Notes under the pieces: generated by a model | What the model was told of the DNA's origin: nothing | The model's database searches: none | The model's input: the letters and a program-made list of their open reading frames with translations, nothing else | Shown here: positions 1 to 64,000 of the stretch, piece by piece | Numbering within the stretch: position 1 is the stretch's first letter | How the letters are laid out: the number at the start of each line of letters is the position of its first letter | DNA from: Escherichia phage AV125 | Sequence record: OR352955.1 | Reading direction: 5' to 3' (one strand) | DNA: 64,000 nucleotides | Translations under genes and position numbers: made by a program

Positions 1-1485
1 GTTACTGGGAATAGCGGCAAGTCTCGTCTGCTATTGCTGAAAGCTTTAAAATACGCCTACAAAGACCCTTTGTTTGGTGGAATACTTTTCCGTAAGAACA
101 CCACTGCTCACCGTAAACCAGGTGGTCTGTTTACAGAAGCAAAACGTTTGTATCTTCCTTTACAACCGCACGTAAAAGAAAGTACAATGGATATCATTTT
201 TGAAGCCACTGGCGGCGGAACCCTCAAATTTGACCATTTGGAAAACGATAACGTAACCGCAGAAACAAACCATCAGGGTACACAGTATTCAATGGTAGGT
301 TTTGACGAGTTAACCCACTTCACACAGTATGAAATGCTCTATCTTCTGGGACGTATGCGTTCAGAATCAGAAACAAGCTTCATGTTGTGCACATGTAACC
401 CCGATGCAGATAGTTGGGTTTTGAATTGGGTACTACCTTATCTCGATGAGGGCGGTTATCCTAGAGAAGATATGTGTGGTAAACAAAAATATTTCATCAT
501 TGTTAACGATGAACCTGTTTTTGCTGACACACCTGAAGAACTGAAAGAAAAATATCCAGAAAACTGTTTCATGGAAAACCCTAATACAGGGGAGACAGTT
601 GTTATTGAACCACAAACTTTCGTATTTATCGGTGGGACAATATTTGATAACCCAGAATTGATTAGGCTTAACCCTAATTATTTAGCACAGCTTAAATCAC
701 AAACAGCAATCAAAAGAGCACAACTCTTGGACGGCTGTTGGTTTGCACGTATACAGAAAGAGTCTTTCTTCCAACGTGAATGGTTGCATAAGATATCTTA
801 TAAAGATGTTCCTAATAATCTTAAACTAATGCGAGCATGGGATAAAGCTGTTTCAGTTCCTACAGAAACTTATCGTTATCCAGACTATACAACATCTGTC
901 AAAATGGGTAAAGACCAAGATGGTAATATCTACATCTTTGGTGACTATGATTATGATGCTGTGGATGAGAAAAGTAAAATTTTCGGAAGGTTTCGAAGAT
1001 TACCTGGGGAAAGGGATAACCTGATTCTAAATCAATGTAAGATTGATGGACCAGAAGTTACAGTAGTTCTTCCTAAAGACCCATCTGGTGCTGGGACAAT
1101 AGAATATACAGAGTCTGCAAAGAAACTTATTCTAGAGGGTTTTGTTGTTAAACCAGATGCTATGCCAGGCAACAAGAAAAAGCTTCAGCGTTTTATGCCT
1201 TTTAGTAGTGCGTGTCAAAACGGTTTTGTTTATATTGTTGAAGATTCTTTCCCTAATGTGGAAACTTTAACCCACTTTTATAAAGAATTGGAATCTTTCA
1301 ATGGTGAAAGATCTACAGCCACTATTAAAGATGACATTCCCGATGCTGCTGCTTCTTGTTTCAATACTCTGTCAAAAGAGAATACTTTCAAAGCAGTAGC
1401 TATCCCTGCAACAACAAATGCTCCTACAGGATACAGTAGAATGAACAGCGGATTTCACCAACCGTATAGTGTCCGTAAAAGATAA
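1..1485 (+). CDS. Terminase large subunit, 5' partial (reading frame open from window start)
   Basis: Frame 1 has no stop from position 1, so the track ORF at 34 is a truncation. P-loop-like GNSGKS at the window edge, Walker B-like MVGFDELTHF, CTCNP motif, C-terminal nuclease-like segment; sits directly upstream of the portal gene. Confidence 0.6.
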   Translation, partial: VTGNSGKSRLLLLKALKYAYKDPLFGGILFRKNTTAHRKPGGLFTEAKRLYLPLQPHVKESTMDIIFEATGGGTLKFDHLENDNVTAETNHQGTQYSMVGFDELTHFTQYEMLYLLGRMRSESETSFMLCTCNPDADSWVLNWVLPYLDEGGYPREDMCGKQKYFIIVNDEPVFADTPEELKEKYPENCFMENPNTGETVVIEPQTFVFIGGTIFDNPELIRLNPNYLAQLKSQTAIKRAQLLDGCWFARIQKESFFQREWLHKISYKDVPNNLKLMRAWDKAVSVPTETYRYPDYTTSVKMGKDQDGNIYIFGDYDYDAVDEKSKIFGRFRRLPGERDNLILNQCKIDGPEVTVVLPKDPSGAGTIEYTESAKKLILEGFVVKPDAMPGNKKKLQRFMPFSSACQNGFVYIVEDSFPNVETLTHFYKELESFNGERSTATIKDDIPDAAASCFNTLSKENTFKAVAIPATTNAPTGYSRMNSGFHQPYSVRKR

Positions 1486-1488
1486 TTG

Positions 1489-1517
1489 TTGACAAAAGTC
1501 ACTTTAAAGTGTATTAT
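1489..1517 (+). promoter_or_regulatory. sigma70-like promoter (TTGACA-17-TATTAT) upstream of portal gene
   Basis: -35 TTGACA at 1489-1494, 17-nt spacer, -10 TATTAT at 1512-1517, in the intergenic gap after the terminase stop. Confidence 0.5.
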
Positions 1518-1586
1518 AACTAGATAGGTGAGGTTGTATATAATACAGCCTTGCCTTAACGATTTTATACCTGACTGGAGGAACAA

Positions 1587-3152
1587 GTGTCAACAGGAAA
1601 AAGAACGTACACTAAAAAGTCAGAATACTGGGACAAAGGTGCTGCAAATAAAGCTGCTCTCTCTCCAACAAAAGAGGCAGAGAAAGAGAAAACGTTACTC
1701 CTGTCACCTGAAATAGGAACGATCGGATTAAACTCAATCAAAGCATTTACGAATTTCATGCAACCTTATGAGACTCGTTTCCCAGAATGTATTCGCACTT
1801 TTAAAGAGATGGGTGAAGACCCTGATGTAGCTACTGCTCTTGACGCTACATATATCTTTGTAGATAGAGCATTCTTTGATTTCAAGATAAAATACAATGT
1901 AAACTCGGCAAAGTCAAGAAAAGCTGCTAAGTTTATTGATTACATGTTACGCAATATGCAAGCCCCTCTACGTCAATATGTTAGATCACTTTTGACATAT
2001 AAGCAATATGGTTTTGCATTCGCAGAGAAAGTTTATGAGTTGGATGAAGATCCTAAAAGTCCTTACTTTGGGTATTGGCGATTGACCAAACTGGCTTTTA
2101 GACCACAAGACACTCTTCACATGGCTCAACCTTTTACATATTCGGCAGACGGACGTTCTATTCTATCTGTTAACCAGAATATCACCAATACGATGTTAGC
2201 TCCAGGTAATACAACTTTAGAAACTGGTATTAAAGAAATTCCTTTCAGTAAAGTTTTATTTGTTGGTAGCAACATTACAGAGAATAACCCACTAGGAGTT
2301 AGTCCGCTTTTAGCTGTATATCGTAGCTGGCGTGAAAAATCTCTTATTCAGGAATTTGAGGTTATTGGGGTATCTAAAGATTTAGGTGGTATGCCAGTTC
2401 TTAAGGTTCCAAGTGACATTCTAAACAGAGCATCTTTAGATCCTGCTGGGGATGAAGCACAATCTCTTCGAGTTCTCCAAGCCAACATCGCTAACCTGCA
2501 CTCTGGTGAGCAAGCCTACATGGTATTGCCTTCAGACGTTTATGAAGGCACAGTGATGCGTCAATACGATCTTGTATTCCAAGGTGTTGATGGCACGGGT
2601 AAACAGTTTGACACTCAAGCACTAATCAAACAACGCAAGCTAGATATTTATAACCGCTTTGGTGCGGGTGTGTTGATTATGGGTGATGGTGATGCAGGAA
2701 GTTTTGCGCTTTCTGACAACAAACAAACACTATTGTCTCATTTTATTGAGCGAGATGTAGATATTGTTGTAGAAGCTATAAACTCTCAACTGATCCCTCA
2801 AACACTACGACTAAACAATATCTTCCTTTCTGATGAAGATATGCCTAAGTTTGTCAGTGGTGAAATGGGTGATCCTGATATTGAAGTAAATGCTAAAGCT
2901 ATTCAGCAGTTGGTAGCCTCTGGTGCAATACCTTTAACCCCAGAAGTTATTAACGAGTTCCTTGAAAAAATTGGTTTTGAATATCGTATCCCTGACGATA
3001 TTGTTGCCAATAAAGAGAAATTCTTTGAATTCATGGATAACTATATGCCTGACAAAACTTCACGATCAGGAGATGGTTTAGCTACAGCGGGAACTGGAAC
3101 GTCTGATACTGTTTCTGCTTTAGATCCTTCAGCACAAAACCTGTCGAATTAA
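1587..3152 (+). CDS. Portal protein (putative)
   Basis: 521-aa ORF immediately after terminase; GTG start with GGAGG RBS; acidic C-terminus; position and size typical of portals. Confidence 0.5.
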   Translation: MSTGKRTYTKKSEYWDKGAANKAALSPTKEAEKEKTLLLSPEIGTIGLNSIKAFTNFMQPYETRFPECIRTFKEMGEDPDVATALDATYIFVDRAFFDFKIKYNVNSAKSRKAAKFIDYMLRNMQAPLRQYVRSLLTYKQYGFAFAEKVYELDEDPKSPYFGYWRLTKLAFRPQDTLHMAQPFTYSADGRSILSVNQNITNTMLAPGNTTLETGIKEIPFSKVLFVGSNITENNPLGVSPLLAVYRSWREKSLIQEFEVIGVSKDLGGMPVLKVPSDILNRASLDPAGDEAQSLRVLQANIANLHSGEQAYMVLPSDVYEGTVMRQYDLVFQGVDGTGKQFDTQALIKQRKLDIYNRFGAGVLIMGDGDAGSFALSDNKQTLLSHFIERDVDIVVEAINSQLIPQTLRLNNIFLSDEDMPKFVSGEMGDPDIEVNAKAIQQLVASGAIPLTPEVINEFLEKIGFEYRIPDDIVANKEKFFEFMDNYMPDKTSRSGDGLATAGTGTSDTVSALDPSAQNLSN

Positions 3153-3180
3153 AAATATTTAATATTTTTTAATTTTTCTA

Positions 3181-3209
3181 TTGACAAAACAACAAATATC
3201 CTGTAGACT
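3181..3209 (+). promoter_or_regulatory. sigma70-like promoter (TTGACA-17-TAGACT) with AT-rich upstream element
   Basis: -35 TTGACA 3181-3186, 17-nt spacer, -10 TAGACT 3204-3209; AT-rich run 3150-3180; followed by RBS and ATG at 3246. Confidence 0.45.
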
Positions 3210-3245
3210 AAGATTTATGGGATATCTGTTTTTAAGAGGTTTCAA

Positions 3246-3725
3246 ATGGAACTCAATAAAGATACACTGTGGGAACTCTTCAAAACCTTCGCTGGTTTTA
3301 AAGAGAATTCTGAATCCCAACAAGATTCTATACCATCTCAAAAACCTGAAACTCTAGTCAAACAAAATAAATTTGATGAAGAAAAGATGCAGGTTATTGA
3401 GGTCTTGTATTGTCCACCTGAAGAAGACGATCTCCACGGAGAGCGCATGTCTGATTTGGAAATCAGGAAGATGGTTGACAACTTCAATGAGAATATTACC
3501 AACATTAGTGGTAATCTTGGTCACATGAAGAACACCGATAAGTTTTCTCCAATTAAAGCTTGGGTAAATGAAGTCGATTGTTACATTGGTGACGAACTCG
3601 TTGTGGAAGGAACTCCCCTCGTTAAAATCCAATTCAACGACCCTGAATTATATCAAGCTCGTAAAGACGGCGTTCTTAAAGGTTTGAGTATAGGCGCAAT
3701 GGGCGTTAAAGTCAAGAAGGACTAA
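3246..3725 (+). CDS. Head morphogenesis protein (unassigned; possible prohead protease or assembly factor)
   Basis: 159-aa ORF between portal and scaffold-like gene; good RBS; no diagnostic motif recognised. Confidence 0.3.
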   Translation: MELNKDTLWELFKTFAGFKENSESQQDSIPSQKPETLVKQNKFDEEKMQVIEVLYCPPEEDDLHGERMSDLEIRKMVDNFNENITNISGNLGHMKNTDKFSPIKAWVNEVDCYIGDELVVEGTPLVKIQFNDPELYQARKDGVLKGLSIGAMGVKVKKD

Positions 3726-3727
3726 TC

Positions 3728-4843
3728 GTGGCAAATACATATTTAACTAACGTAGACTTTTCTGGAAAAGCTACGGAAGAGTCACTAGGTGCTCATATTG
3801 CTTACACTTTTGATTTTCAAGGTGGAGCGGCATCTGGTTATAATACCCCCCTTTTATTTAAGTCAGACGGATCTCCAGACATAACTTTTGAAAAGTTAGA
3901 AGCTCTCACTAAAATGGGAGAAGATGTTACAGAGTTACGTAAAAGCTATATTCAACAAGTGATGGATCGCATTTCTGAAAAAGTGCGTGAAAAATTTGAA
4001 GCTGGTTGGGATTGGGTTTACGTTATTGATGCTGACTTCGATGCGAACGTTGCAATTTTCTGTTCAGATAACGGTATGTTCTCTGTTGGCTTTAAAGTTG
4101 ACGGACTGAATGTTGAAGTTGAAGAGGTTGCTAAACCTGTTGTTCGTGTTACTGATTATCAAGTTGTTGATGGTGATGTAATGATCTCCATTGATTTCTT
4201 TGAGGACGTTTTAGACGATGCTTTGAGTAATCTCGTTAAGAGTTCCTTGAAACAAAGTCAAGTTAAAGATTATTTAGTGAAAGCTCACGCTAAAGCTAAT
4301 ACAAACTCTGTGGATGCAGAGGCTAACCCCGCAGGTGATAAATCTGCAAACACAACTGGAATCAATAAAGGAGAAACCCCTTTGGAAAATATCAACAAAG
4401 AAGAATTCCTGAAATCTGCTGAATTCCAAGAACTGATGAAAGCACAGATCGCTGAAGCTGTAGAAAAAGCAGCCGCAGATGCACGTGCAGCCGCAGAACT
4501 TGAAGCACAGGAAAAAATCGCTAAGGCAGAACAGGAAGCAGAAGAACTTCGTAAAGCTGAACAAGCTCGTATCGAAGAAGAATATACAACTGTTGTTAAA
4601 TCCTATTCTTTCGTAGAAGAAGACAAAGTTGAAGCTCTCGTTAAATATCTGGTAGACAATAAAGATATCGCTGAAACTATCGTCAAAGCATTCGAAAAAG
4701 CACGTGCAGAAGTGGACGCAGTTAAGAAAGAATTTGGAACAGAACGTGGTGTTGATGTGATCAATACTCAACCTGTAGCTAAATCTTCTTCTGAACTGAT
4801 TAGTCAGAAAGCTGCTGAACTTAAAAAAGCCCAGAAACAATAA
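3728..4843 (+). CDS. Scaffolding protein-like (C-terminal Ala/Glu/Lys-rich coiled coil)
   Basis: GTG start; C-terminal half is a heptad-like acidic/basic helix (AEAVEKAAADARAAAELEAQEKIAKAEQEAEELRKAEQ); sits between portal and capsid genes. Confidence 0.45.
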   Translation: MANTYLTNVDFSGKATEESLGAHIAYTFDFQGGAASGYNTPLLFKSDGSPDITFEKLEALTKMGEDVTELRKSYIQQVMDRISEKVREKFEAGWDWVYVIDADFDANVAIFCSDNGMFSVGFKVDGLNVEVEEVAKPVVRVTDYQVVDGDVMISIDFFEDVLDDALSNLVKSSLKQSQVKDYLVKAHAKANTNSVDAEANPAGDKSANTTGINKGETPLENINKEEFLKSAEFQELMKAQIAEAVEKAAADARAAAELEAQEKIAKAEQEAEELRKAEQARIEEEYTTVVKSYSFVEEDKVEALVKYLVDNKDIAETIVKAFEKARAEVDAVKKEFGTERGVDVINTQPVAKSSSELISQKAAELKKAQKQ

Positions 4844-4862
4844 TCTTAGGAGATTAAATTAA

Positions 4863-5261
4863 ATGGCTAAAGGAATTACTTTATCTAACTCTCGCCAGGA
4901 ATTCGGACACCTGGTTCTGGGTGGAGTGTTTAGCTCTGACCTTGGACACTGTGTACGTGAAGTTAACCTGGTTAAAACAGCAACCATGAAAATTGGTTCT
5001 ATCCTGAAAGCTGACAACACTGAAGCTGCTAAAGCTGAAGCTGCCGATGCTGCTAAAGTTCTGATTTGGACTGATGCTCTGTTCGGTATTGACGATGTAG
5101 CAGTAGGTGACACTTTCACCGCAGTTGTTGGCGTACGTGATCTTACTCTGAACCGCTTTGCAGTATACTACAAAGATGGCTCCCTGGTAGATGACGCTGG
5201 CGTAGCAGCACTGGAAACACATGATCTGAAACTGACCGAAAAAGTCGTTTTCACTTCTTAA
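4863..5261 (+). CDS. Head decoration protein-like
   Basis: 132-aa ORF immediately upstream of the major capsid gene with a strong RBS (TAGGAGA); size and position as for decoration proteins paired with E-type capsid proteins. Confidence 0.4.
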   Translation: MAKGITLSNSRQEFGHLVLGGVFSSDLGHCVREVNLVKTATMKIGSILKADNTEAAKAEAADAAKVLIWTDALFGIDDVAVGDTFTAVVGVRDLTLNRFAVYYKDGSLVDDAGVAALETHDLKLTEKVVFTS

Positions 5262-5282
5262 TTTTAATAGGAGATTAATATA

Positions 5283-6284
5283 ATGCCAGCAGTAATTTTA
5301 GATCAGGTTGTAGATTTCAGCCCTATGATCGAACTTCAGGATTCCCCTGATACACTGATTGCCAGCCTGAATCTGTTCAGTGTTGACTATCATTCAACTA
5401 CCGCTATTGAAATCGGTAAAGAAAAAGCTGAAGATGCTCTGATCTCCGCTCGTGAGCGTGGTGGTGAGCGTAACTTCCTGACCATGAAAAATCCAGAACT
5501 GAAAGCGTTCCGCATTCCGTTCTTCCCTCTGGATAAAAACATCAAAGCTCAAGATATTCAATCTTTCCGTAGCTTTGCAATGGCAGGAATCAATGACTCT
5601 CTGCGCACAGACGCTGAAGTTGTTAACCGCTATATGTCCCAGATTCTGCGTGACGTAGCAAAAACCAAAGAAAAAATCTTTGCAGAAGCAGTTATGGGTC
5701 GTGCCTATAACGGCGTAGGTGGTGCAGCTAACTCTGCATACAACTGGTATACCGAATGGGGTGCTACCCAGAAATCTGTTGCTGTAGACTTTGCTTCTAC
5801 CACTGTTTCTCCAGCAGCCACTATCGAGCAAGAAGCTCGTGCTTACATCATCGATACTAAACAAGATGGCTCTACCGCTACTCGTATCGTAGCTCTGTGT
5901 TCTCGTGAATTTTTCGCATCTCTGGTTAACTCTCCATTTGTTCGCCAGGCGTATCAGTATTTCCAGGGAACTCCTAACCTTCTGCGTGACCGCCTTAGCG
6001 GTAACATGGATGTTCAGGTGTTCGAATGGAACGGTGTAACTTACATTGAAGATATCCACGGTAACATTCCTGCTGGTGAAGCATATGTTCTGCCTATGGG
6101 TATCGAAGGTATGTTCCAGGCGCACTACGCTCCTGCGGATACTCCAGAACTGGCTAACACCCAGGCTCGTGAACTGTATACCTTCATGATCAGCCAGCAC
6201 CGCACTATTCAGCTTCAGTCTGAATTCTCGCTGCTCGCAGTTAACACCCGTCCAGAACTGGTAGTTAAACTGACTACGGCTTAA
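5283..6284 (+). CDS. Major capsid protein
   Basis: 333-aa ORF with strong RBS (TAGGAGAT), followed by a strong terminator; position after scaffold and decoration genes; size typical of E-type capsid proteins. Confidence 0.6.
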   Translation: MPAVILDQVVDFSPMIELQDSPDTLIASLNLFSVDYHSTTAIEIGKEKAEDALISARERGGERNFLTMKNPELKAFRIPFFPLDKNIKAQDIQSFRSFAMAGINDSLRTDAEVVNRYMSQILRDVAKTKEKIFAEAVMGRAYNGVGGAANSAYNWYTEWGATQKSVAVDFASTTVSPAATIEQEARAYIIDTKQDGSTATRIVALCSREFFASLVNSPFVRQAYQYFQGTPNLLRDRLSGNMDVQVFEWNGVTYIEDIHGNIPAGEAYVLPMGIEGMFQAHYAPADTPELANTQARELYTFMISQHRTIQLQSEFSLLAVNTRPELVVKLTTA

Positions 6285-6304
6285 TAGAACTCTGTTAAGA
6301 TTAG

Positions 6305-6338
6305 AGGCTCGTCCGTGATGGGCGAGCCTTTTCTGTTT
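6305..6338 (+). terminator. Rho-independent terminator after major capsid gene
   Basis: Stem AGGCTCG (6305-6311) / CGAGCCT (6323-6329) followed by a T-rich tract TTTCTGTTT. Confidence 0.6.
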
Positions 6339-6368
6339 ACAATAAGAGTTTACAACGAGGAGATTGAT

Positions 6369-6713
6369 ATGTCAAACCCAGAATTGAAACGTTACTTTAG
6401 TTATCACGAAATGATTCGTGATTTCGAATCGCTTTCACCACTGATCGATGCTGATAAAACATTAGTATCTGCGCCACCAATGTCTTTCTATCTGAAAGAT
6501 GGTCGTATTGCATTAGGTGGAAACTTCATTCACTTCCTCACGCGTTTGAGAGAAGAAACAGGTATTCTTGTGCATCCTTTTGCAAGTGAAGAACACATGG
6601 GTTACTATCTTGTAAGTTACGAAGACTATGCACCTGTAAAAATCAAAGAAGAAGTTTTAAAAGTAGAAGCGGTAGACACTCCAGCTAAAAAACGTTCCCT
6701 TCGTAAAAAATAA
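6369..6713 (+). CDS. Hypothetical head/neck protein
   Basis: Track ORF 6315-6713 trimmed to the ATG at 6369 preceded by AGGAG; the upstream part of the track ORF overlaps the terminator hairpin. Confidence 0.35.
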   Translation: MSNPELKRYFSYHEMIRDFESLSPLIDADKTLVSAPPMSFYLKDGRIALGGNFIHFLTRLREETGILVHPFASEEHMGYYLVSYEDYAPVKIKEEVLKVEAVDTPAKKRSLRKK

Positions 6714-6722
6714 GGTGGGCTT

Positions 6723-7271
6723 ATGCTGAATGCGGTAGAGTTGGCACCACTGATCCGAATTCTTGTTTATAACCCTTCTCAAGAAGTATTGCCAGATGCA
6801 ATGCTGATTCAGATCATCCAAACTTGGATTGATATTATAGGGAATGAAGATAGGGATAAGTGTGCAGTATTGTGGAACAGCTTGATTTCTGTTTTAGAGT
6901 ATCTATGGAACAACGATGTTCTTAACAACAGTACTCAAACAGGAGGAGCTATGTCCCGCAGAGAAAAGATGGGTGAAGTCGAAGTTGAAGTTAAATTTAA
7001 CAACGGTCAAGTAACTTATAAGTCTCCGTGGGAAGATATCTATCATAACTATTTAAATGGTCTTATGGTCATTCCTGGGTGCACGGCAGGACGAGGAGCA
7101 ACCAGCAAAGTTCTTATTGGCGGTGTGGATGCTCGTGAGATTGATCGAGTAAACAGCGATCCTAACTCTGTGAATGGTCTTGGTAATGTTGCAAGTGTTG
7201 ATCGTAATACCCGCAACGTTAATTATTTGCGAAATTACGGACCTGTTTCTTTTTATCGTAGGGACAAATAA
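6723..7271 (+). CDS. Hypothetical head-tail connector/neck protein
   Basis: 182-aa ORF in the neck module; RBS AAGGTGGG. Confidence 0.3.
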   Translation: MLNAVELAPLIRILVYNPSQEVLPDAMLIQIIQTWIDIIGNEDRDKCAVLWNSLISVLEYLWNNDVLNNSTQTGGAMSRREKMGEVEVEVKFNNGQVTYKSPWEDIYHNYLNGLMVIPGCTAGRGATSKVLIGGVDAREIDRVNSDPNSVNGLGNVASVDRNTRNVNYLRNYGPVSFYRRDK

Positions 7272-7759
7272 TGGAAAGTGAGATCTTACCAGGTGACGAT
7301 ACAGATTGGGAAACCATTATCAAAAAGATGATGGACCTTGAACAAGTTCAAATCGAAGCTGGTTTTTTAACAAACAAAAGGCATCCTGAATCAGATCTCA
7401 CTATTCCTGCAATAGCAGCTATTCAACAATATGGTAATGAAACAAATAACATACCTGCTCGCCCTTTTATAACAGATGGTGCTGTTATCTCACAGAAAGA
7501 TATCGCTAAAAAGATGAAGCAGGTGTTTGCAAATTACCTAATGAATAATGTCGGGTTAGCTGTTTTTGAGCCTATAGCGAGAGCCTCTAGAGAAGGAATA
7601 GCTCAAGCGATTGCAATGCAACGTTATCGTCCTTTATCTCCTGTGACAATTAAGATACGACAAGATAAAGGCAACTATTCTAATCATATCTTAATAGATA
7701 CGGCACACATGATAAATGCAATCGAAACAAAAATCACAAAAAGCAAGTCTAAAAAATAA
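7271..7759 (+). CDS. Hypothetical head-tail joining protein
   Basis: 162-aa ORF with start overlapping the upstream stop (translational coupling). Confidence 0.3.
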   Translation: MESEILPGDDTDWETIIKKMMDLEQVQIEAGFLTNKRHPESDLTIPAIAAIQQYGNETNNIPARPFITDGAVISQKDIAKKMKQVFANYLMNNVGLAVFEPIARASREGIAQAIAMQRYRPLSPVTIKIRQDKGNYSNHILIDTAHMINAIETKITKSKSKK

Positions 7760-7760
7760 C

Positions 7761-7789
7761 TTGCATAAACTTTGTTTTTGATGTATACT
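7761..7789 (+). promoter_or_regulatory. sigma70-like promoter (TTGCAT-17-TATACT)
   Basis: -35 TTGCAT 7761-7766, 17-nt spacer, -10 TATACT 7784-7789, in the intergenic gap before the next gene. Confidence 0.45.
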
Positions 7790-7804
7790 AAAAAGGAGAT
7801 ACAA

Positions 7805-8221
7805 GTGTTACTAGATCAATTTACTCTCCTTGATCTAACTGAATACCAAGGTCGTAGACGAGTCTACAAAGAGGCAGTTGGTTCAGTTATTGCTAACTTA
7901 GAAAGTAGTGTAGAGTATGAACCATTTACTATCGAAGCAGCAAGCTTACAACCGATATCTGGTAAAACACTGAATGCACTACCTGAAGGTTACAGATCTA
8001 AGGCTCAATATAGTTTCTGGACTAAAACAGAAATGAAGGGGTTACAACAAGGAACAGAACAGTTATCAGATCAGATATTGATAGATGGTAAATGGTATTC
8101 TGTTTATTCCCTTAAAGATTGGACCAGAACATCTTTCTTAGTCCATCATCACTGTGTTGCAATATTAGACGATCAAAACAACTCCTGGTCTTATGGAACA
8201 GAAGGAGGAAACTTTGGCTAA
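7805..8221 (+). CDS. Hypothetical neck/tail completion protein
   Basis: Track ORF 7772-8221 trimmed to the GTG at 7805, which lies 6 nt after an AAGGAG RBS and downstream of the promoter. Confidence 0.3.
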   Translation: MLLDQFTLLDLTEYQGRRRVYKEAVGSVIANLESSVEYEPFTIEAASLQPISGKTLNALPEGYRSKAQYSFWTKTEMKGLQQGTEQLSDQILIDGKWYSVYSLKDWTRTSFLVHHHCVAILDDQNNSWSYGTEGGNFG

Positions 8222-8852
8222 TATTTACCAACAAATAGAAGCATACGAAAATGCCATCTACTTAAATATAGGTGGCTTCCTTCAAGAATTAGTGGGGTTG
8301 CCAGTCTATGTTATGGATAAGCCATTCATTAAACCGGATACTCCTTACCTAGCACTACGTATTATCACTTCCAGCGATTCTGGAGGTTGGTCTTACCGAA
8401 GTTCTATTCAAAATGATATGTATTCCTACGAGATGGATAATACCTACGAGATTGAACTTGTAGCCTATCGTGGAAGACCTACCACTTTGATGAGCTATGT
8501 TCTGGCTGCTCTCCGTGGTGCAGAGGAATTAAAATACAAACATCTCTATTCTAAAGGTCTTGGTTTTTTAGGAGCCTCTAATATAGCTCAAGCCAATACA
8601 ATTGTAGACGGAGATAAGACTGAATTAAGAGCGCGTATGGTTATGACGTTCAACACTCGCATGAGTATTGAAGATATTGCTACTACACCAATAGAAGCAA
8701 TCAACATGCACATCCGTTCATTCAGAGATAGTTACAATGATCCTATCCCTTTAGATTTAATTCTAAACAGGGTTTATGCAATTACTTTGGTTCCAGGCGA
8801 ATACTCGTCAGTTAATCAAAATGGATCATTATTTAACAACCCTACCGAATAA
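8193..8852 (+). CDS. Hypothetical neck/tail protein
   Basis: 219-aa ORF; the ATG at 8193 has no RBS, whereas a TTG at 8214 lies 5 nt after AGGAGG, so the true start may be 8214. Confidence 0.3.
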   Translation: MEQKEETLANIYQQIEAYENAIYLNIGGFLQELVGLPVYVMDKPFIKPDTPYLALRIITSSDSGGWSYRSSIQNDMYSYEMDNTYEIELVAYRGRPTTLMSYVLAALRGAEELKYKHLYSKGLGFLGASNIAQANTIVDGDKTELRARMVMTFNTRMSIEDIATTPIEAINMHIRSFRDSYNDPIPLDLILNRVYAITLVPGEYSSVNQNGSLFNNPTE

Positions 8853-8886
8853 ACTCATTGGAATTAAGTTTCTAACAGGAGCATAA

Positions 8887-10260
8887 ATGGCAACTTTTCG
8901 TGAAAAGGTAGCAACCGTAACTTTACTGTATGGTGCTACATCAATTCGTGAAACCCAGTTCGATATTCCCCTGATCCTTACAGGTCAGAACGTAACTGGC
9001 GAAGCGATTCAATATTACTCTTCTTCCGATGCACTTTTGGAAGCAGGTTATGGATTAAATGATCCAGCGTATATTATGGCAGTCAAACTGTTTAACGGTT
9101 TGTTCCCACCAGATCAAGTTATGGTTGGTAAGCGTGAAGTTACAAACTTTACTCTAACTCCAATCGTAGAAGATAGTGCAACTTACACAATTACCATCAA
9201 AAATGGTACCAAGAAAAAAGAATTTAAATTCATTGCTGATGACACTGCAACTGCACAAGAGATTGTAGTTGGTCTGACTGAAATGATCAATGCAGATCTT
9301 GTTTATGGCCCACTGTTTACAGTAGCTAACAACGGCGCTGCAATGACTTTCACTCCAGTAGAAGGTAAGTTTGGTTCTATTGACAGCACAGGTTTCACTC
9401 AAGAAACTGTCTATGCTAATGCTATTACGGAAGATATTGCTGCTCTGCATGATATTGATAGTAGCTGGTTCTGGACCCTTTCAGATTCCCATGAAACAGA
9501 AGATATTCTAGCTTTGGCTGCATGGGTAGAAGAGAATGATAAAGTTTACTTCTTCTCTAGTTCTGAACCTGGAATTAAAACGAAAGCAGAAGATAACGTT
9601 CTGGAACGACTGAATGATCTCGGTTATAATAACACTTGCTTTGCATTGTGGATGACCGATGCAGATTCTGTATTCCCAGAAGCAGCAGTTGTTGGTGCTA
9701 TCTGTTCTCGTCAACCTGGTTTAACTACCCTTCACGGTAAAACACTGGTAGGTGTAGAGATCGAGAAACTGGATCAGACTTCGGAAAACAATATTGTTCA
9801 ACAGAACGGTAACATCTATCGTAAAGAGCATGGAACTCTGTTCTATCGTGATGGATTGATGGTTAGCGGTTTCTTTGTTGACTATGTTGTTCATGCTTTG
9901 TGGTTTAAAGCTCGCACAGAAGAATCACTGTTTACACTGTTTAAACAACAGTCTATGCTGGGTGGTGGTGTTCGTGCTACTTCAAACGGTCTAGCTTTGA
10001 TTCGACAAGCTGTTCTGGCTAACCCGATCCAAGTAGGTATCCTCAACGGTTCCATCGCTAATGAAGTTGTTACTTCTGAAGAGACTGGTTTGCGTGTCGA
10101 TCTGAAACCTATTGTTTATATTCCTTCTCGTGCCGATATGACCGATGCGCAAATCAATGCTCGTCTGGTTGATGGGATGAAGATTGAATATGTTTACGCT
10201 GGCTTCTTCCATTACGTTAAAGTTCAGGTCAACGTCCTGACTAACCGTACTGCAAACTAA
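8887..10260 (+). CDS. Tail sheath protein (putative)
   Basis: 457-aa ORF immediately upstream of the tube-like gene, chaperone pair and tape measure; followed by a strong terminator; RBS AGGAGCA. Confidence 0.5.
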   Translation: MATFREKVATVTLLYGATSIRETQFDIPLILTGQNVTGEAIQYYSSSDALLEAGYGLNDPAYIMAVKLFNGLFPPDQVMVGKREVTNFTLTPIVEDSATYTITIKNGTKKKEFKFIADDTATAQEIVVGLTEMINADLVYGPLFTVANNGAAMTFTPVEGKFGSIDSTGFTQETVYANAITEDIAALHDIDSSWFWTLSDSHETEDILALAAWVEENDKVYFFSSSEPGIKTKAEDNVLERLNDLGYNNTCFALWMTDADSVFPEAAVVGAICSRQPGLTTLHGKTLVGVEIEKLDQTSENNIVQQNGNIYRKEHGTLFYRDGLMVSGFFVDYVVHALWFKARTEESLFTLFKQQSMLGGGVRATSNGLALIRQAVLANPIQVGILNGSIANEVVTSEETGLRVDLKPIVYIPSRADMTDAQINARLVDGMKIEYVYAGFFHYVKVQVNVLTNRTAN

Positions 10261-10265
10261 TACGG

Positions 10266-10290
10266 CGGGGGTTAAGCCCCCGTTATCAAA
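10266..10290 (+). terminator. Rho-independent terminator after sheath gene
   Basis: Stem CGGGGG / CCCCCG (10266-10282) with loop TTAAG, then TTATCAAAAT. Confidence 0.5.
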
Positions 10291-10306
10291 ATAAAGAGGA
10301 TCTATA

Positions 10307-10786
10307 ATGGATAAAATGCTTACTGGCGTAATGGCCTACGACCCATCTCAAGTTATCCTTTCATTAGGTGGTTGGGAACCGTGGGGTTTTGCGGCTGATA
10401 CTAAAATCGTTATTGCTAAATCTAACGATATTATCAACCCTTATTCAGGGACTGATGGGGACGTTTCACTAGCTTTGAGTCGTAACCGTTTGGGAACACT
10501 CACAATGTCTTTGCAACGCACATCTCCAGCTAACGAAGTACTTGCAACATATGCACAAACAATGTATTCTACTCGTCAAGTAGCATTCAGTGTTTACTTG
10601 GAAGACCCACGTGGCTATTACATTAGCACGATTGGATGGATTCAAAGTCAACCTGAAGATACTATTGGCGAAATGATTACAGAGAACCAATGGGTTATTG
10701 GTCTTAAAGATGCAAGCCTTCTGCGTAATGAAGTTGGTGTAGGTTTGAGCACCCTTAACTCAATCTCTGCTCTGACAATTCAATAA
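10307..10786 (+). CDS. Tail tube protein (putative)
   Basis: 159-aa ORF between the sheath and chaperone genes; followed by a terminator. Confidence 0.45.
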   Translation: MDKMLTGVMAYDPSQVILSLGGWEPWGFAADTKIVIAKSNDIINPYSGTDGDVSLALSRNRLGTLTMSLQRTSPANEVLATYAQTMYSTRQVAFSVYLEDPRGYYISTIGWIQSQPEDTIGEMITENQWVIGLKDASLLRNEVGVGLSTLNSISALTIQ

Positions 10787-10791
10787 TAAAT

Positions 10792-10814
10792 AAAGGGCAG
10801 AAATGCCCTTTTTA
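10792..10814 (+). terminator. Rho-independent terminator after tube gene
   Basis: Stem AAAGGGCA / TGCCCTTT with loop GAAA, followed by TTTAT. Confidence 0.55.
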
Positions 10815-10831
10815 TCATTAGAGAGGAAAAT

Positions 10832-11314
10832 ATGTCACAAGAACAAGATAACACAATTCAAAAATATGCTCGACCAGAAGAAGTAGTTGAGATTCCGTTA
10901 GATGGAAACAGATCTGTTACTTTCCGTATTATGAAGTGGAGTCCATCTAAAGTGTTTGACAGGATTCCAGAATTAGGTAGTGTTCTGGTTGTTCCTATGA
11001 CTATGTATAGCACAGCAACAATGTCCGCAGACGAAGACCTTGAGTCACGTATTGCTATGGCACTGATCCAACTTTTTGCAGGTTTGGAAGAAAAGAATTT
11101 AACTGTCTTTTTGCGTAAAATTTTAGATGAGGTTTATACCCAAGACGGTTATAACGTTGCAGAAAATTTTGATGAATTATTTATGGCTCACCCAGAACTA
11201 GTGTTAGATCTTACTGCTAAAGTTCTGGAGGTAAACTACGGCCCTTTTTTCAAACGAGGTTTCGGAAAACTGTTCACACAGCTTCAGGCGATGACGAGTT
11301 TAGCAGCAAATTAA
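10832..11314 (+). CDS. Tail assembly chaperone (G-like, zero-frame product)
   Basis: 160-aa ORF directly upstream of the tape measure gene; contains a slippery heptamer near its 3' end. Confidence 0.5.
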   Translation: MSQEQDNTIQKYARPEEVVEIPLDGNRSVTFRIMKWSPSKVFDRIPELGSVLVVPMTMYSTATMSADEDLESRIAMALIQLFAGLEEKNLTVFLRKILDEVYTQDGYNVAENFDELFMAHPELVLDLTAKVLEVNYGPFFKRGFGKLFTQLQAMTSLAAN

Positions 11315-11580
11315 CACCTGCGATTGAACATGCTATCGACACAGCAACGAAAACCCTTACTTTGAAGTGGTATGAGGTTATTCTTTGCAAAGTCGTTAAA
11401 GATACCTCGGAAACACTGAAAACATTAGATAACTACGGTGTAGATTATCTTTTAAAACTATATGAGTATTTAACATACGAAGAGTATGTTGAAGCCATGT
11501 ATGTTAAAGACACTTCAATAAAGAGAAAACATCAAAACCAGACAAATAAAATGTCAGATTTGTTTAAGAAACTTGTTTAA
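11245..11580 (+). other. -1 programmed frameshift site (T_TTT_TTC at 11245-11251) and -1 frame extension giving a GT-like chaperone fusion
   Basis: Heptamer is in X_XXY_YYZ register in the zero frame. The -1 frame is open from at least 11221 through the track ORF 11362-11580 with no stop. Position between tube and tape measure matches the conserved G/GT arrangement. Confidence 0.5.
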
Positions 11581-11600
11581 TCCAACACGAGGAACATACT

Positions 11601-13589
11601 TTGTTAGAAATTAACGCCTCCAGAATTAGTAACGTGGTTACGTTTAAGGTGGACAAGAACAGTCTCAAGGAAGCAAAAGATGCCGTGTTGAGTGTTCAGA
11701 AGTTTGCAAATAAAATGCAACCCACTATGAACATGACCAAGTTTAGACAACAAATGAAAGAGATTGAGCGTGAACTTAAGAAAGCTCAAACTCAAAGCCA
11801 AAAACCTATGCGAGCACCTACTCCCGCTGGAGCGGGTGCTCCTGTAGGTGGTTCTGGTAGACCTAGAACTCCTAAAACCCCACAAGGTAGAGAAGAAGAA
11901 AAAGCTCGTAAAGCGGCTGAACGCGAAGCTAAAGCAGCAGCACGTAGGGAAGACTTAGGTAATCTTCGTTTACAGAACTTTAACTATCGAGCAAGAGCAT
12001 TTAGTAAAGCCAGTCCTGGAGCTATGCAAGAAGCTAGAGACGTTATGGGTAAAGCTGTAGAGCAATACAAAAAGGGTGAAATAACTCTTCAACGTATGAA
12101 CCAAGCTCTTGCTCACCAGTTAGATGCTTTACGCAGATCTCATCGTGAAAAGAATGCTGAAATAGAAGATGAGGTTCGCGGTCGTCGCCGTATTCGTAGA
12201 GAGCTAGAAGCAGAAGCTAAAATGCGTATACGTATGCGAAATCGTGAACTTAGGGATATAGAACGAAATCGTAAGCGTGAATTGGCACAACAAAAACGTG
12301 ATCGTGATCGTAGATATGGACAACTAAAAGAAGGTGCAGCAGGTCTTAATCCACGTATGATTGCATCCTCTTTGATAGGTGCTGGACTGTTTGCAGGTGG
12401 TTCTGTAGTAGGTAACACGTTGATGAATACTAACGAAAGAATTAAACTTGTAAGCCGTGGTGCTGAAAACGTACAGACAAACGCCAACTCTATTTTAACA
12501 ATGACAGCTTGGGGTGAACAGAACGGTGTAGACTCTGCAAATATTATTAAATCAATAGATAATATTAAAGACGTTCGTGAACGTCTTGGTAATACCGTTT
12601 TAGCTGCAAAGTGGAATGAGAAAGAAGGGAAGTGGAAAGGCGGTGATAATGGCATAACTGACATTATGAACTTGTTTGGATGGAATCCAGAACAGCTTAA
12701 ACCTTTACAGAACGATCCTTTAGCTTTTATTCAGGCTACTGTTAATGAAGGTGAGCGTCGAGGTATGAACTCTGCTCAAATCGGGCGACTTCTTGAAAAC
12801 CTTGGTGATGACCTTATGCACTACCAACGTATGTTTAGTAAAAACGGCGAAGGCTACAATGAAACATTGAAAATGCTTCAAAGAACAGGTGCAACATTAA
12901 CTCAAGAACAAATAGATGCTTCTAAAGAGTTTACTCGTTTTGCTGCAACAGTTCAGCTTGTAGGTCAAGGTATGCAGAACCACTTCTTAGAGGGTTTTGT
13001 GAAAGCCTTACCTAAAGATGATTCTTGGTTGGATAACGTTAAAGTGCTAGATCAGTTTGCCAAAGATTTAGGTGAAGAACTTGGTAAGACAACAGTTCAA
13101 TTAGGAGGTTTTGCTAAAGAATTGGGAGATGGTTTCGGATCTTTTACCAATTGGCTTAAAGAAACATTCCCAGATACCTTCGGAGACAACACAGATCCTA
13201 ATAAATCTATGGCACAAAAAGCATACGAGGCAACGCAAAGTGGAGATAGCAATCCTGTAGCAGATTGGTTGTACAATTTAACAGGTATTGATACACAAGA
13301 CATTGGTCGTATGTGGAGAGGAGAACAAACAAGGACACGTGCTTTTGGATTTGGTAATCCTCTTGAAGATTTACGTGAATCAGCCTATACACCTAACGTA
13401 AGTTTGGCTCGTAATCAACCTGTTGTTGAGAATACGGTAGCAATACCAAGTGATCTTATCAAAGTTACGATCAGCCCTTCTTCAGAGTTTGGAAATATTC
13501 TTGATGCAAGAATTCAAAATAGCGGAAATAGCATTTTCCAACGTTTATCTCTTTCAACTCTAAGTGGACAATCTAACACTGGTGGTTAA
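11601..13589 (+). CDS. Tail tape measure protein
   Basis: 662-aa ORF; N-terminal half Arg/Glu/Ala-rich helical; central hydrophobic Gly-rich segment (IASSLIGAGLFAGGSVVGN); TTG start after GAGGA; sits after the chaperone pair; followed by a terminator. Confidence 0.6.
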   Translation: MLEINASRISNVVTFKVDKNSLKEAKDAVLSVQKFANKMQPTMNMTKFRQQMKEIERELKKAQTQSQKPMRAPTPAGAGAPVGGSGRPRTPKTPQGREEEKARKAAEREAKAAARREDLGNLRLQNFNYRARAFSKASPGAMQEARDVMGKAVEQYKKGEITLQRMNQALAHQLDALRRSHREKNAEIEDEVRGRRRIRRELEAEAKMRIRMRNRELRDIERNRKRELAQQKRDRDRRYGQLKEGAAGLNPRMIASSLIGAGLFAGGSVVGNTLMNTNERIKLVSRGAENVQTNANSILTMTAWGEQNGVDSANIIKSIDNIKDVRERLGNTVLAAKWNEKEGKWKGGDNGITDIMNLFGWNPEQLKPLQNDPLAFIQATVNEGERRGMNSAQIGRLLENLGDDLMHYQRMFSKNGEGYNETLKMLQRTGATLTQEQIDASKEFTRFAATVQLVGQGMQNHFLEGFVKALPKDDSWLDNVKVLDQFAKDLGEELGKTTVQLGGFAKELGDGFGSFTNWLKETFPDTFGDNTDPNKSMAQKAYEATQSGDSNPVADWLYNLTGIDTQDIGRMWRGEQTRTRAFGFGNPLEDLRESAYTPNVSLARNQPVVENTVAIPSDLIKVTISPSSEFGNILDARIQNSGNSIFQRLSLSTLSGQSNTGG

Positions 13590-13596
13590 TAAAATA

Positions 13597-13618
13597 CCTC
13601 GCTTCGGCGAGGTTTTTT
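13597..13618 (+). terminator. Rho-independent terminator after tape measure gene
   Basis: Stem CCTCGC / GCGAGG with loop TTCG, followed by TTTTTT. Confidence 0.7.
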
Positions 13619-13626
13619 CGTTTCCC

Positions 13627-13656
13627 TTGACACGAAGTTTCTATATGTGTTACAAT
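13627..13656 (+). promoter_or_regulatory. sigma70-like promoter (TTGACA-18-TACAAT) upstream of baseplate cluster
   Basis: -35 TTGACA 13627-13632, 18-nt spacer, -10 TACAAT 13651-13656, immediately after the terminator. Confidence 0.5.
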
Positions 13657-13715
13657 AATCAATATGGGAAGATCTTGCATCTTCCTTTTGGCATTATCAT
13701 TACTACGAGGTTATC

Positions 13716-14417
13716 ATGGCAGCAATGACTCCACAACAGTCGGTGAGAGCCGTCTATAAGGCAGAACAGGAAATCAACTCTACCGAGAATAAAAATACCT
13801 CGGCATCTACTGTAAAGGGTGATAATGGTTTCTGCATTTTAGCAAGTGTTTATAATAGTTCAAGTGATCAATACATTCAAAACTTTAAAGCAATTACTTT
13901 CGATTCGGTCCCTGAAATAGGTGTAACTCGTGAGGCAGATGTTACAAGTTTTCCAGTAGAATCAGGATCGGATGTAAGTGACCACGTTCAAATAAAAAAC
14001 AACAGATTTAAACTTTCAGGTATAATTACCGAAACACCAATTCGGCTTATGCGAGATCAATTATACAGTGCAGGTGTAAATGGTGCAAGGATTTCTCAAG
14101 CAATAGAATATCTAGATCAAATATTTGAGTCAAGACAACCAATAGTTCTTTTGACAGAACACAGAACTTTTGAAAATGTTATTCTCAAAGGTTATTCGTA
14201 TGATTATAAATCTGAATTTGCTATGCAATTTGATTTAGAGTTTGAACAAATCCGTCTCGTTTCTAAGGCCACTACTAATGCTATTGCTGTAAAAACAGCA
14301 CCAAATAAATCGACGGGTGGTGATGTGAAAGGTCAAGTTGCTTCGAATGGTCCTAAGTCAGATATTACAGTAAGAACTGCTGAAGCTACTAATACCCCAA
14401 CAAACAACGGAGGTTAA
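13716..14417 (+). CDS. Baseplate/tail assembly protein (unassigned)
   Basis: 233-aa ORF, first gene after tape measure; RBS ACGAGG. Confidence 0.3.
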   Translation: MAAMTPQQSVRAVYKAEQEINSTENKNTSASTVKGDNGFCILASVYNSSSDQYIQNFKAITFDSVPEIGVTREADVTSFPVESGSDVSDHVQIKNNRFKLSGIITETPIRLMRDQLYSAGVNGARISQAIEYLDQIFESRQPIVLLTEHRTFENVILKGYSYDYKSEFAMQFDLEFEQIRLVSKATTNAIAVKTAPNKSTGGDVKGQVASNGPKSDITVRTAEATNTPTNNGG

Positions 14418-14419
14418 TA

Positions 14420-14833
14420 GTGACAACTTATTCTAAAACAACAAGGTCTACAAGTAATACAGGCTACAGTGCAGTTTATCTAGAGGACCATTCTACTTAT
14501 TTTGCATGGTACCTGAAAACTGAAGAGTATCCTGATCAAACATATACAGTTACATTGGATGGGGTTGATTATGATATTCGTTTAAGGTGGAACACTAGGG
14601 ACGAGTCTTGGCAATGTCAGATTGGATTATCTGGAGATGATCCAAGTATAAGTTTCAAAGTTACAAATGGTTTAGATCTTCTTAAACCTTATAAATATCT
14701 TGAAAGTGTGCCAGATGGTCAATTATATATAGTAGATACAGTTAAGATTAATGGTCGTCCTGGGTATACAACTACAGGTCGAGATAAACGTTTTGTATTG
14801 GTTTATATTGATAACAAACCTAATCAGGCGTAA
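14420..14833 (+). CDS. Baseplate protein (unassigned)
   Basis: 137-aa ORF with GTG start after GGAGG; within the baseplate cluster. Confidence 0.3.
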   Translation: MTTYSKTTRSTSNTGYSAVYLEDHSTYFAWYLKTEEYPDQTYTVTLDGVDYDIRLRWNTRDESWQCQIGLSGDDPSISFKVTNGLDLLKPYKYLESVPDGQLYIVDTVKINGRPGYTTTGRDKRFVLVYIDNKPNQA

Positions 14834-14842
14834 GGAGATAAT

Positions 14843-15853
14843 ATGGCAGAAAGAGAGTATACAAAAGCTCCTGCCCCTAATTTAAACAGGGCATACAAAT
14901 TATTAATTGGTTCTGCCACAAACACAATACAGAAGAGAACTAAGAACTCGGCATTTAAATCTACAGTAGATTTGGATACCAAGTTAGGGACAACAGAAAA
15001 ATCCTCTTCTAATTTGTATTTGTTGCAAGACCATCAAATAACCTTCAGTATTAAGAAAGATAATAACAAAGATCCTAACCAAGCAGAGATTGTAGTTTAT
15101 AACCTTTCGGATGATACTGTTAACTATATAAACCGTGGTATCCGAAATAACTTGGCTGTTGCTTTAGCGGTAGGATACGAAGGTGAAGAGTTGGTTATGG
15201 TCTTCAAAGGAACTATCCAGTGGGTTAGTGATACTTTTGACTCGGTAGACAGGAAAACCACTTTACACTGTTTGGATGGCGGTATTAACATTGCAGAAGC
15301 AAGAACAAGCCGCAGTTATCCAAAAGGAACTAAAATCAAACGTGTTGTGACAGATTTGGTAAAGGATTTAGGAACTACAGAAGGTAATATACACGTAGAT
15401 AATGATCAAACCTTATCTTCAGCAACAGCTATGTGTGGAAACACTTCACATTACCTAGAACATATTTGTAAAAGTATTGATCACAATGTGTCGATACAAG
15501 ATGGATCTGTTTATGTCACTCCTCGTTCACAAATGTCTAGTGCACGTAGCGCCTACATTAGCCCTGAAACTGGTCTGATAGGAAGTCCAGAACCATTCCA
15601 CAACGATATAAAACCTACTAAAAAAGTTACCAAGTCCTCTAAGAAGGCAAAGAAACCTACAGATGGTGTTAAATTCAAATGCCAAATGAATGGTGCAATA
15701 CTACCAGAAAAAACAATCTGGTTAAAAAGCCGAGATTATGATGGTCCATTTAAAGTTGTTTCTGTTTCTCACAATGGTGATAAAGAGGGTAAAGAGTGGG
15801 TTACTGAAGTGGAGTGTGTATCCGTGTCTGAAATAATGACTAAGGAGAAATAA
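14843..15853 (+). CDS. Baseplate hub-like protein (putative)
   Basis: 336-aa ORF immediately upstream of the spike gene, the position occupied by hub proteins in contractile-tail baseplates. Confidence 0.3.
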   Translation: MAEREYTKAPAPNLNRAYKLLIGSATNTIQKRTKNSAFKSTVDLDTKLGTTEKSSSNLYLLQDHQITFSIKKDNNKDPNQAEIVVYNLSDDTVNYINRGIRNNLAVALAVGYEGEELVMVFKGTIQWVSDTFDSVDRKTTLHCLDGGINIAEARTSRSYPKGTKIKRVVTDLVKDLGTTEGNIHVDNDQTLSSATAMCGNTSHYLEHICKSIDHNVSIQDGSVYVTPRSQMSSARSAYISPETGLIGSPEPFHNDIKPTKKVTKSSKKAKKPTDGVKFKCQMNGAILPEKTIWLKSRDYDGPFKVVSVSHNGDKEGKEWVTEVECVSVSEIMTKEK

Positions 15854-16587
15854 TGGATGCATTGAATTTTGTCACAGCAATGCGCGGATTAATGACAGAA
15901 CAATTAGCAGAAGTCCATACAGCCCTGCCAGTCCGTGTGACTGGCGTTAATTATGGTGCTAAAACTGTCACTTTAGAATCTATTGTTAAAAACACACGAT
16001 CTAGTGAAGATGAAATAGATTATCCTACTTTTGAAGATGTTCCTTTTATGGTTAATGGGGGTGGGACAGGAAGAATCTCATTCCCTATTAAAGCTGGCGA
16101 TTTAGGAACTGTTATATTTTCTGAAAGAGATCCTTCTAATGCACTGCAAACTAGTGGAGAAACCTCTTCATCATCCACTTTTATGCAGCCTTGTGGATTA
16201 TACCCTATTTGTTTTATTCCCAAAATAGCTACAGGAACAGATTCAACAGAAGCCGTAGATTCTGAAAAGGTAGTTATTTCTAATAACAAAAACACGTACG
16301 CTTCTTTCGACCCTACAGGTAATATTTCAATATGGAATAGTCAAGGGATGAAAATAGATATTACTACCTCCGGTATTACTATTACAGATGGCACAGGGAC
16401 TTTGGATCTAAAAGGTGGTAATTTAACTTTCAAAGGCGGCGTGGCAGATATCAATGGTCTTAAAATAGATCAGAACGGTTTGATGACAGATGGTAATGGC
16501 ATCGGATTCCATACTCACACGCACACGGTTCGTAACATTCAGAGCGGTAACTCAAGTGCCGAGTCCTTAAAACCAACAGGAGCCTAA
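15853..16587 (+). CDS. Baseplate central spike protein (gpV/gp5-like) with HxHxH tip
   Basis: N-terminal OB-fold-like region, Gly/Thr-rich beta-rich C-terminal part, terminal GIGFHTHTHT motif resembling metal-binding spike apexes. Confidence 0.5.
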   Translation: MDALNFVTAMRGLMTEQLAEVHTALPVRVTGVNYGAKTVTLESIVKNTRSSEDEIDYPTFEDVPFMVNGGGTGRISFPIKAGDLGTVIFSERDPSNALQTSGETSSSSTFMQPCGLYPICFIPKIATGTDSTEAVDSEKVVISNNKNTYASFDPTGNISIWNSQGMKIDITTSGITITDGTGTLDLKGGNLTFKGGVADINGLKIDQNGLMTDGNGIGFHTHTHTVRNIQSGNSSAESLKPTGA

Positions 16588-16588
16588 C

Positions 16589-17215
16589 ATGGGAATCCCT
16601 TTTGACTTAAAACTTGGGCCAAACAACGACCTCATTATGGATGATGGGGATTTGGTCCTCACTACAACCAGAACAGAAATTGCAGCACAAACTCTTGGGA
16701 TAACTCTGAACACGTATCGTGGGGAGTGGTTTTTAAATACTAACTTCGGTGTTCCTTACTTACAAGAGATTATTGGTGTTGCTAGAAAGAAAGATATTGT
16801 AGACAGAATATTTTTAGCAGAGATTGCCAAAAACGTTTACATAGATACAATAAACAGTTATAAATCTGCTTATGACATGGATCAACGTTATTACTCAATG
16901 ACAGTTATGGTCACAGTTGGAGCAGATACAGTAACATCTATATTCAATACTCAACCTTCTGAAGAGTTTATTTACCCTGAAGCTGGTGAAGACAATGCAG
17001 CGATCACTTGTGAAGCTTACAGTATTGTTGAGAATTCGAATAGACTTTATCGCTTTATCAACTTTGTTGGTTTGCCACGTGATACCTACTCTACTTGGTG
17101 GAATGAATGGTCTACAGAGTCAGCAGTGGAAAGAATCATGGTTAACGAAAAAGGTGATGCATTAGCTACAAACAATAATTTCGGTATAACAGCTATGACA
17201 GGAGTAGAAGAGTAA
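16589..17215 (+). CDS. Baseplate wedge protein (gp25/W-like, putative)
   Basis: 208-aa ORF directly after the spike gene, as for W/gp25-like proteins; no diagnostic motif. Confidence 0.3.
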   Translation: MGIPFDLKLGPNNDLIMDDGDLVLTTTRTEIAAQTLGITLNTYRGEWFLNTNFGVPYLQEIIGVARKKDIVDRIFLAEIAKNVYIDTINSYKSAYDMDQRYYSMTVMVTVGADTVTSIFNTQPSEEFIYPEAGEDNAAITCEAYSIVENSNRLYRFINFVGLPRDTYSTWWNEWSTESAVERIMVNEKGDALATNNNFGITAMTGVEE

Positions 17216-17688
17216 TGGCAGATTTAACTACGATCAAAGTTTCTGATCTTACACAAACAACCTCTGTGTCTGATACAGATTTCTTTGTAACAGATCAGGC
17301 TGGAATAACAAAGAAAACTTCTTTGAAAGTGCTGTTGAGTGGTGCAGGGGTAACTAGAAACCGTCTGAATGCACGGGGAACAGTAACTAGCACATTGGCA
17401 TTAGATATTAGTTCAGCAGAATATTTTTCAGCAACTTTATCTTCTGAAACGTGCACAATTAGTTTTACTAATATTCCAGTAGCAACAAATGCAGTTTTAA
17501 ACTTTACTTTAGCTTTGCGTCAAGGAAGTGGTGCAAATAAAGTCGTATGGCCTTCTTCTGTAAAATGGAGTTTTGGTCGTTCCCCAGTTTTGAGTTATCG
17601 TCAAGGTGCAACAGACACTTTTGAGTTTATCAGTTATGATAATGGTGCAACTTGGACAGGTAGCTTAGTTTTAGCAGGAGTTATTTAA
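17215..17688 (+). CDS. Small tail protein carrying a fiber N-terminal anchor-like motif
   Basis: N-terminus VSDTDFFVTDQAGITKKTSLKVL resembles the N-termini of the 22735 tailspike and the 45-aa ORF at 25189. Confidence 0.3.
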   Translation: MADLTTIKVSDLTQTTSVSDTDFFVTDQAGITKKTSLKVLLSGAGVTRNRLNARGTVTSTLALDISSAEYFSATLSSETCTISFTNIPVATNAVLNFTLALRQGSGANKVVWPSSVKWSFGRSPVLSYRQGATDTFEFISYDNGATWTGSLVLAGVI

Positions 17689-20564
17689 TGTCAAGAGTTA
17701 AGCACAATATTGACAACACGTTTCAGTTGATTGAAGGGTTGGTTCAGTTTTTGGAAAGAAATACTGGGCTTACCATAGATCCTACGGTTCAGCATTACAT
17801 TATCAACCCACAAAACGTATTGGCGAACAACAGACACTTTATTAACTGGACAGCGCAGGAAGGGCAACCAAACGGTGACGCTACTACCGAAGGTCAATCT
17901 GTGCTTATCACTGGTTTTGCTTATGCATATTTGGCTACAGGGGATAAAAAATATCTTGAATCTGCCGAGAAGTATTGGCAAGCCTATATAGATCACTTCT
18001 TCGGGGGCCAACCTATTCCTGATCCTCCGGCTAAGTATCGTCCCAACTGGATCATCAATGGTAAAGAACCACGTTTAGCACATTACCCTCTCACAGATGA
18101 TGGGTATCCTACGCACGGTGGGTTCAAAGGTAGCATGATGACTTGGATTAACGGAAGGACTGTTATTCCTAAAGGTGCACCGCATTGGGGAGAATACTTA
18201 GATAAAGCTTGGTTTGCTTTCAATGGTAATCTTGGTTGGAACTCCGTTAACGCAACAGTTTATGCAACTAACCCAGATGGTTCAACTAACTGGAAAGAAT
18301 ATGGAGATCAGTGGGACGTTGAATGGATTATAGATCGTCTAGGACGTAAAGTTGATTGGGATGGTAACATTTTATCTGCAGGGCACAGCTTCGCAGAATA
18401 TGGAACAGTGCAACTTAAAAATGCTTCTGTGAACGGTGATTATAAATTCAACTACGCTACATGCAACCCTGTAGAACACGGTGGATATCTGCTTAAGCGT
18501 AATGAGATGTGGCATAACCGTCCTGTAAACGTTCCGGTAGAGTTAGGCTATCAAGATAATGCTTCCGATGCTGAAACGTGGTGGTGTGATGCAAACTACT
18601 TGATGTATCAGATCACAGGAGAGAGAAAATACTGGCTTTGCTGGCAATCTTCTTTATTGTTGTGTCAAGACTACTCAAACATCGATATGTTTGATAAATT
18701 CTTCCGTAGATCTACGACAGCAATAATTCCTTTTACAGATGGTATCTCGTATGATTACTCATACCCATCTACAGCAATACCTAAATATTCTCGTGACGAA
18801 TTAGGATATACAGTAATTCGCCAAGATGTTTCAGCACAAACAACTCTAGAACAACAGGCAGTTTGGTTCAGAGTGGATCAGAATTCAAAACTGCGTATTG
18901 AGTTTCAAGGTGTAGATGATGCAGGGGAAGGTGTTCTTTTCCGTCCAGAGTTAGAATTAAGCAAGACTAAGAGTGAAACAGACACAGTGACATATCGTTG
19001 TGGCTTACCTCTTGGTGCAGCTAATATGACTAAGATGGATATACCTTTATCTAGTTTTATGCGCACCGAACCTCCTGGAGGTGGTGTATATATTATTGCT
19101 GAACCTAGAATCATTGTTGACTGGGGAAGCAATACTGTGATACAATATAAATATGCAACTGGTATTGCTGGGACAAATAGTGATCAGATAGTTTCTGCTA
19201 ATATGGATTCAGATGGTGGTTTTACTATTGGATTTTGGTTAACACCAACTAAAACAGCCAATTTAAAATCTATTACCTATCGTTCATACGCAGATGATTT
19301 TAACATCACTATTACGGATTCCGCAGGTTGGAGATGGTGGGCCATGTTAGAAAAAACAAATTCTGCATGGGTTACTAAAGCTTTAAGTCCTGCTGATTTC
19401 AAATTAAGCACTTGGCAACCTAATCACAATGACACAGAGACAAAACCTTCGTCAATAAACCTGACTGCTGTTGATCAGATCAACATTGCATTGGATTCTG
19501 AACCTGCAAATGGCTTGACAGGGGCAATCGACTTTTATTGCGTTAACGATATCCCATCTTTGTATTCTTCAGCCGCTGGTGATGATTACACAATGTATTT
19601 CAGGGTTACAGTTTCATCTGAAAATCCTTATACAGCAAAACTTGGAGATTGTACAATACTGGACTACAAACTTGACAGTTTGAATTATACTCCAGGAATC
19701 ATTCCATTTTCCAATATTAGTGATCCTAACACAGCATTATATGACGGTTGGCGTGGTATTCCTTACCCAGGTTATCAATACCCATCCTTATATTGTTTTA
19801 AAGGGAGAGATATTGACTGGGTTCGTATGAACAACAGTATAGACTTTTTATATGATTCACAAATGTGGTTTTATAATAAGTTTGCCCCTGTGATGCCTGG
19901 GCCAATGGCACAAGCTTATGTTTGGGATCGTTGGGATGCTCATAAATACGGAAACAAGAATGAGTTCACAATGTATCATTGGAACGATAAAGCTTGGGAT
20001 GGTTATGAAGCACGAGCATTCTTCTGTGCATGTCATACAGTATACGAACTGAAACAACGAGGAGCAGAAGTTCCTGCAAAACTTTTAACAGTTTGTAAAA
20101 ACTGGATCAACTATCTGAAATGGTTCCAAGATAACAACGAAGGAAGAACACCAACAATATTTTATCCCAATGGAGAAGTGGCTGCGCCTGTAGATGACTT
20201 TACAAGTCACATGTCTGCGCTCTTTATGGCGGGATGTGCTATAATGGGGATGGCTGGATATGATTCAGAAATTCCTAACATTAGAATAGTAGCAGACCGC
20301 TGTTTTGAACTTATTCAGGAAAACTATATTGTTCTTGGTCCTAATCACGTCATGAATGGTTGTTGGAGTGCCGCTCCTAGACCAGACAGTGATAACGGAG
20401 TCTTCTTTGGCTTCCACGCTGGAGAGTTGTTACGTGGTTTTGGGTTGTATGCTTTATACAAAAAACTTAATCCCCAAAATGCATTACCTGTTTTGGATTC
20501 GAGCAATATTCCTGCACTTACTGTTTTGACAATGGCAAACATTAGTGTGGACGTTACCGAGTAA
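17688..20564 (+). CDS. Large tail/baseplate-associated protein (958 aa), possible enzymatic receptor-binding protein
   Basis: Large ORF in the tail cluster; Trp/Tyr-rich; segment ITGFAYAYLATGDKKYLESAEKYWQAY is suggestive of a glycoside-hydrolase-like helical barrel (weak). Confidence 0.3.
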   Translation: MSRVKHNIDNTFQLIEGLVQFLERNTGLTIDPTVQHYIINPQNVLANNRHFINWTAQEGQPNGDATTEGQSVLITGFAYAYLATGDKKYLESAEKYWQAYIDHFFGGQPIPDPPAKYRPNWIINGKEPRLAHYPLTDDGYPTHGGFKGSMMTWINGRTVIPKGAPHWGEYLDKAWFAFNGNLGWNSVNATVYATNPDGSTNWKEYGDQWDVEWIIDRLGRKVDWDGNILSAGHSFAEYGTVQLKNASVNGDYKFNYATCNPVEHGGYLLKRNEMWHNRPVNVPVELGYQDNASDAETWWCDANYLMYQITGERKYWLCWQSSLLLCQDYSNIDMFDKFFRRSTTAIIPFTDGISYDYSYPSTAIPKYSRDELGYTVIRQDVSAQTTLEQQAVWFRVDQNSKLRIEFQGVDDAGEGVLFRPELELSKTKSETDTVTYRCGLPLGAANMTKMDIPLSSFMRTEPPGGGVYIIAEPRIIVDWGSNTVIQYKYATGIAGTNSDQIVSANMDSDGGFTIGFWLTPTKTANLKSITYRSYADDFNITITDSAGWRWWAMLEKTNSAWVTKALSPADFKLSTWQPNHNDTETKPSSINLTAVDQINIALDSEPANGLTGAIDFYCVNDIPSLYSSAAGDDYTMYFRVTVSSENPYTAKLGDCTILDYKLDSLNYTPGIIPFSNISDPNTALYDGWRGIPYPGYQYPSLYCFKGRDIDWVRMNNSIDFLYDSQMWFYNKFAPVMPGPMAQAYVWDRWDAHKYGNKNEFTMYHWNDKAWDGYEARAFFCACHTVYELKQRGAEVPAKLLTVCKNWINYLKWFQDNNEGRTPTIFYPNGEVAAPVDDFTSHMSALFMAGCAIMGMAGYDSEIPNIRIVADRCFELIQENYIVLGPNHVMNGCWSAAPRPDSDNGVFFGFHAGELLRGFGLYALYKKLNPQNALPVLDSSNIPALTVLTMANISVDVTE

Positions 20565-20572
20565 GGGGTAAA

Positions 20573-22726
20573 ATGAAACAAGCTATATTTACTGTCACGC
20601 GAGACAAGAGAGTAAATGCGAGTTCATTTAACTACACGACTGTTGACGGAACAGCAGTCGCTGGTAGAGATTATATAGCAAAATCGGGAACACTTGTGTT
20701 CCCTGATGATGCTGATTCTGCTACCATTGTGGTTGAAGTATTTGAACGACCAAAGAACTCAATAGATCTTAACTTCTCCCTCCAAGTTTCAGGGATTAGT
20801 CAAAATAACATGATGGTTGAAACGACCATCAATTGTATTATAACTACTATCCAAGAAAACACTACTCCAATAACTTGGACTACAAAAGACGTTAAAATGT
20901 TCTCTCCTATGTATTGGACAATAGACTCTCAAGCAACGGAAAGTTGTTCTATTGTATCTCATGGAGACTCTTTTACTGCAAGATTTGTAAACAGAACAGC
21001 AGCAGGTTTGGCAGGGGTTATCTGGAGCACAGTTGACAAATATGATCACAAAGGTGTTGGGTATTTACCCCACACAGATTTAAGTTCAGAGAAACTTTGG
21101 TTTAAAATGGAAATTAGTCAAAACATGCCAGGTTTTAAAGAAGAACCTTTGGTGCCGACTTTGACTGTAACTCTCCTGGATAAAAGTGTTCATTATGTCA
21201 GTTTAGGATTCTACGCTTCAGATATTTCAGAAGATGGTAAAACAGCCACAATCAAGTTAGATTTTGGTAATATCTTTTCTGGCCCTAATAATGATATTCC
21301 TTTGGATATGAGTGCTGTAGATAATATTTTCTTCTCTTTGATTACAGCAAGGTATGAAGAAATAGAAGAGATTGTACCTATTGCCAGTCAAGAGGCTTGG
21401 TTTACTTTCACTCTTCTTGAACCTACTTCTGGTTACAGTATGATGAAAGTCAGCAACCTTGTTCAGCCTGAACATGATATTCGCATGTGCACATCTTATG
21501 ATGATATGTATAACCTGACTCCAGAGAGAGTTATTTATAATACGTATGCACTAGGTTATCGTGGAATGATTAACCATTACAACGGAATGTCTCACTATTA
21601 TGAGTTCTCATGGAACGGAACATCTTGGGCTTTAAATAGATCTGTTTTCCTGAATCCGGCTACAGAAGCTTGGCTTAACAGTTTCCATTCTATAGCTAAT
21701 GAAAATGGCTACACAATAATGAACTCTTTGAGTTTTGAGTTGATGAGCACAGTTTGTCCTGTAGAATGGGTTCAACATGATTGGAACGATGCTCTTGCAG
21801 CAACAGGTTATGAGCCGCCTAGTTATGTGTTATCTCCAACAATTGATGAAGGTATGGAATATTTGCAAAATGTTATTAACAAAATAGCATCTATTTCTCA
21901 AGCTAACAATATTCCAGTCGTCATTCAAATTGGTGAACCTTGGTGGTGGTATAATACAGCAAGTAAAATGCCTTGCATATACGATTACACTACCAAACTG
22001 GCATTCAACACAGAAACTGGCTTATTTGCACAAGATGCAGGAACAATAGATAATTATAAAACAGGAACGCCGTTTGACGAATACTATGCGTTTTTGTCTC
22101 GTAAACTAGGATTAAGAGTTACAAAGTTTGCAACAGATACTAGAGCAACTTACCCAGGAGCTAAAGTAACATTGCTTCCGTTCTTACCATCGATTATCGG
22201 CAACGGTTTGATGGAGAAAGTTAACTTTCCGTCTGATTACTACATTCCTGAAACTTTTGATTTTTACTGTTCAGAGTGTTACGACTGGCTTCTGGAAGGT
22301 AAAATGATGAAAGCATTCGATGCAATTACCATACCACGTGAAAAATTAGGTTTTGAATATTCTGATATTCACTATCTTTCAGGTTTTGTTCCAGATGCTA
22401 CTCTTGCGCCTTTGTATGGCTTCGATCCTGAATCAAACTACCGCACGTATCTTTGGAAAATGATTATAGGTAATATAGTGTTGAACGCCAATAAGTTCAA
22501 TGGGCTTACACAATATATATGGGCCTATCCTCAAATAATGCATGATTCCATCACGGTAGTTAATTCTCAATCCCAAGTTTTCTATATGGGTAACGTGCCT
22601 TTGAACGTTTATTTACAGGATATCACGCTTAAACAGGTAAATGTTGAGATTGCCACCATAAGTGGAATTACATTAGCCACTAAATCTGGAGAAGATTTAG
22701 TAACAACACAAAAATTTTATATATAG
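20573..22726 (+). CDS. Tail-associated protein with N-terminal Calx-beta-like domain
   Basis: N-terminus FTVTRDKRVNASSFNYTTVDGTAVAGRDYIAKSGTLVF matches the Calx-beta pattern (R, DG, TA.AG.DY, G.L.F); 717 aa, in the tail cluster. Confidence 0.35.
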   Translation: MKQAIFTVTRDKRVNASSFNYTTVDGTAVAGRDYIAKSGTLVFPDDADSATIVVEVFERPKNSIDLNFSLQVSGISQNNMMVETTINCIITTIQENTTPITWTTKDVKMFSPMYWTIDSQATESCSIVSHGDSFTARFVNRTAAGLAGVIWSTVDKYDHKGVGYLPHTDLSSEKLWFKMEISQNMPGFKEEPLVPTLTVTLLDKSVHYVSLGFYASDISEDGKTATIKLDFGNIFSGPNNDIPLDMSAVDNIFFSLITARYEEIEEIVPIASQEAWFTFTLLEPTSGYSMMKVSNLVQPEHDIRMCTSYDDMYNLTPERVIYNTYALGYRGMINHYNGMSHYYEFSWNGTSWALNRSVFLNPATEAWLNSFHSIANENGYTIMNSLSFELMSTVCPVEWVQHDWNDALAATGYEPPSYVLSPTIDEGMEYLQNVINKIASISQANNIPVVIQIGEPWWWYNTASKMPCIYDYTTKLAFNTETGLFAQDAGTIDNYKTGTPFDEYYAFLSRKLGLRVTKFATDTRATYPGAKVTLLPFLPSIIGNGLMEKVNFPSDYYIPETFDFYCSECYDWLLEGKMMKAFDAITIPREKLGFEYSDIHYLSGFVPDATLAPLYGFDPESNYRTYLWKMIIGNIVLNANKFNGLTQYIWAYPQIMHDSITVVNSQSQVFYMGNVPLNVYLQDITLKQVNVEIATISGITLATKSGEDLVTTQKFYI

Positions 22727-22734
22727 GAGTAAAA

Positions 22735-24930
22735 ATGTCAACTACAATTACTAATTTACCCGAAACATCAAAAGTTAATGGTTCTGATTACCTGGTTTTA
22801 GACCAAGCTGACAAGACTGTTAAAAGCACAGTTTCCAACTTTCTTACTGACACTGGGGTGGTTTTAGCCACCCAGTTGAAAGATACAGATGGAGCAGATT
22901 TAATACAATCCTCAAATGGTAATACTGTTCAGGAAGAGTTGAATAACAATCTTCTTAATGATCGTGAACTATGGCGTCGTAGTCTTGCTGAGGCAGGGTT
23001 AACTCTTGTCAACGGTAGCTTTGAAGATGGCGCTATATTAAATAATAAGACGGATGCTGTTTGGTATATTGCAGGTGGACAGTGCTATACATGGGGTGGT
23101 GCTTTCCCTAAAGCTGTTCCCGCTGACTCAACCCCTGAAACATCCGGTGGTGTTGGGCCGGGTGCGTGGGTTTTGGTGAACGCCACCACCCAGCTACCTT
23201 ATGTCACCCCTGAAATTTATGGTGCAAAGGGTGATGGCGTAACTGACGACTTGACCGCGATACAAGCGGCATTAGATTCAGGTAAAGATGTAATTTTTTC
23301 TAAAAAATATACAGTATCAGCCCGTTTAACTTTGAAAACTAATAACCAGACTCTACAATTTATTAATGGGTCTTCTTTGATGTGCAATGTACCGACAGTT
23401 ACCTTGCTGTATGGTTCTGGTGTTACAGGTGTCAAAATCTTTAATGCTCGTCTTGCCTCCAGTTCAGGTTCTACCAACACATATAATGGTTCTTGTGTTT
23501 GGTTAGATACATGCTCATATTGTTGCATTGAAGATTGTGTGTTTTCTAACTATAAAGCCTCGGCGGTATTTCTAAATAACTCAAGTTATTGTAATGTTGT
23601 GAGATGCACATTTTTGGGATCTCCGGGGGCTGCTGGTGACGTGACTATGTGGCGTTCCAATGTGGGGCACTTGATTTCTGATAACAATATGGTTTCTGGT
23701 TCAGATACTGCTATTGTTTTGCAAACAATTGATGATGGGGACCATTCTAATGCCAACAGAATAGTTAACAATACTATTGAAAATTGTACGCGGTATGGTA
23801 TAGTCGTTTATAACAATCTGGAAACAAAGACAGGGACACTCACCAATACATTGGTACAAGGGAACACCATTAAGAATATTTATGGTAATGTTCTTAATAC
23901 CACAACCCAAACATATACTTACGGATCAGGGATATACATTTTGTCTGCCGAAGGTATCAAAGTGATTGGGAATACCATAGATCTCACAAATCAAAACACC
24001 GATTCTACGACACTTTCACCAGCGTGTATTGGTGTGAACGCAACATCTGAAGCCATTATTTCCAATAATATAATTTCTCGTGGGGCTTATTATGGGATTA
24101 TGATTTCAGATGCACTACAGCAGGGGGTAGGGACTAACGCCAATTCTGAATCATTTAAACCAAATTCTACTGTCGTTGTTGCTAACAATATTATTAAAGC
24201 ATGTTCCCGTAGCGGGTTGTATATCTTTAATCATCATAATGTTAAATGTGTGGGTAATATCACTATTTCCAACACACAAAATGGGGTTCTCACAGGTGCT
24301 GATAATGCGTTATATCCAACTTTAAACAATATTGAAATTCTTTCGCACACTTCCAGAGAAAATACTATGGCTGGTCTGTCAATAACAAAATGTGATACCC
24401 CTACGATTGATGTATCAGAATGTAAGGATAATTCGGGAGATGGAATCTATTGTTCTTCAATAAATGCTGTTATCAAAGTGGGGAGCGTAATTCGGAACAA
24501 CAGAGGGATCGTGATTGCAGCTTCCGGTTGTTCAATAATGGGCGGTAGAGTCACAGGGAATACTACAGGAATATTATCTACTCTTAGTTATAAGTTGATT
24601 TCTGCTTATGTAGCTGGTAATACTACAGATTATTCTGGGGATTTCGGTCCAATTTTGTCCTACAAAGGTAACTCTACACCATCAGTCAAAGACAGAGATA
24701 CGATCATCCTGAGCGATGCCACTACCATAACCGATTTCACTGATGGTGTGTTGGGCCAGACAATTAAGATTAGGGCCACAGTTAATGGAACGGTTATTTC
24801 TCATAATTCATCCGGTATACGTCTTAAAGGGAATACCTCATTCTCTATGCAAGCTGGAGAAACATTGACGTTAACTAAATTTTACACGAACCAATGGGAT
24901 GAAATATCTAGAAAAACCGTAACCGAATAA
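22735..24930 (+). CDS. Tailspike with right-handed parallel beta-helix (pectate-lyase-like)
   Basis: N-terminal anchor motif SDYLVLDQADKTVKSTV; motif FPKAVPADSTPETSGGVGPGAWV; repeated N/G-x-I-x-N beta-helix rungs (NNTIENCTRYGIVVYNN, GNTIKNIYGN, SNNIISRGAYYGIMISD). Confidence 0.5.
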   Translation: MSTTITNLPETSKVNGSDYLVLDQADKTVKSTVSNFLTDTGVVLATQLKDTDGADLIQSSNGNTVQEELNNNLLNDRELWRRSLAEAGLTLVNGSFEDGAILNNKTDAVWYIAGGQCYTWGGAFPKAVPADSTPETSGGVGPGAWVLVNATTQLPYVTPEIYGAKGDGVTDDLTAIQAALDSGKDVIFSKKYTVSARLTLKTNNQTLQFINGSSLMCNVPTVTLLYGSGVTGVKIFNARLASSSGSTNTYNGSCVWLDTCSYCCIEDCVFSNYKASAVFLNNSSYCNVVRCTFLGSPGAAGDVTMWRSNVGHLISDNNMVSGSDTAIVLQTIDDGDHSNANRIVNNTIENCTRYGIVVYNNLETKTGTLTNTLVQGNTIKNIYGNVLNTTTQTYTYGSGIYILSAEGIKVIGNTIDLTNQNTDSTTLSPACIGVNATSEAIISNNIISRGAYYGIMISDALQQGVGTNANSESFKPNSTVVVANNIIKACSRSGLYIFNHHNVKCVGNITISNTQNGVLTGADNALYPTLNNIEILSHTSRENTMAGLSITKCDTPTIDVSECKDNSGDGIYCSSINAVIKVGSVIRNNRGIVIAASGCSIMGGRVTGNTTGILSTLSYKLISAYVAGNTTDYSGDFGPILSYKGNSTPSVKDRDTIILSDATTITDFTDGVLGQTIKIRATVNGTVISHNSSGIRLKGNTSFSMQAGETLTLTKFYTNQWDEISRKTVTE

Positions 24931-25018
24931 ATATTGATCAATAGGGGTTAAGTGCTCCTCTTCTTTTGATGCTATTTATCAAAACAGAGTATCATCACAC
25001 CGCAATGTTTCAAAAACA

Positions 25019-25047
25019 TTGACAACTTTGTGTGCACAAGTTATAAT
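25019..25047 (+). promoter_or_regulatory. Consensus sigma70 promoter (TTGACA-17-TATAAT) with palindrome across the -10
   Basis: Perfect -35 and -10 hexamers with 17-nt spacing; inverted repeat TGTGTGCA (25029-25036) / TGCACACA (25047-25054) brackets the -10 element. Confidence 0.65.
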
Positions 25048-25188
25048 GCACACACGTTAATAGATGGTTTGTGTGGCTTGCCGCACTTTACGACACAACA
25101 AGAACAAGCGACTGAGTATCATCACCCTGAAGGGGAAATCATCTCCTTCAGGTGGTGTTCAGTGCATAACGTATAAAAGGAAAAGTAA

Positions 25189-25326
25189 ATGTTAAATTAC
25201 ACCACTAGTCGCCCAACAGTAGCTATCTCAGATCTTGATAGCACTGGGGTTGTAACTTTATCAAACGATCTTGTCGTGGATCAACCTGATGCCACGAGAA
25301 AGGCCTCTTTAGCCTCTGTTCTGTAG
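25189..25326 (+). CDS. 45-aa ORF resembling a tail fiber N-terminal anchor module
   Basis: ATG at 25189 after AAAGGAAAAG; translation MLNYTTSRPTVAISDLDSTGVVTLSNDLVVDQPDATRKASLASVL shares the D-x-LVxDQxxxTxK motif with ORFs 17215 and 22735; not in the track because it is under 60 aa. Confidence 0.3.
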   Translation: MLNYTTSRPTVAISDLDSTGVVTLSNDLVVDQPDATRKASLASVL

Positions 25327-25378
25327 ACCTTGGGGAATTAGCTGTATATCGTGATTTAAAAAGTAATGAGAACGCACC

Positions 25379-25621
25379 ATGAGAAAGTTTTTAATCGGAA
25401 TGTTTTGTACTTATCCAAACAACAAAATCAGTTCTACTAAAGTGTGGAACGCACTGGGAATGCTAACCATGACAGGCATGTTTATCTTTTTAGGAATAGA
25501 AAAAGAAATTCCTGAATGGATGGGTTGGGCTTTTGTTTTCATGATAACTCCTTCTCGCCTCATGAAAAATCTTATTGATTTACGCTGGGGCAGATCACAA
25601 TCTACCAAAGAGGATGAATAA
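25379..25621 (+). CDS. Small membrane protein (two predicted TM helices)
   Basis: 80-aa ORF with two hydrophobic segments (LIGMFCTY...; MTGMFIFLGI...WMGWAFVFMI). Confidence 0.3.
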   Translation: MRKFLIGMFCTYPNNKISSTKVWNALGMLTMTGMFIFLGIEKEIPEWMGWAFVFMITPSRLMKNLIDLRWGRSQSTKEDE

Positions 25622-27108
25622 TGGACGAATATGGTTTGACAGATGCGGGATTTGTAATCCCGACTTTTGACGATGTTTTAAACAACTACATGACAGCAGT
25701 AAAAAACACATTTGGTGCAGATGCAGCCACTTCGGAAGATACTGTGATCGGACAACTGTTTAGAATAATTGCATACACAGATTACACATTGTGGGAAGGT
25801 ATGCAAGGGGTTTATAATACTCAAACACTGGATGGTGCAGAAGGTATTTATCTTGATGAAATCTTTTCTAAACGCGGTTTCTATCGAGCAGGTGCAGCAG
25901 CAAGTACAGGTTATGCATATGTTAAGAGTAATAACAAAGCAGCTTGGACTTATGAGCTAGGCACGGATATTTACTTCAACTCTGACAGTGATATGAACTA
26001 CTATGTTAGCACACCAACTATGTTGAATGCTAAGATTGCAGCTTATCAAATCTCTCGTGCTAATGCAACTGCTACAGGTGTTCCAAATATTACTTTTTAT
26101 GCACAAAGTGCGGTGGATGGAGGACTAAACAGTAAAACACTTGCACCTGGTTCTTCTACATTTATAACCGATCTTGAAACTTTTATCAAGGCGAATTTAA
26201 CAGAAGCTGATCGTAGTCTTGTATTTTCTGATTCAGGTAACTTATCAATTGGTTTTACTTCTTTAACCAGTGATACTCCAGTGGGGCTGGTAACTCCTAT
26301 TAAATTTTATGCTAGTGTTCCGGTTGGAACCAAGTGGAGTGAGATTCCGGTAGTTGCAGCAGAGAAAGGATACAATCCTGTTGGTGTGGAGTCTATTACA
26401 GGGATATCTTCTACCTTTACAGGTTATCTTGATAGTGGTAACTTCTATTCATTTTCCCCTGGTCGAGATGTTGAGACAGACGCAGAATTCCGCTCTCGTT
26501 TCAATGACAACGTTGACGAAGCTAACGCAGGGACACGAGCAGCTATTGTGAAAGCTCTGCTACTTACAGATGGTGTTACTAAGGTGAAGATTTATGATAA
26601 CCCTACATTACATGATCAAGAACATGCTCCAGCTATGACTTTCCAGACTATAGTTTATGGTGGCAGTGCAGAAGAAATTGCAAATGTTATCTATAAAACC
26701 AAACCAATCAACACTTTGACACACGGAACAACAAACATAACAGTTACAACAGAAGATGGAGGACAAGAAATTATTCGCTTCTCTCCTGGTGCTTCTGCTA
26801 TGTATTCCGTAAAACTTGTTTATCAAACTGTCAACGGAACAACTTTAAGTGGAACAGAAAAACAAAACATCGTAGAAGCTTTACAAAACCTGCAAGCTTA
26901 CTTTGAGTTAGGTTCTTCAGTAACGAACGATCAAATCAAAGGTGTTATTTATGCAGCACTTGCTTTTGGACGCTTGACTTCTCTTCGTGTTTATGTTAAA
27001 CTTAATACTGAGGATGACAGTAAATATACAGAGAATAATATAGTTCCTGCTTATAATGTTGTCCCTTCTTTTGACCTTGATAACATTTCTTACGAGTATG
27101 GAGTGTAA
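25621..27108 (+). CDS. Baseplate J-like protein
   Basis: N-terminus (GLTDAGFVIPTFDDVLNNYMTAVKNTFGADAATSEDTVIGQLFRIIAY) resembles baseplate J-family N-termini; 495 aa; followed by an I-like gene and a tail fiber. Confidence 0.45.
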   Translation: MDEYGLTDAGFVIPTFDDVLNNYMTAVKNTFGADAATSEDTVIGQLFRIIAYTDYTLWEGMQGVYNTQTLDGAEGIYLDEIFSKRGFYRAGAAASTGYAYVKSNNKAAWTYELGTDIYFNSDSDMNYYVSTPTMLNAKIAAYQISRANATATGVPNITFYAQSAVDGGLNSKTLAPGSSTFITDLETFIKANLTEADRSLVFSDSGNLSIGFTSLTSDTPVGLVTPIKFYASVPVGTKWSEIPVVAAEKGYNPVGVESITGISSTFTGYLDSGNFYSFSPGRDVETDAEFRSRFNDNVDEANAGTRAAIVKALLLTDGVTKVKIYDNPTLHDQEHAPAMTFQTIVYGGSAEEIANVIYKTKPINTLTHGTTNITVTTEDGGQEIIRFSPGASAMYSVKLVYQTVNGTTLSGTEKQNIVEALQNLQAYFELGSSVTNDQIKGVIYAALAFGRLTSLRVYVKLNTEDDSKYTENNIVPAYNVVPSFDLDNISYEYGV

Positions 27109-27110
27109 AA

Positions 27111-27740
27111 ATGGCAGTGAGTGTTGACCATGTAACAACTTGGGCCAGTATCAATGAAGATGTTAAAAACCTTCTGATTGAAGATTTTAAATCTTCTCCT
27201 AACATTGTCAAGCTCCTCTACATCGTATCCAGTGAAAAGCAAAAGATAGATCAGGCAATGATCTATCTTGCTAAACACCGCTTGATCTCTACAGCCACAG
27301 GCAAATACCTAGATATTCTAGGGGAAGAAATGGGGATCGAACGTAATGGCTCTGATGATGAAGAGTATAGAACAATATTAAAAATCAGGGCTTACCGCGT
27401 AGCCTCATCGGGGACTCGTGGTGACATAATTGATATCTTCGCCCGTTTCACAGGAACAGAGCGTGAAACGCTTAATACTTACGTAGGTTTGAATAAAACC
27501 TTTGATGTGTTTTTCTACAACCTGTGTCTTCAATCTGATCAAGCTTTAGAGCAGTTGCTAAGTGTTTTCCCTATTATTAGTAGCTACCGTCTTGGAGCAA
27601 AAGCAGGATCAGCTTTTGGTTTTAGTTCTTATTATGCTACCAAACCGCCTCATGGTATTGGTGGTTTAGGTTCCCTGTACATGGAATCTACTGGGGATGA
27701 AACAGGACGCATGTGTACGCTTCTCAAGCAAATAGATTAA
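27111..27740 (+). CDS. Baseplate/tail protein I-like
   Basis: 209-aa ORF between the J-like and tail fiber genes, the conserved J-I-H order. Confidence 0.35.
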   Translation: MAVSVDHVTTWASINEDVKNLLIEDFKSSPNIVKLLYIVSSEKQKIDQAMIYLAKHRLISTATGKYLDILGEEMGIERNGSDDEEYRTILKIRAYRVASSGTRGDIIDIFARFTGTERETLNTYVGLNKTFDVFFYNLCLQSDQALEQLLSVFPIISSYRLGAKAGSAFGFSSYYATKPPHGIGGLGSLYMESTGDETGRMCTLLKQID

Positions 27741-27749
27741 GGAGTTTAA

Positions 27750-28811
27750 ATGGCGAAGCCAATATATTATCCTGACTGGGCTACACAAACTGTAACGCTC
27801 CCAGGAACTTTAAACACAAACAAAATTAGACCTAAAGAAACCATCCGCACAATTGGTATGGATTATGGTCAAATCATGACTTGCGAAGAAATGAACTGGA
27901 TTCTTAATAATATCGGTTTATGGATTCGCTATTTGGTGGATGACTTTCTTCCAACTTTACCTAATACCTACTTGCCTTTAGTGGGAACTAAGATTACAAT
28001 GGCAGGTGATGCTACTGGTGAGGCTACTTGGAACGGTAACAAAGAAGTTACTTTATCTATCCAGGTTCAAGATAACAGTCATAATCACTTGTCGGCAAAC
28101 ATTACAGATGCCACTAGTTCAACAGTAACACCAAACGTGTTGGTAAAACGTGATGCGGGTGGTGCTATTTATGGTGGCGATGTTTATGTTAACGGTACTT
28201 CCACAACAGATCCTGCAACACTGTTCTTCAAAAACTTTGCAGGACAAACAAATGGTGAGATTTCTGCCGAGTATCAAAGCGGAGGTCAGCTTTATATTTA
28301 TCGTAGAAATCCTAGCACAGGTAGTGTATCGGCAGGTGTTCGTTTATATGATGCAGGTTATGTTCTAATAGATAATCCAAGATCAAACAGTGGACAAGAT
28401 ACTTCTAACGGAAATGCTTTAGTTCGTTTAGATTATCTGAACTCTCGTTTGACTTCCCTTCAGAACACATTGCAGACGAATATTAACACTGTTCAAAACA
28501 ACTTGAATAATGTTAACAACAACCTCTCTTCTCGTATAAACAATGTAGAAAGTAATCATCAAAGTCAGATTACAAATAACTACAACTATGCTAACGGAAC
28601 CTTTGTAAGAGATATTCGTTATACTAGCCAAGGTGTGTATTATCCACCAGGGAACGAGGTTTCTTGGACTTATATCTGTTCTTCTGGTTATGTTCTTTCT
28701 GGTATTATCGTACAGGAAACAGGACGTAGCTCTGCGGATAACATCGGTGGGGTTTACTTCAAACGCCTCCAGCGCAACGTTAACGGAAACTGGTACGATA
28801 TTGGAGGCTAA
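27750..28811 (+). CDS. Tail fiber protein
   Basis: 353-aa Gly/Asn/Thr/Ser-rich ORF with an N/Q/L-rich helical stretch (LQNTLQTNINTVQNNLNNVNNNLSSRINNVESN) typical of fiber shafts; followed by a chaperone-sized gene. Confidence 0.5.
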   Translation: MAKPIYYPDWATQTVTLPGTLNTNKIRPKETIRTIGMDYGQIMTCEEMNWILNNIGLWIRYLVDDFLPTLPNTYLPLVGTKITMAGDATGEATWNGNKEVTLSIQVQDNSHNHLSANITDATSSTVTPNVLVKRDAGGAIYGGDVYVNGTSTTDPATLFFKNFAGQTNGEISAEYQSGGQLYIYRRNPSTGSVSAGVRLYDAGYVLIDNPRSNSGQDTSNGNALVRLDYLNSRLTSLQNTLQTNINTVQNNLNNVNNNLSSRINNVESNHQSQITNNYNYANGTFVRDIRYTSQGVYYPPGNEVSWTYICSSGYVLSGIIVQETGRSSADNIGGVYFKRLQRNVNGNWYDIGG

Positions 28812-29357
28812 ATGATATTTACAAACTTTAAAAAATATATTCCTGAAGATCCTGAACTAAAAGAATTGGTAGAAGCAGAGAACATTCTTTTTCTTCGTTG
28901 CGATCAAGGTTACGATTGGTATTATTTACGTAGCACAGAATTCAATAACGATAAAATGAAAGTCGTTTTTGATGATCAAAATCGTATTGTGTTTTGGAAT
29001 ACTGATCCTACCCTACTTTGCCCTGAAGATCTTTCTATAGCACAAGTAGACTTTAATATAGATACTTTTGAGGATATTAGAAACAAGGTTCTGGATTTAG
29101 AAACCTTAACTCTTAAAGATAAAGAGTATTCCCGTGAAGAGTTGATGACACAAGCTAGTGCAAAAATTCGCTCTTTACAAGAAACAGCAGTAGCACTTAT
29201 AACACCTTTACAGTATGCTAAAGATTTAGAAATGGCTACTGAAGACGAATTAGCTTATCTTAAAAATCTTCAAGTTTATGTAGTTAAACTAAATCGTGTT
29301 CCGCTTCAAAAAGACTATCCTTACGCTATAGATTGGCCTACATTACCGACAGAATAA
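28812..29357 (+). CDS. Tail fiber assembly protein (putative)
   Basis: 181-aa ORF immediately downstream of and coupled to the tail fiber gene (ATG overlaps the upstream stop). Confidence 0.4.
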   Translation: MIFTNFKKYIPEDPELKELVEAENILFLRCDQGYDWYYLRSTEFNNDKMKVVFDDQNRIVFWNTDPTLLCPEDLSIAQVDFNIDTFEDIRNKVLDLETLTLKDKEYSREELMTQASAKIRSLQETAVALITPLQYAKDLEMATEDELAYLKNLQVYVVKLNRVPLQKDYPYAIDWPTLPTE

Positions 29358-29366
29358 GGGATCACT

Positions 29367-29702
29367 ATGGAATTTCAAGAAGCATGGGGACTTGCAAAGG
29401 ATGCAATAATCCCTTTAATAGGAGTCATCTGGTTCTTTTTCAAACAAAAAATGGATAAATTCGGCTCTGATCTTGAGGAAATGGAGGAGAAAAGTCGAGA
29501 GCTAGAGAAGAAGTTGGTCTTTGTTGAATCAACTTATGCAACTAAAGCCGAACTTACCCAGATGCTAAATCAAATTAACTCTACATTAATGGCAAATAAT
29601 AACACCCTTGAGCAAAAAATTGAAAAGATTATGGACCTCAAGAATGCGACTATCCAAATGATGCTAGATGACATAGTTAAACGTACACAGAATAAGGGGT
29701 AA
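29367..29702 (+). CDS. Small protein with N-terminal TM helix and coiled coil
   Basis: Hydrophobic segment AIIPLIGVIWFFF followed by a charged helical region. Confidence 0.3.
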   Translation: MEFQEAWGLAKDAIIPLIGVIWFFFKQKMDKFGSDLEEMEEKSRELEKKLVFVESTYATKAELTQMLNQINSTLMANNNTLEQKIEKIMDLKNATIQMMLDDIVKRTQNKG

Positions 29703-29705
29703 TTA

Positions 29706-32700
29706 ATGGCAACATTCCCAACATATCCAGCAACGTCTCTCGAACAGGGCGTAGACCTGGTTATTTTCTCATCTAACCAACTCCATGATGTTATTAATGG
29801 AAGTGCTACAGAGAGTATTGAAACAGAATCAGGGTTGATACCAACCCTGAGAAAAGCCCTTGTTGACAACTTTTTCTTTAAAAGCCCATTGGATTGGGCG
29901 CAAGGCACAAACGAAACAGTTTTTAACCAACTTCGTTATTTCCAGAATGGAGTGTTGAGTGGTTATTACTATGCGCCTAATGCTACACTGGTAAACCCAA
30001 TTCCTATGCAAGGGACTCCAGTAGGAGATAACAACTGGGTATTGTGGGGACTGAAGACAGAACAACTAGCAACAGAAGTCACCCCTTGGGTATATTCTGG
30101 TGCAACTGGTTATGAAACAGTAATCAGTCCTCCCTACATCTTTGATAGTGCTATTGTTACAATCAATGGTGTTATTCAGGTTCTGGGAGAAGCTTTCCGC
30201 ATAGAAGATAGTAAAATCATTTTATCTGAACCTTTGGGACATGATCCTGCAACAGGACTGCCAAACAAGCTTTTTGCCTATATTGGTAAAATCGTAGCTT
30301 CCGCAGATACAGATCCTAACTTAGAAAACCGTCTTGTCAGTTTAGAAACAAAAACTGAAGAACTGACAGAAAGCATGGATAAAGTACCTTTACAAACTAT
30401 TGCTCGTAAATACGGTTTGTTGGATGATGAAGTAGCTTACGCAACAGCGGGTCAATCATTAACAGGGATTAAAGCTCTGTATGATCCAGTAGCACAATCT
30501 TCCTACACATTGCCTCCTAACATCACAGGGACTTTAACATCTTTGTCTGTTTCTGGAGTAATGACTTATTCTGGCGGATCTGTAGATCTTTCTGCATTAG
30601 CTGTTGAACGTGGACAGTTTGTTCATTTGCCTACAAGCTTTGGTAATAATGTAACTCTGACAGCTAAAAATCAGACGATTGGACGTGGTGCTGGTCGTTA
30701 TCGTTGGGCTGGAAGTTTACCAAAAAGTATTTTGGCCTCTGACACGTTAGAGACAAGTGGTGGATTAGGTCCAAACGCATGGGTTCTAACTAATACGGAA
30801 GGACTGTTAACCCCTCGTGGTGGAACATACAACGATTTATTCGATGTTGTCTACTTGTCAGAATTTGCTAACAATACAACTACCTATACCACACCAGAAG
30901 CAGCTTTCCAGGCGGCACTGTTAGCAGCAAAAGCTTCGAAAAGTAAGATTCTCGATGCTTACGGTTGCGATATGACTTTCACGACAAGCTCTTTTGATAT
31001 TCAAGGTATCACTTTGCGTGGTGGTGTGTTCCGTGGTCAACGCGACTATCGTGTGCAGAATGCTACAGTAGAAGGCACAACTTTCCGTAACTCTCGTGTT
31101 ATGTATTGGGGTGGTGCTGTGCGCATGTTCGATTGTTTGTGGGACGGTGCTCCTCGCGCAGGTCAAGTTGGTAGCTTGGTATTCCAAGGCAACCCAATAT
31201 CAGGTACTTTTGAAATTGATAATTGTACTTTTAAAAACGGGTTATATGGCATCCTTCAACAAGGGACAGGAGAACCAGTAACACGCGGTGTCTTCCGTAA
31301 CCTTACCTTCATGGACATGCAAGGTGATGCGATAGAACTGAACGTCATCAATAAACATTATGATGATGGTTGTGTGATTGAGAATATTTACCTGTCTAAT
31401 ATCGATGGGACTAACGCTCCTATTCCTCTGTCCAACTGGGGTATCGGTATCGGTGTAGCTGGTAAAGGACCATATGGTTACGGAATCCCTGATGATCAAT
31501 ATTGCAAGAATATTACAATTCGTAACGTTTTTGCAAAACGTTGCCGTCAGATTGTCCACGTAGAAGTTGGTCGTAATATTTCTATCGAAAACATTCATGG
31601 CGATCCAGATCAAACCGTATCTGTTGGGACAGGTTTGGCAACTGGCGCAGTTGTAATGTATGGAAGTAAAGATTTTACGATTGACGGTGTTTATGGAGAG
31701 CCTAAAACAGACGGTAGCACACTTGCAAGTAATATCCGTATGATTTATTTGGAGTGGGGAACTAACGCAGTTCTGGACGAAGAGGGTAATCCGGTAGTTC
31801 CGGCACAGGGTAGACCTTCAAACCCATGTTTTAACTATTCTGTTCGTAACATTCACACCAAAACTGGGCGTGTTTTTGCGGGAGTTTCCGCTGGGCCAGG
31901 TTATGAAAACAGAGTTAGCTTTGAAAATATTCGTTGCGCTGCATTGCAGTTGTTCGGTATAGCTTCTTGGCTTTCAATGTCTAACATCACCTGTAATATC
32001 TTCGATTGTGTTGGTCAACCTGAATCTGGTCCAGGAACATTTTATGATGGATTCTTCCGTAGAGAAAAATCTGTTCTTGAAATGGTTAACGTAAACTGTT
32101 ACCCAGATGGCAAGACGATGGTTACTGGTCGTCCACAGTGGAGCCGTTGCCGTTACTCGGATATTCATCGTGTCAACTGTAATGTTGAAGCTAATATGTA
32201 TACCAATATCGCAGGTGGTATTGGAGCTATTGTAGGGACAACGGGCAAAGTTTATTACTTAGAGCCTAATCCTAGTCGAAACATTGATGGAATGCATTTC
32301 CCAACAGGGAAAGAGTTTGACAAAGGTGATATGATAGTCAAAGCGGATAATACGTTCTTCCTTGTAACAACAAGTGGGGCATATATTCCAGATATCCCAG
32401 CTTTCGGTATTCGAGCTACACAGGCAGGAGATACCTTCCTGACACAGAACTTGACTCCTAACGGGACAGCAACAAATGCTTCTTGGTTGTATCATTACCC
32501 TCTGTCAGCAGGGACACGTATCCGTATTCCTGGTGCTGGTGTAGGTGGAGCAGATTTGGACACAGTTATTACTCGTGCACCTTATCAAGATAATGATACG
32601 TGGACTAACCCAGTTAAAATAGACATTGCAGATCCAATTGTAACGCCTACAAGTGCTGGAGTTAGAATTAAAACCATACCTAATGATTCCAGTAATGTTT

Positions 32701-32759
32701 CTGTAGGTAATACTGCGGTTATTCGCCCAACGCCAGTAGTAGATGTGCCAACAACCTAA
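29706..32759 (+). CDS. Tailspike/tail fiber (1017 aa) with beta-helix-like region
   Basis: Internal module RYRWAGSLPKSILASDTLETSGGLGPNAWVLTN shared with two other fiber genes; beta-helix-like repeats (ITIRNVFAKRC, ISIENIHGDP, SVRNIHTKTG); followed by a terminator. Confidence 0.5.
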   Translation: MATFPTYPATSLEQGVDLVIFSSNQLHDVINGSATESIETESGLIPTLRKALVDNFFFKSPLDWAQGTNETVFNQLRYFQNGVLSGYYYAPNATLVNPIPMQGTPVGDNNWVLWGLKTEQLATEVTPWVYSGATGYETVISPPYIFDSAIVTINGVIQVLGEAFRIEDSKIILSEPLGHDPATGLPNKLFAYIGKIVASADTDPNLENRLVSLETKTEELTESMDKVPLQTIARKYGLLDDEVAYATAGQSLTGIKALYDPVAQSSYTLPPNITGTLTSLSVSGVMTYSGGSVDLSALAVERGQFVHLPTSFGNNVTLTAKNQTIGRGAGRYRWAGSLPKSILASDTLETSGGLGPNAWVLTNTEGLLTPRGGTYNDLFDVVYLSEFANNTTTYTTPEAAFQAALLAAKASKSKILDAYGCDMTFTTSSFDIQGITLRGGVFRGQRDYRVQNATVEGTTFRNSRVMYWGGAVRMFDCLWDGAPRAGQVGSLVFQGNPISGTFEIDNCTFKNGLYGILQQGTGEPVTRGVFRNLTFMDMQGDAIELNVINKHYDDGCVIENIYLSNIDGTNAPIPLSNWGIGIGVAGKGPYGYGIPDDQYCKNITIRNVFAKRCRQIVHVEVGRNISIENIHGDPDQTVSVGTGLATGAVVMYGSKDFTIDGVYGEPKTDGSTLASNIRMIYLEWGTNAVLDEEGNPVVPAQGRPSNPCFNYSVRNIHTKTGRVFAGVSAGPGYENRVSFENIRCAALQLFGIASWLSMSNITCNIFDCVGQPESGPGTFYDGFFRREKSVLEMVNVNCYPDGKTMVTGRPQWSRCRYSDIHRVNCNVEANMYTNIAGGIGAIVGTTGKVYYLEPNPSRNIDGMHFPTGKEFDKGDMIVKADNTFFLVTTSGAYIPDIPAFGIRATQAGDTFLTQNLTPNGTATNASWLYHYPLSAGTRIRIPGAGVGGADLDTVITRAPYQDNDTWTNPVKIDIADPIVTPTSAGVRIKTIPNDSSNVSVGNTAVIRPTPVVDVPTT

Positions 32760-32765
32760 TGGAAT

Positions 32766-32790
32766 AGAGGGGGATTCCCCCTCTTCTTCC
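32766..32790 (+). terminator. Terminator hairpin after tailspike gene
   Basis: Stem AGAGGGGG / CCCCCTCT with a 3-nt loop, followed by TCTTCC. Confidence 0.45.
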
Positions 32791-32820
32791 AATAGAATGG
32801 TCTAATGATAGGAGAGATAA

Positions 32821-34845
32821 ATGAATTTAACAAGACCTAATAGTGCGATAGCCGATCTGGTAGAAGCTACTTATCGAAAACGTCGCAGCTTTGAGGCAGG
32901 TTTTACATTACGTAATTCCCGTGAAGTTTTGCTGTTAGCAGCAGAAGGGAATTATTACCAATGGAAAGGAACTTTTCCTAAAGTGGTTCCAGCAAACTCT
33001 ACGCCAGCCACCACAGGTGGTATTTCTTCCCTTGCATGGCAAAGTGTTGGGACCGCTGATGATATAGCAATTATCAATGCCAAGTTTACGGCAATGCAGC
33101 AACAAATTGATGATCTGTCGGAAACAATACCTGAAGCTGGTAAATCGGCTTATCAGATCGCACTTGATAATGGTTTTGTTGGAACAGAAGCACAGTGGCT
33201 TGCCTCTTTGAAAGGGGATACTGGTGCTCAACTTAATATTAAAGGATCATTAGCAAGTACTAGTGAACTACCATCCACAGGTAACGTTGCAGGGGATGGT
33301 TATATCGTAGGTGATGTAATCTACGCTTGGGATGGTTCTGTTTGGAAACTTATTTCTTCTCTTGGGCCAGAAGGTAAATCAGCTTACGAGGTATGGTTGG
33401 CAGATGGTAATACAGGATCTGTTTATGATTTCCTTACCTCTATAAAAGGTGATAAAGGCGATGTTGGTCCTACAGGGCCACAGGGAGCACCTGGTGTTAA
33501 CGCCAACGGTTTTGATTATCGTGGAGATTTGCCTTCTACAAGTAACTTACCACAACCTACCTCTGAAAACGTAAGCCAAGCTTATTCTATCAATGGTAAT
33601 CTTTATGTCTCTAATGGGACAGCTTGGGTCAACATGGGTAATATTGTTGGTCCTCAAGGTCCACAAGGCGAGGCAGGAAAAGACGGTCTAGATGGAACAG
33701 ATGGAGATGAAGGGAAATCTGCATATCAAAGTTGGCTGGATGCTGGTAATGAAGGGACAGAAGTAGATTTTATTGCCTCACTTAAAGGTCCAAAAGGAGA
33801 CAAGGGTGATCAAGGAGAGCGAGGTCCACAAGGTGAACTAGGTCCACAAGGACCAGTGGGTGCAACAGGATCAGGCTTAGAGATTATCGGGGTTCTGAAC
33901 AGCGAAGCTGAACTTCCTCCGACTGGAGAAGTAGGTGACGCATATAAAATTAATAATGATTTATATGTTTGGGTCCAAGATGCTACGGAATGGATGAATG
34001 TTGGCAGTCTTGGAGGAACATCAATTACAGCTAAAGGTCATGTTCCGAACAGTGAAGCTCTCCCTGTTTACAATAACTATGGTGATGCTTACTTAACTGA
34101 AGACACTAGTAATCTTTACATCTATACCTACGATCAAGACACCAATTCCGCATCTTTTGTTGACATGGGAAGTATTAAAGGCGACAAAGGTGAAAAAGGG
34201 GATAAAGGAGATAAGGGTGATCCTGGAACAAACGGAACCAACGGTACTGATGGGACCAACGGTAAGGACGGCGCACAGTGGTTTGTAGCAACAACTAATC
34301 CAGTCGCAGGAGACGGTGTTATCAATGATTACGCCTTCAATACTACCACTGGAGCAGTGTTTAAGAAAACAGATTCTTCTACGTGGACGCTTATAGGCAC
34401 TCTTCCTAGTATACCAGAAGCCCCTCAAGACGGCTTGACGTATGGTAGGTCTGATGGAAATTGGATCGAAATATCAGGATCAGATCCTACGGAAGCTATA
34501 ACACCAACTAGAGTTACAGCAGGTTTCATGGAACTTGAAACAACTACTGCCAACTCTGGAGCATCTTGGACTCCTTCTGGAACTTCCAATATGTATGTTG
34601 TTACAGTAACTGACGCTCTGACAGTTGGAGCATGGCCTGGTGTCACTGGCTCTACAAAACCTAAAGCGTTTTCAGCAATGATTTATTTGATTCAAGATAC
34701 AACGGGACACACGGTTACACTAGATGCGTCTTATGGAGCACTAAATGATACAGAAATAGCAACTACTGCTAACGCAGTAACAATTTTGCAATTAACGTAT
34801 CCTGGTGTGGGTGATATCGTGGACATGGTTGTTGTAACACGATAA
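32821..34845 (+). CDS. Tail fiber with collagen-like G-X-Y repeats
   Basis: Motif FPKVVPANSTPATTGG near the N-terminus; three GKSAY-x-WL-x-G-x-G repeats; several G-X-Y tracts (GPQGPQGEAGKDGLDGTDG; KGDKGEKGDKGDKGDPGTNGTNGTDGTNGKDG). Confidence 0.55.
   Translation: MNLTRPNSAIADLVEATYRKRRSFEAGFTLRNSREVLLLAAEGNYYQWKGTFPKVVPANSTPATTGGISSLAWQSVGTADDIAIINAKFTAMQQQIDDLSETIPEAGKSAYQIALDNGFVGTEAQWLASLKGDTGAQLNIKGSLASTSELPSTGNVAGDGYIVGDVIYAWDGSVWKLISSLGPEGKSAYEVWLADGNTGSVYDFLTSIKGDKGDVGPTGPQGAPGVNANGFDYRGDLPSTSNLPQPTSENVSQAYSINGNLYVSNGTAWVNMGNIVGPQGPQGEAGKDGLDGTDGDEGKSAYQSWLDAGNEGTEVDFIASLKGPKGDKGDQGERGPQGELGPQGPVGATGSGLEIIGVLNSEAELPPTGEVGDAYKINNDLYVWVQDATEWMNVGSLGGTSITAKGHVPNSEALPVYNNYGDAYLTEDTSNLYIYTYDQDTNSASFVDMGSIKGDKGEKGDKGDKGDPGTNGTNGTDGTNGKDGAQWFVATTNPVAGDGVINDYAFNTTTGAVFKKTDSSTWTLIGTLPSIPEAPQDGLTYGRSDGNWIEISGSDPTEAITPTRVTAGFMELETTTANSGASWTPSGTSNMYVVTVTDALTVGAWPGVTGSTKPKAFSAMIYLIQDTTGHTVTLDASYGALNDTEIATTANAVTILQLTYPGVGDIVDMVVVTR
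33448..34270 (+). repeat. Collagen-like G-X-Y triplet repeat region, coding
   Basis: Four interrupted G-X-Y tracts encoded within the 32821-34845 gene. Confidence 0.5.
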
Positions 34846-34849
34846 CAGA

Positions 34850-34874
34850 AGCCCCGAAAGGGGCTTTCTTTTTA
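34850..34874 (+). terminator. Rho-independent terminator after collagen-like fiber gene
   Basis: Stem AGCCCC / GGGGCT with loop GAAA, followed by TTCTTTTTA. Confidence 0.65.
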
Positions 34875-34886
34875 TGGAGGGTTTAA

Positions 34887-37559
34887 ATGTTTCCAATTCC
34901 AATATTTACTATTATGACCAGCACTGGTGTCGTTCCTCTGCCAGCAGGTATTGTTAAAAAAGTAATCACTTTAGATTACCCAGATAATGCTGGTAATTCT
35001 AATAGCAGTTTAGCAATTTTGCTTAATGATGGTAGATTGTTTACTCAAGGCGCAAACCTTTTTGGTGAGATTGCAGATGGAACTCGTAGTGCACGATTCA
35101 ATAATTTCCACTTAGCTTCTACTGTAGTAGCGGATGTGTTTACCGCAGATCGTTGTTTTGTTATTAAAACTAACAGTGGAGGATGGCAATATTCAGGATT
35201 GACAGCAGGATTGGTAGGATCTATAGCAGCAGGTGGTACGGACGCATGTGTAACTACTTGGACCAGCTTTCCATCTGTAATAACAGGGACTATCTCTTTA
35301 GCTAATCTTAAAGAGGTTAAGGGAGGATATAACAATACTCTCTGGTTAATGAATAGTGGTGTTCTTTATGGATCAGGTCAAAACACAGTAGGTAGTTTAG
35401 GTGCAAGTACTACTAACGAAGTTTCTACTCCTCGTCAGATAACAAGTGCAGCAGTTGCTTTTGATGCAGGTTACAACCAATGTTCTTATGTCAACAATGT
35501 GGGAACCTTGCGTGTTTGTGGAGCCAGTAAAGGTTTAGCAGGTAATAATAACACAACAACAGCTTTTGTCAATGCCAAGATATCCGCTACTGAAACAGTG
35601 TATGTCAAAGATTACATCAATACAGTTTCCCAGACAATAGTTGTAGGAGATACCTCCGGTGGCACGGGTGCAGTAAACTACTTATATGTTAGATCTAATA
35701 CAGAAACAACCTATACTAAACTGGATACCTTTGCAGCAGGTTTCTCAACATGGAAATTTCCACCAAGCCGCCACTCTTTTTTCGTTGGGATCAATAATTC
35801 CTTGTGGGCTATTGGTAAGAACTACACTGCAAACTTAGGTTTGGGGTATGATTCTGCGAGCGGAGATCCACTTCAAGTGGGAAAACCAGTTAAACCTGAA
35901 GGAGTGGGTTCCTGGGATATAAACAAGCTCACAAGCGTTCATACGCTGAATATGGATGTTACTAACCAATTAGGTTATCAAGGAACCTTTTTCGTTTATA
36001 ATGGAGATATGTATTATTCCGGTATTTGGAAAGATGGGAAAGCCTCGTATCTGTTCAATAGCGGTCTAAACTATAATAAATTCACACCAATAGCAAGCTC
36101 TGTGATTACAGGGGATGTGCTGGCAACTAGCTTAACTACAGATTCTTTAGGAATTTGTATTGTAGGTGGAACTAAACAGTTGACACATTCTGTTAGCCCA
36201 GAAGGAGGTAAACTTTTCAATATTAAATACACTTCTTCTGCCCCTGCAAACATGACAATATCATCTACTGGTTTAATGACTTTCCATGCAGAAGGTGGTT
36301 TTGATGCAGGTATGACATCCTTAAACGCTGAAGGAACAACTTTATCAGATACCTCTGGAGGATATGCTTCAACATTGAGCGTTTACACCCCTAGCTTATC
36401 TGCGATGGATGTAGGAACAACACAAACAATGGTAGCAGAAATAACGCCAACAGGAGCAGCAAGCTTACCTGGCATGGTTGTTGAGTATACAACTACAGAT
36501 CCTAGTGTTGCTACAGTAGATCCTACAACTGGTGTAATAACTGGTGTTGGTGATGGTGGTTGTAGGATTGGTTGCACAGCTACGTATCAAGGTGTTGTTA
36601 CCGCTTCCGATAGTTCTTATTTAACGGTGAATGCTGTTGCGGGAAAGGAGTTAGCTCCATCTCCGAGTAGTAGTTTAACGGTTCTAAACGGATATTTCAA
36701 CCACTCGGCAGATGGGGCAATTACGTTCCCAATTTTATCGGGTACTGTCACACCAGCTAACTTTGTAGTTAAGGTGGATGACGTTGTAATACCTTCAAAT
36801 AAAGTAATATTTAGAAATAAAGCTTTCTCTACAGTGGATAGTTATCCAGCAGGAGAATATAGACTGGCTATTGAATTTGCAAGTGCTTCAGTAGTGAATA
36901 GTGTTGATGTGTCTATGGAAGCAAATCCAAATCTTTTAGAATTATGGGGCGGCAACAGAATTGGTTATTCTACAAGCCCAGCCTCACAATTCTTAAAAGG
37001 TTGTGCTAACTTAAGACGAATAACTTCTGATTGTTTTAGTAACACATCTTACACCGGAACATCTATAAGTGGTATCTTCTCTGGCTGTACAAGTTTGACA
37101 GCTATCCCTGAAGGTTTATTCAGTGATACTTTATTTCCTTCAATGACAACAATGTCAAGCACGTTTGAAGGTTGTACATCTTTAACATCTATTCCTTCAG
37201 ATTTATTTAAGAATCTATCAAAAGTTACAAGATATTCTTACACCTTTAAAGATTGCACGTCTCTTGCAGAAGTTCCAGCAGGAATGTTTGATAATATTCC
37301 AACGAAAGTGACCTCTTTAACAGCTACATTCCAAGGTTGTTTAGCACTTACAGATTTTAATAAAATCTTTAATGACAACCCAGGGTTAACTGTTTGTGGT
37401 AAACGTGGAGCATTATCTTCTTTCTTTAGTGGATGCACAAATCTTACAGGAACAGGAACAACATTAACAAATACATTAGGCGGAGTAGCTAATAGTTACC
37501 TATTCAGGTATTGCACAAAACTTTCTGATTATAACAACATTCCTTCCAATTATAAATAA
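34887..37559 (+). CDS. Tail fiber-like protein with Ig-like (Big_2-type) and BspA-type leucine-rich repeat regions
   Basis: Ig-like segment TTDPSVATVDPTTGVITGVGDGGCRIGCTATYQGVV; C-terminal repeats of the form F-x-GCTSLT-x-IP (FSGCTSLTAIPEGLF, FEGCTSLTSIPSDLF, FKDCTSLAEVPAGMF, FQGCLALTDF); 890 aa. Confidence 0.45.
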   Translation: MFPIPIFTIMTSTGVVPLPAGIVKKVITLDYPDNAGNSNSSLAILLNDGRLFTQGANLFGEIADGTRSARFNNFHLASTVVADVFTADRCFVIKTNSGGWQYSGLTAGLVGSIAAGGTDACVTTWTSFPSVITGTISLANLKEVKGGYNNTLWLMNSGVLYGSGQNTVGSLGASTTNEVSTPRQITSAAVAFDAGYNQCSYVNNVGTLRVCGASKGLAGNNNTTTAFVNAKISATETVYVKDYINTVSQTIVVGDTSGGTGAVNYLYVRSNTETTYTKLDTFAAGFSTWKFPPSRHSFFVGINNSLWAIGKNYTANLGLGYDSASGDPLQVGKPVKPEGVGSWDINKLTSVHTLNMDVTNQLGYQGTFFVYNGDMYYSGIWKDGKASYLFNSGLNYNKFTPIASSVITGDVLATSLTTDSLGICIVGGTKQLTHSVSPEGGKLFNIKYTSSAPANMTISSTGLMTFHAEGGFDAGMTSLNAEGTTLSDTSGGYASTLSVYTPSLSAMDVGTTQTMVAEITPTGAASLPGMVVEYTTTDPSVATVDPTTGVITGVGDGGCRIGCTATYQGVVTASDSSYLTVNAVAGKELAPSPSSSLTVLNGYFNHSADGAITFPILSGTVTPANFVVKVDDVVIPSNKVIFRNKAFSTVDSYPAGEYRLAIEFASASVVNSVDVSMEANPNLLELWGGNRIGYSTSPASQFLKGCANLRRITSDCFSNTSYTGTSISGIFSGCTSLTAIPEGLFSDTLFPSMTTMSSTFEGCTSLTSIPSDLFKNLSKVTRYSYTFKDCTSLAEVPAGMFDNIPTKVTSLTATFQGCLALTDFNKIFNDNPGLTVCGKRGALSSFFSGCTNLTGTGTTLTNTLGGVANSYLFRYCTKLSDYNNIPSNYK

Positions 37560-37561
37560 GA

Positions 37562-37590
37562 AAAGGAGCCAAATGGCTCCTTTCTTTTAT
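37562..37590. terminator. Bidirectional terminator at the convergent junction
   Basis: 9-bp stem AAAGGAGCC / GGCTCCTTT with loop AAAT, flanked by A-rich sequence upstream and T-rich downstream; between the end of the plus-strand fiber gene and the end of the minus-strand HNH gene. Confidence 0.6.
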
Positions 37591-38018
37591 TCAGCGTTCA
37601 ACCCTTCACCATGTTCTTGATGCCAAGCCTCATGGTGTAGAGGGCACAGCCATAGAACATCTAACGGTTTATCATAATCACAATGATGAGCATGAACATC
37701 AACAGACCCACACACTTGGCAAGGTTGTTTTACTAACTTTCCATCTCGGAGTGCGTTACCAACTAAAACGTGAACACTACGCTTCTTGGGATTCTTTTCT
37801 TGCCAACGTTTTTTAGCCGCGTCCGCTTTATCCTTTCCTTTTCCTTTTACATACTTTTCTTTTGCTGCTTTACGATTAGGGTCTTGATCTCGTATACGGT
37901 CACGTTCTTTTAAGCAAGCTTTACAGGACGCCGTATAGCCATCTTTAGAAGCCTTCCTTACTTGGAACATGTTGAGAGGCTTTTCAGCCCCACAACACGA
38001 GCATAACTTACTGATCAA
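37587..38018 (-). CDS. HNH homing endonuclease (free-standing)
   Basis: C-terminal HNH motif HAHHCDYDKPLDVLWLCPLHHEAWH; N-terminal Cys cluster CSCCG...SCKAC. Confidence 0.6.
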   Translation of the reverse strand: MISKLCSCCGAEKPLNMFQVRKASKDGYTASCKACLKERDRIRDQDPNRKAAKEKYVKGKGKDKADAAKKRWQEKNPKKRSVHVLVGNALRDGKLVKQPCQVCGSVDVHAHHCDYDKPLDVLWLCPLHHEAWHQEHGEGLNAE

Positions 38019-38902
38019 AAAGGAATATCTTCGTCGAAGTCCATTGGAGGTTCTTCTTGATTACTTGGAGTTGGTTCTGGTTGTGGTTCAGGTTTCTTAA
38101 CTTCTTTCTTCTCTTCTTTCTTAGGCTGTTCTGCGGAACCACGAATGGCAGCAGCAACTTTATCAGACAGAGCCAGAACTTTACGAGCAGAATCAATCAG
38201 ATCTTCTACAGAGACAGTCTTGATGGTATGGTCTTTACAAGCATTGAGAATAGCGTGACCAACAGATGCCCCAAGATCATAATCATTAATATCAACGCCA
38301 CGAGATTCAGCAATTTCAGATTTCAGCGTGACAGTTGCAGATTGAACAACCCCAGCGATATCGAAAGCATCGCCTTTAACACCATTACGAATCAGTTCCA
38401 GTGCACCATTTACTGCGTGACCAGTTTCCAGACCTACAGTATCACGTTTTTTATAGGACTGCTTAGGAGCAGCATCGTTGGAACCTTTATTGCCAGAAGA
38501 TTTGTTAGACTTCTGAACACCATCGGTAGACAATACTGTAATACGAGATTTTTTAGTATTGTAGTAAGTTTTACCGCCTTTATTATCAACGCGATCAATA
38601 TCAATACTTACTTCTACACCTTTTTCAATAGTGATCCAATTATCACCTTCTTTGACTTGCAGGTTTTCATAACCTTCTTTCAGTTCAATGTCACCAAGAG
38701 AAATCCAAACACCTTTCTCATCTGGTTTAGCACCTTTCTCTTTCAGAACAAGAGAAGCTCGGTGAGTTGAAACAATCGTTTTTCCTTCCCAATGGAAGGT
38801 TTTAGGTTCAGCGAATTTATCCAGTTTAACGTAGTCTACGATACCAGTTGCATAAGTTACGGTTTTGCCTTTACGATCAGTTTCAGTATTAATTACGGAC
38901 AT
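38015..38902 (-). CDS. ssb: Single-stranded DNA-binding protein with E. coli SSB-like acidic C-terminal tip
   Basis: 295 aa; Pro/Glu/Lys-rich linker then terminal PMDFDEDIPF, closely resembling the bacterial SSB tip DFDDDIPF; located in the replication module. Confidence 0.5.
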   Translation of the reverse strand: MSVINTETDRKGKTVTYATGIVDYVKLDKFAEPKTFHWEGKTIVSTHRASLVLKEKGAKPDEKGVWISLGDIELKEGYENLQVKEGDNWITIEKGVEVSIDIDRVDNKGGKTYYNTKKSRITVLSTDGVQKSNKSSGNKGSNDAAPKQSYKKRDTVGLETGHAVNGALELIRNGVKGDAFDIAGVVQSATVTLKSEIAESRGVDINDYDLGASVGHAILNACKDHTIKTVSVEDLIDSARKVLALSDKVAAAIRGSAEQPKKEEKKEVKKPEPQPEPTPSNQEEPPMDFDEDIPF

Positions 38903-38918
38903 TATTATCTCCTCTACA

Positions 38919-39311
38919 TTACATTAATTTTGCACAGAAAGAGCGGAGTCTTTCCATATCATCTTGCTCTAACAGGTATTTACCTTTACCTATTCCAACC
39001 CCAATTTCACCATTAGGAAAATGAACTATTTGCACTGGGAAACCTCCGAGTTTAATTGTGGCAGCTTTGCCTTCTTCGTCTATAACGTTTCGGATTGTAT
39101 CTTGCAGTGAAATGAATTCTTTGTTTGTAACAGTGGTTTCAATTATTTCAGATGTTTCAACACGAGCAGTTAGCTTCTTGTTTCCACCTTGAATAACCAA
39201 AATTTGAAAATAAAAAGAGTTGTCAAGACCTACAACATTTTTCTCAACTAGTGTCAAACTGGTATAGTTTCCATAAACAGTTTCAACAGCTATCTTAGAA
39301 CGTTCAGTCAT
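38919..39311 (-). CDS. Hypothetical protein
   Basis: 130-aa ORF with consistent strand and spacing; no motif recognised. Confidence 0.3.
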   Translation of the reverse strand: MTERSKIAVETVYGNYTSLTLVEKNVVGLDNSFYFQILVIQGGNKKLTARVETSEIIETTVTNKEFISLQDTIRNVIDEEGKAATIKLGGFPVQIVHFPNGEIGVGIGKGKYLLEQDDMERLRSFCAKLM

Positions 39312-39356
39312 TGAATGCTATCCTATCATAAAATGTTTAATATTGTCAAGCTTTAA

Positions 39357-39953
39357 TTACCAAGGAATATCATCTTCTTCTTCCGATTTGGTATCTACTT
39401 GAGGTGGACGTGGAACCTTAACCTCTTTAACAAAGCGAAGATATGGGAAACGCGTAGCGATTTTAATAACATGTTTGGCATCTTCTCTAACATCTTTGTG
39501 CAAGAAGCAGATCCCTGTTTCCAAAGTTGTTTCAAAATCTTTAGAGTAATAACAATCCTTTCCATCAAATGCAGCCTGGCAGATGGACAGATCAAACTCA
39601 TTCAGAAAGGTTGTCATTACATTTGGGTCCATAATCATAAGGTTGCAAAGCTGACCATCACGTTCAAATTCAAAAACGTGTTTAAGACCAGTAACACCCT
39701 CGTAGTTATCAGAAGCCTCTTTGTTTCCTAGTTTACGAATATTAGTTCCCATCAAAGCAGATGCAATCAAGTCTTGTATTTGCTCTTCTGATCGATGTGC
39801 AGGAAGAGACGTGTAAAAATCCAGATCACGTCCGGCAATATCAAGAATACGCCAATCACGAACAGCACCGCCAGCCAAGACAGAATTAGGATCAGCGATC
39901 TTTAATACGGTAAGAATTTCTTTGGCAATATTGATTTGTTTTGATTTAGTCAT
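39357..39953 (-). CDS. Pol-beta superfamily nucleotidyltransferase (CCA-adding/poly(A) polymerase head-like) with SSB-like C-terminal tip
   Basis: Motif LAGGAVRDWRILDIAGRDLDF matches the GGAVRD...D.D head-domain signature of class II CCA-adding enzymes; C-terminus ...SEEEDDIPW mimics the SSB tip. Confidence 0.45.
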   Translation of the reverse strand: MTKSKQINIAKEILTVLKIADPNSVLAGGAVRDWRILDIAGRDLDFYTSLPAHRSEEQIQDLIASALMGTNIRKLGNKEASDNYEGVTGLKHVFEFERDGQLCNLMIMDPNVMTTFLNEFDLSICQAAFDGKDCYYSKDFETTLETGICFLHKDVREDAKHVIKIATRFPYLRFVKEVKVPRPPQVDTKSEEEDDIPW

Positions 39954-40164
39954 TGATACGCTCCACAGTTACTTTAACAATATCGTCCATATTAATCTCA
40001 TCTCTCAAGACTTCAATAACACCTTTCTCATAAAGTCGAGCACATTCTTCCCATACTTCTGCTTCCGTCATTCCACCTTCAATCTTATTTGCAAGACCTT
40101 TAATAACATCTTCATTTTGTTCATCAATAAGAATTGAAACATTAAAGCTCACTAGTTTACGCAT
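39946..40164 (-). CDS. Hypothetical small protein
   Basis: 72-aa ORF with ATG and AAGGAG RBS; overlaps the downstream gene by 8 nt. Confidence 0.3.
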   Translation of the reverse strand: MRKLVSFNVSILIDEQNEDVIKGLANKIEGGMTEAEVWEECARLYEKGVIEVLRDEINMDDIVKVTVERIND

Positions 40165-40174
40165 TGTTTTCTCC

Positions 40175-40327
40175 TTATACCTCTAAACGGAAAGTTTCTT
40201 TAGATACAAAATCGTATCCACCTTTTTCAAGCCAGTCATTGTAAACCTCATCGGCTTGAGACTCTATCATAAAATACCGAGTGGTAATTTCGTCTCCGAC
40301 AATACGCACAATTTTATAGCAAATCAT
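40175..40327 (-). CDS. Hypothetical small protein (50 aa; not in ORF track)
   Basis: Manual translation MICYKIVRIVGDEITTRYFMIESQADEVYNDWLEKGGYDFVSKETFRLEV; fills an otherwise empty 160-nt gap in a tightly packed operon. Confidence 0.2.
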   Translation of the reverse strand: MICYKIVRIVGDEITTRYFMIESQADEVYNDWLEKGGYDFVSKETFRLEV

Positions 40328-40341
40328 GATACCATTTCCCA

Positions 40342-40533
40342 TTAATCTTCCTCCAGATCAATTTCATTATAGCAATGTATGCAGTAGCCATCGTTGTGCA
40401 TATGCTGTTCATAAGACATATCTTTACCACAAGACCAACAACGAATATCACCATCGTCCCATTCACGTTCTTCTTCGCCTTCAAATGCATCTGGTAGGTA
40501 AGGCATACCAAGACAATCTAAATCGTAATGCAT
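40342..40533 (-). CDS. Small zinc-ribbon-like protein
   Basis: Track ORF trimmed to the ATG at 40533 preceded by AGGAGG; the upstream part of the track ORF overlaps the polymerase 3' end and terminator. Cys pairs CWSCG...CIHC. Confidence 0.35.
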   Translation of the reverse strand: MHYDLDCLGMPYLPDAFEGEEEREWDDGDIRCWSCGKDMSYEQHMHNDGYCIHCYNEIDLEED

Positions 40534-40546
40534 ATCTCCTCCTATA

Positions 40547-40564
40547 AAGGGGCAGAAGCCCCTT
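40547..40564 (-). terminator. Terminator hairpin after DNA polymerase gene
   Basis: Perfect stem AAGGGGC / GCCCCTT with loop AGAA, between the polymerase stop and the next RBS. Confidence 0.45.
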
Positions 40565-40582
40565 ATAAAACAATATGTTAGA

Positions 40583-43500
40583 TCAATGACAGGATGCCCA
40601 GGAATTACCCACATCATATCCGGCAGTAAGCTGAACGTTAAGATTGTAAAATTCTCCAGCCTTAGTAACAGCTAAAGCAGCAAGTTCACCTGCCCGACTA
40701 TAGGCTGTAAACCATCCACCTTTGGGAGATTCATGAATGTTAGCCCAAATTTGCCCTGTCTCTTTTTCCTTATTATGCTTCCATTCTTCGACTTTAGCAA
40801 GACATTCTTTATCAATTTTCTTTTGTTCTTCAGGATCGTCTACTTTCTTCCAACCTAATGATTCAGGTGAAAACCATTTGAATTCTACAAGGTTACGAGA
40901 AACTTCAAGCTGGGCTTCATCGTGGTATGCAATCATTTGTTGCACGAAGTCTTTATTCTTCCAGTCATCTTTAAAGAAGTCAACACTTAGCCCTTCTTCT
41001 TCGATCATGTCGTCATAAATAACCATTGCACGTTTAGCACAGATAACCCCACCACTTTGGAACAGAGAGTTAAGAATCGCGTGAGCAGAACGAGTAGGAA
41101 CCTTACGACCGTCAATACCCAAAACATACTGTTTACCAGTCTTAACCCAGAAATCGTTTAAACGTTCTTTAAGACGCGCCAGTGGGAATGCAGCTTCCCA
41201 GAAAGCATCGAACACCAGTTGCCCTGTGTATTTATCGCTACCAATTGTTTTAGCAACCTTGTCTGCTTGTGCACCATAAGTGATCCCGTATTTAACAGAT
41301 TTCGCCGGACTACGTTCAAACTTACGCCCAATAGTATCTGTAATACGTTTTGCCATCATGGTATGAACATCGTTAGGCTTCTCTAACAAGAGAGCGTTAC
41401 AGTATTCATGAGGCTCCGGTTCGTAGCGCCAACAGTTTCCTGTGATGGTAATGCAGTCTTTCTGACGCATGACCCACGTACCAAGTTCTGTTTGTGGACA
41501 CCAAACATCCTCTACACCCCACTCTTCAATAGTCAAACTTTGAACAGGAATGTGAGAGCGGTTAGTCAATGTTGCCACTTTTACTTTCTGCTCTTTTGTA
41601 TTGAAAGCTACAGAGATATTGCCTCCATGCACCAGGTACGAGGCAGTTAAAGCTGCTTCAAAAAGTTCACCTGGGTTCTGCGCCCAACGCCAAACAGGTT
41701 TTTGTTTATGTTCATGCCAGTAACCATCTGCAATCAAGAAACCTTCCAAGAAAGCTACACGCTCGGCATGAGACATATTAACTACACGCTCTACCCACGG
41801 AACATCCCATTTACCTTGTTGAACAGAAGTTAAACTATTTACCTGATCTTGTTCCATGTTAAATGGAGCATTACAAATAATATTATCTCCTGTGCAAAGA
41901 TCGGCAGTTGTTCTGACTTTAGGCACATAAGTATTCCCTTTACTACGGGTATTAACATACCAACGGTGATCTGCTGTTGCACGGTAAGTGTGTGATTTCC
42001 CTTTAATCTCAAACGTCTTACTATTTTTATAGAAGACCTTACCTTTTACTTTAGTCCATTCTTTCATACCTGTTTCAGCATTGTACCCTAAAATCTCATC
42101 CCCTTCCTTCAGGTCGTGATATCCTACCCAACCTTTACGAGTCAAAGCTTGAGCATCCATCGGCACACAGTAATGCGACTCAATCTTTGCTTCCAAAGAG
42201 TCGAAGTCATAACCGATCTGGAAGTATTTAGGAACCTCTACACCAAACAAGTTACGCATCTCCCATCCAAACAAAGATGTGACACGAGGAATATTAGCTA
42301 CAGACCTATGCTTCATACGAGAGGTTGCAGCATCACATGTAGCTGCTGGGGTAGGAATACGACCATCCGCCCTTACTGCGGCTAAGAAACCTTTATCGTA
42401 TTCTTGATCTTCTTCGTCTTCTTCCCAATCGGCACCACCACCTAAAATAGAGTTCCTACGGTGTTTATACGTTAAGTATTCTACAATCTGTGTAGCATAA
42501 GGAAATTTCTCACCCAAAGCTTGCAGGTTAGGACAAATTTCTTTTTCCTGACCTTTGGTAAAACATGGGTTAGTCAATACTTTAAGACCGCGACCTTTAC
42601 CTTTTGCTATACGCTCTTGAATCTTCCTTTCCAAGGTTTCCGGTGTGCACTCCAGATGATCACAACGATCCTGACAAAAATTAGAAGATAGAGTTTGCTC
42701 AACGTAAGCTCGAATACCTTTCTGAAGTTCTTCCTCGCTCTTTTTAATCTTGGTGCCAGATTTAAGAGTCAAGTCTTTATCTTTATATTCAGACGGTACC
42801 CAACCTAACCCTACAAGCCAGTTTTTAATATGGGTTGTATCGTTCAATGTTGCAGGGATATTAGGATCACACAAAGGCTCATCTGCTGCAACTGGCAGTT
42901 TCCACTCTTTCCCCAACATAACTAACCACCAATCTCCATCCCTCTCTTCCAAATGACCATCATGTTTCTTAGCAAAATTGATCATATGGTTAGTTGGCTC
43001 TAAGTTCTTTTTAATTTGCAACTTAGGTGGAATAAAAGCCTTAAGATAGCCTTTTGTTGCTGGTTTAGGTGGCAAAATAGGCTCAACGAGTAAACGAAGA
43101 CGCTCCATTTCTGCATCCAAAAAAGCAAGGTTCTCTTCTGCTTGCTTCATGTTAAAAGCAAATCCACGGTGTTCCTGGCGTGTAATAATGTCTGCTACAC
43201 GTTGTTCAAGTTCAAATGGACCTTCCCATTTATCATAATCACCCCACTCTTCCATAAGGTAATTATATACGCTTGTATTAGCTTTGTTGTCATAGATACA
43301 GTAATAAAGCATATCCGCAGCAAAAGTCTTAAATCGATCTTCTTCTGGAATCTCTTTACGGAAATCTATTTTTACATCACCACCTGCTTTTCGAGAAAGT
43401 GCTGCCAAGCTATGTCCTGATTTGCCCTCAATCTTTCGATCTGGGTTTAACACTTTACTCAAAATCAAGGAGTCAATAAGTTTTACCTTATTTTTGCCCC

Positions 43501-43915
43501 ACGTATTATATTTAACACTGTAATCTAATCCATAAAACAGTTTTGTAGCCAACCAGTCGTAGTTGATACCGTTGTGAGCCACAGCCATTTCAACCAGATA
43601 TTCAGGCTTGTCTTCAAAATAACCTTCATGATTAATAAAGTCTGGGAAATCTTTTAGTTGAAAATGCGTGTAATCTTGCGCCACATACTCTTTAAGAACA
43701 TATGTGTATTTACCATCTGACTCTTCATAAGGACGCCCATCAAAGATGTATTTAGGGCCATCGTGGAAAGCTACTATTTCTCCTGTTTCATGGTTCTCTA
43801 AGACAATACAGTGCATTTGAAATGTGTCTTTGAGACGATAAGGACTAGCTAAATAATCAATAGTGTCATTATTCAACAATCCGTTTGCTTCAATATCCCA
43901 TGTAAACTTACTCAC
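40583..43915 (-). CDS. Family A DNA polymerase with 3'-5' exonuclease domain, interrupted by an intein-like insertion
   Basis: Exo I motif DIEANGL; polymerase motif A DFDSLEAKI, motif B RSPAKSVKYGITYG, motif C YHDEAQLEV; about 245 extra residues between motifs A and B; GTG start overlapping the upstream stop. Confidence 0.75.
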   Translation of the reverse strand: MSKFTWDIEANGLLNNDTIDYLASPYRLKDTFQMHCIVLENHETGEIVAFHDGPKYIFDGRPYEESDGKYTYVLKEYVAQDYTHFQLKDFPDFINHEGYFEDKPEYLVEMAVAHNGINYDWLATKLFYGLDYSVKYNTWGKNKVKLIDSLILSKVLNPDRKIEGKSGHSLAALSRKAGGDVKIDFRKEIPEEDRFKTFAADMLYYCIYDNKANTSVYNYLMEEWGDYDKWEGPFELEQRVADIITRQEHRGFAFNMKQAEENLAFLDAEMERLRLLVEPILPPKPATKGYLKAFIPPKLQIKKNLEPTNHMINFAKKHDGHLEERDGDWWLVMLGKEWKLPVAADEPLCDPNIPATLNDTTHIKNWLVGLGWVPSEYKDKDLTLKSGTKIKKSEEELQKGIRAYVEQTLSSNFCQDRCDHLECTPETLERKIQERIAKGKGRGLKVLTNPCFTKGQEKEICPNLQALGEKFPYATQIVEYLTYKHRRNSILGGGADWEEDEEDQEYDKGFLAAVRADGRIPTPAATCDAATSRMKHRSVANIPRVTSLFGWEMRNLFGVEVPKYFQIGYDFDSLEAKIESHYCVPMDAQALTRKGWVGYHDLKEGDEILGYNAETGMKEWTKVKGKVFYKNSKTFEIKGKSHTYRATADHRWYVNTRSKGNTYVPKVRTTADLCTGDNIICNAPFNMEQDQVNSLTSVQQGKWDVPWVERVVNMSHAERVAFLEGFLIADGYWHEHKQKPVWRWAQNPGELFEAALTASYLVHGGNISVAFNTKEQKVKVATLTNRSHIPVQSLTIEEWGVEDVWCPQTELGTWVMRQKDCITITGNCWRYEPEPHEYCNALLLEKPNDVHTMMAKRITDTIGRKFERSPAKSVKYGITYGAQADKVAKTIGSDKYTGQLVFDAFWEAAFPLARLKERLNDFWVKTGKQYVLGIDGRKVPTRSAHAILNSLFQSGGVICAKRAMVIYDDMIEEEGLSVDFFKDDWKNKDFVQQMIAYHDEAQLEVSRNLVEFKWFSPESLGWKKVDDPEEQKKIDKECLAKVEEWKHNKEKETGQIWANIHESPKGGWFTAYSRAGELAALAVTKAGEFYNLNVQLTAGYDVGNSWASCH
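41435..42169 (-). other. Intein-like insertion (Hint domain with a single LAGLIDADG-like motif) within the DNA polymerase
   Basis: Begins with Cys583 right after motif A (ESHY|CVPMDAQ); TxxH block (TADH); LAGLIDADG-like AFLEGFLIADGYW (nt 41723-41752); ends ...ITGN followed by Cys828 as +1 nucleophile. Other family A polymerases have about 30 residues here. Confidence 0.5.
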
Positions 43916-44709
43916 TATTCCTCCTTTCTAATGTTCTCCAGAACCCACTGAAGTTCTTTTAAACTTAAACTTCTTACTCCCGCAGTTTTACTAGCTTCAG
44001 CTTTAAGTAACGGGTAAGCCTCAATGATACGCGTTTTAAGATCAGAAGTCAAGGCTTTTAAAAAATAGGTAGATGCTTCAGATAAAGAATCTTCTTCTGA
44101 TAACACTTTACCTGCACTTGCTCCCGCTCTCCTAACGGCTATATCGTAGTCTTTACTGTTACCTAATACGAATAGTCGATTCTCTCCTAAAACAACGGGA
44201 GAACGCTTCTCGTTGCGTTTAATCCATATCTGGAATACACAAGGAACATCCCAAGGTTCTCCATGAAGAATAAAAGATCCTTTTGGACATTCTTCTTCGT
44301 AAAGAAGATGCATATGGGGATTTAGTTTGTGTGCAAAAAAGATTTTTTGAAATGTGCGAGGCAAGATAAAACAAATACCACCTTCGTTATCCAGCATTTC
44401 AGCACAATGGTTAAAGAATTTAATGGCAAGACTAGCATTTTTTCCAAATGGAGGATTACCGACAAAAGCAGTTACACTACCAACAGACTCAACAGATTGA
44501 GCTAAAAAATCTGCCTCAATACAATCTTCAAACTTAGGGTCAATATCAAAAGAAGTTATGTTTTTAAAACAAGAAGAGAAAGCTCCTTCTCCCGCAGATG
44601 GTTCTACGTAGTTAGCTTCCTCTCCAAAAATTTCTTTGATCTTATCACATAAGAACCCCGCATAAGCGGGGTTAGTGTAATATTGATCAAGTGTGTTCAA
44701 CTTGCTCAA
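43915..44709 (-). CDS. N6-adenine DNA methyltransferase (gamma-class motif order; orphan)
   Basis: Motifs DQYYTNPAYAGFL, EPSAGEGAF (AdoMet-binding) and VGNPPFGK (NPPF catalytic motif); no adjacent restriction endonuclease; stop overlaps the polymerase start. Confidence 0.5.
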   Translation of the reverse strand: MSKLNTLDQYYTNPAYAGFLCDKIKEIFGEEANYVEPSAGEGAFSSCFKNITSFDIDPKFEDCIEADFLAQSVESVGSVTAFVGNPPFGKNASLAIKFFNHCAEMLDNEGGICFILPRTFQKIFFAHKLNPHMHLLYEEECPKGSFILHGEPWDVPCVFQIWIKRNEKRSPVVLGENRLFVLGNSKDYDIAVRRAGASAGKVLSEEDSLSEASTYFLKALTSDLKTRIIEAYPLLKAEASKTAGVRSLSLKELQWVLENIRKEE

Positions 44710-44718
44710 TAGTCCTCC

Positions 44719-45150
44719 TTAGTTGTTAGCGAACTCAATAGTGAGGTCCACTTTACCATCATCAGAAATAACCATGTTTTTGGTATTTTTAAAGATGATA
44801 TCTACTTTACCTTCACTTACACGACAGAATGCAACACCATCTGCAACTTTATCAATATAATATTTGTAAGAAAGAATACCCACTTTACTACGACCAGCAC
44901 CTTTTGTGAAAGAAGGGCTTACATCGAAACGGAAACCTTTAGAAGAAACAACACGGTAAGAACGTCCAGTTGGAAGATGTTCAATAACAGAGACATTGTT
45001 CTCAACAACTTTTACAGCAAACTCTTCAGGATGATCCTCAACAATCATGTGTGGGATGGCAAACGCCAACGCTTGTTTGTGTTTAATAACACCAGCACCC
45101 AGAGCACCAGCAGCTTTAACTTTTGCATTCAGATCGATTGTCATACGCAT
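44719..45150 (-). CDS. Hypothetical protein (first gene of the promoter-proximal MTase/polymerase operon)
   Basis: 143-aa ORF with AGGAG RBS, downstream of a strong minus-strand promoter. Confidence 0.3.
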   Translation of the reverse strand: MRMTIDLNAKVKAAGALGAGVIKHKQALAFAIPHMIVEDHPEEFAVKVVENNVSVIEHLPTGRSYRVVSSKGFRFDVSPSFTKGAGRSKVGILSYKYYIDKVADGVAFCRVSEGKVDIIFKNTKNMVISDDGKVDLTIEFANN

Positions 45151-45184
45151 TTTTTACTTCTCCTCTTGTTTGGTTGATGAGACA

Positions 45185-45213
45185 AGTATAAGTCCCTTCC
45201 GTAAAGTTGTCAA
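45185..45213 (-). promoter_or_regulatory. sigma70-like promoter (TTGACA-17-TATACT) on minus strand
   Basis: Minus-strand -35 TTGACA (plus 45208-45213), 17-nt spacer, -10 TATACT (plus 45185-45190); between the primase-helicase terminator and the next gene. Confidence 0.55.
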
Positions 45214-45229
45214 CAGGTATTTTTAATAA

Positions 45230-45245
45230 AAGGGCCGAAGCCCTT
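45230..45245 (-). terminator. Terminator hairpin at 3' end of primase-helicase gene
   Basis: Stem AAGGGC / GCCCTT with loop CGAA, followed on the minus strand by TTATTAAAAAT; overlaps the stop codon. Confidence 0.4.
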
Positions 45246-47022
45246 AATAATTGCTATCCGTAGGCAAATTAGCAGGATTGTTGAAATACTGCTCTTTGTC
45301 ATGCAGAGTTGCAGTTCTAATGTCATAGTAAAACTGCCCTGCCGGACCAGTTTCCGAGAACTCACGGTTTTTTAGGATAAAGCAATGAGTCGTATTGCGT
45401 TCTACAGGGTCTTCAGCGGCTTTATCTCGTTCCAAAGCCAAGGTAATACCAGCACCTTTAGCCAAGAAACTACTACCCATTGCATCGTCCTCTGTTAAGT
45501 GTTCATTGCCACCATTAGCCGATTTCTTAACGTGTGAGATGACGATAATAGTTATAGCATACTCTTTCATGATGCGCTTCAACCATGTTGCTAACTCTTC
45601 CTGGGCTTGAACATCCATACCAGAAAGCAAATCAGAATAAGGGTCGATAACAAGAATTGTTACTCCAAAATAGATGATCATCTCCAAAACTTTTTCTTTG
45701 ATAGACTCCACATCTGCTCCACGATCATCACACACATAAAAACGTGGTGATCCATCTTCTCTTTCGTAAAAATCTAGGATTTTTTCTTTATTCTCTTCCA
45801 AGATTTGAAATTTCTCTTCCGGTGTTTTCCTGTGTAGAGGAATATGCAGGAACGAGGACAACAGGTTACGAGAATATTTCTTATAAGTTGCTTCCAAGGA
45901 CAGAATACCTAGGGTATGTTCTGGGTGCGCAACAATAATATGTTTGGTGATCTCGTTCACCATCAAAGTTTTACCGATACTGGTCTTTGCCAGGATGACT
46001 GTAATCTCTTCCTCTACTAAACCACCACCCAGCATATTTGCAGCAACACGCATAAAAGGAGGCAAGGTAATCATCTTGGATTCCAAGCATTCTAATGCAG
46101 CTTCATACAAGACATTAGAAGCATAAACACCTGCTGGGGTGTATAGACGAGCACTCCAAAAAGCTTTTACGAAATCTTTTGCACGACCTTCTTCCAGATA
46201 CTGATTGGCATCCTTAAGATCCATCTGCATACGGTAGACTTTGTTACGAGGCAGCACCTTAACAATATTTTCAAATGCCTCATTACCTGCTTTGTCATTA
46301 TCCATGCAAACAATAATCTTCTTAAATTTTTCAAAGAAAGGGTATTGTGCCTGAACTTGTTTATACATACTGGTTTCACCAGTTGTGCCACTAACTACTG
46401 CTGGAAGTTCATATTTGTTGTCCAAGTTTTCAGACAGCATTTGATAAGCTGCCAGAGCATCGTGTTCACCACCTGTAATTACCACAGTATGAGAACGGTC
46501 TGCAAAACGAATTTGTCCAAAAAGATCTACATCTTTACCTACTTGACCAATAGGTTTACTGAAATCTTTAGGATGAATACGACGCTTAAAACCAACCAAT
46601 TCTTTACCGATGGTAGTTGGATATAAACAACTTTCTACTACCATCTGATCCCCTTCCTGACGGTATTCATAACGAACACCATAGAAAGATGAAACTTTTT
46701 CTTTAATGCCTCGATAACCACGTGGGTTGGTTGATGTTTCTTGAACAATTTTACGATGAATCTGTTTATTAAATTCCGAACCCACAATCTCCTCCTCTTC
46801 TTCTAAAACTTCACCATTTTCTCGTAACCATTCTACGCTAGGAATAGTGTATTCACACGCAAAGCACTTAGCACCTTTATGCTCTCCATTAGAATCTAAT
46901 CCATAAACCATCAGGTTATTACGAGAGCGATCCTTGCCATTTTTCATGCAGCGCGGACAACCTGTATGTCCTTCCTTGCTAAGATCAACATCAAATCCAT
47001 ATTTAGTTATAATGTGCGACAC
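45244..47022 (-). CDS. Bifunctional DNA primase-helicase (T7 gp4-like)
   Basis: N-terminal zinc finger CPRC...CFAC; TOPRIM-like VVITGGEHDALAAY and VCMDNDKAGNEA; helicase Walker A KTSIGKT and Walker B ILVIDPYSD. Confidence 0.7.
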   Translation of the reverse strand: MSHIITKYGFDVDLSKEGHTGCPRCMKNGKDRSRNNLMVYGLDSNGEHKGAKCFACEYTIPSVEWLRENGEVLEEEEEIVGSEFNKQIHRKIVQETSTNPRGYRGIKEKVSSFYGVRYEYRQEGDQMVVESCLYPTTIGKELVGFKRRIHPKDFSKPIGQVGKDVDLFGQIRFADRSHTVVITGGEHDALAAYQMLSENLDNKYELPAVVSGTTGETSMYKQVQAQYPFFEKFKKIIVCMDNDKAGNEAFENIVKVLPRNKVYRMQMDLKDANQYLEEGRAKDFVKAFWSARLYTPAGVYASNVLYEAALECLESKMITLPPFMRVAANMLGGGLVEEEITVILAKTSIGKTLMVNEITKHIIVAHPEHTLGILSLEATYKKYSRNLLSSFLHIPLHRKTPEEKFQILEENKEKILDFYEREDGSPRFYVCDDRGADVESIKEKVLEMIIYFGVTILVIDPYSDLLSGMDVQAQEELATWLKRIMKEYAITIIVISHVKKSANGGNEHLTEDDAMGSSFLAKGAGITLALERDKAAEDPVERNTTHCFILKNREFSETGPAGQFYYDIRTATLHDKEQYFNNPANLPTDSNY

Positions 47023-47034
47023 TTTGTTCTCCTG

Positions 47035-47313
47035 TTAAAATGGTTCGTTAGTCTCCATCATATATTCTGCTTCTAGTTCTTCCATGTGCTTTCTAAATTG
47101 GAAAGCAATTTCTGCTACAGTTACATTTAAATCTTTTTCAAAAACTTCTGTAGATCCTTCATAAAAACGAATACCGTCAATTAAAAGCCCTCCGTGGTAA
47201 TCCCAATCGCTTTCACGAGAAAGTGGATTAGGTTCTTCATAATAGTAATCCACCTCCACGACCAAGGCTTTCCCGTTACGAGTGGTGTATTCAAAATCAA
47301 AAGTGTTAATCAT
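47035..47313 (-). CDS. Hypothetical protein
   Basis: 92-aa ORF, coupled to the upstream gene. Confidence 0.3.
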   Translation of the reverse strand: MINTFDFEYTTRNGKALVVEVDYYYEEPNPLSRESDWDYHGGLLIDGIRFYEGSTEVFEKDLNVTVAEIAFQFRKHMEELEAEYMMETNEPF

Positions 47314-48257
47314 TATAGCTCCTCAAATAAAAGTCTACGACGCTCATTCAACACATCAATGTGATAATGAGTCCTGACATACTTAGCTAATGCTAATCCT
47401 TTCTCCATGCAAACATCGGGAGCACTTGATAAGTATTCCGTAATATCTTTCCACTCGGAAGGTGTTTCAGCAAAGAATAACAAATCTTTAAACTCTTGTG
47501 TATGATAATTCTCACGAGGAGAGCAGATTAAAGGTAAACCCTTAGCACCTGCCTCAAGAATTTTAAGATTGCTTTTTGCATTATTAAACACGTTATCGAT
47601 CAATGGTGCAAGACTGATTTGATGACCATCGTAAGATTCCATGTAGTTGGCATATGGTCTTACACCTTCATAAACACAAGTTGGTGCTACATTTTCCCTG
47701 ATTAAAGACCATTCACGACTACTTAAAACTTCAGAATCCCTACGAAAACCACATATTGTAAGATCTTTACCAAAATCGGGCAAGATAGCCAAATCTTGTT
47801 TATGTGTTTCACTTCCAGCCCAGACTAATGGAGTTTTGGAGTAGCGATCACGGGTCAACACAAATTGACCTTCATCGTAAGGAAGTCCATTAGGGATTAT
47901 GTGCACATTATCATTGTATTGTGAAAGTTCAACTTGCAAGGCAGGTGTCGTAGTTGTAACAAGATCACTGTGCTCTAAAAACCATTTTAAATGTTCACGA
48001 ATACCTGATTCAAAAATACCTTCTAACATGTGTCCTTTTGGAATAACTAAAGAGTCATCCAAATCCATAACCATTTTAAAGCCCAGGTTTTTAAGGGCTA
48101 AAAAGCCCTCTTTACCTTTTGTTGGCACTCCGTTAAAAACGAAAACGTTGTGTTTAGGTTGTGAAGAGAACTGCCTTGAGTAAGGCAGCACTACCCTATG
48201 GAAATCGCAGACACTATAATTGATTCCGTTACGATTGTCAAGAATTATTTGTCCCAT
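47313..48257 (-). CDS. Glycosyltransferase (GT-B fold-like), paralog 1
   Basis: C-terminal motif KSNLKILEAGAKGLPLICS typical of GT-B donor-binding domains; paralogous to the adjacent gene. Confidence 0.45.
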   Translation of the reverse strand: MGQIILDNRNGINYSVCDFHRVVLPYSRQFSSQPKHNVFVFNGVPTKGKEGFLALKNLGFKMVMDLDDSLVIPKGHMLEGIFESGIREHLKWFLEHSDLVTTTTPALQVELSQYNDNVHIIPNGLPYDEGQFVLTRDRYSKTPLVWAGSETHKQDLAILPDFGKDLTICGFRRDSEVLSSREWSLIRENVAPTCVYEGVRPYANYMESYDGHQISLAPLIDNVFNNAKSNLKILEAGAKGLPLICSPRENYHTQEFKDLLFFAETPSEWKDITEYLSSAPDVCMEKGLALAKYVRTHYHIDVLNERRRLLFEEL

Positions 48258-48264
48258 ACTTCAC

Positions 48265-49251
48265 CTACAAACTTTCAATAACCTGGCGTCGCAATTCGTT
48301 TGCATCTGCCAGATTATAATGTGTTCGAACATGTTCCGCTAAGAACAAGCCGCGATCTTCCCGATAGTTCGGATTTCGAAGAAGCTTAACAATTTCGTAA
48401 TGCCATTCTGCTTTATTCTCTGCATAAGCAACAGCGCGAGCATCTACAGGGTTAAAATAAGGTAATACCTTAGAACAAACAATCGGAATACCTTTTGCCC
48501 CAGCTTCAAGGATTTTGAGATTACTTTTACAATTATTAAAATCATTATCTACCAAAGGAGCTATAGCAATAGCATGACTTTCGTAAACACTCATGTAATT
48601 ATCTAAATCTTTTACAGCAGCTTTATATTTGGCATTTGGTAAATTTCTACGGATCTTAATCCACTCTTGCCCTGTGATACTCTGCGATGCTTCATATCCT
48701 GCAATAGTAAGAAGTTCATCATCGAAAGTATTAGAGACTAGTCGTAAATCGGGTTCGTGACTAGCACCGCCAGCCCATACAACAGGGGTACCGGATGAAC
48801 GATCATTTGACAAAGTGAATTGTCCGCTATCAAAAGGAAGTGCATTTCGGATCACAACAACATTCCTATTTAAGTGACGGATCTTATATGCCAAATATTC
48901 CGTAGTCACAATGACCACATCGGCAAGCTTAACCATAGCTACAATAGCATGAGTGTTTGACTCATATAAACTTGCTAAATAATGTTCTGGATTAAGTTGG
49001 TAGAAATCATCTAAATCTACAACAATCTTAACACCTTGACGTTTCAGGGACAGAACATATTCTGCCCCTTTAGAATGAATACGGTTAAACACGACAACAT
49101 CTTTCTTAGGCTGAAAATTATTGTTGTTAAATGGTATAACAATACGATGATAATCACAACCACTGTGAGGTTTTGCATCAATTTTCAGTTTAGTCCATTT
49201 TTTATTTGACATGTGCCAGTGCCTCCTCATAAGAAATTCGGATTTTCCCAT
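48265..49251 (-). CDS. Glycosyltransferase (GT-B fold-like), paralog 2
   Basis: Collinear similarity to the 47313 gene (DYHRIVIPF vs DFHRVVLPY; KSNLKILEAGAKGIPIVCS). Confidence 0.45.
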   Translation of the reverse strand: MGKSEFLMRRHWHMSNKKWTKLKIDAKPHSGCDYHRIVIPFNNNNFQPKKDVVVFNRIHSKGAEYVLSLKRQGVKIVVDLDDFYQLNPEHYLASLYESNTHAIVAMVKLADVVIVTTEYLAYKIRHLNRNVVVIRNALPFDSGQFTLSNDRSSGTPVVWAGGASHEPDLRLVSNTFDDELLTIAGYEASQSITGQEWIKIRRNLPNAKYKAAVKDLDNYMSVYESHAIAIAPLVDNDFNNCKSNLKILEAGAKGIPIVCSKVLPYFNPVDARAVAYAENKAEWHYEIVKLLRNPNYREDRGLFLAEHVRTHYNLADANELRRQVIESL

Positions 49252-49885
49252 TTTTAATATCTTCTAAAGACGCTTTATATTCTTCCCAGTTAATGCCAAT
49301 AGCAGCTTCTTTCTCTTCTTTTGTCAGATTAGCAAAAGGCATAGGATTGTTTCCAAAAACATCGTCTGGGTGGATATAAGCCATGATACGAAGTGGACAA
49401 GGTATTGCCTGAATGCCCTGATTCAAACCAGCAGCTTTCAAACGGTGTACCCATTCAGCATCTTCAAAACCATAGCCGTGAGTGTAAGGGCGGAAATAAC
49501 CCATCTTCTCAACAACGGCACGAGAATACATTGCAAATTGACACATTGCAAGTTCCCAGAGAATAACTTCTCCTTTACTCCCAACAACTTTATCTTTGAA
49601 ATACTCCGGCATACCAAAGAAATCCCATCCTCCAGAGACAGCTTGATCTACAAAATATGTTTCCCATCCCTCCATGATTGGGTAGCAATCGTCGTCAAAA
49701 ATAAACCAATAATCATAACCTTCTTCATAAAACTGGTGCATAAGTTCATTCCTGGCGTAAGCTACACCTTTACGATCTGGATCGTTGAATATTCGAAAAT
49801 CTGCATGTGGATCTGTTACAAGATAGTCTTTAAGTGGACGGACACCTACAGTGATAACACCCACTCCGATTTTAATATTTTCCAT
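49202..49885 (-). CDS. Glycosyltransferase (GT-A fold-like, DxD)
   Basis: FIFDDDCYP (DxD) and YGFEDAEW motifs; the 3' end overlaps the next gene by about 50 nt. Confidence 0.45.
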   Translation of the reverse strand: MENIKIGVGVITVGVRPLKDYLVTDPHADFRIFNDPDRKGVAYARNELMHQFYEEGYDYWFIFDDDCYPIMEGWETYFVDQAVSGGWDFFGMPEYFKDKVVGSKGEVILWELAMCQFAMYSRAVVEKMGYFRPYTHGYGFEDAEWVHRLKAAGLNQGIQAIPCPLRIMAYIHPDDVFGNNPMPFANLTKEEKEAAIGINWEEYKASLEDIKNGKIRISYEEALAHVK

Positions 49886-49893
49886 TTTCTCTC

Positions 49894-50457
49894 CTAGATA
49901 GTTTTACTGTGATCGTGACAGTGTAATAAATGATGTATAGACCGTTGAGGATTTGTTTGACCTAATCTGTAAATGTGAAACAGATACATTCCCCGCATCA
50001 ATCCTAACCTTTTTCCTTTTTCATGTAAAGTGCGAGAGAAAATTAGGTCGAATTGGATAGATTTTTCTTCGAAAGGAATTTCATTCCACAATGATTTTCT
50101 AAAAAGCAAAAAGAAACCTGCCAGAGGTGTTCCGAAAGGAACTTCTTCAACACTCACTTTATGATATTCTCTTGCAATCTTAGCATATTCTATATGGTTT
50201 AGAATATTTGGATCATCGTTAATTTGGTTAGAGAAAAGCTGATAACCACTACCTAACCTGTTACAAGTTGCACCTATTACATCAAAAGGCGGGTTTGACA
50301 TAATAAGCTCTTCAAGCATAGATGGTTGATCAGGCAGGAGGAACATTGTATCGGTATCTCTTAAGCACACCCAACTATCATCTGGAAGAACGGCAATAGC
50401 TTCATTGATAGCCTTGCCGATATTTCCTGTCAGATAGGGAGTAATATAATAAATCAT
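49894..50457 (-). CDS. Putative glycosyltransferase (GT-A-like, DxD motif CLRDTDTMF)
   Basis: N-terminal YITPY..GNIGKAINEAI then DTD motif; fourth member of a glycosyltransferase cluster. Confidence 0.3.
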   Translation of the reverse strand: MIYYITPYLTGNIGKAINEAIAVLPDDSWVCLRDTDTMFLLPDQPSMLEELIMSNPPFDVIGATCNRLGSGYQLFSNQINDDPNILNHIEYAKIAREYHKVSVEEVPFGTPLAGFFLLFRKSLWNEIPFEEKSIQFDLIFSRTLHEKGKRLGLMRGMYLFHIYRLGQTNPQRSIHHLLHCHDHSKTI

Positions 50458-50473
50458 TCTCCCCTCCGTTATA

Positions 50474-50665
50474 TTAACTGTCAGCTACAATCCCACGTTT
50501 AATCATTTCTTGTTGGATTTGGATGACACGATCTCGTGCTTCCATATATTCTTTAAAAGATTCTTGGAGATGGTCACGAGCTACATCCCGTAGTTTAATC
50601 AGCTTGTCGTTTGTCACTTCTTGAAGAGAGATCTCGCCAGTTTCATTGGTCCCAAGCGTTTTCAT
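50474..50665 (-). CDS. Hypothetical small protein
   Basis: 63-aa helical, charged ORF. Confidence 0.3.
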   Translation of the reverse strand: MKTLGTNETGEISLQEVTNDKLIKLRDVARDHLQESFKEYMEARDRVIQIQQEMIKRGIVADS

Positions 50666-50873
50666 TTACAACCTCCTTAATAGCTACTGCACAGTTCTTA
50701 CAAATACATTGACCTTTGTTCTTAGAAATTTCAATGTAAGGTTCATTTTCGTTTTCTCCGCGTCGTGAATCGTATATTACAGTATTGAAGCAGACAACGC
50801 AAATGTTTTTAATAACAACATATTTTTGCACTTTTTGTTTAGTGCGAAAATTTACTTCAATGACTTCTCCCAT
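50643..50873 (-). CDS. Small zinc-ribbon protein
   Basis: Track ORF trimmed to the ATG at 50873 that overlaps the upstream stop; Cys pairs CVVC...CICKNC. Confidence 0.3.
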   Translation of the reverse strand: MGEVIEVNFRTKQKVQKYVVIKNICVVCFNTVIYDSRRGENENEPYIEISKNKGQCICKNCAVAIKEVVNENAWDQ

Positions 50874-51157
50874 CAGTGAATCTCCCCTAAAATGTTGTTT
50901 TGAGACATTACTGCGGAGCATTCTACAGCATCATGAGTCCTTGCAAAACGCTCCCACAGCACAGCATCTACTTTAAGAACCATACAAGGATAAATACTGT
51001 CGTTGATCATATCAATGCTATATTTATCTACATCCTTTTCATCTTCCATAAACAAAGTAGCGTATGCTTCCAAATGTTTACGGGTGTAGTATACGTCCTC
51101 TTCGGTAAGACCGACAACCAGGTAACTTGCTACAACAACAGTATTATCTTCTTGCAT
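50873..51157 (-). CDS. Hypothetical protein
   Basis: Track ORF trimmed to the ATG at 51157, the first start after the upstream gene's stop, with AAGGGGAG RBS. Confidence 0.3.
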   Translation of the reverse strand: MQEDNTVVVASYLVVGLTEEDVYYTRKHLEAYATLFMEDEKDVDKYSIDMINDSIYPCMVLKVDAVLWERFARTHDAVECSAVMSQNNILGEIH

Positions 51158-51158
51158 T

Positions 51159-51680
51159 TTAACTCCCCTTTGGTAGATAGAAACCATGCACTTTATCTCG
51201 ATAAACAAGACGCATATCACGCTCCCAGTGTGTCCTTATATTCCGTTTCTTGAAGTATAGAGCACCTTTAGTAACATCTAAAACAGACCGCAATTCAGGA
51301 AAATGTTTCTCTAAATAAAGTAAACGCTCCGCTATTGCTTTTGCTTCCTGCCACTTATCTTTCTCTGTCACGTTAAAAGTTTTCGCATATGAGAATTGCC
51401 CTTTCTGGAACAAGACTCCCTTGACTGTGTTAGGGAAGTAGGCATCATTTCTTCTGTTGATTACCACATTCCCAACGGCATTCATTCCTTTTTTACCCAG
51501 ACCGCGACCTTCTGCGTAAATTGCACAAGCTAATAGAATTTTATCATTATATTGCTTTGTACATTTGTGAACTACTTTAGCGGTTTTTACGTTTGCAGCT
51601 TCGGCTTTCGCCACAACAGGTGTAAATGTAAAAGCAGTTAAGGATAGTAACGCAACTGTTACAAAGTTTTTTATCAGCAA
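51159..51680 (-). CDS. Secreted cell-wall hydrolase, SleB/CwlJ-like (candidate endolysin)
   Basis: N-terminal signal peptide (LIKNFVTVALLSLTAFTFTPVVAKA); Hydrolase_2-like core LLACAIYAEGRGLGKKGMNAVGNVVINRR; TTG start 8 nt after AAGGAGG; own promoter. Confidence 0.5.
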   Translation of the reverse strand: MLIKNFVTVALLSLTAFTFTPVVAKAEAANVKTAKVVHKCTKQYNDKILLACAIYAEGRGLGKKGMNAVGNVVINRRNDAYFPNTVKGVLFQKGQFSYAKTFNVTEKDKWQEAKAIAERLLYLEKHFPELRSVLDVTKGALYFKKRNIRTHWERDMRLVYRDKVHGFYLPKGS

Positions 51681-51712
51681 ATTTTGCCTCCTTTTTAAGT
51701 TAACGAACTTCT

Positions 51713-51741
51713 AGTATAACACGATAGAGGCTTTATTGCAA
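51713..51741 (-). promoter_or_regulatory. sigma70-like promoter (TTGCAA-17-TATACT) on minus strand upstream of the SleB-like gene
   Basis: Minus-strand -35 TTGCAA (plus 51736-51741), 17-nt spacer, -10 TATACT (plus 51713-51718). Confidence 0.45.
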
Positions 51742-51762
51742 GAGGGGGGACTTCTCCCCCTC
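51742..51762 (-). terminator. Terminator hairpin after TerD gene
   Basis: Stem GAGGGGG / CCCCCTC with a 7-nt loop, immediately downstream of the TerD stop and abutting the promoter. Confidence 0.4.
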
Positions 51763-51780
51763 AAAATCATTTGTTAATTA

Positions 51781-52383
51781 TTATGGACATTCATACCATT
51801 CTTTTTTACCACCGAAGGCCATCACCACATCGCAAATATCCAGACCAGCTTTACCTACACCATATGCTTTCAGCTTCCATTCTCCATCTTCACGAACCAG
51901 GGAAGCCACGTGGCAGATTGTGTTGCCAGCTACTTCAGGAGCCAGGAAGTCAAAATCCAGAATTTCCACATTGCGCTCGGAGTCGAAGATTTTAAGCATA
52001 CCTTCAGAAGCATGACCAAAACGTTTCAGACCTGTATCATCATCAATGGTCAGAACAAAGGCAATCTCTTGTGCATCAGGAGAGATTTTAGCCAGAGTAA
52101 TATCAATCTGCTCCATGCTGCCAGTTCCATCACGAACATCGTCACCAGCGAAGGTAGAACGTTCAGGATCAAACTTGTTAGCATAGCAAACCAGATGACG
52201 TGCAGACAGCATTTCAGGATTGCCAGCGGCATTGTGACGACAAACCAGTGCACTTACATCCAGATCCAGTTTAGAATCAGATTTCCAAGAGAATTCCAGA
52301 CGCAGTTCTTTCAGAGCCGGAGCAACTTTCTTCAGGGAAATTTTTTCGCTAGAACCTTTTTTCAGGGAAATTTTATCAGTCAT
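51781..52383 (-). CDS. terD: TerD-domain protein (tellurite-resistance TerD family)
   Basis: N-terminal ISLKK repeats; core TFAGDDVRDGTGSMEQIDITLAKISPDAQEIAFVLTIDD matches the TerD GDxxxG..GDDE..I...L pattern; about 200 aa. Confidence 0.6.
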   Translation of the reverse strand: MTDKISLKKGSSEKISLKKVAPALKELRLEFSWKSDSKLDLDVSALVCRHNAAGNPEMLSARHLVCYANKFDPERSTFAGDDVRDGTGSMEQIDITLAKISPDAQEIAFVLTIDDDTGLKRFGHASEGMLKIFDSERNVEILDFDFLAPEVAGNTICHVASLVREDGEWKLKAYGVGKAGLDICDVVMAFGGKKEWYECP

Positions 52384-52398
52384 CTTTTGTCTCCTCTA

Positions 52399-52668
52399 TT
52401 ATTTAAGTGTAATACCAGTTACAGTCAATTCTACTTCCAAAAGCTTAGATGTGTTTTGGATTGATACTAATTGTGCATGATGGTTTAGTTCTACAGCAGA
52501 ATAATCATTTTCCCCATCATCTACTTTTAAATAAACAATGATTTCACTAAGGTCTAAACCATTTTCGTCAAATGCATTTTCATAGACGAAAGTATCTCCT
52601 ACATCCAAATCTTTGATGGTAAGGCATCGTTTATTTACTTTTTGCTCATCAATTTCGAAGTTTAACAC
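52399..52668 (-). CDS. Small protein, paralog B of a two-member family (precedes TerD)
   Basis: KDLDVGDTFVYENAFDENGLD...LEVELTVTGITLK aligns with the 53690 ORF (EDLGIGATFMYYDAYEDAGLD...VEVDLEVTNITLK). Confidence 0.35.
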   Translation of the reverse strand: MLNFEIDEQKVNKRCLTIKDLDVGDTFVYENAFDENGLDLSEIIVYLKVDDGENDYSAVELNHHAQLVSIQNTSKLLEVELTVTGITLK

Positions 52669-52897
52669 TTCTTCCTCCTAATGTTATCTCCGGTTTGTAT
52701 ATACGAAGAATTATAACATTTTCATTTTCTTTGTCAACCCATTCTTCATAATCAGGCCATACATGAATCTCTACTCTACTTACAATATCTTCCATTCGCA
52801 CAGTCCCAATGAAATACTCTTTGAGACTGCGCATAATGAAAGCTTCTCTCTCGCGCCAATAATTTTCTATGACTTGAGAGGCAAGCTCGTCGATCAT
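52649..52897 (-). CDS. Hypothetical small protein
   Basis: 82-aa ORF between the vWA gene and paralog B; overlapping coupled starts. Confidence 0.3.
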   Translation of the reverse strand: MIDELASQVIENYWREREAFIMRSLKEYFIGTVRMEDIVSRVEIHVWPDYEEWVDKENENVIILRIYKPEITLGGRSVKLRN

Positions 52898-53688
52898 TTT
52901 TTAGCACCTACTTTAACAACCCACTCTCCGAACTCTTCAGATAAGAGTTTGTCATAAAGCTCTGAATCTGTCAAGTCTAAATCTTTAATGCCAATAAAAC
53001 CAACATTATCATAAGCATTTGCCAGTTCTTTCAGGAAGCCAAACTTCTCATTACCAACGCCAACCATGAACCAATAAATAGGTTTATTCTTATTCTCTTC
53101 AATAAGACGACGAACAGCACTAGGATCACCATTCTCACCATCCGTCTGGAAGAATACAACACCAGGGGTAACGTCAGCACCTGGTTCAGACACAGCTACA
53201 ACCTTTTCACGCTCTACAGATACTGTTTCAGTTTTACCAAGCAGACGATTAAAGAAGCCTTTCTTTGGAGCCTCCTCTTGTACCACTTGTTTAGTGGTAA
53301 TATATTTGGTAACAGTGCCAAAATACTCATCGTAGATATCTGCCATTACAGGGGCGTAATTTGTTCCACCTCCGATACGAACATTGCGCATACATTTACC
53401 AACATAGTCATCGTAAACGTCTGCTGTTGCTGGAGTAAGCTCTTGGGAACTCGTATTGAAGGCCCACATATCAATTTGTTGATTATCGTCGAACAGCATA
53501 CCAAAAGGAAGCAGTTTACCTACAAAATCACTCACTACCCCACTAGAATATAGACCATGCATACTACCAGAAATATCTAGAGCACATGCTACACGAAGAA
53601 CAATCTTACCTTCATTCAGGTTCTTATTCTTTTTCAGAGAGAAAGCAAGGTTTTCTTGACGTTTTTTCAGGCTGATTTTCTCGGACAT
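52894..53688 (-). CDS. von Willebrand factor A (vWA) domain protein with TerD-like N-terminal leader
   Basis: MIDAS motif DISGSM in LRVACALDISGSMHG; N-terminus MSEKISLKKRQENLAFSLKK parallels the TerD N-terminus MTDKISLKKGSSEKISLKK. Confidence 0.55.
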   Translation of the reverse strand: MSEKISLKKRQENLAFSLKKNKNLNEGKIVLRVACALDISGSMHGLYSSGVVSDFVGKLLPFGMLFDDNQQIDMWAFNTSSQELTPATADVYDDYVGKCMRNVRIGGGTNYAPVMADIYDEYFGTVTKYITTKQVVQEEAPKKGFFNRLLGKTETVSVEREKVVAVSEPGADVTPGVVFFQTDGENGDPSAVRRLIEENKNKPIYWFMVGVGNEKFGFLKELANAYDNVGFIGIKDLDLTDSELYDKLLSEEFGEWVVKVGAKK

Positions 53689-53689
53689 A

Positions 53690-53986
53690 TTATTTCTCCT
53701 TCTTAAGTGTAATATTGGTAACTTCTAAATCTACTTCCACCATATTTGTATCTGGCGGGATGCAATGAGTATAGCCTCGTTGTGCTAGTGATCCATTAAT
53801 ACAGATCGCACTGTTTGTGGAATTTTTAATGAACACCAAGTTACGGTAGGTATCCAACCCTGCGTCTTCATAGGCATCATAATACATGAATGTGGCCCCT
53901 ATGCCAAGATCTTCGAAAGCAATAGGTAAATCCTGACACTTTTCTTCTTGAATATTGAATCTAAACACGCATACCTCCTCTACCAA
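53690..53986 (-). CDS. Small protein, paralog A (precedes the vWA gene)
   Basis: See paralog B; 98 aa. Confidence 0.35.
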   Translation of the reverse strand: MVEEVCVFRFNIQEEKCQDLPIAFEDLGIGATFMYYDAYEDAGLDTYRNLVFIKNSTNSAICINGSLAQRGYTHCIPPDTNMVEVDLEVTNITLKKEK

Positions 53987-54524
53987 TTTTGAAGCCCAAA
54001 TCGTAAGCTTCTTTAGTGATCTTTTGCAACTCGCTTATAGGAAGTGTTACAAGAGGATCATCTTCTTCAATTTCCATCTTGTCATCTTCTGTTTCAATGA
54101 GAGTATTATGCACTTTATGATAAGGGTTGTCAACACGTTTAAACTTATTCTTTTCTGTGCTGAAGAAACAATCTGGATCTTCTTCACCATCACCCCAACC
54201 TTGATTAGGATCTCTGTCAGATTGTTCTGTAGGGATCTCACCTGTAAAGTACTCTTCCAGCACCATAGCGATGCCGTCCCTTGGATTTGAGGAATGCATC
54301 AAATCACAAACCTTACTCCAATCCATAGCCCAGTCGAACCGTTCACGAACGCCATTTTCATCCTCTTTTCCAGAGAAAACACAACCATAACTATCATAGT
54401 TGCCATACATCTCTTCAATAACAACACCGTCCTTCAAAAGAAAGAGGTAGCAAGGTGATCCGTCGAAAGAAGTAGAAAGGGCAGCTTTGCCCGATTCTTT
54501 GCACAAAAAGCTAAAACAACCCAT
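53961..54524 (-). CDS. Hypothetical acidic protein
   Basis: 187-aa ORF rich in Asp/Glu (EEDPDCFF, ETEDDKMEIEEDDP). Confidence 0.3.
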   Translation of the reverse strand: MGCFSFLCKESGKAALSTSFDGSPCYLFLLKDGVVIEEMYGNYDSYGCVFSGKEDENGVRERFDWAMDWSKVCDLMHSSNPRDGIAMVLEEYFTGEIPTEQSDRDPNQGWGDGEEDPDCFFSTEKNKFKRVDNPYHKVHNTLIETEDDKMEIEEDDPLVTLPISELQKITKEAYDLGFKIGRGGMRV

Positions 54525-54727
54525 TACAAACCCTCCTTCAGATTATCAAGAGCTACAGTGGTTTCACAAAATTCTCCATAAGCTTTATGATGTTCCAGAA
54601 AAGCTTCGGGTCCACCCCAATCATTGTCTTGTGTATTCCAGCCATCAATAAAAGCATCTTCAATGATTGTGATCAGTTCTTGTCGGGTTAACTGGATAAT
54701 ATTAGGGTCGTTATCGTAGTTAAACAT
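54524..54727 (-). CDS. Hypothetical small acidic protein
   Basis: 67-aa ORF; ATG with GAGGAGGAAG RBS. Confidence 0.3.
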   Translation of the reverse strand: MFNYDNDPNIIQLTRQELITIIEDAFIDGWNTQDNDWGGPEAFLEHHKAYGEFCETTVALDNLKEGL

Positions 54728-54893
54728 CCTCTTCCTCCTCTAAAATATGGAACCCGTAATTACAATAGTCCTGAAAGGTTTCGTGTGCAAGATCTTCTAT
54801 ATCCTCTTGAGACATATCATCTTCAATTTCGATATCCACAACCTCATTGCATCCACACCAAGCAGTTTCAATATTCACTCGTAATATTTTCAT
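54720..54893 (-). CDS. Hypothetical small acidic protein (57 aa; not in ORF track)
   Basis: Manual translation MKILRVNIETAWCGCNEVVDIEIEDDMSQEDIEDLAHETFQDYCNYGFHILEEEEDV; ATG overlaps the upstream stop (TAATG) and follows a GGAGGAGGAG RBS. Confidence 0.25.
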   Translation of the reverse strand: MKILRVNIETAWCGCNEVVDIEIEDDMSQEDIEDLAHETFQDYCNYGFHILEEEEDV

Positions 54894-55090
54894 TACTCCT
54901 CCTCCTCATTGAAGTCAATATCTGCAAGGAGTTCGAATTTACGGAAGTTACGACAACCTTCATAAATATAACAATCACGACAAACTGCTAGAACACTTGG
55001 GGGATATATGCCTCCCATCGGCGCGAATCGTTTTTCGTCATCATAACGGACACCAATGTCCTCATCAATTATATAGATACGGATTCTCAT
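54893..55090 (-). CDS. Hypothetical small protein with acidic C-terminus
   Basis: 65-aa ORF ending ...DIDFNEEEE; start overlaps the TelA stop. Confidence 0.3.
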   Translation of the reverse strand: MRIRIYIIDEDIGVRYDDEKRFAPMGGIYPPSVLAVCRDCYIYEGCRNFRKFELLADIDFNEEEE

Positions 55091-56199
55091 TTACCAAGCC
55101 CTCGTTTCACAGCAGCTACCATCCCGTCTTCCAAAGATTGAACTTCATTAATATAATCAACACGAGCAGCACGGGCTTCCGTATTGATGCGGTTAGTTTC
55201 TTCCAACATCTTAACCAAGTTTTCCTGATCGTGACGCAGAGTTTCAATATCCAACACTTGACGGTTAGCCAGTGCTGCTGCTTCGATCTGATTCTGTGTG
55301 GCAAGATCGCTACCCAGTTTAATTGCCAGGTTAAATTCATCAAGAACGTTATTCTGCGACTCTGCTGCTTTCATTTGACGTAAGCTCTCGATATACATTG
55401 AGAAGTTAGCAGAGTAAGCAGGAATAACATTATTTACTATGTTACGCGCAGATCGCATTAAGCTTGCAGAAACTTTTTGCATACCTTGTACACGCGGTCC
55501 CATTTGGACACACAGTAGGCGCAATGCTTTTAAATCTGCAATACGAATCTCCAGAAGATCCAAAGTATCTCGGATCACTTGTCGCTGTTCTACTGCATCT
55601 TCTGGAAGAGCAGCCAAAGCTTGTTCTTCTTTTTCATAGGTTGCTGTTAGAAGCTGCATATCTCGGTTCAAACTTGCAGCATATTGTCCAATAGCTTGAT
55701 GTAGCTTTTCAAGATATACCAAGGAATCTTCTTCTTTGCGAATATCCATTTGAAGGTTTTTTACCAACTCTTCAATACGGTTATTAACATTATCAAACTC
55801 CCCAAACAGATCTTCTTTCATACCCATAACTTTTTTAATGAGTTTAGTAATACCCTTGCTTTGTTTAATAGAGTTTGGATCAAGTTGTTTTGCCTGTTTA
55901 ATCAAAGCTGTGAGTCGTTCACTCATCTGATCGCCTTGATTACTACGTTGATGTTTTAATACCTCGGCATTCAAGGAACGCAAGGTTGTTCCTGCCTCTG
56001 CCCCAATCTCTTCGATCTCCTGTCGGGTCATAGAAGGCAAAACTGGAACTTCTTGCGGTGCCGCTGGTGCATAAACAGGACTGGCATCTAACACGCTTGG
56101 AGCGAATACAGATTTACTTGCATCTGTTGTTGCAGCAAATACGCTCATTTCAGGTTTCTTCTGACAGCCAGTAGCTGCTTTTAAAAATGGACTTGTCAT
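55087..56199 (-). CDS. telA: TelA-like toxic anion resistance family protein
   Basis: 370 aa, largely helical with long heptad-like segments; size and composition as for TelA/KlaA; lies in a cluster with TerD, vWA and TerC homologs. Confidence 0.5.
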   Translation of the reverse strand: MTSPFLKAATGCQKKPEMSVFAATTDASKSVFAPSVLDASPVYAPAAPQEVPVLPSMTRQEIEEIGAEAGTTLRSLNAEVLKHQRSNQGDQMSERLTALIKQAKQLDPNSIKQSKGITKLIKKVMGMKEDLFGEFDNVNNRIEELVKNLQMDIRKEEDSLVYLEKLHQAIGQYAASLNRDMQLLTATYEKEEQALAALPEDAVEQRQVIRDTLDLLEIRIADLKALRLLCVQMGPRVQGMQKVSASLMRSARNIVNNVIPAYSANFSMYIESLRQMKAAESQNNVLDEFNLAIKLGSDLATQNQIEAAALANRQVLDIETLRHDQENLVKMLEETNRINTEARAARVDYINEVQSLEDGMVAAVKRGLGK

Positions 56200-56786
56200 T
56201 CTTCATTCTCCTCTTCTGCATCTCTTATATATGGTGAAACACCGTACTCTTTAGCTACTTTAACCCAATCGTCCCATTTATACAACCATAATTTTCCTTC
56301 GGTCCCTTCTTTATCTGATTTCAACCACATATTAGGTTGCTTACCTGGGTACATGCGATTAGGTTTACGATTATAACCTCTAACACATCTTGTCGCAAAC
56401 CTATCTACCAGAACAAGAACATATTTATATTCGTGGTTCAACGGCTCTTTGGAAGTGGCTTTAGGATTAGCCCCTAACTCTGCTGCCAGTTTTTGCCAAT
56501 GAGCACCGTGTCTACTAAACTTACCCATACAACCATCAATAGCATGAGCAATTTCGTGCTTCATTGTATCCACGATCATATCTCTTGTAGAGTTCTTATG
56601 CAAGTGCCAATTTACAACAACAATTTTATCTCGGTAGTTGCACCAACCGAAAGAGTTATTCACTTTGTTTCTAACACAAGCTTTATATCCTGCTTCACGT
56701 AACATGTTGTAGTAAACAGGAAAATCTTCTTTTATTTCCTGCATCACTTCCCACCACAAGAGTTGCAAGTCTCTCTCGGTATACAT
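56196..56786 (-). CDS. SprT-like zinc metalloprotease domain protein
   Basis: HExxH motif in MKHEIAHAIDGCMGKFSRHGAHWQKLAAELG; acidic C-terminal tail. Confidence 0.5.
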   Translation of the reverse strand: MYTERDLQLLWWEVMQEIKEDFPVYYNMLREAGYKACVRNKVNNSFGWCNYRDKIVVVNWHLHKNSTRDMIVDTMKHEIAHAIDGCMGKFSRHGAHWQKLAAELGANPKATSKEPLNHEYKYVLVLVDRFATRCVRGYNRKPNRMYPGKQPNMWLKSDKEGTEGKLWLYKWDDWVKVAKEYGVSPYIRDAEEENEE

Positions 56787-56789
56787 AAC

Positions 56790-57383
56790 TTACACCTTAA
56801 AAGTGAAATGCGTGGTCGTGGTTTCAAAATCAGGACCAGATAAACGTGCACTGAAATCTGAAATATTTGTAATTAAAAAGCTTTTATGCATACCTAACAC
56901 AGCTACGCTTTCAATATCTTCTACTAACATTTCAATCATGTTAGAAACATGGCTGAACGTAGAGTTTTGTTTTTTGATGGTGTAGAAAGAAAGATTCCCA
57001 CCTGCTGTATAAGATACCTCTTCAAAATCTTTAATGGTATATTGTGTGCCATCAGTAAAGAAAATGGTAGCTTTATTAGTAGCACGTTTCTTGTTTTTTG
57101 GTCCTTTTTTACGTTTACTGCGAGTAGGCAAACCGTTTGGGAACACCATAGCTACAAATTCTTCAGCAGAAACCTCCTTACCGAAATCATAACCATAAGA
57201 AACAGCGTCTATAAACTCGTCATCTTCATTTTTAAAATAATGGAAATAGGGCCAATTTGAAAGATTATCAAGCATCTTATGCTCGTCCACAGCAGAGAAT
57301 GTATCCCTCAAAGCGCGTGTGATTTGCAAAGCATTAGGCAACCTTTTAACACCTACGATGGAAGTACGAATAGAAATTGTCAT
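56790..57383 (-). CDS. Hypothetical protein
   Basis: 197-aa ORF with a basic stretch (RSKRKKGPKNKKRATNK). Confidence 0.3.
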   Translation of the reverse strand: MTISIRTSIVGVKRLPNALQITRALRDTFSAVDEHKMLDNLSNWPYFHYFKNEDDEFIDAVSYGYDFGKEVSAEEFVAMVFPNGLPTRSKRKKGPKNKKRATNKATIFFTDGTQYTIKDFEEVSYTAGGNLSFYTIKKQNSTFSHVSNMIEMLVEDIESVAVLGMHKSFLITNISDFSARLSGPDFETTTTHFTFKV

Positions 57384-57397
57384 TGTTTTTCTCCTTA

Positions 57398-57835
57398 TTA
57401 ACGTCGCTTGCTACGAGATGAACTCTTTTTACTTAAAGGGCTATTGTAAGATTTACGAGTTGTATAGCTACTATTTGTTTTAAAAGTTTGTCTCGGCTTT
57501 TCATAAGTTTTTATCTCTTGTTTAGGCTTACTATAAAAATTAGTTTTCGGTTTAGGTGTATTATAATGCTTATTAATAATCGTTCTGTTATCGTTATAAT
57601 CCCCACTGCTACGATTACTACCGCCACTCATCATATGCCCTAACAACATACCTGTAGCAAACTCACCAACACCGCTACTACTAGAACCGCCACCATTGTT
57701 GATAATAGTTGTATCTCCGTCAGATCCTTGTTGAGCGTATTGTTGAGGAGGTTGTTGGTATTGTGCAGGATTTGTTTCATCCTCGCAAGCTGTTAAAAAG
57801 ATACAACCAATTAAAATCAGGGCTAGTTTTTTCAT
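57398..57835 (-). CDS. Lipoprotein (lipobox LTAC), Gly/Ser-rich
   Basis: Track ORF trimmed to the ATG at 57835; signal peptide MKKLALILIGCIFLTAC with lipobox Cys; overlaps the 3' end of the upstream TM-protein gene in another frame. Confidence 0.4.
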   Translation of the reverse strand: MKKLALILIGCIFLTACEDETNPAQYQQPPQQYAQQGSDGDTTIINNGGGSSSSGVGEFATGMLLGHMMSGGSNRSSGDYNDNRTIINKHYNTPKPKTNFYSKPKQEIKTYEKPRQTFKTNSSYTTRKSYNSPLSKKSSSRSKRR

Positions 57836-58022
57836 ATTTGCTTTCCTCGTTTTGGCTATTAATACATCTGTGTTTGAAATCTCCAGAGAAGCAATAAAGT
57901 TGCTCTCCATCTCGGTATAAACTCACTTTACTGCCGTTGATTACGCTTGTCAATACAAAAATTACAACAAACAACCCTATTGCAAAACAAATATTTTCAA
58001 ACACAACCAACAAGTATTTCAT
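57777..58022 (-). CDS. Small membrane protein with N-terminal TM helix
   Basis: 81-aa ORF; hydrophobic segment LVVFENICFAIGLFVVIFVLTSVI; ATG with GAGGT RBS. Confidence 0.3.
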   Translation of the reverse strand: MKYLLVVFENICFAIGLFVVIFVLTSVINGSKVSLYRDGEQLYCFSGDFKHRCINSQNEESKYEKTSPDFNWLYLFNSLRG

Positions 58023-58369
58023 TTTAAAAATACCTCATCATCAGTTTCATTATCCCAGAAGAACAAGTCCCAACCATTCGGATCATTCCATTTAGCTGCT
58101 GGAGAAGTCCATATTTGCTCGATATCAATATTCAAAACTTCACCGTTTCGTTTTGAAACAGCTTTAGTTAATTCCCAACGGGATACAGGCTCCACTTCCC
58201 CTGAACCACTCCCACAACAAGCTACCACATTAGGAGGCAAATTAATTGGATCTTTGGTCACGATCATAACGCTTACCCCAGGGTAAACTTTTGAAAGATA
58301 ATCTAAAACGTAATCCACATCACCAGATAAATCCCAAACAAGTTCTTGAATTTCATCAAAATTACTCAT
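58019..58369 (-). CDS. Hypothetical protein
   Basis: 116-aa ORF; start after a terminator hairpin. Confidence 0.3.
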   Translation of the reverse strand: MSNFDEIQELVWDLSGDVDYVLDYLSKVYPGVSVMIVTKDPINLPPNVVACCGSGSGEVEPVSRWELTKAVSKRNGEVLNIDIEQIWTSPAAKWNDPNGWDLFFWDNETDDEVFLK

Positions 58370-58387
58370 AAGTCTCTCCTATAAAAT

Positions 58388-58405
58388 AGCCTCCCGAAGG
58401 AGGCT
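58388..58405 (-). terminator. Terminator hairpin after TerC gene
   Basis: Stem AGCCTCC / GGAGGCT with loop CGAA, followed on the minus strand by ATTTTAT. Confidence 0.5.
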
Positions 58406-58411
58406 CATTTA

Positions 58412-59386
58412 TTAAACAGTAGCTTCTTCTTTTTCAGGGAAGATAAAGCTTGCAATAACACCAAGAGATAATGTGCCTAGAACAATCATCAGACTTACGT
58501 TAGGGGAAATATCATGCGGGAGGAATGACCACTTGGCATGAAGTGTTTCACCGAACGGGTGATACATAAGTTTAGCACCAACAAACACCAGAACCACAGC
58601 AACAGCTTTCTCTAAGTGAACCAGATATTTCACAGCTACACTTAACACAAAGAAAAGTGCACGTAAACCAAGAACAGCCATCAGCATTGCAGAATAAACT
58701 AGCAGAGGTTCTTGTGTCACACCGATCACAGCCGGAACTGAATCAAAAGAGAAGACAATATCTGTAAGCTCAATAACAAACACACAAAGAAGAGCAGGAG
58801 TTGCATATTTAATACCATTCTTAATGGTGATGAACTTTTCACCATCCAGTGCATTGTGCACAGGCAGAACTTTACCTACTAAACGAACAGCCCAATGTTT
58901 AGAGTAATCAATATCCTCTTCTTCGTCACCACCTTTGATGATAGCCACGGCAGACCAAGCTACAATCAAACCGAACAACACTTGGACCGACCAATGAAGG
59001 TTAAACAAAGCGGTCCCTGCTGCAACAAAAATACCTCGGAAGACAATGGCTCCTGCAATCCCCCAAAGTAGAATCTTATGTTGGAGATGTGTGCTCTTAA
59101 TTCCAAAGCTTGCAAAAATTGCCATGAACACCATTAGGTTATCTACAGAAAGACTCTTTTCCAACACATAGCCACTTAGGAAAAGCGCGGCAAACTCTTT
59201 ACCATGTTCTACCCAAATGAATGCGTAATACCCTAAAGCTAAAGCAATCCAAAAAACAGACCAAAGCAAAGCAGATTTAATTCCAATTTCTTTATTCTCT
59301 TTATGACCAAAGAAATCGATACCAATAGACAATGCTAAAATACCAACTAAAACAACTACATCAATAATTGGGAAACCGAGTTGCAT
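58412..59386 (-). CDS. terC: TerC-family integral membrane protein
   Basis: 324 aa with multiple hydrophobic helices throughout; size and topology consistent with the TerC family; in the Ter-like cluster. Confidence 0.45.
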   Translation of the reverse strand: MQLGFPIIDVVVLVGILALSIGIDFFGHKENKEIGIKSALLWSVFWIALALGYYAFIWVEHGKEFAALFLSGYVLEKSLSVDNLMVFMAIFASFGIKSTHLQHKILLWGIAGAIVFRGIFVAAGTALFNLHWSVQVLFGLIVAWSAVAIIKGGDEEEDIDYSKHWAVRLVGKVLPVHNALDGEKFITIKNGIKYATPALLCVFVIELTDIVFSFDSVPAVIGVTQEPLLVYSAMLMAVLGLRALFFVLSVAVKYLVHLEKAVAVVLVFVGAKLMYHPFGETLHAKWSFLPHDISPNVSLMIVLGTLSLGVIASFIFPEKEEATV

Positions 59387-59403
59387 TCTTTTCTCCTCTC
59401 TTT

Positions 59404-59422
59404 GCGGGGAACTATTCCCCGC
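59404..59422 (-). other. GC-rich hairpin in intergenic region (possible terminator or processing site)
   Basis: Stem GCGGGGA / TCCCCGC with a 5-nt loop, between the small membrane protein gene and the TerC RBS; no clear U-tract. Confidence 0.3.
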
Positions 59423-59465
59423 TTCATGTGATATATCTTACTCTTTTTAAGAACTATGTCAACAC

Positions 59466-59687
59466 TTATTTTGTTGAATGAGAGGAAAAGATTCCTCGTA
59501 ATACCGCCAAAATAAACGAAACACAAACCACGGTCCAGAAGGTTACTGGGACAGTGATATCTGCATGACCCATAACTTCAGCAACATAGTTGTAAGCCAG
59601 CAACAGTAACCAAGCTGGAATCAAACTAAGCATAAAAGCAATAACAAAAAAGCTTACCACTGCAACAATACCTGCAAAAACACCCAT
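59466..59687 (-). CDS. Small membrane protein (two TM helices)
   Basis: 73-aa ORF with two hydrophobic segments; immediately upstream of TerC. Confidence 0.3.
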   Translation of the reverse strand: MGVFAGIVAVVSFFVIAFMLSLIPAWLLLLAYNYVAEVMGHADITVPVTFWTVVCVSFILAVLRGIFSSHSTK

Positions 59688-59699
59688 ACTAATCTCCTC

Positions 59700-60173
59700 T
59701 TAAAGTTTATAAATAGTCACATCGTGGCCTGTTTTTACTAAAGTTTCTTCAATCATCACTTGGATGATAGCCCAATTACCTCCGGCATGTCCCGCTCCAA
59801 TCATAGGTAAACCGATCTTACATTTTTGGTCACGGAGAAGCAAATCATTAGCCATAGCTATTAGTGCATCGTAAAGTGCATCATAGTCCAACTGACGACC
59901 TTTAGCATTGTATCCGTAACGGTATTGCCCGTATAGATTATATACCAAAGGGTCTGATTGTTCGTCTGGCACCCCTAAACTAAAAGAACCTAACTTACTT
60001 TGATCACCAGCCATTGTGTCTAAATCTGCCGCATATGCATAAGGGAATGCTCGTTTAATTTGCGGAGCAATTCCTGCTCCCATATTACACATACAATTGC
60101 AACAATGAGCAATAACAGTTACTTCACCTGCTTTAGCGGCATCAATAAGATTACCTGTTTTCATTTTAAGCAT
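59700..60173 (-). CDS. Macro-domain-like protein (putative ADP-ribose/nucleotide-binding)
   Basis: Track ORF trimmed to the ATG at 60173 after AAGGAG. Segments VIAHCCNCMCNMGAGIAPQIKRAF and KIGLPMIGAGHAGGNW parallel the macro-domain NAAN..GGGV..AI and AFPAISTGVYG blocks (divergent). Confidence 0.3.
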   Translation of the reverse strand: MLKMKTGNLIDAAKAGEVTVIAHCCNCMCNMGAGIAPQIKRAFPYAYAADLDTMAGDQSKLGSFSLGVPDEQSDPLVYNLYGQYRYGYNAKGRQLDYDALYDALIAMANDLLLRDQKCKIGLPMIGAGHAGGNWAIIQVMIEETLVKTGHDVTIYKL

Positions 60174-60186
60174 TTTTAGCTCCTTA

Positions 60187-61014
60187 TTACAGAATGTGTT
60201 GTTTTGTGTAACGATCCAAGAATTCAAAGTTTTCAGCATACTTTGAAATTCGGTTGTAACCTTCTCCCAAACATCCGAAGAAAAGTTGCTCTACATAGTA
60301 GTGTGGCAATTGGCTAAGAATGATTTTGAAGTCTTCGTGATTTTGGCCCATAAGATACTTAATAGGACGAACAAGACACTGTGCATCACGTTCTTCATTA
60401 ATCATTTTAACAAACGCTTCTGGTGTATTGATGTAGTTAAAATTCAGTTTAGCTTCAGTATCTGCTTGATTACCTTCATATTTTGCAAAATACAAGAAGT
60501 AAACATCATTTTTAACTTGATTTTCATCAAGAATCTCAATCAGTTTGTCTTCATGAGTTCCGGTGATATTTACATCATCAATGAACACAAGCTTCTTATC
60601 ACCCCAGAATTCTTTGTTGCAGTAGAATGTATCCCCATCAATAAGTTTCTTACGACTAGCTTTATCCAAGAAACCATAATCGTTGATATAGCTAACTTTA
60701 CGATGAATAATATCCAGTTCTGCTGAACGACCTTGATCATATTGTGCTTGCAACATATTAAAGTAATTAATAAAATGATCTGTCATCATTGTTGCAGCAT
60801 TGTGCACATGGTTATAAGGAGAAGGGATGATAACAAATTGTTCCCCAATATGTTTCATTGCCACTTGAGCAAAAAACTGAAGTGCCAATTCTTTACCCAT
60901 ACGACGCGCAGCTTGGTTACTACCAAATTTCAATTTTGAATAGTCTTTGATATCAAAAGTAGCAGTTTCCAGGTCATCAAATTTATTTGCAAAAATTTGA
61001 GTTTGATTACGCAT
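60187..61014 (-). CDS. Phosphoribosyltransferase (type I PRTase fold)
   Basis: PRPP-binding motif KLVFIDDVNITGTHEDK (hhhhDDhhtTGxT). Confidence 0.55.
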   Translation of the reverse strand: MRNQTQIFANKFDDLETATFDIKDYSKLKFGSNQAARRMGKELALQFFAQVAMKHIGEQFVIIPSPYNHVHNAATMMTDHFINYFNMLQAQYDQGRSAELDIIHRKVSYINDYGFLDKASRKKLIDGDTFYCNKEFWGDKKLVFIDDVNITGTHEDKLIEILDENQVKNDVYFLYFAKYEGNQADTEAKLNFNYINTPEAFVKMINEERDAQCLVRPIKYLMGQNHEDFKIILSQLPHYYVEQLFFGCLGEGYNRISKYAENFEFLDRYTKQHIL

Positions 61015-61663
61015 TTACAATTTCTCCTCTTTTAAGTTTCTCTAGTAAGTCGTTAGGGTTCTTAATATGACAGAAGTTAATCCCTATGTCAACACATTTA
61101 CCATCAAATTCTTCGCTGTCCCCAACATGTAAAATCTCTTCAGCCTTCAAAGGAATGCTTGAATATGTGGCGGTCCTAACAAAGAATCTAGGATCTGGTT
61201 TACATAACAGATGTTCGTCTGAAAAATGCATAAATTCAAAACAATTCCAACTGTCGAACATACAAGCACGACGCAAAATATCCCCAGATATAAAATTAGT
61301 ATTGCTTTTAATACTAAGATCATATTTACCAGACAAGTATAGCAAACAAACTGGCAAATCTAAAGCGATATGTGGAGGAAATTTAAGAAACCATTGCTCA
61401 CACTCAAAACGCATTTGTGCAGATTCTACAGGGGTTAAACCTATCTTTCTTCCCAACATATTCCATGCATATGCTACACCTTCTGCACACCCATTTAGTG
61501 CAGCATTATCCATAATTTCTTTGGCATCTTTATATGCTTCTTTTGCCGCACGTTCAGACATTCTACCATATGTAGCAATAGTGTGCGTACGTGCATCTGC
61601 ATAGTTTTGATTGGCAGAAATAAGAGTATTCCATACATCAAAAGAAATATGTTTTATTGTCAT
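61007..61663 (-). CDS. HAD-superfamily hydrolase (phosphatase-like)
   Basis: Motif I-like ISFDVWNTL (DxYGT variant), motif III KPDP, motif IV HVGDS. Track ORF begins at a TTG (61684); the ATG at 61663 follows the upstream stop and a GGTGGG RBS. Confidence 0.5.
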   Translation of the reverse strand: MTIKHISFDVWNTLISANQNYADARTHTIATYGRMSERAAKEAYKDAKEIMDNAALNGCAEGVAYAWNMLGRKIGLTPVESAQMRFECEQWFLKFPPHIALDLPVCLLYLSGKYDLSIKSNTNFISGDILRRACMFDSWNCFEFMHFSDEHLLCKPDPRFFVRTATYSSIPLKAEEILHVGDSEEFDGKCVDIGINFCHIKNPNDLLEKLKRGEIVNA

Positions 61664-61664
61664 A

Positions 61665-62270
61665 CTAGGCCCACCACGCATCAAGATTTAAGTTACTGTC
61701 TACCACAACTTGTTCTATGTGGTAGCCTTTTATCTGTATCCCACTGTTCAAGAGCATATCATACGCTTCATTGAAACGCAACTTATCTTCTGCGGAATAT
61801 AAGCGAGCATTATAAAATCGGTAATCAATTTCTTCAGCATTAGAAGAAATACGGAAGAAGTTTGTTTCTACTTCAGGATCACTTGCTGAAGTTTTAATGT
61901 GAACTTCTCCGTAATTTTCTTTGCTTAGATCCATGAAAAGAACACAGGCAACATGTTTGAACATTCGTTCTAGTTTGTAACGAACAACATTGAAACCTGC
62001 ATTCTCAAGTTTTTCTACACATTGCAACATTAACGTAGTGTCGAGATCGCTTTGATACTTTGTTAACATACGATCACGTTGAGACTTTGTATCCCGATGT
62101 AAATCAATTGTTGTGCATTTGGCACCAATGATCTTAGCTGCTTTCATCAACTCTTCAGAACTAACGTTAGATAAAGTAAGATGAAAATGGGCTTTCCACA
62201 CTTTTTTAGCAGGGACACCAAAAGATTTATCCCCACTATTCGGCATGTTGACTACTACACTATGTTGCAT
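61665..62270 (-). CDS. Hypothetical protein (weak 2H-phosphoesterase-like H-x-T-x motif)
   Basis: 201-aa ORF with HFHLTL near the N-terminus and a second, imperfect HIKTS; assignment tentative. Confidence 0.25.
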   Translation of the reverse strand: MQHSVVVNMPNSGDKSFGVPAKKVWKAHFHLTLSNVSSEELMKAAKIIGAKCTTIDLHRDTKSQRDRMLTKYQSDLDTTLMLQCVEKLENAGFNVVRYKLERMFKHVACVLFMDLSKENYGEVHIKTSASDPEVETNFFRISSNAEEIDYRFYNARLYSAEDKLRFNEAYDMLLNSGIQIKGYHIEQVVVDSNLNLDAWWA

Positions 62271-62285
62271 TACTTATCTCCTCAC

Positions 62286-62477
62286 TTAAAATGGAAGTCT
62301 TTGAAGTTCATCTCCTCCGATATCAAGTAATTTAGCAACATCTCGATCAGAAAGCAACTCTTTTCTTTGTAAAATATCCACAAGGGTTGCAAGAATGTCC
62401 TTAACGTCCCGATCACTGTTCTTCAAAAGTTCTCCTGCCGTCCCTACCCTATCTCCTACAGCAAAATATGTAACCAT
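62286..62477 (-). CDS. Hypothetical small protein
   Basis: Track ORF trimmed to the ATG at 62477 preceded by AGGAGG. Confidence 0.3.
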   Translation of the reverse strand: MVTYFAVGDRVGTAGELLKNSDRDVKDILATLVDILQRKELLSDRDVAKLLDIGGDELQRLPF

Positions 62478-62490
62478 AAAACCTCCTACG

Positions 62491-62961
62491 CTAATCTGAT
62501 TGCCAACCACTCGCCGTTTTGGTCCATAATCTTTGATTATCTGACCCTCTGAAAGGTTTTGTGGTTGGATTGTTTATTTCATACTTTCCGTCTACAATAA
62601 TGTCAACAAGATTTTTAATATACAAAGGCACTTCCTCAAAAGTATATCCTGTATACACCATTATATCTTTGCTTGACCCATAAACGTCTCTAACCTTTTC
62701 TATAAGGTTTTTAACATTGTAAATATTCTGCGGATCTAATGGTTCTCCTCCTAAAATTGTTAAACCTTTTACAAACGGTCTTGACAAATCTTTTAAAACT
62801 TGCTCTACATTTTCGTTAGTGAACGGTTTCCCATAAGAATAAGACCAGGCTTTCTGGTTAAAACAGCCACGACAACCGTGGCTACAACCACTAACCCAGA
62901 GGGAGCACCTAACTCCCTCACCATTAATAAGATCTACAGGTTCATATCCTGCAAAATTCAA
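62491..62961 (-). CDS. nrdG: Anaerobic ribonucleotide reductase activating protein (radical SAM)
   Basis: Cluster motif CSHGCRGC (Cx3Cx2C) near the N-terminus, GGEPL motif, 156 aa; start overlaps the NrdD stop (ATGA). Confidence 0.65.
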   Translation of the reverse strand: MNFAGYEPVDLINGEGVRCSLWVSGCSHGCRGCFNQKAWSYSYGKPFTNENVEQVLKDLSRPFVKGLTILGGEPLDPQNIYNVKNLIEKVRDVYGSSKDIMVYTGYTFEEVPLYIKNLVDIIVDGKYEINNPTTKPFRGSDNQRLWTKTASGWQSD

Positions 62962-64000
62962 AGATGTTTCTCCCTTTGCAAAACTTCCTGCATTTTACCT
63001 TTGTTATAAGGCCGTGAATTAGGGGCAGAAAGATACCCTGATACACGTCTAACTACAGAAATAGTTTCTTCTTCATGGTTGCCACAATTAGGACACTCAA
63101 ACCCTTTAGCCGTTGCCTTAAATTCTCCATGAAAACCACACTTAAAGCATTGATCCACGGGCTGATTAATACCAAAATAGTGAATATGTTCATAAGCGTA
63201 GTCTACTAAAGTCTCCAAAGCTTCTAAGTTATTCTTTAAGTTTGGTGTTTCGACATAACTTATGTTACCACCATTGCTAATCTGTGCAAAACCTGCTTCA
63301 TAATCCCATTTTTCAAAAGGATTTGTTACCAACCATACAGGTTGATGAAAAGAATTAGTAAGATAGTCTCTTTCTACCAGACCTGGATATTTTTCATTTA
63401 AAGCTGTTGCAAATTTATAGCACAAGGATTCTGCTGGAGTTCCATAAAGACTAAATGCCAACTTAGATCGTTCTTTAAACACAGCACACACATCTTTCAT
63501 ATGTTGCAGAATGTTTTTACCTAGTTCCTTTTTATCTTTTTCTTCTGGATAAAGGATTTCCAAAGCTTCGGCAAGACCTACATAACCAATACTAATAGAA
63601 GCATAACCACCTTCAAACAAAACACCAATTTCATCATTGGCATTTAAACGCGCTAAAGCCCCTTCCATGAAAAGAATAGGGTTTTCAGATGCTTTGGTAT
63701 GCCTAATACGGTTTACACGTAACATGTGAGCATCGTAGGCTATCTCCATATGTTTATTAAGGAGGTCGGTGAAAGATTCTCCTTTACTTCTCGCTTCCGC
63801 AGCAATCAGAGGTAAATTGATAGAAACTACTCCAAGGTTGAATCGTCCATCATATTTTTCTCCTTGTTCGGTGGCATAGTACGACAAAAAGGAACGACAA
63901 CCCATACTCGTAACAGTACCCTCTGCTGATCCCGTAACTTCTTTGTTCAAAGGAACAGAAATAAAATCTGGATAAATACGATCAGCACAACATGCCAAAG
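62958..64000 (-). CDS. nrdD: Anaerobic ribonucleoside-triphosphate reductase, 5' partial (N-terminus beyond window end)
   Basis: C-terminal zinc ribbon CFKCG...CPNCG followed by glycyl-radical motif RRVSGYL; only the C-terminal 346 aa are in the window. Confidence 0.7.
   Translation of the reverse strand, partial: LACCADRIYPDFISVPLNKEVTGSAEGTVTSMGCRSFLSYYATEQGEKYDGRFNLGVVSINLPLIAAEARSKGESFTDLLNKHMEIAYDAHMLRVNRIRHTKASENPILFMEGALARLNANDEIGVLFEGGYASISIGYVGLAEALEILYPEEKDKKELGKNILQHMKDVCAVFKERSKLAFSLYGTPAESLCYKFATALNEKYPGLVERDYLTNSFHQPVWLVTNPFEKWDYEAGFAQISNGGNISYVETPNLKNNLEALETLVDYAYEHIHYFGINQPVDQCFKCGFHGEFKATAKGFECPNCGNHEEETISVVRRVSGYLSAPNSRPYNKGKMQEVLQREKHL

Follow-up and report, generated by a model that had tools for sequence, protein, structure and literature searches.

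Escherichia phage AV125 encodes a small protein that has a nucleotidyltransferase (NTase) fold with conserved catalytic residues, ends in a disordered and conserved SSB-type C-terminal tip, is linked to a T7-type replication module and shows homology to the anti-Gabija protein Gad2. We tentatively propose that it is an active minimal NTase of this replication module, related to Gad2 and tethered by its tip to the docking sites of SSB tips, a reading to which we assign a probability of about 45%. The analyzed window, i.e. the whole stretch of AV125 DNA considered here (64,000 nucleotides, OR352955.1), belongs to Phapecoctavirus, a group of phAPEC8-like E. coli myophages within the Stephanstirmvirinae, and shares 97% identity, over the 3.5 kb that were compared, with Escherichia phage nepoznato and other genomes of this group.

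The NTase gene is preceded by a GGAG sequence located ~9 nt upstream of its start codon. Its product contains the residues L26-AGGAVRDW-34 and D43-L-D45 and terminates in …TKSEEEDDIPW. Both sequence features reported for this gene in the initial annotation are correct: the 198-aa reading frame carries GGAVRD…DLD, as expected for the motif GGAVRD…D.D, and its acidic end …EEEDDIPW resembles the SSB-like end …EPPMDFDEDIPF of the protein encoded two genes downstream. The gene is already present in databases as a nucleotidyltransferase, for instance under the name 'putative tRNA nucleotidyl transferase / poly(A) polymerase', and for the reasons given below the label 'tRNA nucleotidyltransferase / poly(A) polymerase' is probably wrong for these genes. 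The features of the locus are summarized in the table.

Table. Positions in the AV125 window of the NTase gene, its functional segments and the neighboring genes
Feature	Position	Strand	Description or basis
HNH endonuclease (phrog_2340)	37587..38018	-	shares an overlap with the SSB-like gene at its stop codon
SSB-like protein, 295 aa	38015..38902	-	ends …EPPMDFDEDIPF; second gene downstream of the NTase
130-aa protein, phrog_16560	38919..39311	-	cluster c3, 14 loci
NTase ORF	39357..39953	-	198 aa, ATG start, TAA stop; class II-like head and partial neck
Tip codons GAT ATT CCT TGG	39360..39374	-	same at homologous 3' ends in L002-L006, L086, L087
SSB-type tip EEEDDIPW, residues 191-198	39360..39383	-	translation, ORF-end scan, alignment
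Flexible linker, residues 177-190, VKVPRPPQVDTKSE region	39384..39425	-	sequence and length vary among relatives
Catalytic motif A, G28-G29-A-V-R32-D33-W34 … D43-L-D45	39819..39872	-	family conservation and PDB alignment
Family A (T7-like) DNA polymerase	40583..43915	-	Pfam DNA_pol_A, PHROG DNA polymerase
T7 gp4-like primase-helicase	45244..47022	-	ORF and annotation of the 97%-identical nepoznato

Structure prediction, which had been suggested as a check of the NTase assignment, yielded a confident NTase fold. The AlphaFold2 (AF2) model, built on an alignment of 112 sequences, reaches a pLDDT of 90 and consists of a head domain of the class II CCA-adding/poly(A)-polymerase type and a partial neck, followed by a disordered tail; an earlier model based on an 11-sequence alignment (pLDDT 66) was dropped. 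In the profile search proposed along with it, the Pfam family PolyA_pol (PF01743) matches the head region, yet with an E-value of 0.028 and 15.2 bits it stays below the gathering score of 23. Matches to the same family at E ≤ 10 were obtained for 67 of 112 relatives, the best of them with E = 3.9e-5. Since the Pfam match is sub-threshold, the assignment of the protein as an NTase relies on the fold and on the profile results rather than on Pfam. Searches with the NTase against NCBIfam returned noise alone (TIGR02692, 12 bits), and no match was found in PADLOC. The deep family profile matched CCA-adding enzyme and poly(A) polymerase (CCA/PAP) chains in the PDB over motif A only, and the model aligned over 146-158 residues with PDB chains of 372-425 aa. 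Matches to Cas12f in a PDB sequence search with a shallow profile were rejected as spurious. The structural neighbors in BFVD are mostly unnamed small NTases from many T7-like and other phages.

The conservation pattern of the family points to a retained catalytic center. Among 112-146 diverse members, G28, G29, D43 and D45 are invariant, and R32, D33, W34, Y84 and K164 are conserved in more than 90%. Outside motif A the likeness to CCA-adding enzymes fades. The site of motif B (RRDFTINA) reads N-E-F-D-L-S-I-C in the AV125 protein and F-x-x-S-I-C across the family, so that both arginines are missing, and motif D (EDxxR) is not family-conserved, which also holds for the ED of the NTase sequence 'REDAKH'; the correspondence of motifs B and D was judged by sequence pattern and model rather than by a residue-level structural alignment. 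The folded core of ~176 aa is acidic, with a pI of 5.6, in contrast to the basic RNA-binding CCA/PAP enzymes, and it has no nucleic-acid-binding domain of its own. With the body and tail domains missing, motifs B and D unconserved and the core acidic, the modeled protein does not appear to be a CCA-adding enzyme, and judged from this anatomy a function in tRNA repair is unlikely.

The closest characterized relative, as far as sequence comparison can tell, is the NTase domain of Gad2, a remote homolog. In Bacillus phage SPbetaL7, Gad2 is the second protein that counters Gabija, as was verified genetically; it has 400 aa and an AF2-predicted NTase domain, is toxic when overexpressed, and short homologs of 214-278 aa were counted among its relatives by the authors (bioRxiv 10.1101/2023.05.01.538930). 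We aligned six Gad2 homologs taken from Supplementary Table 10 of that work and compared them with the NTase family by hhalign, which gave a probability of 97.4% and an E-value of 1.2e-11 over 122 columns, spanning NTase residues 12-154 and Gad2 residues 17-141 (of 397). The motifs AGG…[ND]D[VL]D[IVF]Y and FD[FL][ST][IV]C..AFD…DF are common to both groups. The precomputed Pfam label PF26128 'Gad2' is attached to about half of the listed relatives; the matches were graded weak or faint in all three members that were checked, and the Pfam copy that we scanned directly gave no PF26128 report. No long Gad2 homolog was found within the 64-kb window, and a literature search on the mechanism of Gad2 returned nothing. 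A long homolog of 474 aa is present in the rV5-like phage 4MG (L091, KF550303.1, 58640-60064), where its gene follows directly on an array of 22 tRNA genes and precedes that of the terminase, a context unlike that of the short NTase.

The gene order on the minus strand of the AV125 window places the NTase in a replication module. Four glycosyltransferase genes are followed by the primase-helicase, a 143-aa ORF, a Dam-like methylase and the family A DNA polymerase, after which come three small ORFs, the NTase, the 130-aa ORF, the SSB-like gene and the HNH endonuclease. According to the annotation of nepoznato, the glycosyltransferase genes are consecutive and occupy approximately positions 47313..50500 (minus strand), directly upstream of the replication module. 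Compared with the polymerase of phiWec186 (865 aa), the polymerase gene contains at 41435..42169 (minus strand) a clean in-frame insertion of 245 aa. The flanks of this insertion, …IESHY|C583…N827|C828WRYEP…, are intein-like (Cys1 … Asn-Cys+1), and it includes a LAGLIDADG-like stretch 'FLIADGYW'; no intein domain was reported in it by Pfam at E ≤ 0.01.

The same association is found across the family, which comprises more than 1000 clusters at 50% identity. We clustered the genes neighboring the NTase in 80 loci from viral contigs and in the GenBank relatives. A T7 gp4-like primase-helicase is the most common neighbor (54 loci), followed by a family A DNA polymerase (46 loci); the NTase has a primase-helicase or DNA polymerase gene no more than 5 kb away in 63 of 82 loci, and both in 45 of 82. 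The modules are arranged as primase-helicase–NTase–Pol, NTase–primase-helicase–Pol or Pol–NTase–FEN, and as Pol–…–NTase–130 aa–SSB-like in Stephanstirmvirinae. This variation of order with adjacency kept speaks for a functional connection of the family with the T7-type replisome over simple inherited synteny, although part of the synteny could reflect the shared ancestry of one large phage clade. The tip-bearing homolog P0120 (locus L086) follows genes for MazG, dNMP kinase, thymidine kinase and a NUDIX protein. The N-terminal extensions of P0078, P0097, P0120 and P0131 have no Pfam domain and gave no hint of a fusion partner. No tRNA genes were found within the 64-kb window.

The genes immediately downstream of the NTase provide the comparison for its tip. 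The 295-aa neighbor owes its name 'SSB' to its tail, to some GenBank annotations and to a PHROG match. Its end …EPPMDFDEDIPF (also quoted as …MDFDEDIPF) has 11 of the 12 last residues in common with E. coli SSB, …EPPMDFDDDIPF. Its N-terminal domain matched no known SSB profile, and the N-terminal part has homologs in rV5-like phages. Kinship with gp2.5-like SSBs was considered and rejected, since only the 9-residue tip aligns. The DRT10 reverse-transcriptase defence is reported to be set off by an SSB-like protein that ends in FDDDIPF in the BASEL phage Bas52 and that has a link to ExoI/SbcB (10.64898/2026.04.29.721553). In phi92 (gp156, L001 5026-5973) and Tr1 (L002 5064-6035) the SSB-like protein runs past DIPF by a conserved extension of 15 aa, APIGLQYGRNFLHCF, so that DIPF is internal and would have no free C-terminal carboxylate.

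In Stephanstirmvirinae, the gene of the 130-aa protein is always flanked by those of the NTase and the SSB-like protein, and its product is a possible partner of the NTase. The intergenic region that separates the NTase stop codon from this gene (39312..39356, minus strand) contains a sigma-70-like element TTGACA…TAGGAT, which is kept in Phapecoctavirus and phiWec186, with an analogous TTGACA in Tr1. Its location suggests that the NTase gene closes one transcription unit and that the genes for the 130-aa and SSB-like proteins open another. The HNH gene is present in nepoznato and missing from most close relatives, e.g. from ESCO5, with alignments covering 88% of the query; it probably encodes a mobile homing endonuclease that entered directly behind the SSB tip.

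The SSB-type tip is a distinctive feature of the window, where, among all stop-to-stop ORFs of at least 40 aa, only the NTase and the SSB-like gene end in an acidic run followed by IP[FW]. Residues 176-198, comprising linker and tip, have no secondary structure in the AF2 model, and pLDDT falls from 65 to 50 along them. The linker is Pro-rich and variable among relatives. At 58-96% identity, the members of Phapecoctavirus and of the phiWec186/190 lineage retain D-[DE]-I-P-W while the linker diverges in sequence and length, the one variant being DSFPW, and the NTase of Citrobacter phage Tr1 (36% identity) ends in KPKDIPW. The terminal residue of the NTase tip is W in place of the F of the canonical SSB C-terminus (SSB-Ct), and some canonical OB-fold SSBs of viral contigs, too, have a tip that ends in W. 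Among 2,354 genes in 84 related phage loci, 23 have an end of the form [DE].?[ILVMF]P[FWY], six of which encode members of the NTase family and the others mostly SSB-like proteins, indicating that the likeness is not a common chance feature.

Conservation of the tail among homologs, on which the initial annotation had made its interpretation depend, was observed across Phapecoctavirus but does not extend to phi92 gp158, which has no tip and ends in NNEEFKI, or to most of the ~330 relatives. Further relatives end in EFMDEI, HWTDEI, PDVFNF or PWDEEF, and a C-terminus of the form [ILVMF]P[FWY] is found in 22 of 329 family members. Nearest-neighbor analysis of the core domain places tip-bearing NTases in at least six sublineages whose closest relatives have no tip (Phapecoctavirus, Tr1, P0016, P0120, P0159, P0109 and L041). 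On this sequence comparison, the tip has been gained or lost repeatedly. Its absence from most family members, phi92 gp158 included, though their SSB-like proteins keep DIPF, implies that the tip is dispensable for the core function of the family. Strict covariation between the tails of the NTase and the SSB-like protein was rejected, since six loci (L007, L011-L015) keep DIPF or DVPF on the SSB-like protein next to NTases with other ends; it is further broken by Tr1, where the NTase carries a tip and the SSB-like protein an internal DIPF. The phage-like contigs with the tip-bearing NTase P0109 (…EKPIPF) also contain an IS605 OrfB/TnpB-like gene (Cas12f1-like_TNB; L089 4678-5862, L090 4918-6102).

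The tip is also unusual at the DNA level. All eight NTase genes that were examined and have the tip encode it with the same codons, GAT ATT CCT TGG; these genes represent at least five lineages with a core identity of 30-60%; given local codon usage, the probability of this under independence is ~0.004. The tips of SSBs, unlike those of the NTases, vary synonymously as usual. A shared DNA-level element behind the identical codons was not found, and the downstream sequences differ between lineages.

Similar tips were found on other phage proteins. T7 gp2.5 and gp4 have a common acidic, Phe-ended tail that docks on the polymerase. In one of the loci studied here (L081), the primase-helicase ends in …ADDRVPF and the gp2.5-like SSB in …DEDVPF. 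Viral contigs were scanned for sequences that encode DDIPW directly before a stop codon, which gave at least 120 matches (L092-L211; ORFs counted if at least 60 aa long). Among the 120 matches listed, 114 are in-frame ORF ends and represent at least 26 protein clusters, including an SF2 helicase (L122), a dNMP kinase (L124), an AAA ATPase (L197), OB-fold SSBs (L189) and further SSB types, as well as proteins annotated without a function, of ~90 aa (42 copies) and ~197 aa (17 copies). Judging by this distribution of sequence matches, the SSB-type tip seems to behave as a portable C-terminal tag of phage proteins of DNA and nucleotide metabolism, with the NTase as another carrier. In the AV125 window, the 92-aa ORF directly upstream of the primase-helicase (47035..47313, minus strand) has an acidic, aromatic-ended C-terminus, …ELEAEYMMETNEPF, and no match in a Pfam search; it may encode another tail-bearing replisome accessory protein.

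From these features we infer the docking of the NTase, its partner, its substrate and its biological role as follows. The gene product would be a catalytically competent minimal NTase of the Pol-beta superfamily, with a class II-type head and a partial neck, and its tip would enter the same kind of pocket as the SSB C-terminus, be it in SSB-interacting proteins of the host or in replisome proteins of the phage, in parallel to the tails of T7 gp2.5 and gp4 on the polymerase. The family A DNA polymerase encoded upstream in the same module is, we infer, a candidate docking partner. Docking would concentrate the NTase at SSB-coated ssDNA and replication forks, where the target of its nucleotidyl transfer could be a 3' end, a nucleotide or a protein. 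The interpretation given in the initial annotation is thus partly supported. The fold and the conservation of the tail bear it out, its link to replication gains weight from the T7-type modules that house the family and from like tips on helicases, a dNMP kinase and further phage enzymes, and tip-mediated recruitment to replicating DNA is plausible. The most likely role of the enzyme would then be to protect or service replicating phage DNA, in a Gad2-like counter-defence, rather than to mature tRNA; given that the protein is homologous to Gad2 and that the ribose-discriminating motif has been lost, a role directed at DNA or nucleotides and protecting replication is likelier than tRNA maturation.

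A more far-reaching interpretation, which we regard as speculative and rather unlikely, is that DDIP[FW] serves as a portable address label that plugs many phage enzymes into a hub of SSB-Ct pockets on replication and repair proteins of host or phage, the NTase being a Gad2-type counter-defence enzyme delivered by this label. The carriers would then comprise the NTase, dNMP kinases, SF2 helicases, AAA ATPases and small uncharacterized proteins. The NTase would be delivered to replication forks or to host nuclease-helicase machines, where nucleotidylation of a DNA end, a protein or a nucleotide would blind defences that sense replication intermediates.

Other explanations of the NTase and its tip have to be weighed against the tethered replication enzyme that we favor. 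Truncated class II enzymes keep some catalytic activity, and a CCA-adding enzyme repairing the 3' ends of tRNAs, whether of phage or host origin, or else a poly(A) polymerase tailing RNAs, with an incidental acidic tail, would agree with the class II CCA/PAP-like motif A and fold, with the wording 'putative tRNA nucleotidyl transferase / poly(A) polymerase' of GenBank records and, mainly, with the position of the long Gad2 homolog of 4MG beside its array of 22 tRNA genes. We nevertheless consider this improbable for a 198-aa protein that has no tRNA-binding body or tail domain, in which motif B is replaced by F-x-x-S-I-C and motif D is not family-conserved; the core with its pI of 5.6 differs from the basic RNA-binding CCA/PAP enzymes, the Pfam match is sub-threshold, the window has no tRNA gene, and the neighborhood is one of DNA replication rather than RNA repair. 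The acidic core without a nucleic-acid-binding domain and the lost RRD motif would suit an enzyme of the nucleotide pool, acting on free (d)NTPs or (d)NMPs or making a nucleotide product, whose tip would hold it at the forks as a member of a dNTP-supply complex, on the model of the T4 dNTP-synthesis enzymes that associate with gp32. The homolog of locus L086, preceded by nucleotide-metabolism genes, and the dNMP kinase with the same DDIPW tip are consistent with such an activity. It would be tied to a Gad2-like role by the reported control of Gabija through nucleotide levels (bioRxiv 10.1101/2023.05.02.539174). The product and substrate are not predictable in this case, the closest structural relatives are polynucleotide 3'-end transferases, and the nucleotide-metabolism context is limited to one locus, which leaves this explanation doubtful.

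The tip itself may be read in two further ways. As a decoy, it would block the SSB-Ct pockets of host repair, nuclease, helicase or defence proteins, with catalysis being secondary or serving to nucleotidylate the bound protein. The close likeness to the host SSB-Ct, the anti-defence function of Gad2 relatives with the toxicity of overexpressed SPbetaL7 Gad2, and the reported interference of a related FDDDIPF-tipped phage SSB-like protein with ExoI-linked ssDNA metabolism, by which DRT10 is said to be triggered as well (10.64898/2026.04.29.721553), all fit such a role. It is at odds with the strict conservation of the catalytic residues throughout the family, with or without the tip, and with the presence of a phage SSB-like protein that already supplies the exact host-like tip. 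SSB-Ct affinities are micromolar, and a presumably monomeric protein with a single tail would be a poor competitor of tetrameric SSB. On the whole, we consider a decoy quite unlikely. Alternatively, the tail could be a functionless, lineage-specific neutral extension that resembles the SSB-Ct by chance or through local sequence exchange. Most family members, phi92 included, have no tip, and the identical tip codons of very divergent NTases could reflect something other than protein-level selection. This explanation appears very improbable to us, as the tip is kept beside a diverging linker at 58%-96% identity and recurs in unrelated sublineages; ends of this type are rare (23 of 2,354 genes) and almost confined to SSBs and the NTase family, and among the matches listed, DDIPW marks in the great majority of cases the true end of an ORF, on replication proteins.

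The literature on phage NTases with an SSB tail and on truncated phage CCA enzymes yielded nothing on this family, and in these searches we found no description of the SSB-type tip on this NTase, of its belonging to a replication-linked family related to Gad2, or of the tip as a tag of wider use. The family is uncharacterized, and its sole studied relative, Gad2, defeats Gabija, which is among the most common bacterial defences. If the tip docks as proposed, a tethered single-domain member of 198 aa from an easily grown E. coli phage would lend itself well to a search for the substrate. In that case, the C-terminal tip of SSB would emerge as a transferable recruitment peptide used beyond SSBs by phage enzymes of several folds, extending the common-tail principle of T7 gp2.5 and gp4.

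Comparison with known systems helps to define what is particular to this protein. The class II CCA- and A-adding enzymes and E. coli poly(A) polymerase I have the head domain and motif A (GGxVRD … DxD) in common with the NTase. These enzymes are of ~370-470 aa, with neck, body and tail domains that bind tRNA or RNA, and recognize ribose through motif B (RRD) and select the base through motif D (EDxxR), whereas the NTase has 198 aa and no body or tail domain, and neither motif is conserved in its family; they operate in an RNA context and the NTase in a context of replication. A bacterial standalone protein of the CCA-head-domain type is known from Streptococcus pneumoniae (PDB 2la3, NP_344798.1, 191 aa), with no sequence match detectable by profile search. 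Gad2 and the NTase are both phage-borne. However, Gad2 is a protein of ~400 aa that includes a C-terminal region of ~250 aa absent from the NTase, its gene lies in an anti-defence locus rather than in a replication module, and it does not have the SSB-type tip that the NTase carries. The tip has its counterparts in the SSB-Ct (…MDFDDDIPF) and in the tails of T7 gp2.5 and gp4, which likewise combine a disordered linker, an acidic run and a terminal [IV]-P-aromatic sequence with a free carboxylate. The occurrence of one tip on several replisome proteins of a single phage is known from T7 gp2.5 and gp4 and is seen here in the helicase and SSB of locus L081. In those systems the SSB-Ct and the T7 tails sit on an ssDNA-binding protein or a helicase, whereas the carrier in AV125 is an enzyme of the NTase fold.

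Follow-up and report, generated by a model that had tools for sequence, protein, structure and literature searches.

A 735-base segment of the genome of Escherichia phage AV125 is an intein lying in the DNA polymerase gene, and its boundaries are exact. We analyzed a 64,000-nucleotide stretch of this genome (sequence record OR352955.1, hereafter the window) and consider it highly probable (~0.9) that this intein is functional and moves horizontally. We infer splicing itself because the catalytic residues are invariant and the insert sits in the polymerase core. The element is of an ordinary kind and already annotated in sister phages, and it is the family signature that is unusual. What is new is that the family pairs an invariant N-terminal cysteine (Cys1) with the full Trp-Cys-Thr (WCT) triplet of class 3 inteins and, in its half-domain, a LAGLIDADG acid with an invariant Gln. 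The features are located in Table 1.

Table 1 Polymerase precursor gene, its intein and the flanking DNA in the window
Feature	Position	Strand	Remarks
Family A DNA polymerase precursor gene	40583-43915	minus	1110 aa, 127.6 kDa
N-extein, aa 1-582	42170-43915	minus	Exonuclease region and motif A; ends ...AKIESHY
Motif A DFDSLEAKI, aa 570-578	42182-42208	minus	
Upstream flank	42173-42212	minus	6 clustered mismatches to phAPEC8, <45 nt from the junction; gene positions 1704-1743
Intein, aa 583-827	41435-42169	minus	245 aa, 735 nt, 28.0 kDa; CVPMDAQ...CITITGN; HINT domain split by one LAGLIDADG half-domain
Cys1 (C583), block A nucleophile	42167-42169	minus	Cys in 196/196 family N-termini
Block B TADHRW: T647 (B:7), H650 (B:10), W652 (B:12)	41960-41977	minus	T and H 119/119, W 118/119
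LAGLIDADG half-domain, intein residues ~118-212	41534-41818	minus	Predicted alpha-beta-beta-alpha-beta-beta unit
LAGLIDADG motif AFLEGFLIADGYW	41717-41755	minus	Putative catalytic D730 (intein D148)
Block F DVWCPQTELGTWVMRQ, with Cys806 (F:4, intein C224; codon 41498-41500)	41462-41509	minus	Cys 119/119
Block G CITITGN and Cys+1: T825 (G:5), G826 (G:6), N827 (G:7), C828 (+1)	41432-41455	minus	
C-extein, aa 828-1110 and stop	40583-41434	minus	Starts CWRYEPEP; motif B, remaining palm and thumb regions
Downstream flank	41218-41426	minus	~29 mismatches in ~210 nt to phAPEC8, enriched in synonymous changes; gene positions 2490-2698
Motif B RSPAKSVKYGITYG, aa 868-881	41273-41314	minus	

The source phage of the interrupted gene is phAPEC8/phi92-like and infects E. 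coli. The gene starts with a GTG that overlaps the stop codon of a methyltransferase gene lying upstream, and its DNA is 98.8% identical to that of the polymerase gene of phage vB_EcoM-Ro121c4YLVW. Its product matches Pfam DNA_pol_A (E = 1.3e-11), and the PHROG DNA polymerase families cover amino acids 2–585 and 844–1110, flanking the insert on both sides. Re-translation agreed exactly with the insert proposed by the sequence-only reading, 245 in-frame residues from C583 to N827, and the reading frame is open across both junctions with zero stops. As the insert lies 4 residues past the motif A string, inside the catalytic core, the polymerase needs it removed, which we take as established knowledge. 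The same reading was right that extra residues separate motifs A and B, but the normal spacing it assumed (~30 residues) was not: the two motifs stand 44 residues apart once the insert is left out, as in the intein-less polymerase of phage phAPEC8. The GC content of the insert (0.41–0.44) compares with ~0.38–0.44 in the flanks, so that composition is uninformative. A six-frame search of the window with the family profile matched only this element and found no second family intein.

The polymerase of phAPEC8 (865 aa) is collinear with that of the window and reads ESHY/CWRYEPEP (the slash marks the junction), with exactly 245 codons missing and the Cys at +1 kept. In DNA, the empty insertion site of phAPEC8 is TCACACTAC/TGTTGGCGG, also written ...ATTGAATCACACTAC/TGTTGGCGGTACGAG... 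Excision at the protein junction yields the phAPEC8 sequence residue for residue, and the N-extein DNA is 98.2% identical to the intein-less phAPEC8 gene, again collinearly. Alignment with an intein-less homolog, which had been suggested as the way to define the junction, thus gives it exactly, and a native polymerase domain is ruled out by the intein-less alleles.

The AF2 model of the intein (pLDDT 93.8, pTM 0.90) predicts with confidence a HINT domain carrying one LAGLIDADG half-domain, the kind of fold on which the sequence-only reading had made its interpretation depend. All 50 of the 50 Foldseek matches listed against the PDB are inteins or other HINT-superfamily domains (TliVMA, E = 3e-8), and an independent model, that of the ZCKP1 precursor in BFVD, matches the intein model at TM 0.99. 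The solved nuclease-bearing inteins among the fold matches are 366–537 residues long, all aligning to only 222–228 of the 245 residues. By sequence, the family profile matches the solved inteins Spl DnaX (7.8e-6) and AceL NrdHF (4e-5). The intein itself is missed by Pfam at threshold (Intein_splicing, E = 0.0033 and 17.7 bits, under the cut-off of 35.8; LAGLIDADG_3, E = 0.15) and by NCBIfam and PHROGs, which gave no intein match to the segment; some family relatives match Hint or Intein_splicing, up to 1.8e-6.

The family forms a clade of 2222 cluster representatives at E ≤ 1e-3, a very large phage intein group outside the curated protein-family libraries, in which Cys1, the Trp-Cys-Thr triad and the Thr-Gly-Asn end are uniform among the members sampled. 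Residue counts were taken over 119 relatives at <50% identity with block positions per PMC2807308, and the N- and C-termini were sampled from the best 150 of the 2222 representative matches plus 59 word-indexed matches. In this sample the Cys of the block F VWC was present in 209/209 C-termini, and members without Cys1 (true class 3 forms) numbered 0 among the 196 N-termini. In block G, T and N are found in 119/119 relatives and G in 118/119; at +1, 53 relatives have S, 37 have C and 29 have T (S or T, 82/119). The invariant or near-invariant residues are C1, T65, H68, W70, C224, T243, G244 and N245 in intein numbering. Most elements fall in a size class of 228–270 aa and 37/161 in a larger one of 271–374 aa, a 625-aa element in the count being an evident chaining artefact. 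Members also occupy unrelated host proteins, for example a portal protein, or polymerase A at other positions.

The closest annotated counterpart is the polymerase intein of phage PaulScherrer (Bas60; MZ501100, bas60_0044), which occupies the same site (ESHY/C...GN/CWRYE), has the same length of 245 aa and is 96.7% identical in amino acids. PaulScherrer belongs to a sister genus of the Stephanstirmvirinae, and its host polymerase DNA is only 73–78% identical to that of the window. DNA identity is 91.4% in the intein versus 72.7% and 77.9% in the exteins, and dS is 0.47 in the intein versus 2.1–2.4 in the C-extein. The ratio omega (~0.03 for the whole intein and 0.038 for the central domain) indicates purifying selection, the central domain behaving like the splicing domain. 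Occupancy of the site is sporadic, with ~34 phage records carrying the intein and ~82 uninterrupted. An apparent third "insert" of 733 nt, in phage vB_EcoM_01 (PP129558), was set aside as an artefact: the assembly is partial and the stretch consists of N.

Next to the intein, the downstream flank is 87% identical to phAPEC8 (150-nt windows), whereas identity is 97–100% elsewhere in the gene. This mismatch cluster resembles a co-conversion tract, and ordinary recombination mosaicism could be another source of the clusters at the flanks. From these comparisons the intein looks mobile, being sporadic, younger than the host gene and bordered at both junctions by clustered mismatches. As it is much younger than the divergence of the host genes and sporadic, active homing fits better than passive persistence.

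Intein nucleases normally have two motifs per chain. Where these have LAGLIDADG motifs in both block C and block E, the window intein has a single one, at amino acids 721–733 and in single copy as first noticed, in one unit with the LAGLIDADG half-domain fold, as is typical of the I-CreI type. The acid at D148 is D in 106/119 and E in 11/119 relatives (D/E 117/119), the Gly is kept in 118/119, position 3 of the helix holds only G, S or A (119/119), and a Gln downstream of the motif (Q746, intein Q164) is found in 119/119. We take Q164, at the end of beta-2, to correspond to Q47 of I-CreI. A single half-domain with an intact active-site signature is present in most close relatives sampled. The known enzymes I-CreI, I-MsoI and I-CeuI are homodimeric, free-standing or intron-encoded, and cut near-palindromic sites, whereas the predicted unit of the window is embedded in a HINT domain and its target is not visibly symmetric.

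The most likely role of the half-domain, at about even odds, would be that of a homing nuclease needing two intein molecules to build a two-helix active site. Such a dimer would cut intein-less polymerase alleles in a mixed infection, and repair after cleavage would copy the intein together with some flanking DNA. The small residue at helix position 3 lends indirect support to dimerization through the LAGLIDADG helices. Around the empty phAPEC8 site the best dyad match is 6/11 positions, about what chance gives for the best of 80 centers, and this counts against a homodimeric nuclease because a homodimer might prefer a symmetric target. An AlphaFold prediction of a natural two-intein tandem (P0027 288–809, 21 residues apart) gave pLDDT 77 and pTM 0.50, with the relative orientation not predicted. 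The central domain (1.27) and the HINT domain (1.24) have ratios of between-site to within-site divergence that are uninformative on target-site adaptation.

It is possible, though less likely than not, that the element is instead a splicing intein whose nuclease is dead, the half-domain being the remnant left by the loss of a first LAGLIDADG subdomain and kept as a folding dependency of the HINT domain, while ordinary phage recombination spreads or maintains the intein. Within this gene family there are indeed relatives with two motifs, as in the 324-aa intein of phage nieznany (FLGWLLSDG and LEAFWMADG), whose first subdomain, ~80 residues, is missing from the window intein; the larger size class of the family and the non-palindromic target point the same way, and a mutualism of HINT domain and degenerate nuclease is known for the MjaTFIIB intein (PMC6801210). 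However, nothing would make a purely structural remnant keep the metal-binding acid (117/119 relatives), the Gln (119/119) and the small helix position 3 (119/119) across 120 lineages at <50% identity, and the youth and sporadic distribution of the intein also speak against it. The earlier suggestion that the intein may be reduced or degenerate is not supported, as both the Gly-Asn end and the single motif are near-invariant in ~120–200 diverged relatives and the segment is under strong purifying selection.

On the splicing side, the residues are those of a class 1 intein: Cys at position 1, the block B Thr...His and a C-terminal Asn followed by Cys+1. The TxxH block and the Cys directly after the ...GN end, both noticed from the letters, are TADH (amino acids 647–650) and C828 (CWRYEP), and the penultimate residue is, as noted then, Gly (G826) and not the His that is common but dispensable in class 1 (G:6). 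Penultimate-Gly or His-less inteins do splice (PMC5050341, PMC7891396). The intein of the mycobacteriophage Bethlehem gp51 (RDF) also has a penultimate Gly, splices actively and was impaired by the change of Gly to His (PMC5050341); it differs from that of the window in its host protein, in the conventional endonuclease domain reported for it and in having no demonstrated kinship. Compared with the class 1 LAGLIDADG inteins PI-SceI, TliVMA/PhoVMA, PI-PfuI and PI-PkoII, which have two subdomains with extra DNA-recognition regions, usually His-Asn and Asp at F:4, the window intein has a single subdomain, Gly-Asn, Cys at F:4, Trp at B:12 and Thr at G:5.

The proposed route starts from translation of the polymerase as a 127.6-kDa precursor, from which the 245-residue HINT insert would excise itself. 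As the residues suggest, an N-S acyl shift at Cys1 helped by T647 and H650 of block B would be followed by transfer of the N-extein to Cys+1 (C828), by cyclization of Asn827 without a penultimate His and by an S-N shift that remakes the peptide bond. Ligation of Tyr582 to Cys828 would thereby yield a phAPEC8-type polymerase of 99.7 kDa and release the 28-kDa intein. Cys806, W652 and T825 probably sit between the two splice junctions, as an active-site or relay element or as a stand-in for the usual Asp at F:4.

These three residues form the WCT triplet of class 3 inteins, HMMER pairing the family Trp with M70 of AceL NrdHF, which is the B:12 position. The other class 3 marks are absent, as the window intein has Cys1 in place of a nucleophile-free position 1 and Cys in place of Ser/Thr at +1, and class 3 is defined by the absence of the N-terminal nucleophile (PMC2807308, PMC7891396, PMC5222942). 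Known class 3 inteins (mycobacteriophage Bethlehem DnaB, Msm/Mch DnaB1, AceL NrdHF) lack that nucleophile, rarely have the Cys+1 of the window copy and reside in P-loop helicases or terminases, whereas Cys1 is invariant in the window family and its hosts are mostly family A polymerases.

We regard as unlikely a class-3-like or hybrid route, in which the N-extein would pass to Cys806, directly or via Cys1, forming a branched thioester at block F before its transfer to Cys+1, and in which Cys1 would be dispensable or regulatory (for example, redox). The whole triplet stands at the defining positions and with class 3 spacing (the F:4 Cys lies 21 residues ahead of the terminal Asn, a distance shared with the class 3 DnaB inteins of MP-Be, Msm, Mle and Mch), and Ser/Thr at +1 in two thirds of the family is as in class 3 inteins. 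In addition, Tori et al. report three WCT inteins with N-terminal Ser or Cys, and a phage class 1 intein has been proposed as the ancestor of class 3. On the other hand, the presence of Cys1 in all the sampled elements (196/196) speaks for a required residue, class 1 has known, polyphyletic members with Cys at F:4, and the classical DnaB class 3 inteins are absent from the sequence-profile matches of the family.

The origin of class 3 has been debated, with divergence from a phage class 1 intein on one side (Tori and Perler, as cited in PMC3196547) and convergence on the other (PMC7664689), and Tori and Perler 2011 (J Bacteriol 193:2035), as cited in later papers, analyzed WCT inteins with an N-terminal nucleophile. 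The pairing of Cys1 with WCT is the kind of intermediate invoked in this debate. A joint reading that goes beyond the class 1 route, and which we find rather improbable, would have the clade use a two-cysteine relay (from Cys1 to the F:4 Cys to +1) or keep a class 3 progenitor state, together with a nuclease active only as a dimer of two inteins, the first such homodimer among the homing endonucleases of inteins.

A permanent, non-excised insertion or native accessory domain of the polymerase lineage is very improbable: most GenBank records do list the 1110-aa protein as "DNA polymerase I" or as "hypothetical protein", but near-identical phages (98% in the exteins) lack exactly this segment, the full invariant set of splicing residues comes with a HINT fold, the catalytic core is broken and relatives of the segment lie in unrelated host proteins. 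Equally hard to credit is a cleavage-only bacterial-intein-like (BIL) domain, or an element acting at the level of nucleic acid (an intron carrying a nuclease ORF) and mistaken for protein, since, although a BIL domain is among both the sequence and the fold matches, BIL domains lack a +1 nucleophile whereas this one has Cys+1 and the family always C, S or T, the frame is continuous through both junctions and excision at the protein level restores phAPEC8 exactly.

The conclusion of an intein with a LAGLIDADG-type domain in a family A polymerase, already drawn by the sequence-only reading, is borne out by the precise intein-less allele, the HINT fold and the annotation of PaulScherrer. The latter uses the names "intein-containing DNA polymerase precursor" and "intein" in GenBank, and the first of them is also given to the corresponding gene of phage SD2 (PQ821640). 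The mat_peptide of PaulScherrer is one codon off (V2...C+1) relative to the canonical C1...N245, because the Cys at both ends makes the alignment ambiguous. According to a 2024 paper (PMC11162368), reports of inteins in coliphages are lacking. In the literature searched, we found no description of the polymerase intein or of single-motif intein nucleases, no functional study of the PaulScherrer intein and no splicing or cleavage data for any family member. The finding mainly corrects annotation, as most of the ~34 records say "DNA polymerase I" or "hypothetical protein". A compact, His-less intein of 245 residues from a phage of mesophilic E. coli could also interest protein engineers, as could its naturally half-sized LAGLIDADG module.

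A second intein, a member of the same superfamily, was found in the same polymerase at motif B, in the phages nieznany, ukendt, AV126 and phiWec187. It is 32% identical to that of the window and shares the signature CVP...TNDHMW...VFC...LTGN/C, but it is 324 aa long, has two LAGLIDADG motifs and is inserted 50 codons downstream (KSVKYG/.../CTYGAQ). At the position corresponding to the +1 residue of the window, these four phages have Thr instead of Cys and carry no intein.

The 1110-aa polymerase matches Pfam DNA_pol_A (E = 1.3e-11) and PHROG DNA-polymerase families. On re-translation, the insert, its Cys start, TADH block, LAGLIDADG-like motif and GN end followed by Cys all lie where the sequence-only reading had placed them; the motif A to motif B spacing, described there as typically about 30 residues, is 44 residues once the insert is removed. 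We consider the segment a genuine intein, probably active and mobile (probability about 0.9), a reading supported by an intein-less homologue, HINT-fold matches and the GenBank intein annotation of a homologue.

Features of the polymerase gene, its intein and the upstream gene
Feature	Position	Strand	Remarks
DNA polymerase ORF	window 40583-43915	-	1110 aa
Motif A DFDSLEAKI	aa 570-578	-	mapped and re-translated
Intein CVPMDAQ...CITITGN	aa 583-827 = window 41435-42169	-	245 aa, 735 nt
TADH	aa 647-650	-	mapped and re-translated
AFLEGFLIADGYW (LAGLIDADG-like motif)	aa 721-733	-	mapped and re-translated
Cys828	directly after insert	-	mapped and re-translated
Motif B	aa 868-881	-	mapped and re-translated
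LAGLIDADG helix	intein residues 134-148		DSSP on model
Strands	intein residues 149-154, 157-164		DSSP on model
Helix	intein residues 168-180		DSSP on model
Strands	intein residues 185-189, 197-201		DSSP on model
Upstream gene, 264 aa	window 43915-44709	-	counterparts in several phages, including phAPEC8, annotated putative DNA N6-adenine methyltransferase

The polymerase of phage phAPEC8 (JX561091, 865 aa) is collinear (...AKIESHY/CWRYEPEP..., slashes marking junctions), lacks exactly these 245 residues and keeps the junction Cys, which excludes a native polymerase domain. The polymerase gene is 96.7-98.8% identical to those of E. coli myoviruses in the Stephanstirmvirinae that resemble phAPEC8, among them Ro121c4YLVW, ESCO5, ZCKP1 and anhysbys. 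Of the near-identical gene matches, some extend over 100% of the gene and others over exactly 78%, in two pieces that total 2598 nt, the gene length without the insert (3333 minus 735). A single-sequence PDB search with the intein gave weak matches, nearly all to inteins, and a profile of its relatives matched solved inteins significantly (Spl DnaX 7.8e-6, AceL NrdHF 4e-5, NrdJ-1 1.7e-4). Its AlphaFold2 model, with 29 relatives in the alignment, was confident (pLDDT 93.8, pTM 0.90), and all 50 Foldseek matches listed from the PDB were inteins or other HINT-superfamily domains, led by TliVMA (3e-8), then PI-SceI, PhoVMA and PI-PfuI, so that absence of a HINT fold is excluded. Superposed on it, a BFVD model of the ZCKP1 precursor, made independently, reaches a TM of 0.99.

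Neither this kind of element nor this particular instance is new, since public records already carry its annotation. In MZ501100 (phage PaulScherrer, BASEL collection), the homologous gene is called 'intein-containing DNA polymerase precursor' and bears a 245-codon 'intein' mat_peptide; the phage SD2 homologue has the same product name, and the BASEL authors located inteins via comparative genomics (PMC8594841). The PaulScherrer feature (2504-3238 of its locus) is one codon off, Val2...Cys+1 instead of Cys1...Asn245, an ambiguity that exists because Cys flanks both junctions; the canonical boundaries are those first proposed from sequence. Among about 34 carrier records (precursors of 1104-1110 aa), only PaulScherrer and SD2 mention an intein, nearly all going by 'DNA polymerase I', 'putative DNA polymerase/3'-5' exonuclease domain' or 'hypothetical protein', and according to a recent paper no inteins had been reported from coliphages (PMC11162368). 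Pfam at the gathering score, NCBIfam and PHROGs leave the intein unflagged: direct scans gave Pfam Intein_splicing at E = 0.0033, under the gathering score, and LAGLIDADG_3 at E = 0.15, and NCBIfam and PHROGs scans of the segment returned no match.

Searching 1.84 billion cluster representatives exhaustively with phmmer gave 2222 matches at E<=1e-3 (807 at <=1e-10, 77 at <=1e-30), and most of the best 150 of these 2222 align to all 245 residues, over 228-263 residues. Across 119 full-length representatives sharing <50% pairwise identity, C1, T65 (B:7), H68 (B:10), Q164, C224, T243 and N245 are invariant and W70, G149 and G244 each occur in 118; 106 have D and 11 have E as the LAGLIDADG acid, and the +1 residue is S (53), C (37) or T (29). 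In a survey of 205 family proteins, 196/196 N-termini are Cys and 209/209 C-termini end [T/L][G/S]N, the 'VWC' cysteine never being missing from the latter. Given this family-wide conservation, the Gly-Asn end and single LAGLIDADG motif, which had raised the suspicion of a degenerate intein, are family traits and not decay of the window copy. By size, 161 elements, a sample biased to the query's own architecture, comprise 4 mini-inteins, 120 of 228-270 aa and 37 larger ones (271-374 aa, save one of 625 aa, evidently an artefact of chaining). Their hosts are mainly family A polymerases, at several sites, and also a portal protein and unknown proteins.

In P0002-P0005, P0090, P0159 and other family members, the intein sits inside a small uncharacterised phage protein (FDVYP/.../SAYANGW), some of them carrying PF19846; in P0006, that host protein has an intein whose half-domain (the single LAGLIDADG unit) is deleted, leaving a 163-aa mini-intein, a natural case of central-domain loss. 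Metagenomic proteins P0027 (288-545, 567-809) and P0039 (294-552, 574-801) each contain two family inteins 21 residues apart (...SFQGGEK...GHYHKFD[YH]/C...) in a host protein with weak HTH matches only, and Arg replaces the LAGLIDADG acid (GRG) in the second P0039 intein.

With blocks numbered after Tori et al. 2010 (PMC2807308), TADHRW places Trp at B:12, CITITGN/C gives Thr G:5, Gly G:6, Asn G:7 and Cys +1, and DVWCPQTE puts a Cys at F:4, 21 residues ahead of the terminal Asn, the same spacing as in the class 3 inteins MP-Be (C320/N341), Msm (C118/N139), Mle and Mch (C124/N145). [quoted passage not shown] By definition, though, inteins of class 3 have no N-terminal nucleophile (PMC2807308, PMC7891396, PMC5222942), whereas Cys1 is invariant in this family. 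Formally the element belongs to class 1 and has Cys at F:4, a grouping described as polyphyletic (PMC3196547). In the 2010 census, 3/37 WCT inteins had an N-terminal nucleophile (Tori et al., PMC2807308). The Bethlehem gp51 intein likewise ends with a penultimate Gly, whose change to His gave poorer splicing (PMC5050341), and AceL NrdHF splices in minutes with its penultimate His absent (PMC7891396); as both splice without that His, its absence is no sign of inactivity.

Because Cys1 is never lost, splicing most likely follows the Cys1-initiated class 1 pathway, in which the F:4 Cys, Trp and Thr would serve as a required part of the active site. The triplet might suggest a relay or class-3-like route instead, but this seems unlikely against the invariant Cys1. 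Literature searches covering work other than Tori and Perler 2011, reportedly the central study of WCT inteins that possess an N-terminal nucleophile, found no description of the invariant Cys1 + WCT + TGN combination, of the prevalence of a single conserved half-domain or of the family's near-invisibility to curated libraries, and we do not claim these features as undescribed. The splicing route and half-nuclease form a moderately interesting, testable side-question.

In the model, the central domain is predicted to be one alpha-beta-beta-alpha-beta-beta unit. Set against PaulScherrer or phi92, the window copy of this domain differs by 18 synonymous and 3 non-synonymous changes (omega 0.038, matching the splicing domain). 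The metal-binding acid, the next Gly, the Gln ending beta-2 and, at helix position 3, a small residue are kept family-wide; the half-domain is not drifting. The simplest functional reading would be a nuclease requiring two chains, like I-CreI. A modelled natural two-intein tandem (pTM 0.50) did not predict the relative orientation, and a search for dyad symmetry at the empty phAPEC8 insertion site found none. Adaptation to the target site was probed by the ratio of between-site to within-site divergence, which hardly differed between the central domain (1.27) and the HINT domain (1.24) and so did not discriminate. The main rival is a nuclease-dead module retained since the HINT domain depends on it, for which the MjaTFIIB intein is a precedent (PMC6801210).

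Compared with PaulScherrer, which belongs to a different genus, DNA identity is 72.7% in the N-extein (the polymerase part before the intein), 91.4% in the intein and 77.9% in the C-extein after it, where it falls with distance from the intein; dS is 0.47 for the intein versus 2.1-2.4 for the C-extein. Compared with intein-less phAPEC8, the N- and C-exteins are 98.2% and 95.2% identical, with 6 mismatches in the 45 nt preceding the junction and about 29 in the 210 nt that follow it, all where the protein sequence is identical. About 34 records of the phage collection carry the window intein and 82 are uninterrupted at the site, carriers and non-carriers being interleaved by polymerase identity. 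Such a pattern is what recent homing with co-conversion classically leaves behind; formally, ordinary mosaic recombination could also have been its source. An apparent insert in vB_EcoM_01 (PP129558, 'partial genome') was rejected as an assembly artefact: a run of about 730 Ns in its polymerase gene, beginning roughly 80 nt downstream from where the intein would sit, makes the BLAST coverage look as if there were an insertion and breaks up the gene call.

In phages nieznany (MN850598, locus positions 2501-3472), ukendt, AV126 and phiWec187, a related 324-aa intein interrupts this polymerase within motif B (KSVKYG/C...LTGN/CTYGAQ) and lacks intein annotation in the records seen. It is 32% identical to the window intein and shares the T..H.W / VFC / TGN signature, but has two LAGLIDADG motifs (FLGWLLSDG and LEAFWMADG) where the window intein has one, which aligns to the second unit, the first being absent. 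Its +1 Cys stands for the Ile of intein-less alleles; at the window intein's +1 position, its carriers have Thr, not Cys, and that site is empty.

No tRNA genes were found across the whole 64-kb window (ARAGORN). The 1-nt overlap at 43915 between the end of the methyltransferase-like gene and the GTG start of the polymerase suggests that the two are translationally coupled. Downstream, the longest form of a 91-aa Cys/His-rich ORF (window 40342-40617, minus strand, containing ...CWSCGKDMSYEQHMHNDGYCIHC...) shares 35 nt with the 3' end of the polymerase gene; its true start is probably internal, given the 63-codon gene annotated in phAPEC8 about 50 nt downstream of the polymerase gene, and it is possibly a small zinc-binding protein.

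Follow-up and report, generated by a model that had tools for sequence, protein, structure and literature searches.

The window analyzed here, a stretch of 64,000 nucleotides of phage DNA, derives from a Phapecoctavirus of the phAPEC8 group (99% identity to phAPEC8_ev052 and ESCO5), a virulent phage that infects E. coli. Every gene of the block under study is carried on the minus strand, as is every feature described below. In the direction of transcription, a primase-helicase gene of the upstream transcription unit (45244..47022; 592 aa; Pfam Toprim_2, E = 3.6e-09, and DnaB_C, E = 2.3e-15) is followed by an open reading frame (ORF) for a 143-aa protein of unknown function (44719..45150), by the TTG-initiated gene for a 264-aa protein that motifs, PADLOC profiles, and fold predict to be a gamma-class N6-adenine DNA methyltransferase (43915..44709), and by the GTG-initiated gene for a family A DNA polymerase of 1,110 aa (40583..43915; Pfam DNA_pol_A, E = 1.3e-11). 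The methyltransferase gene is a real and ordinary feature that public records already annotate as such, the existing label of its ortholog in Phapecoctavirus records being "putative DNA N6-adenine methyltransferase." The polymerase contains an intein-like insert of 245 aa (41435..42169), delimited by alignment with the 860-aa polymerase of the relative L012, which lacks the insert and to which the N terminus and both insert flanks align; matches of the insert to Intein_splicing and LAGLIDADG_3 were both below threshold.

Transcription and translation signals

A sigma-70-type promoter, TTGACA-17-TATACT (45185..45213; −35 at 45213..45208 and −10 TATACT at 45190..45185), is fully intergenic and lies 35 nt 5' of the ATG of the 143-aa gene. 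It matches the consensus at 11 of 12 positions and was the top-scoring site in an 8-kb scan. Loose promoter-consensus matches in that scan occurred at the chance rate (21 versus 20 ± 5.3 expected), and the window is enriched in matches of at least 11/12 (10 versus 2.4 ± 1.3 in first-order Markov simulations). Transcription from this site would be expected to start near 45178. In L096, which represents a lineage at 89% identity, both hexamers are kept and the spacer has largely diverged; in the 59% lineage (L095), a promoter-like TTGACA-17-TAAGAT, read by eye, occupies the same place. Just upstream, a hairpin resembling an intrinsic terminator (AAGGGC-UUCG-GCCCUU at 45245..45230, then the U-rich tail UUAUU; 45223..45245 in all) overlaps the TAA stop codon of the primase-helicase gene, with a folding energy of −9.3 kcal/mol (z = −2.08). 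The terminator scan did not list it because the eight bases that follow the full stem include only four Ts, just under the T-run rule. The first-pass annotation had placed a strong promoter right after a primase-helicase terminator; both elements are present, and both are conserved in L096.

The order that it had given downstream, with the 143-aa gene directly 3' of the promoter and then the methyltransferase gene, agrees with the ORF coordinates. A ribosome-binding site (RBS) read from the sequence, AGAGGAG (45160..45166), lies 9 nt 5' of the ATG of the 143-aa gene, and its GAGGAG is kept in four of five aligned sequences, L014 having TTGAGGAG instead. The TAA stop codon of the 143-aa gene is fused with the methyltransferase RBS, GGAGG (44714..44721, likewise read from the sequence), and 9 nt separate the two genes. 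Within the methyltransferase gene, TTGACT-17-TATCAT (44024..44052; 10/12 match), some 110 nt before the polymerase GTG, has identical hexamers and five spacer changes in L096, weakly suggesting an internal promoter.

The methyltransferase and polymerase genes meet at AGGAGGAATAGTG (43913..43925), where the TAG stop codon (43917..43915) and the GTG start codon (43915..43913) have one base in common, 43915 (TAGTG), a junction identical in L096. The polymerase has its own RBS, AGGAGG, located within the 3' end of the methyltransferase gene 4 nt upstream of the GTG. The predicted fold leaves this RBS unpaired, the junction region has no unusual degree of structure (z = −0.73), and its folding revealed no structure that would enforce coupling. 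The stop/start overlap proposed earlier is thus real, but since the polymerase has a strong and unpaired RBS of its own, obligatory translational coupling is not supported, and the label "translationally coupled" should be read as describing the overlap alone.

The 143-aa protein matches phrog_9938, a family of unknown function (E = 9.8e-63), has no match in Pfam, NCBIfam, or PADLOC, and is represented only 21 times in a set of 1.8 billion proteins. Its gene is under purifying selection (dN/dS of 0.095 versus L096). The structure model is mediocre (pLDDT of 68, with only one of five models above 50), and a fold search gave no match (best E = 0.84). The gene also adjoins PolA upstream in close relatives that carry no methyltransferase gene (L012 to L015), and this uncharacterized protein, rather than the methyltransferase, is the truly conserved neighbor of the polymerase.

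A compact predicted Type II-style adenine methyltransferase

The 264-aa protein carries, in linear order, motif X DQYYT (residues 8 to 12), motif I EPSAGEGAF (36 to 44), D55, DF (67 to 68), and motif IV NPPF (85 to 88, within FVGNPPFG), followed by a small conserved C-terminal domain (about residues 165 to 260) with RRxG..G and TAGVRS. Motifs X, I, II, III, and IV are invariant across 70 homologues; in motif IV, N85, P86, and P87 never vary and F88 reaches at least 90% conservation, in line with the earlier reading of an N6-adenine methyltransferase with an NPPF motif. The gene is under purifying selection (dN/dS of 0.094 versus L096), and 64 records match it along its whole length with at least 95% identity. 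The protein is part of a family that numbers more than 2,400 methyltransferase clusters, with members of about 260 aa.

Family assignment by profile depends on the collection. The protein matches the PADLOC MTase_II profile PDLC03255 with an E value of 1.6e-36, residues 21 to 254 covering profile positions 15 to 250 of 269, and E values below 1e-20 were also obtained with three other MTase_II profiles; Pfam and NCBIfam make no assignment. The Pfam matches are below threshold (Eco57I, 15.6 bits against a cutoff of 25.3), with no match to N6_Mtase, and the NCBIfam scan returned nothing. The label PF26055, precomputed on some homologues, was not reproduced at E values up to 0.1, and a single-sequence search of the PDB gave only chance-level matches. 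The AF2 model is confident (pLDDT of 94), and its top Foldseek matches in the PDB are the adenine DNA methyltransferases M.BseCI, StySJI HsdM, CamA, and M.TaqI, although these matches are confined to the catalytic domain and KsgA and TrmN score similarly. A fold search of viral models returned mostly unnamed proteins and no hint of specificity.

The closest characterized relatives in architecture are the M.TaqI/Eco57I-like enzymes, including M.BseCI and CamA, which have the same motif order (X, I, II, III, IV, and then a target-recognition domain), share EPxxGxGxF and NPP(F/Y) with the phage protein, and superpose on its Rossmann catalytic domain (Foldseek E values of 5e-8 to 1e-6). However, their recognition domain comprises at least about 170 aa, whereas the phage protein has a C-terminal domain of about 100 aa with no PDB counterpart (TM-scores of only 0.4 to 0.57), and the sequence-level match to M.TaqI is not significant (E = 0.34). 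The bacterial members of the PDLC03255 family (about 269 aa) are a closer likeness: they have the architecture of the phage protein and all of its catalytic and C-terminal invariant residues.

Two other identities were considered and rejected. T4/T2 Dam and the Dam-like enzymes of many coliphages are solitary, are expressed with replication genes, and are thought to protect progeny DNA. The phage protein resembles them in being a stand-alone adenine methyltransferase of a virulent phage, but Dam is an alpha-class enzyme with DPPY, another motif order, and the Pfam family MethyltransfD12, whereas the phage protein has the gamma-class motif order and no PF02086 match at E values up to 0.1. We found no evidence for GATC as its target. 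The label "DarB-like," given in record LR597654, reflects local similarity of the methyltransferase core (residues 5 to 121) to phrog_9133 (E = 1.1e-07), a profile of 1,259 positions against a protein of 264 aa. P1 DarB is a very large methyltransferase-helicase virion protein, and the viral fold matches include proteins of about 1,000 to 1,500 aa, some with helicase domains; as the phage protein consists of the methyltransferase domain only, the label is an overextension. Taken together, these comparisons support membership in the Type II restriction-modification (R-M) family of DNA amino-methyltransferases, and we regard the prediction that the protein is a DNA adenine methyltransferase as highly probable.

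Restriction partners and genomic neighborhoods

Bacterial homologues tie this family to restriction. In 16 of 78 bacterial loci, the methyltransferase gene is followed by an abutting same-strand ORF (median, 218 aa), and these ORFs are mutually homologous; all 14 full-length ones that were scanned match the REase_II profile PDLC03460 (best E = 5.3e-15). At two further loci (L059 and L085), other REase_II families lie beside the methyltransferase homologue, so that full-length homologues lie directly upstream of Type II restriction enzyme homologues in at least 18 of the 78 loci. The restriction enzyme-linked bacterial methyltransferases can be aligned with the phage protein from one end to the other, at 34 to 43% identity, and have the same invariant residues in the C-terminal domain. 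The two homologues on enterobacterial chromosomes lack an abutting ORF of nuclease size, and in PLSDB plasmids neither the partner nuclease family nor an informative methyltransferase homologue was found.

Unlike these bacterial members, the phage copy has no adjacent nuclease and lies next to the polymerase gene. A PDLC03460-type nuclease profile found no homologue in a six-frame translation of the window, a search that covered this one nuclease family in 64 kb of a genome of about 150 kb. The 143-aa protein was considered as a cognate nuclease and rejected: its gene exists in relatives without the methyltransferase, where such a nuclease would be unprotected. The methyltransferase, flanked by the 143-aa gene and PolA, is therefore solitary within the window, and its description as an orphan holds at that scale.

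Its proximity to the polymerase varies between lineages. The two genes adjoin here, but the close relatives L012 to L015 lack a methyltransferase gene and run from primase-helicase through the 143-aa gene to PolA, and in the 59% lineage a 35-nt gap precedes the polymerase gene, which has its own RBS and a promoter-like site (read by eye). In rV5-like phages, the ortholog comes immediately after a DnaQ-like exonuclease, and the 10.8-kb stretch examined there has 20 genes, none of them for a polymerase. On a 158-kb phage-like metagenomic contig, a single gene separates a homologue from an RNase T-like exonuclease downstream of it. The orthologs in the rV5-like phages and on this contig thus lie within DNA replication or nucleotide metabolism modules. 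Judged from these gene orders, the tie between methyltransferase and polymerase is lineage specific rather than a conserved functional coupling, and the methyltransferase gene is an accessory element that occupies a variable position in the replication operon.

Proposed role and competing explanations

We hypothesize that the 264-aa protein is an active, solitary gamma-class DNA N6-adenine methyltransferase of Type II style that protects progeny DNA. Host RNA polymerase would read the replication operon (the 143-aa gene, the methyltransferase, the polymerase, and downstream genes) from TTGACA-17-TATACT, and since the methyltransferase is the second gene of this operon, it would be produced while the phage DNA replicates. 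The N-terminal Rossmann domain would bind S-adenosylmethionine via EPSAGEGAF and D55, a flipped-out adenine would be methylated in the NPPF pocket, and the small, highly conserved C-terminal domain would recognize a particular short stretch of DNA. The methylation would then make progeny DNA resistant to restriction enzymes of the same specificity. A literature search turned up neither a methylome nor a biochemical study of this gene; the activity on DNA, the m6A product, the use of the promoter, and the protective role are ones that we infer. As a whole, this explanation seems to us somewhat better than an even bet. Protective self-methylation is a plausible predicted role, and we consider the chances evenly balanced that anti-restriction is the main one.

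Several observations bear on that last point. The window avoids many restriction sites, with GTAC strongly depleted (z = −13) and several 6-mers absent in palindrome statistics, which shows that the phage depends, in part at least, on a different strategy; such avoidance statistics cannot point to the target of the methyltransferase. EcoRI and EcoRV are both blocked by adenine methylation. Vequintavirus phages of the BASEL collection encode a 54%-identical ortholog, and these phages are reported as exceptionally susceptible to the six R-M systems tested, including the type II systems EcoRI and EcoRV (PMC8594841).

This sensitivity is among the observations that favor a different reading, in which the protein sets a DNA adenine mark for the phage's own transactions (replication, recombination, packaging, or gene timing) or for evasion of a defense other than R-M. 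The orthologs near DnaQ- or RNase T-type exonucleases or the polymerase, in replication or nucleotide modules of three phage lineages, fit such a mark, as do the two enterobacterial homologues without a nuclease partner and the lack of a plasmid match for the nuclease. However, the bacterial homologues are classical R-M partners, and the gene is dispensable in close relatives with the same replication module, which is a better fit to an accessory anti-defense function than to a core replication function. We regard this reading as unlikely, although it deserves to be taken seriously. A further reading, suggested by the repeated placement beside a proofreading exonuclease or polymerase, makes the enzyme a replisome partner that sets a replication-coupled self-mark on nascent phage DNA rather than serving classical anti-restriction; if true, it would account for the broad R-M sensitivity of phages with the gene, but we consider it quite improbable.

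It is slightly less probable still that the protein belongs with the RNA N6-adenosine methyltransferases of METTL5/COG2263 type and acts on host or phage rRNA or tRNA. The NPPF motif occurs also in RNA m6A and m2G enzymes, and METTL5 and Ta1320 share with the phage protein both NPPF and the N-terminal motif (L/D)QY-T. In a sequence-profile search of solved structures, Ta1320 (E = 1.5e-4) and METTL5 (E = 3e-3) ranked ahead of M.TaqI; several homologues are labeled "predicted RNA methylase" by JGI, and one GenBank record names the ortholog "RNA methylase." Yet the METTL5 match is limited to the catalytic core (profile positions 4 to 127), and METTL5 and Ta1320, which are about 200 aa long and consist of a single domain, have no C-terminal domain, no pairing with restriction enzymes, and no Type II profile match. 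The phage protein has an additional conserved C-terminal domain that is covered by the Type II methyltransferase profile, its homologues are paired with restriction endonucleases, and its genomic context is DNA replication.

The least probable explanation, that the protein is the modification half of a phage restriction-like system whose nuclease, encoded elsewhere in the phage, degrades unmethylated host DNA while the methyltransferase shields phage DNA from it, draws on the R-M partnerships of the bacterial homologues, on the 64-kb extent of the nuclease search, and on a 190-aa ORF that comes after a distant phage homologue (L009) and matches REase_II weakly (E = 1.1e-3), but R-M genes are normally adjacent, the window has no PDLC03460-type homologue, and the 143-aa gene occurs in relatives without the methyltransferase.

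The findings described here leave the current understanding of phage anti-restriction unchanged. The comparison brings out a bona fide R-M methyltransferase family that neither Pfam nor NCBIfam captures and that has a very compact recognition domain. Phapecoctaviruses such as ESCO5 and phAPEC8 have a broad host range in E. coli, and several were isolated on avian-pathogenic strains; if the restriction systems to which the phage DNA is immune were known, their host range would be easier to predict.

The methyltransferase family and its bacterial relatives

Pfam returned only a sub-threshold Eco57I match for the 264-aa NPPF protein (43915..44709, minus strand; METHYLTRANSFERASE), an NCBIfam scan gave no match, and PHROGs places it in phrog_5172, labeled "unknown function"; the family comprises 2,465 clusters at an E value of ≤1e-3. 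In a 70-member alignment, DQYYT, EPSAGxGxF, D55, DF, and NPPF, the motifs of gamma-class amino-methyltransferases, are invariant or nearly so, and a C-terminal region containing RRVG..G and TAGVRS is also conserved. Among such enzymes, NPPF goes with N6-adenine rather than N4-cytosine chemistry, and the motif indicates that this is the probable chemistry here.

Whether the substrate is DNA or RNA was less easily read from the catalytic core. The top PDB fold matches to the AF2 model (pLDDT 94, pTM 0.89) were the adenine DNA methyltransferases M.BseCI, StySJI HsdM, CamA, and M.TaqI (E values of 5e-8 to 1e-6), with KsgA, DIMT1, and TrmN close behind and superposition limited to the catalytic domain (TM 0.4 to 0.57). 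In sequence profile searches, the RNA enzymes Ta1320 (1.5e-4) and METTL5 (3e-3), matching in the catalytic core only, outranked M.TaqI (0.34), and independent evidence was therefore needed. It came from the PADLOC MTase_II profile PDLC03255 (269 positions), which matched residues 21 to 254 with an E value of 1.6e-36 (three more MTase_II profiles matched, each at <1e-20), and from the pairing of bacterial homologs with restriction enzymes, which together settle the choice in favor of DNA. Thus, the DNA adenine methyltransferase assignment of the first-pass annotation, for which Pfam and NCBIfam offered no significant match, is supported by the PADLOC profile and the nuclease pairing.

Searching one genome per prokaryotic species among bacterial and archaeal assemblies, we identified homologs at 78 loci, plus one identical copy (L016). 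At 16 of the 78 loci, a homologous same-strand ORF (median, 218 aa) abuts or overlaps the methyltransferase gene downstream, and all 14 full-length ORFs scanned from this group match the REase_II profile PDLC03460 (best E value, 5.3e-15). Directly downstream of the homologs at L059 and L085 are matches to REase_II profiles PDLC03538 (6e-11) and PDLC03550 (1.2e-6), respectively. The restriction-enzyme-linked methyltransferases align with the phage protein end to end (34 to 43% identity) and retain the C-terminal invariants R194, G196, G200, Y215, G244, S247, and E252. The profile match, nuclease pairing, and shared C terminus mark the family members as true Type II R-M methyltransferases whose predicted recognition domain is unusually small and conserved.

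Two loci have further features. At L007 (3701..8404; Poseidonibacter ostreae), the homolog and its 199-aa nuclease partner lie beside a Type I or IIG methyltransferase and an S subunit; the whole cluster seems to interrupt a gene for an amino-acid permease, and with transposases close by it is suggestive of a mobile defense island. On the phage contig L009, which carries the homolog P0085, an adenylosuccinate-synthetase-family gene (12288..13523) adjoins rIIA- and rIIB-like genes and could encode a PurZ-type enzyme for 2-aminoadenine DNA.

For this well-recorded phage genus, the gene is nothing out of the ordinary. The surrounding 1.9 kb is 99.4% identical to Escherichia phages phAPEC8_ev052 and ESCO5 and at least 95% identical in 64 records, nearly all Phapecoctavirus (Stephanstirmvirinae). 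The prediction is already public, since these records label the gene "putative DNA N6-adenine methyltransferase," "DNA methyltransferase," "DarB-like anti-restriction," or "hypothetical protein"; we found no experimental study of it in the literature.

Gene layout and the 143-aa neighbor

All genes here lie on the minus strand, and the layout proposed from first reading was confirmed. The primase-helicase gene (45244..47022; Toprim and DnaB_C domains) ends in a terminator-like hairpin, AAGGGC-UUCG-GCCCUU (45245..45230) followed by UUAUU, which contains its TAA and folds at −9.3 kcal/mol (z = −2.1); a terminator scan left it unlisted because its T-run rule was narrowly missed. Within the following 93-nt intergenic gap, 35 nt 5' of the ATG of the 143-aa gene, is TTGACA-17-TATACT (45213..45208 and 45190..45185), the top promoter match in an 8-kb scan. 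Loose matches in that scan occurred at the chance rate (21 versus 20 ± 5.3), while sigma-70-type matches of at least 11/12 were about fourfold enriched in the window (10 versus 2.4 ± 1.3 simulated), all 10 with a perfect TTGACA. These lie at 1489, 13627, and 25019 on the plus strand and at 54133, 52737, 48241, 45213, 35572, 27211, and 22741 on the minus strand; three (35572, 27211, and 22741) face opposite to the genes around them, with no same-strand ORF downstream.

The metagenomic relative L096 (methyltransferase, 89% identical) retains the hairpin and both hexamers, with a largely changed 17-nt spacer. Alignments read by eye place TTGACA-17-TAAGAT at the equivalent position in a lineage with 59% identity (L095) and weaker promoter-like sites in L012 and L014, relatives lacking the methyltransferase. 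This pattern argues that the predicted signals are functional.

The 143-aa ORF (44719..45150) has a GAGGAG ribosome-binding site, and its TAA stop is contiguous with the GGAGG that precedes the methyltransferase ORF, whose TTG start is supported by the MSK..LDQYYT N terminus conserved among homologs. Both genes are under strong purifying selection (dN/dS versus L096, 0.094 for the methyltransferase and 0.095 for the 143-aa gene). The 143-aa protein had no match in Pfam, NCBIfam, or PADLOC and is of unknown function in PHROGs; its family has only 21 representatives among 1.8 billion proteins, with an invariant PSxTKGxGR loop, and a search with its mediocre model (pLDDT 68) gave no fold match. 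Its position just 5' of PolA is constant, including in relatives without the methyltransferase, and we conjecture that it is an unrecognized replication accessory factor. That same occurrence led us to reject it as a hidden cognate nuclease. With only the 143-aa and polymerase genes as neighbors, and no PDLC03460-type nuclease in a six-frame translation of the 64-kb window (best E value, 0.27; genome, ~150 kb), the description of the methyltransferase as an orphan was borne out within the window.

Four consecutive ORFs 5' of the primase-helicase gene (47313..50457, minus strand), two of them encoding ~315 to 330 aa, correspond to four adjacent annotated glycosyltransferases of ESCO5; their target could be either DNA or a surface glycan. 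Phapecoctaviruses have a complete dTDP-rhamnose pathway, and DNA glycosylation has been speculated (PMC7552041, on Danish wastewater phages).

The link to the polymerase

The stop codon of the methyltransferase gene, TAG, overlaps the GTG of the family A polymerase gene (40583..43915, minus strand) by one base at 43915 (AGGAGGAATAGTG), an arrangement that would permit re-initiation at the GTG. The junction is identical in L096, and the polymerase N terminus is alignable from residue 1 to that of L012. The overlap claimed at first reading stands, but a dependence of polymerase synthesis on it finds no support: the polymerase has its own AGGAGG, unpaired in the predicted fold (junction structure is unremarkable; z = −0.73), and the arrangement varies between relatives. 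In addition, a 10/12 promoter-like TTGACT-17-TATCAT (44024..44052, minus strand) inside the methyltransferase gene, ~110 nt 5' of the polymerase start, has identical hexamers and five spacer changes in L096 and may give the polymerase its own transcript.

In metagenomic loci L012 to L015 (143-aa homolog, 50 to 57% identical), the glycosyltransferase, primase-helicase, 143-aa, and PolA genes still form one module, with an unrelated 112-aa ORF or nothing in the methyltransferase slot. In the 59% lineage, a 141-aa gene is followed by the methyltransferase and then PolA, but 35 nt separate the last two genes, and the polymerase gene is preceded by a ribosome-binding site of its own and, by eye, TTGACA-17-TAGAGT. 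In rV5-like Vequintavirus phages, a 54% ortholog follows a DnaQ-like exonuclease gene amid EndoVII, thymidylate synthase, and NrdA genes, and the 10.8 kb around it, with 20 genes, include no polymerase gene; on a 158-kb phage-like metagenomic contig, the gene is near those for UvrD, dCMP deaminase, and an RNase T-like exonuclease. The methyltransferase is therefore an accessory cassette in a slot whose content varies; it is the 143-aa protein that consistently accompanies the polymerase. The proposed coupling of methyltransferase and polymerase is a lineage-specific arrangement, and the link is only weakly meaningful.

The polymerase ORF also has a 245-aa in-frame insert (41435..42169; C583 to N827, followed by C828), absent from the 860-aa L012 polymerase (75% identical). 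With a LAGLIDADG-like LEGFLIADGYW motif and sub-threshold Intein_splicing (E value, 0.0033) and LAGLIDADG_3 matches, the insert resembles an intein that contains a homing endonuclease, although it ends in GN and not in the usual HN.

Proposed self-methylation and restriction-site avoidance

Solitary phage methyltransferases are usually explained by coexpression with replication genes, leading to methylation of nascent DNA. Here, a host-type promoter shared with replication genes would lead to synthesis of the enzyme as replication proceeds, and nascent phage DNA would then be methylated. Protective self-methylation, as originally proposed, is the best explanation and a reasonable inference, with support that is indirect and partly negative.

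The 54% ortholog is encoded by several BASEL phages (RudolfGeigy, HeinrichReichert, MaxBurger, and WalterGehring), and BASEL Vequintavirus phages were reported to be exceptionally susceptible to R-M systems in a test of six, EcoKI, EcoCFT_I, EcoRI, EcoRV, EcoCFT_II, and EcoP1_I (PMC8594841). For the ortholog, this sensitivity excludes the EcoRI and EcoRV sites as targets, as well as adenine methylation that is nonspecific, and is compatible with protection of another short site.

In the window, GAATTC occurs 17 times and GATATC 26 times. GTAC is strongly depleted (53 versus 200 expected; z = −13); AATT, TATA, CTAG, and CATG are depleted too; GGATCC, CAGCTG, CCATGG, TCCGGA, and TGGCCA do not occur, and CTGCAG occurs once. 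The window thus displays strong avoidance of restriction sites, a second antirestriction strategy of this phage and perhaps its main one.
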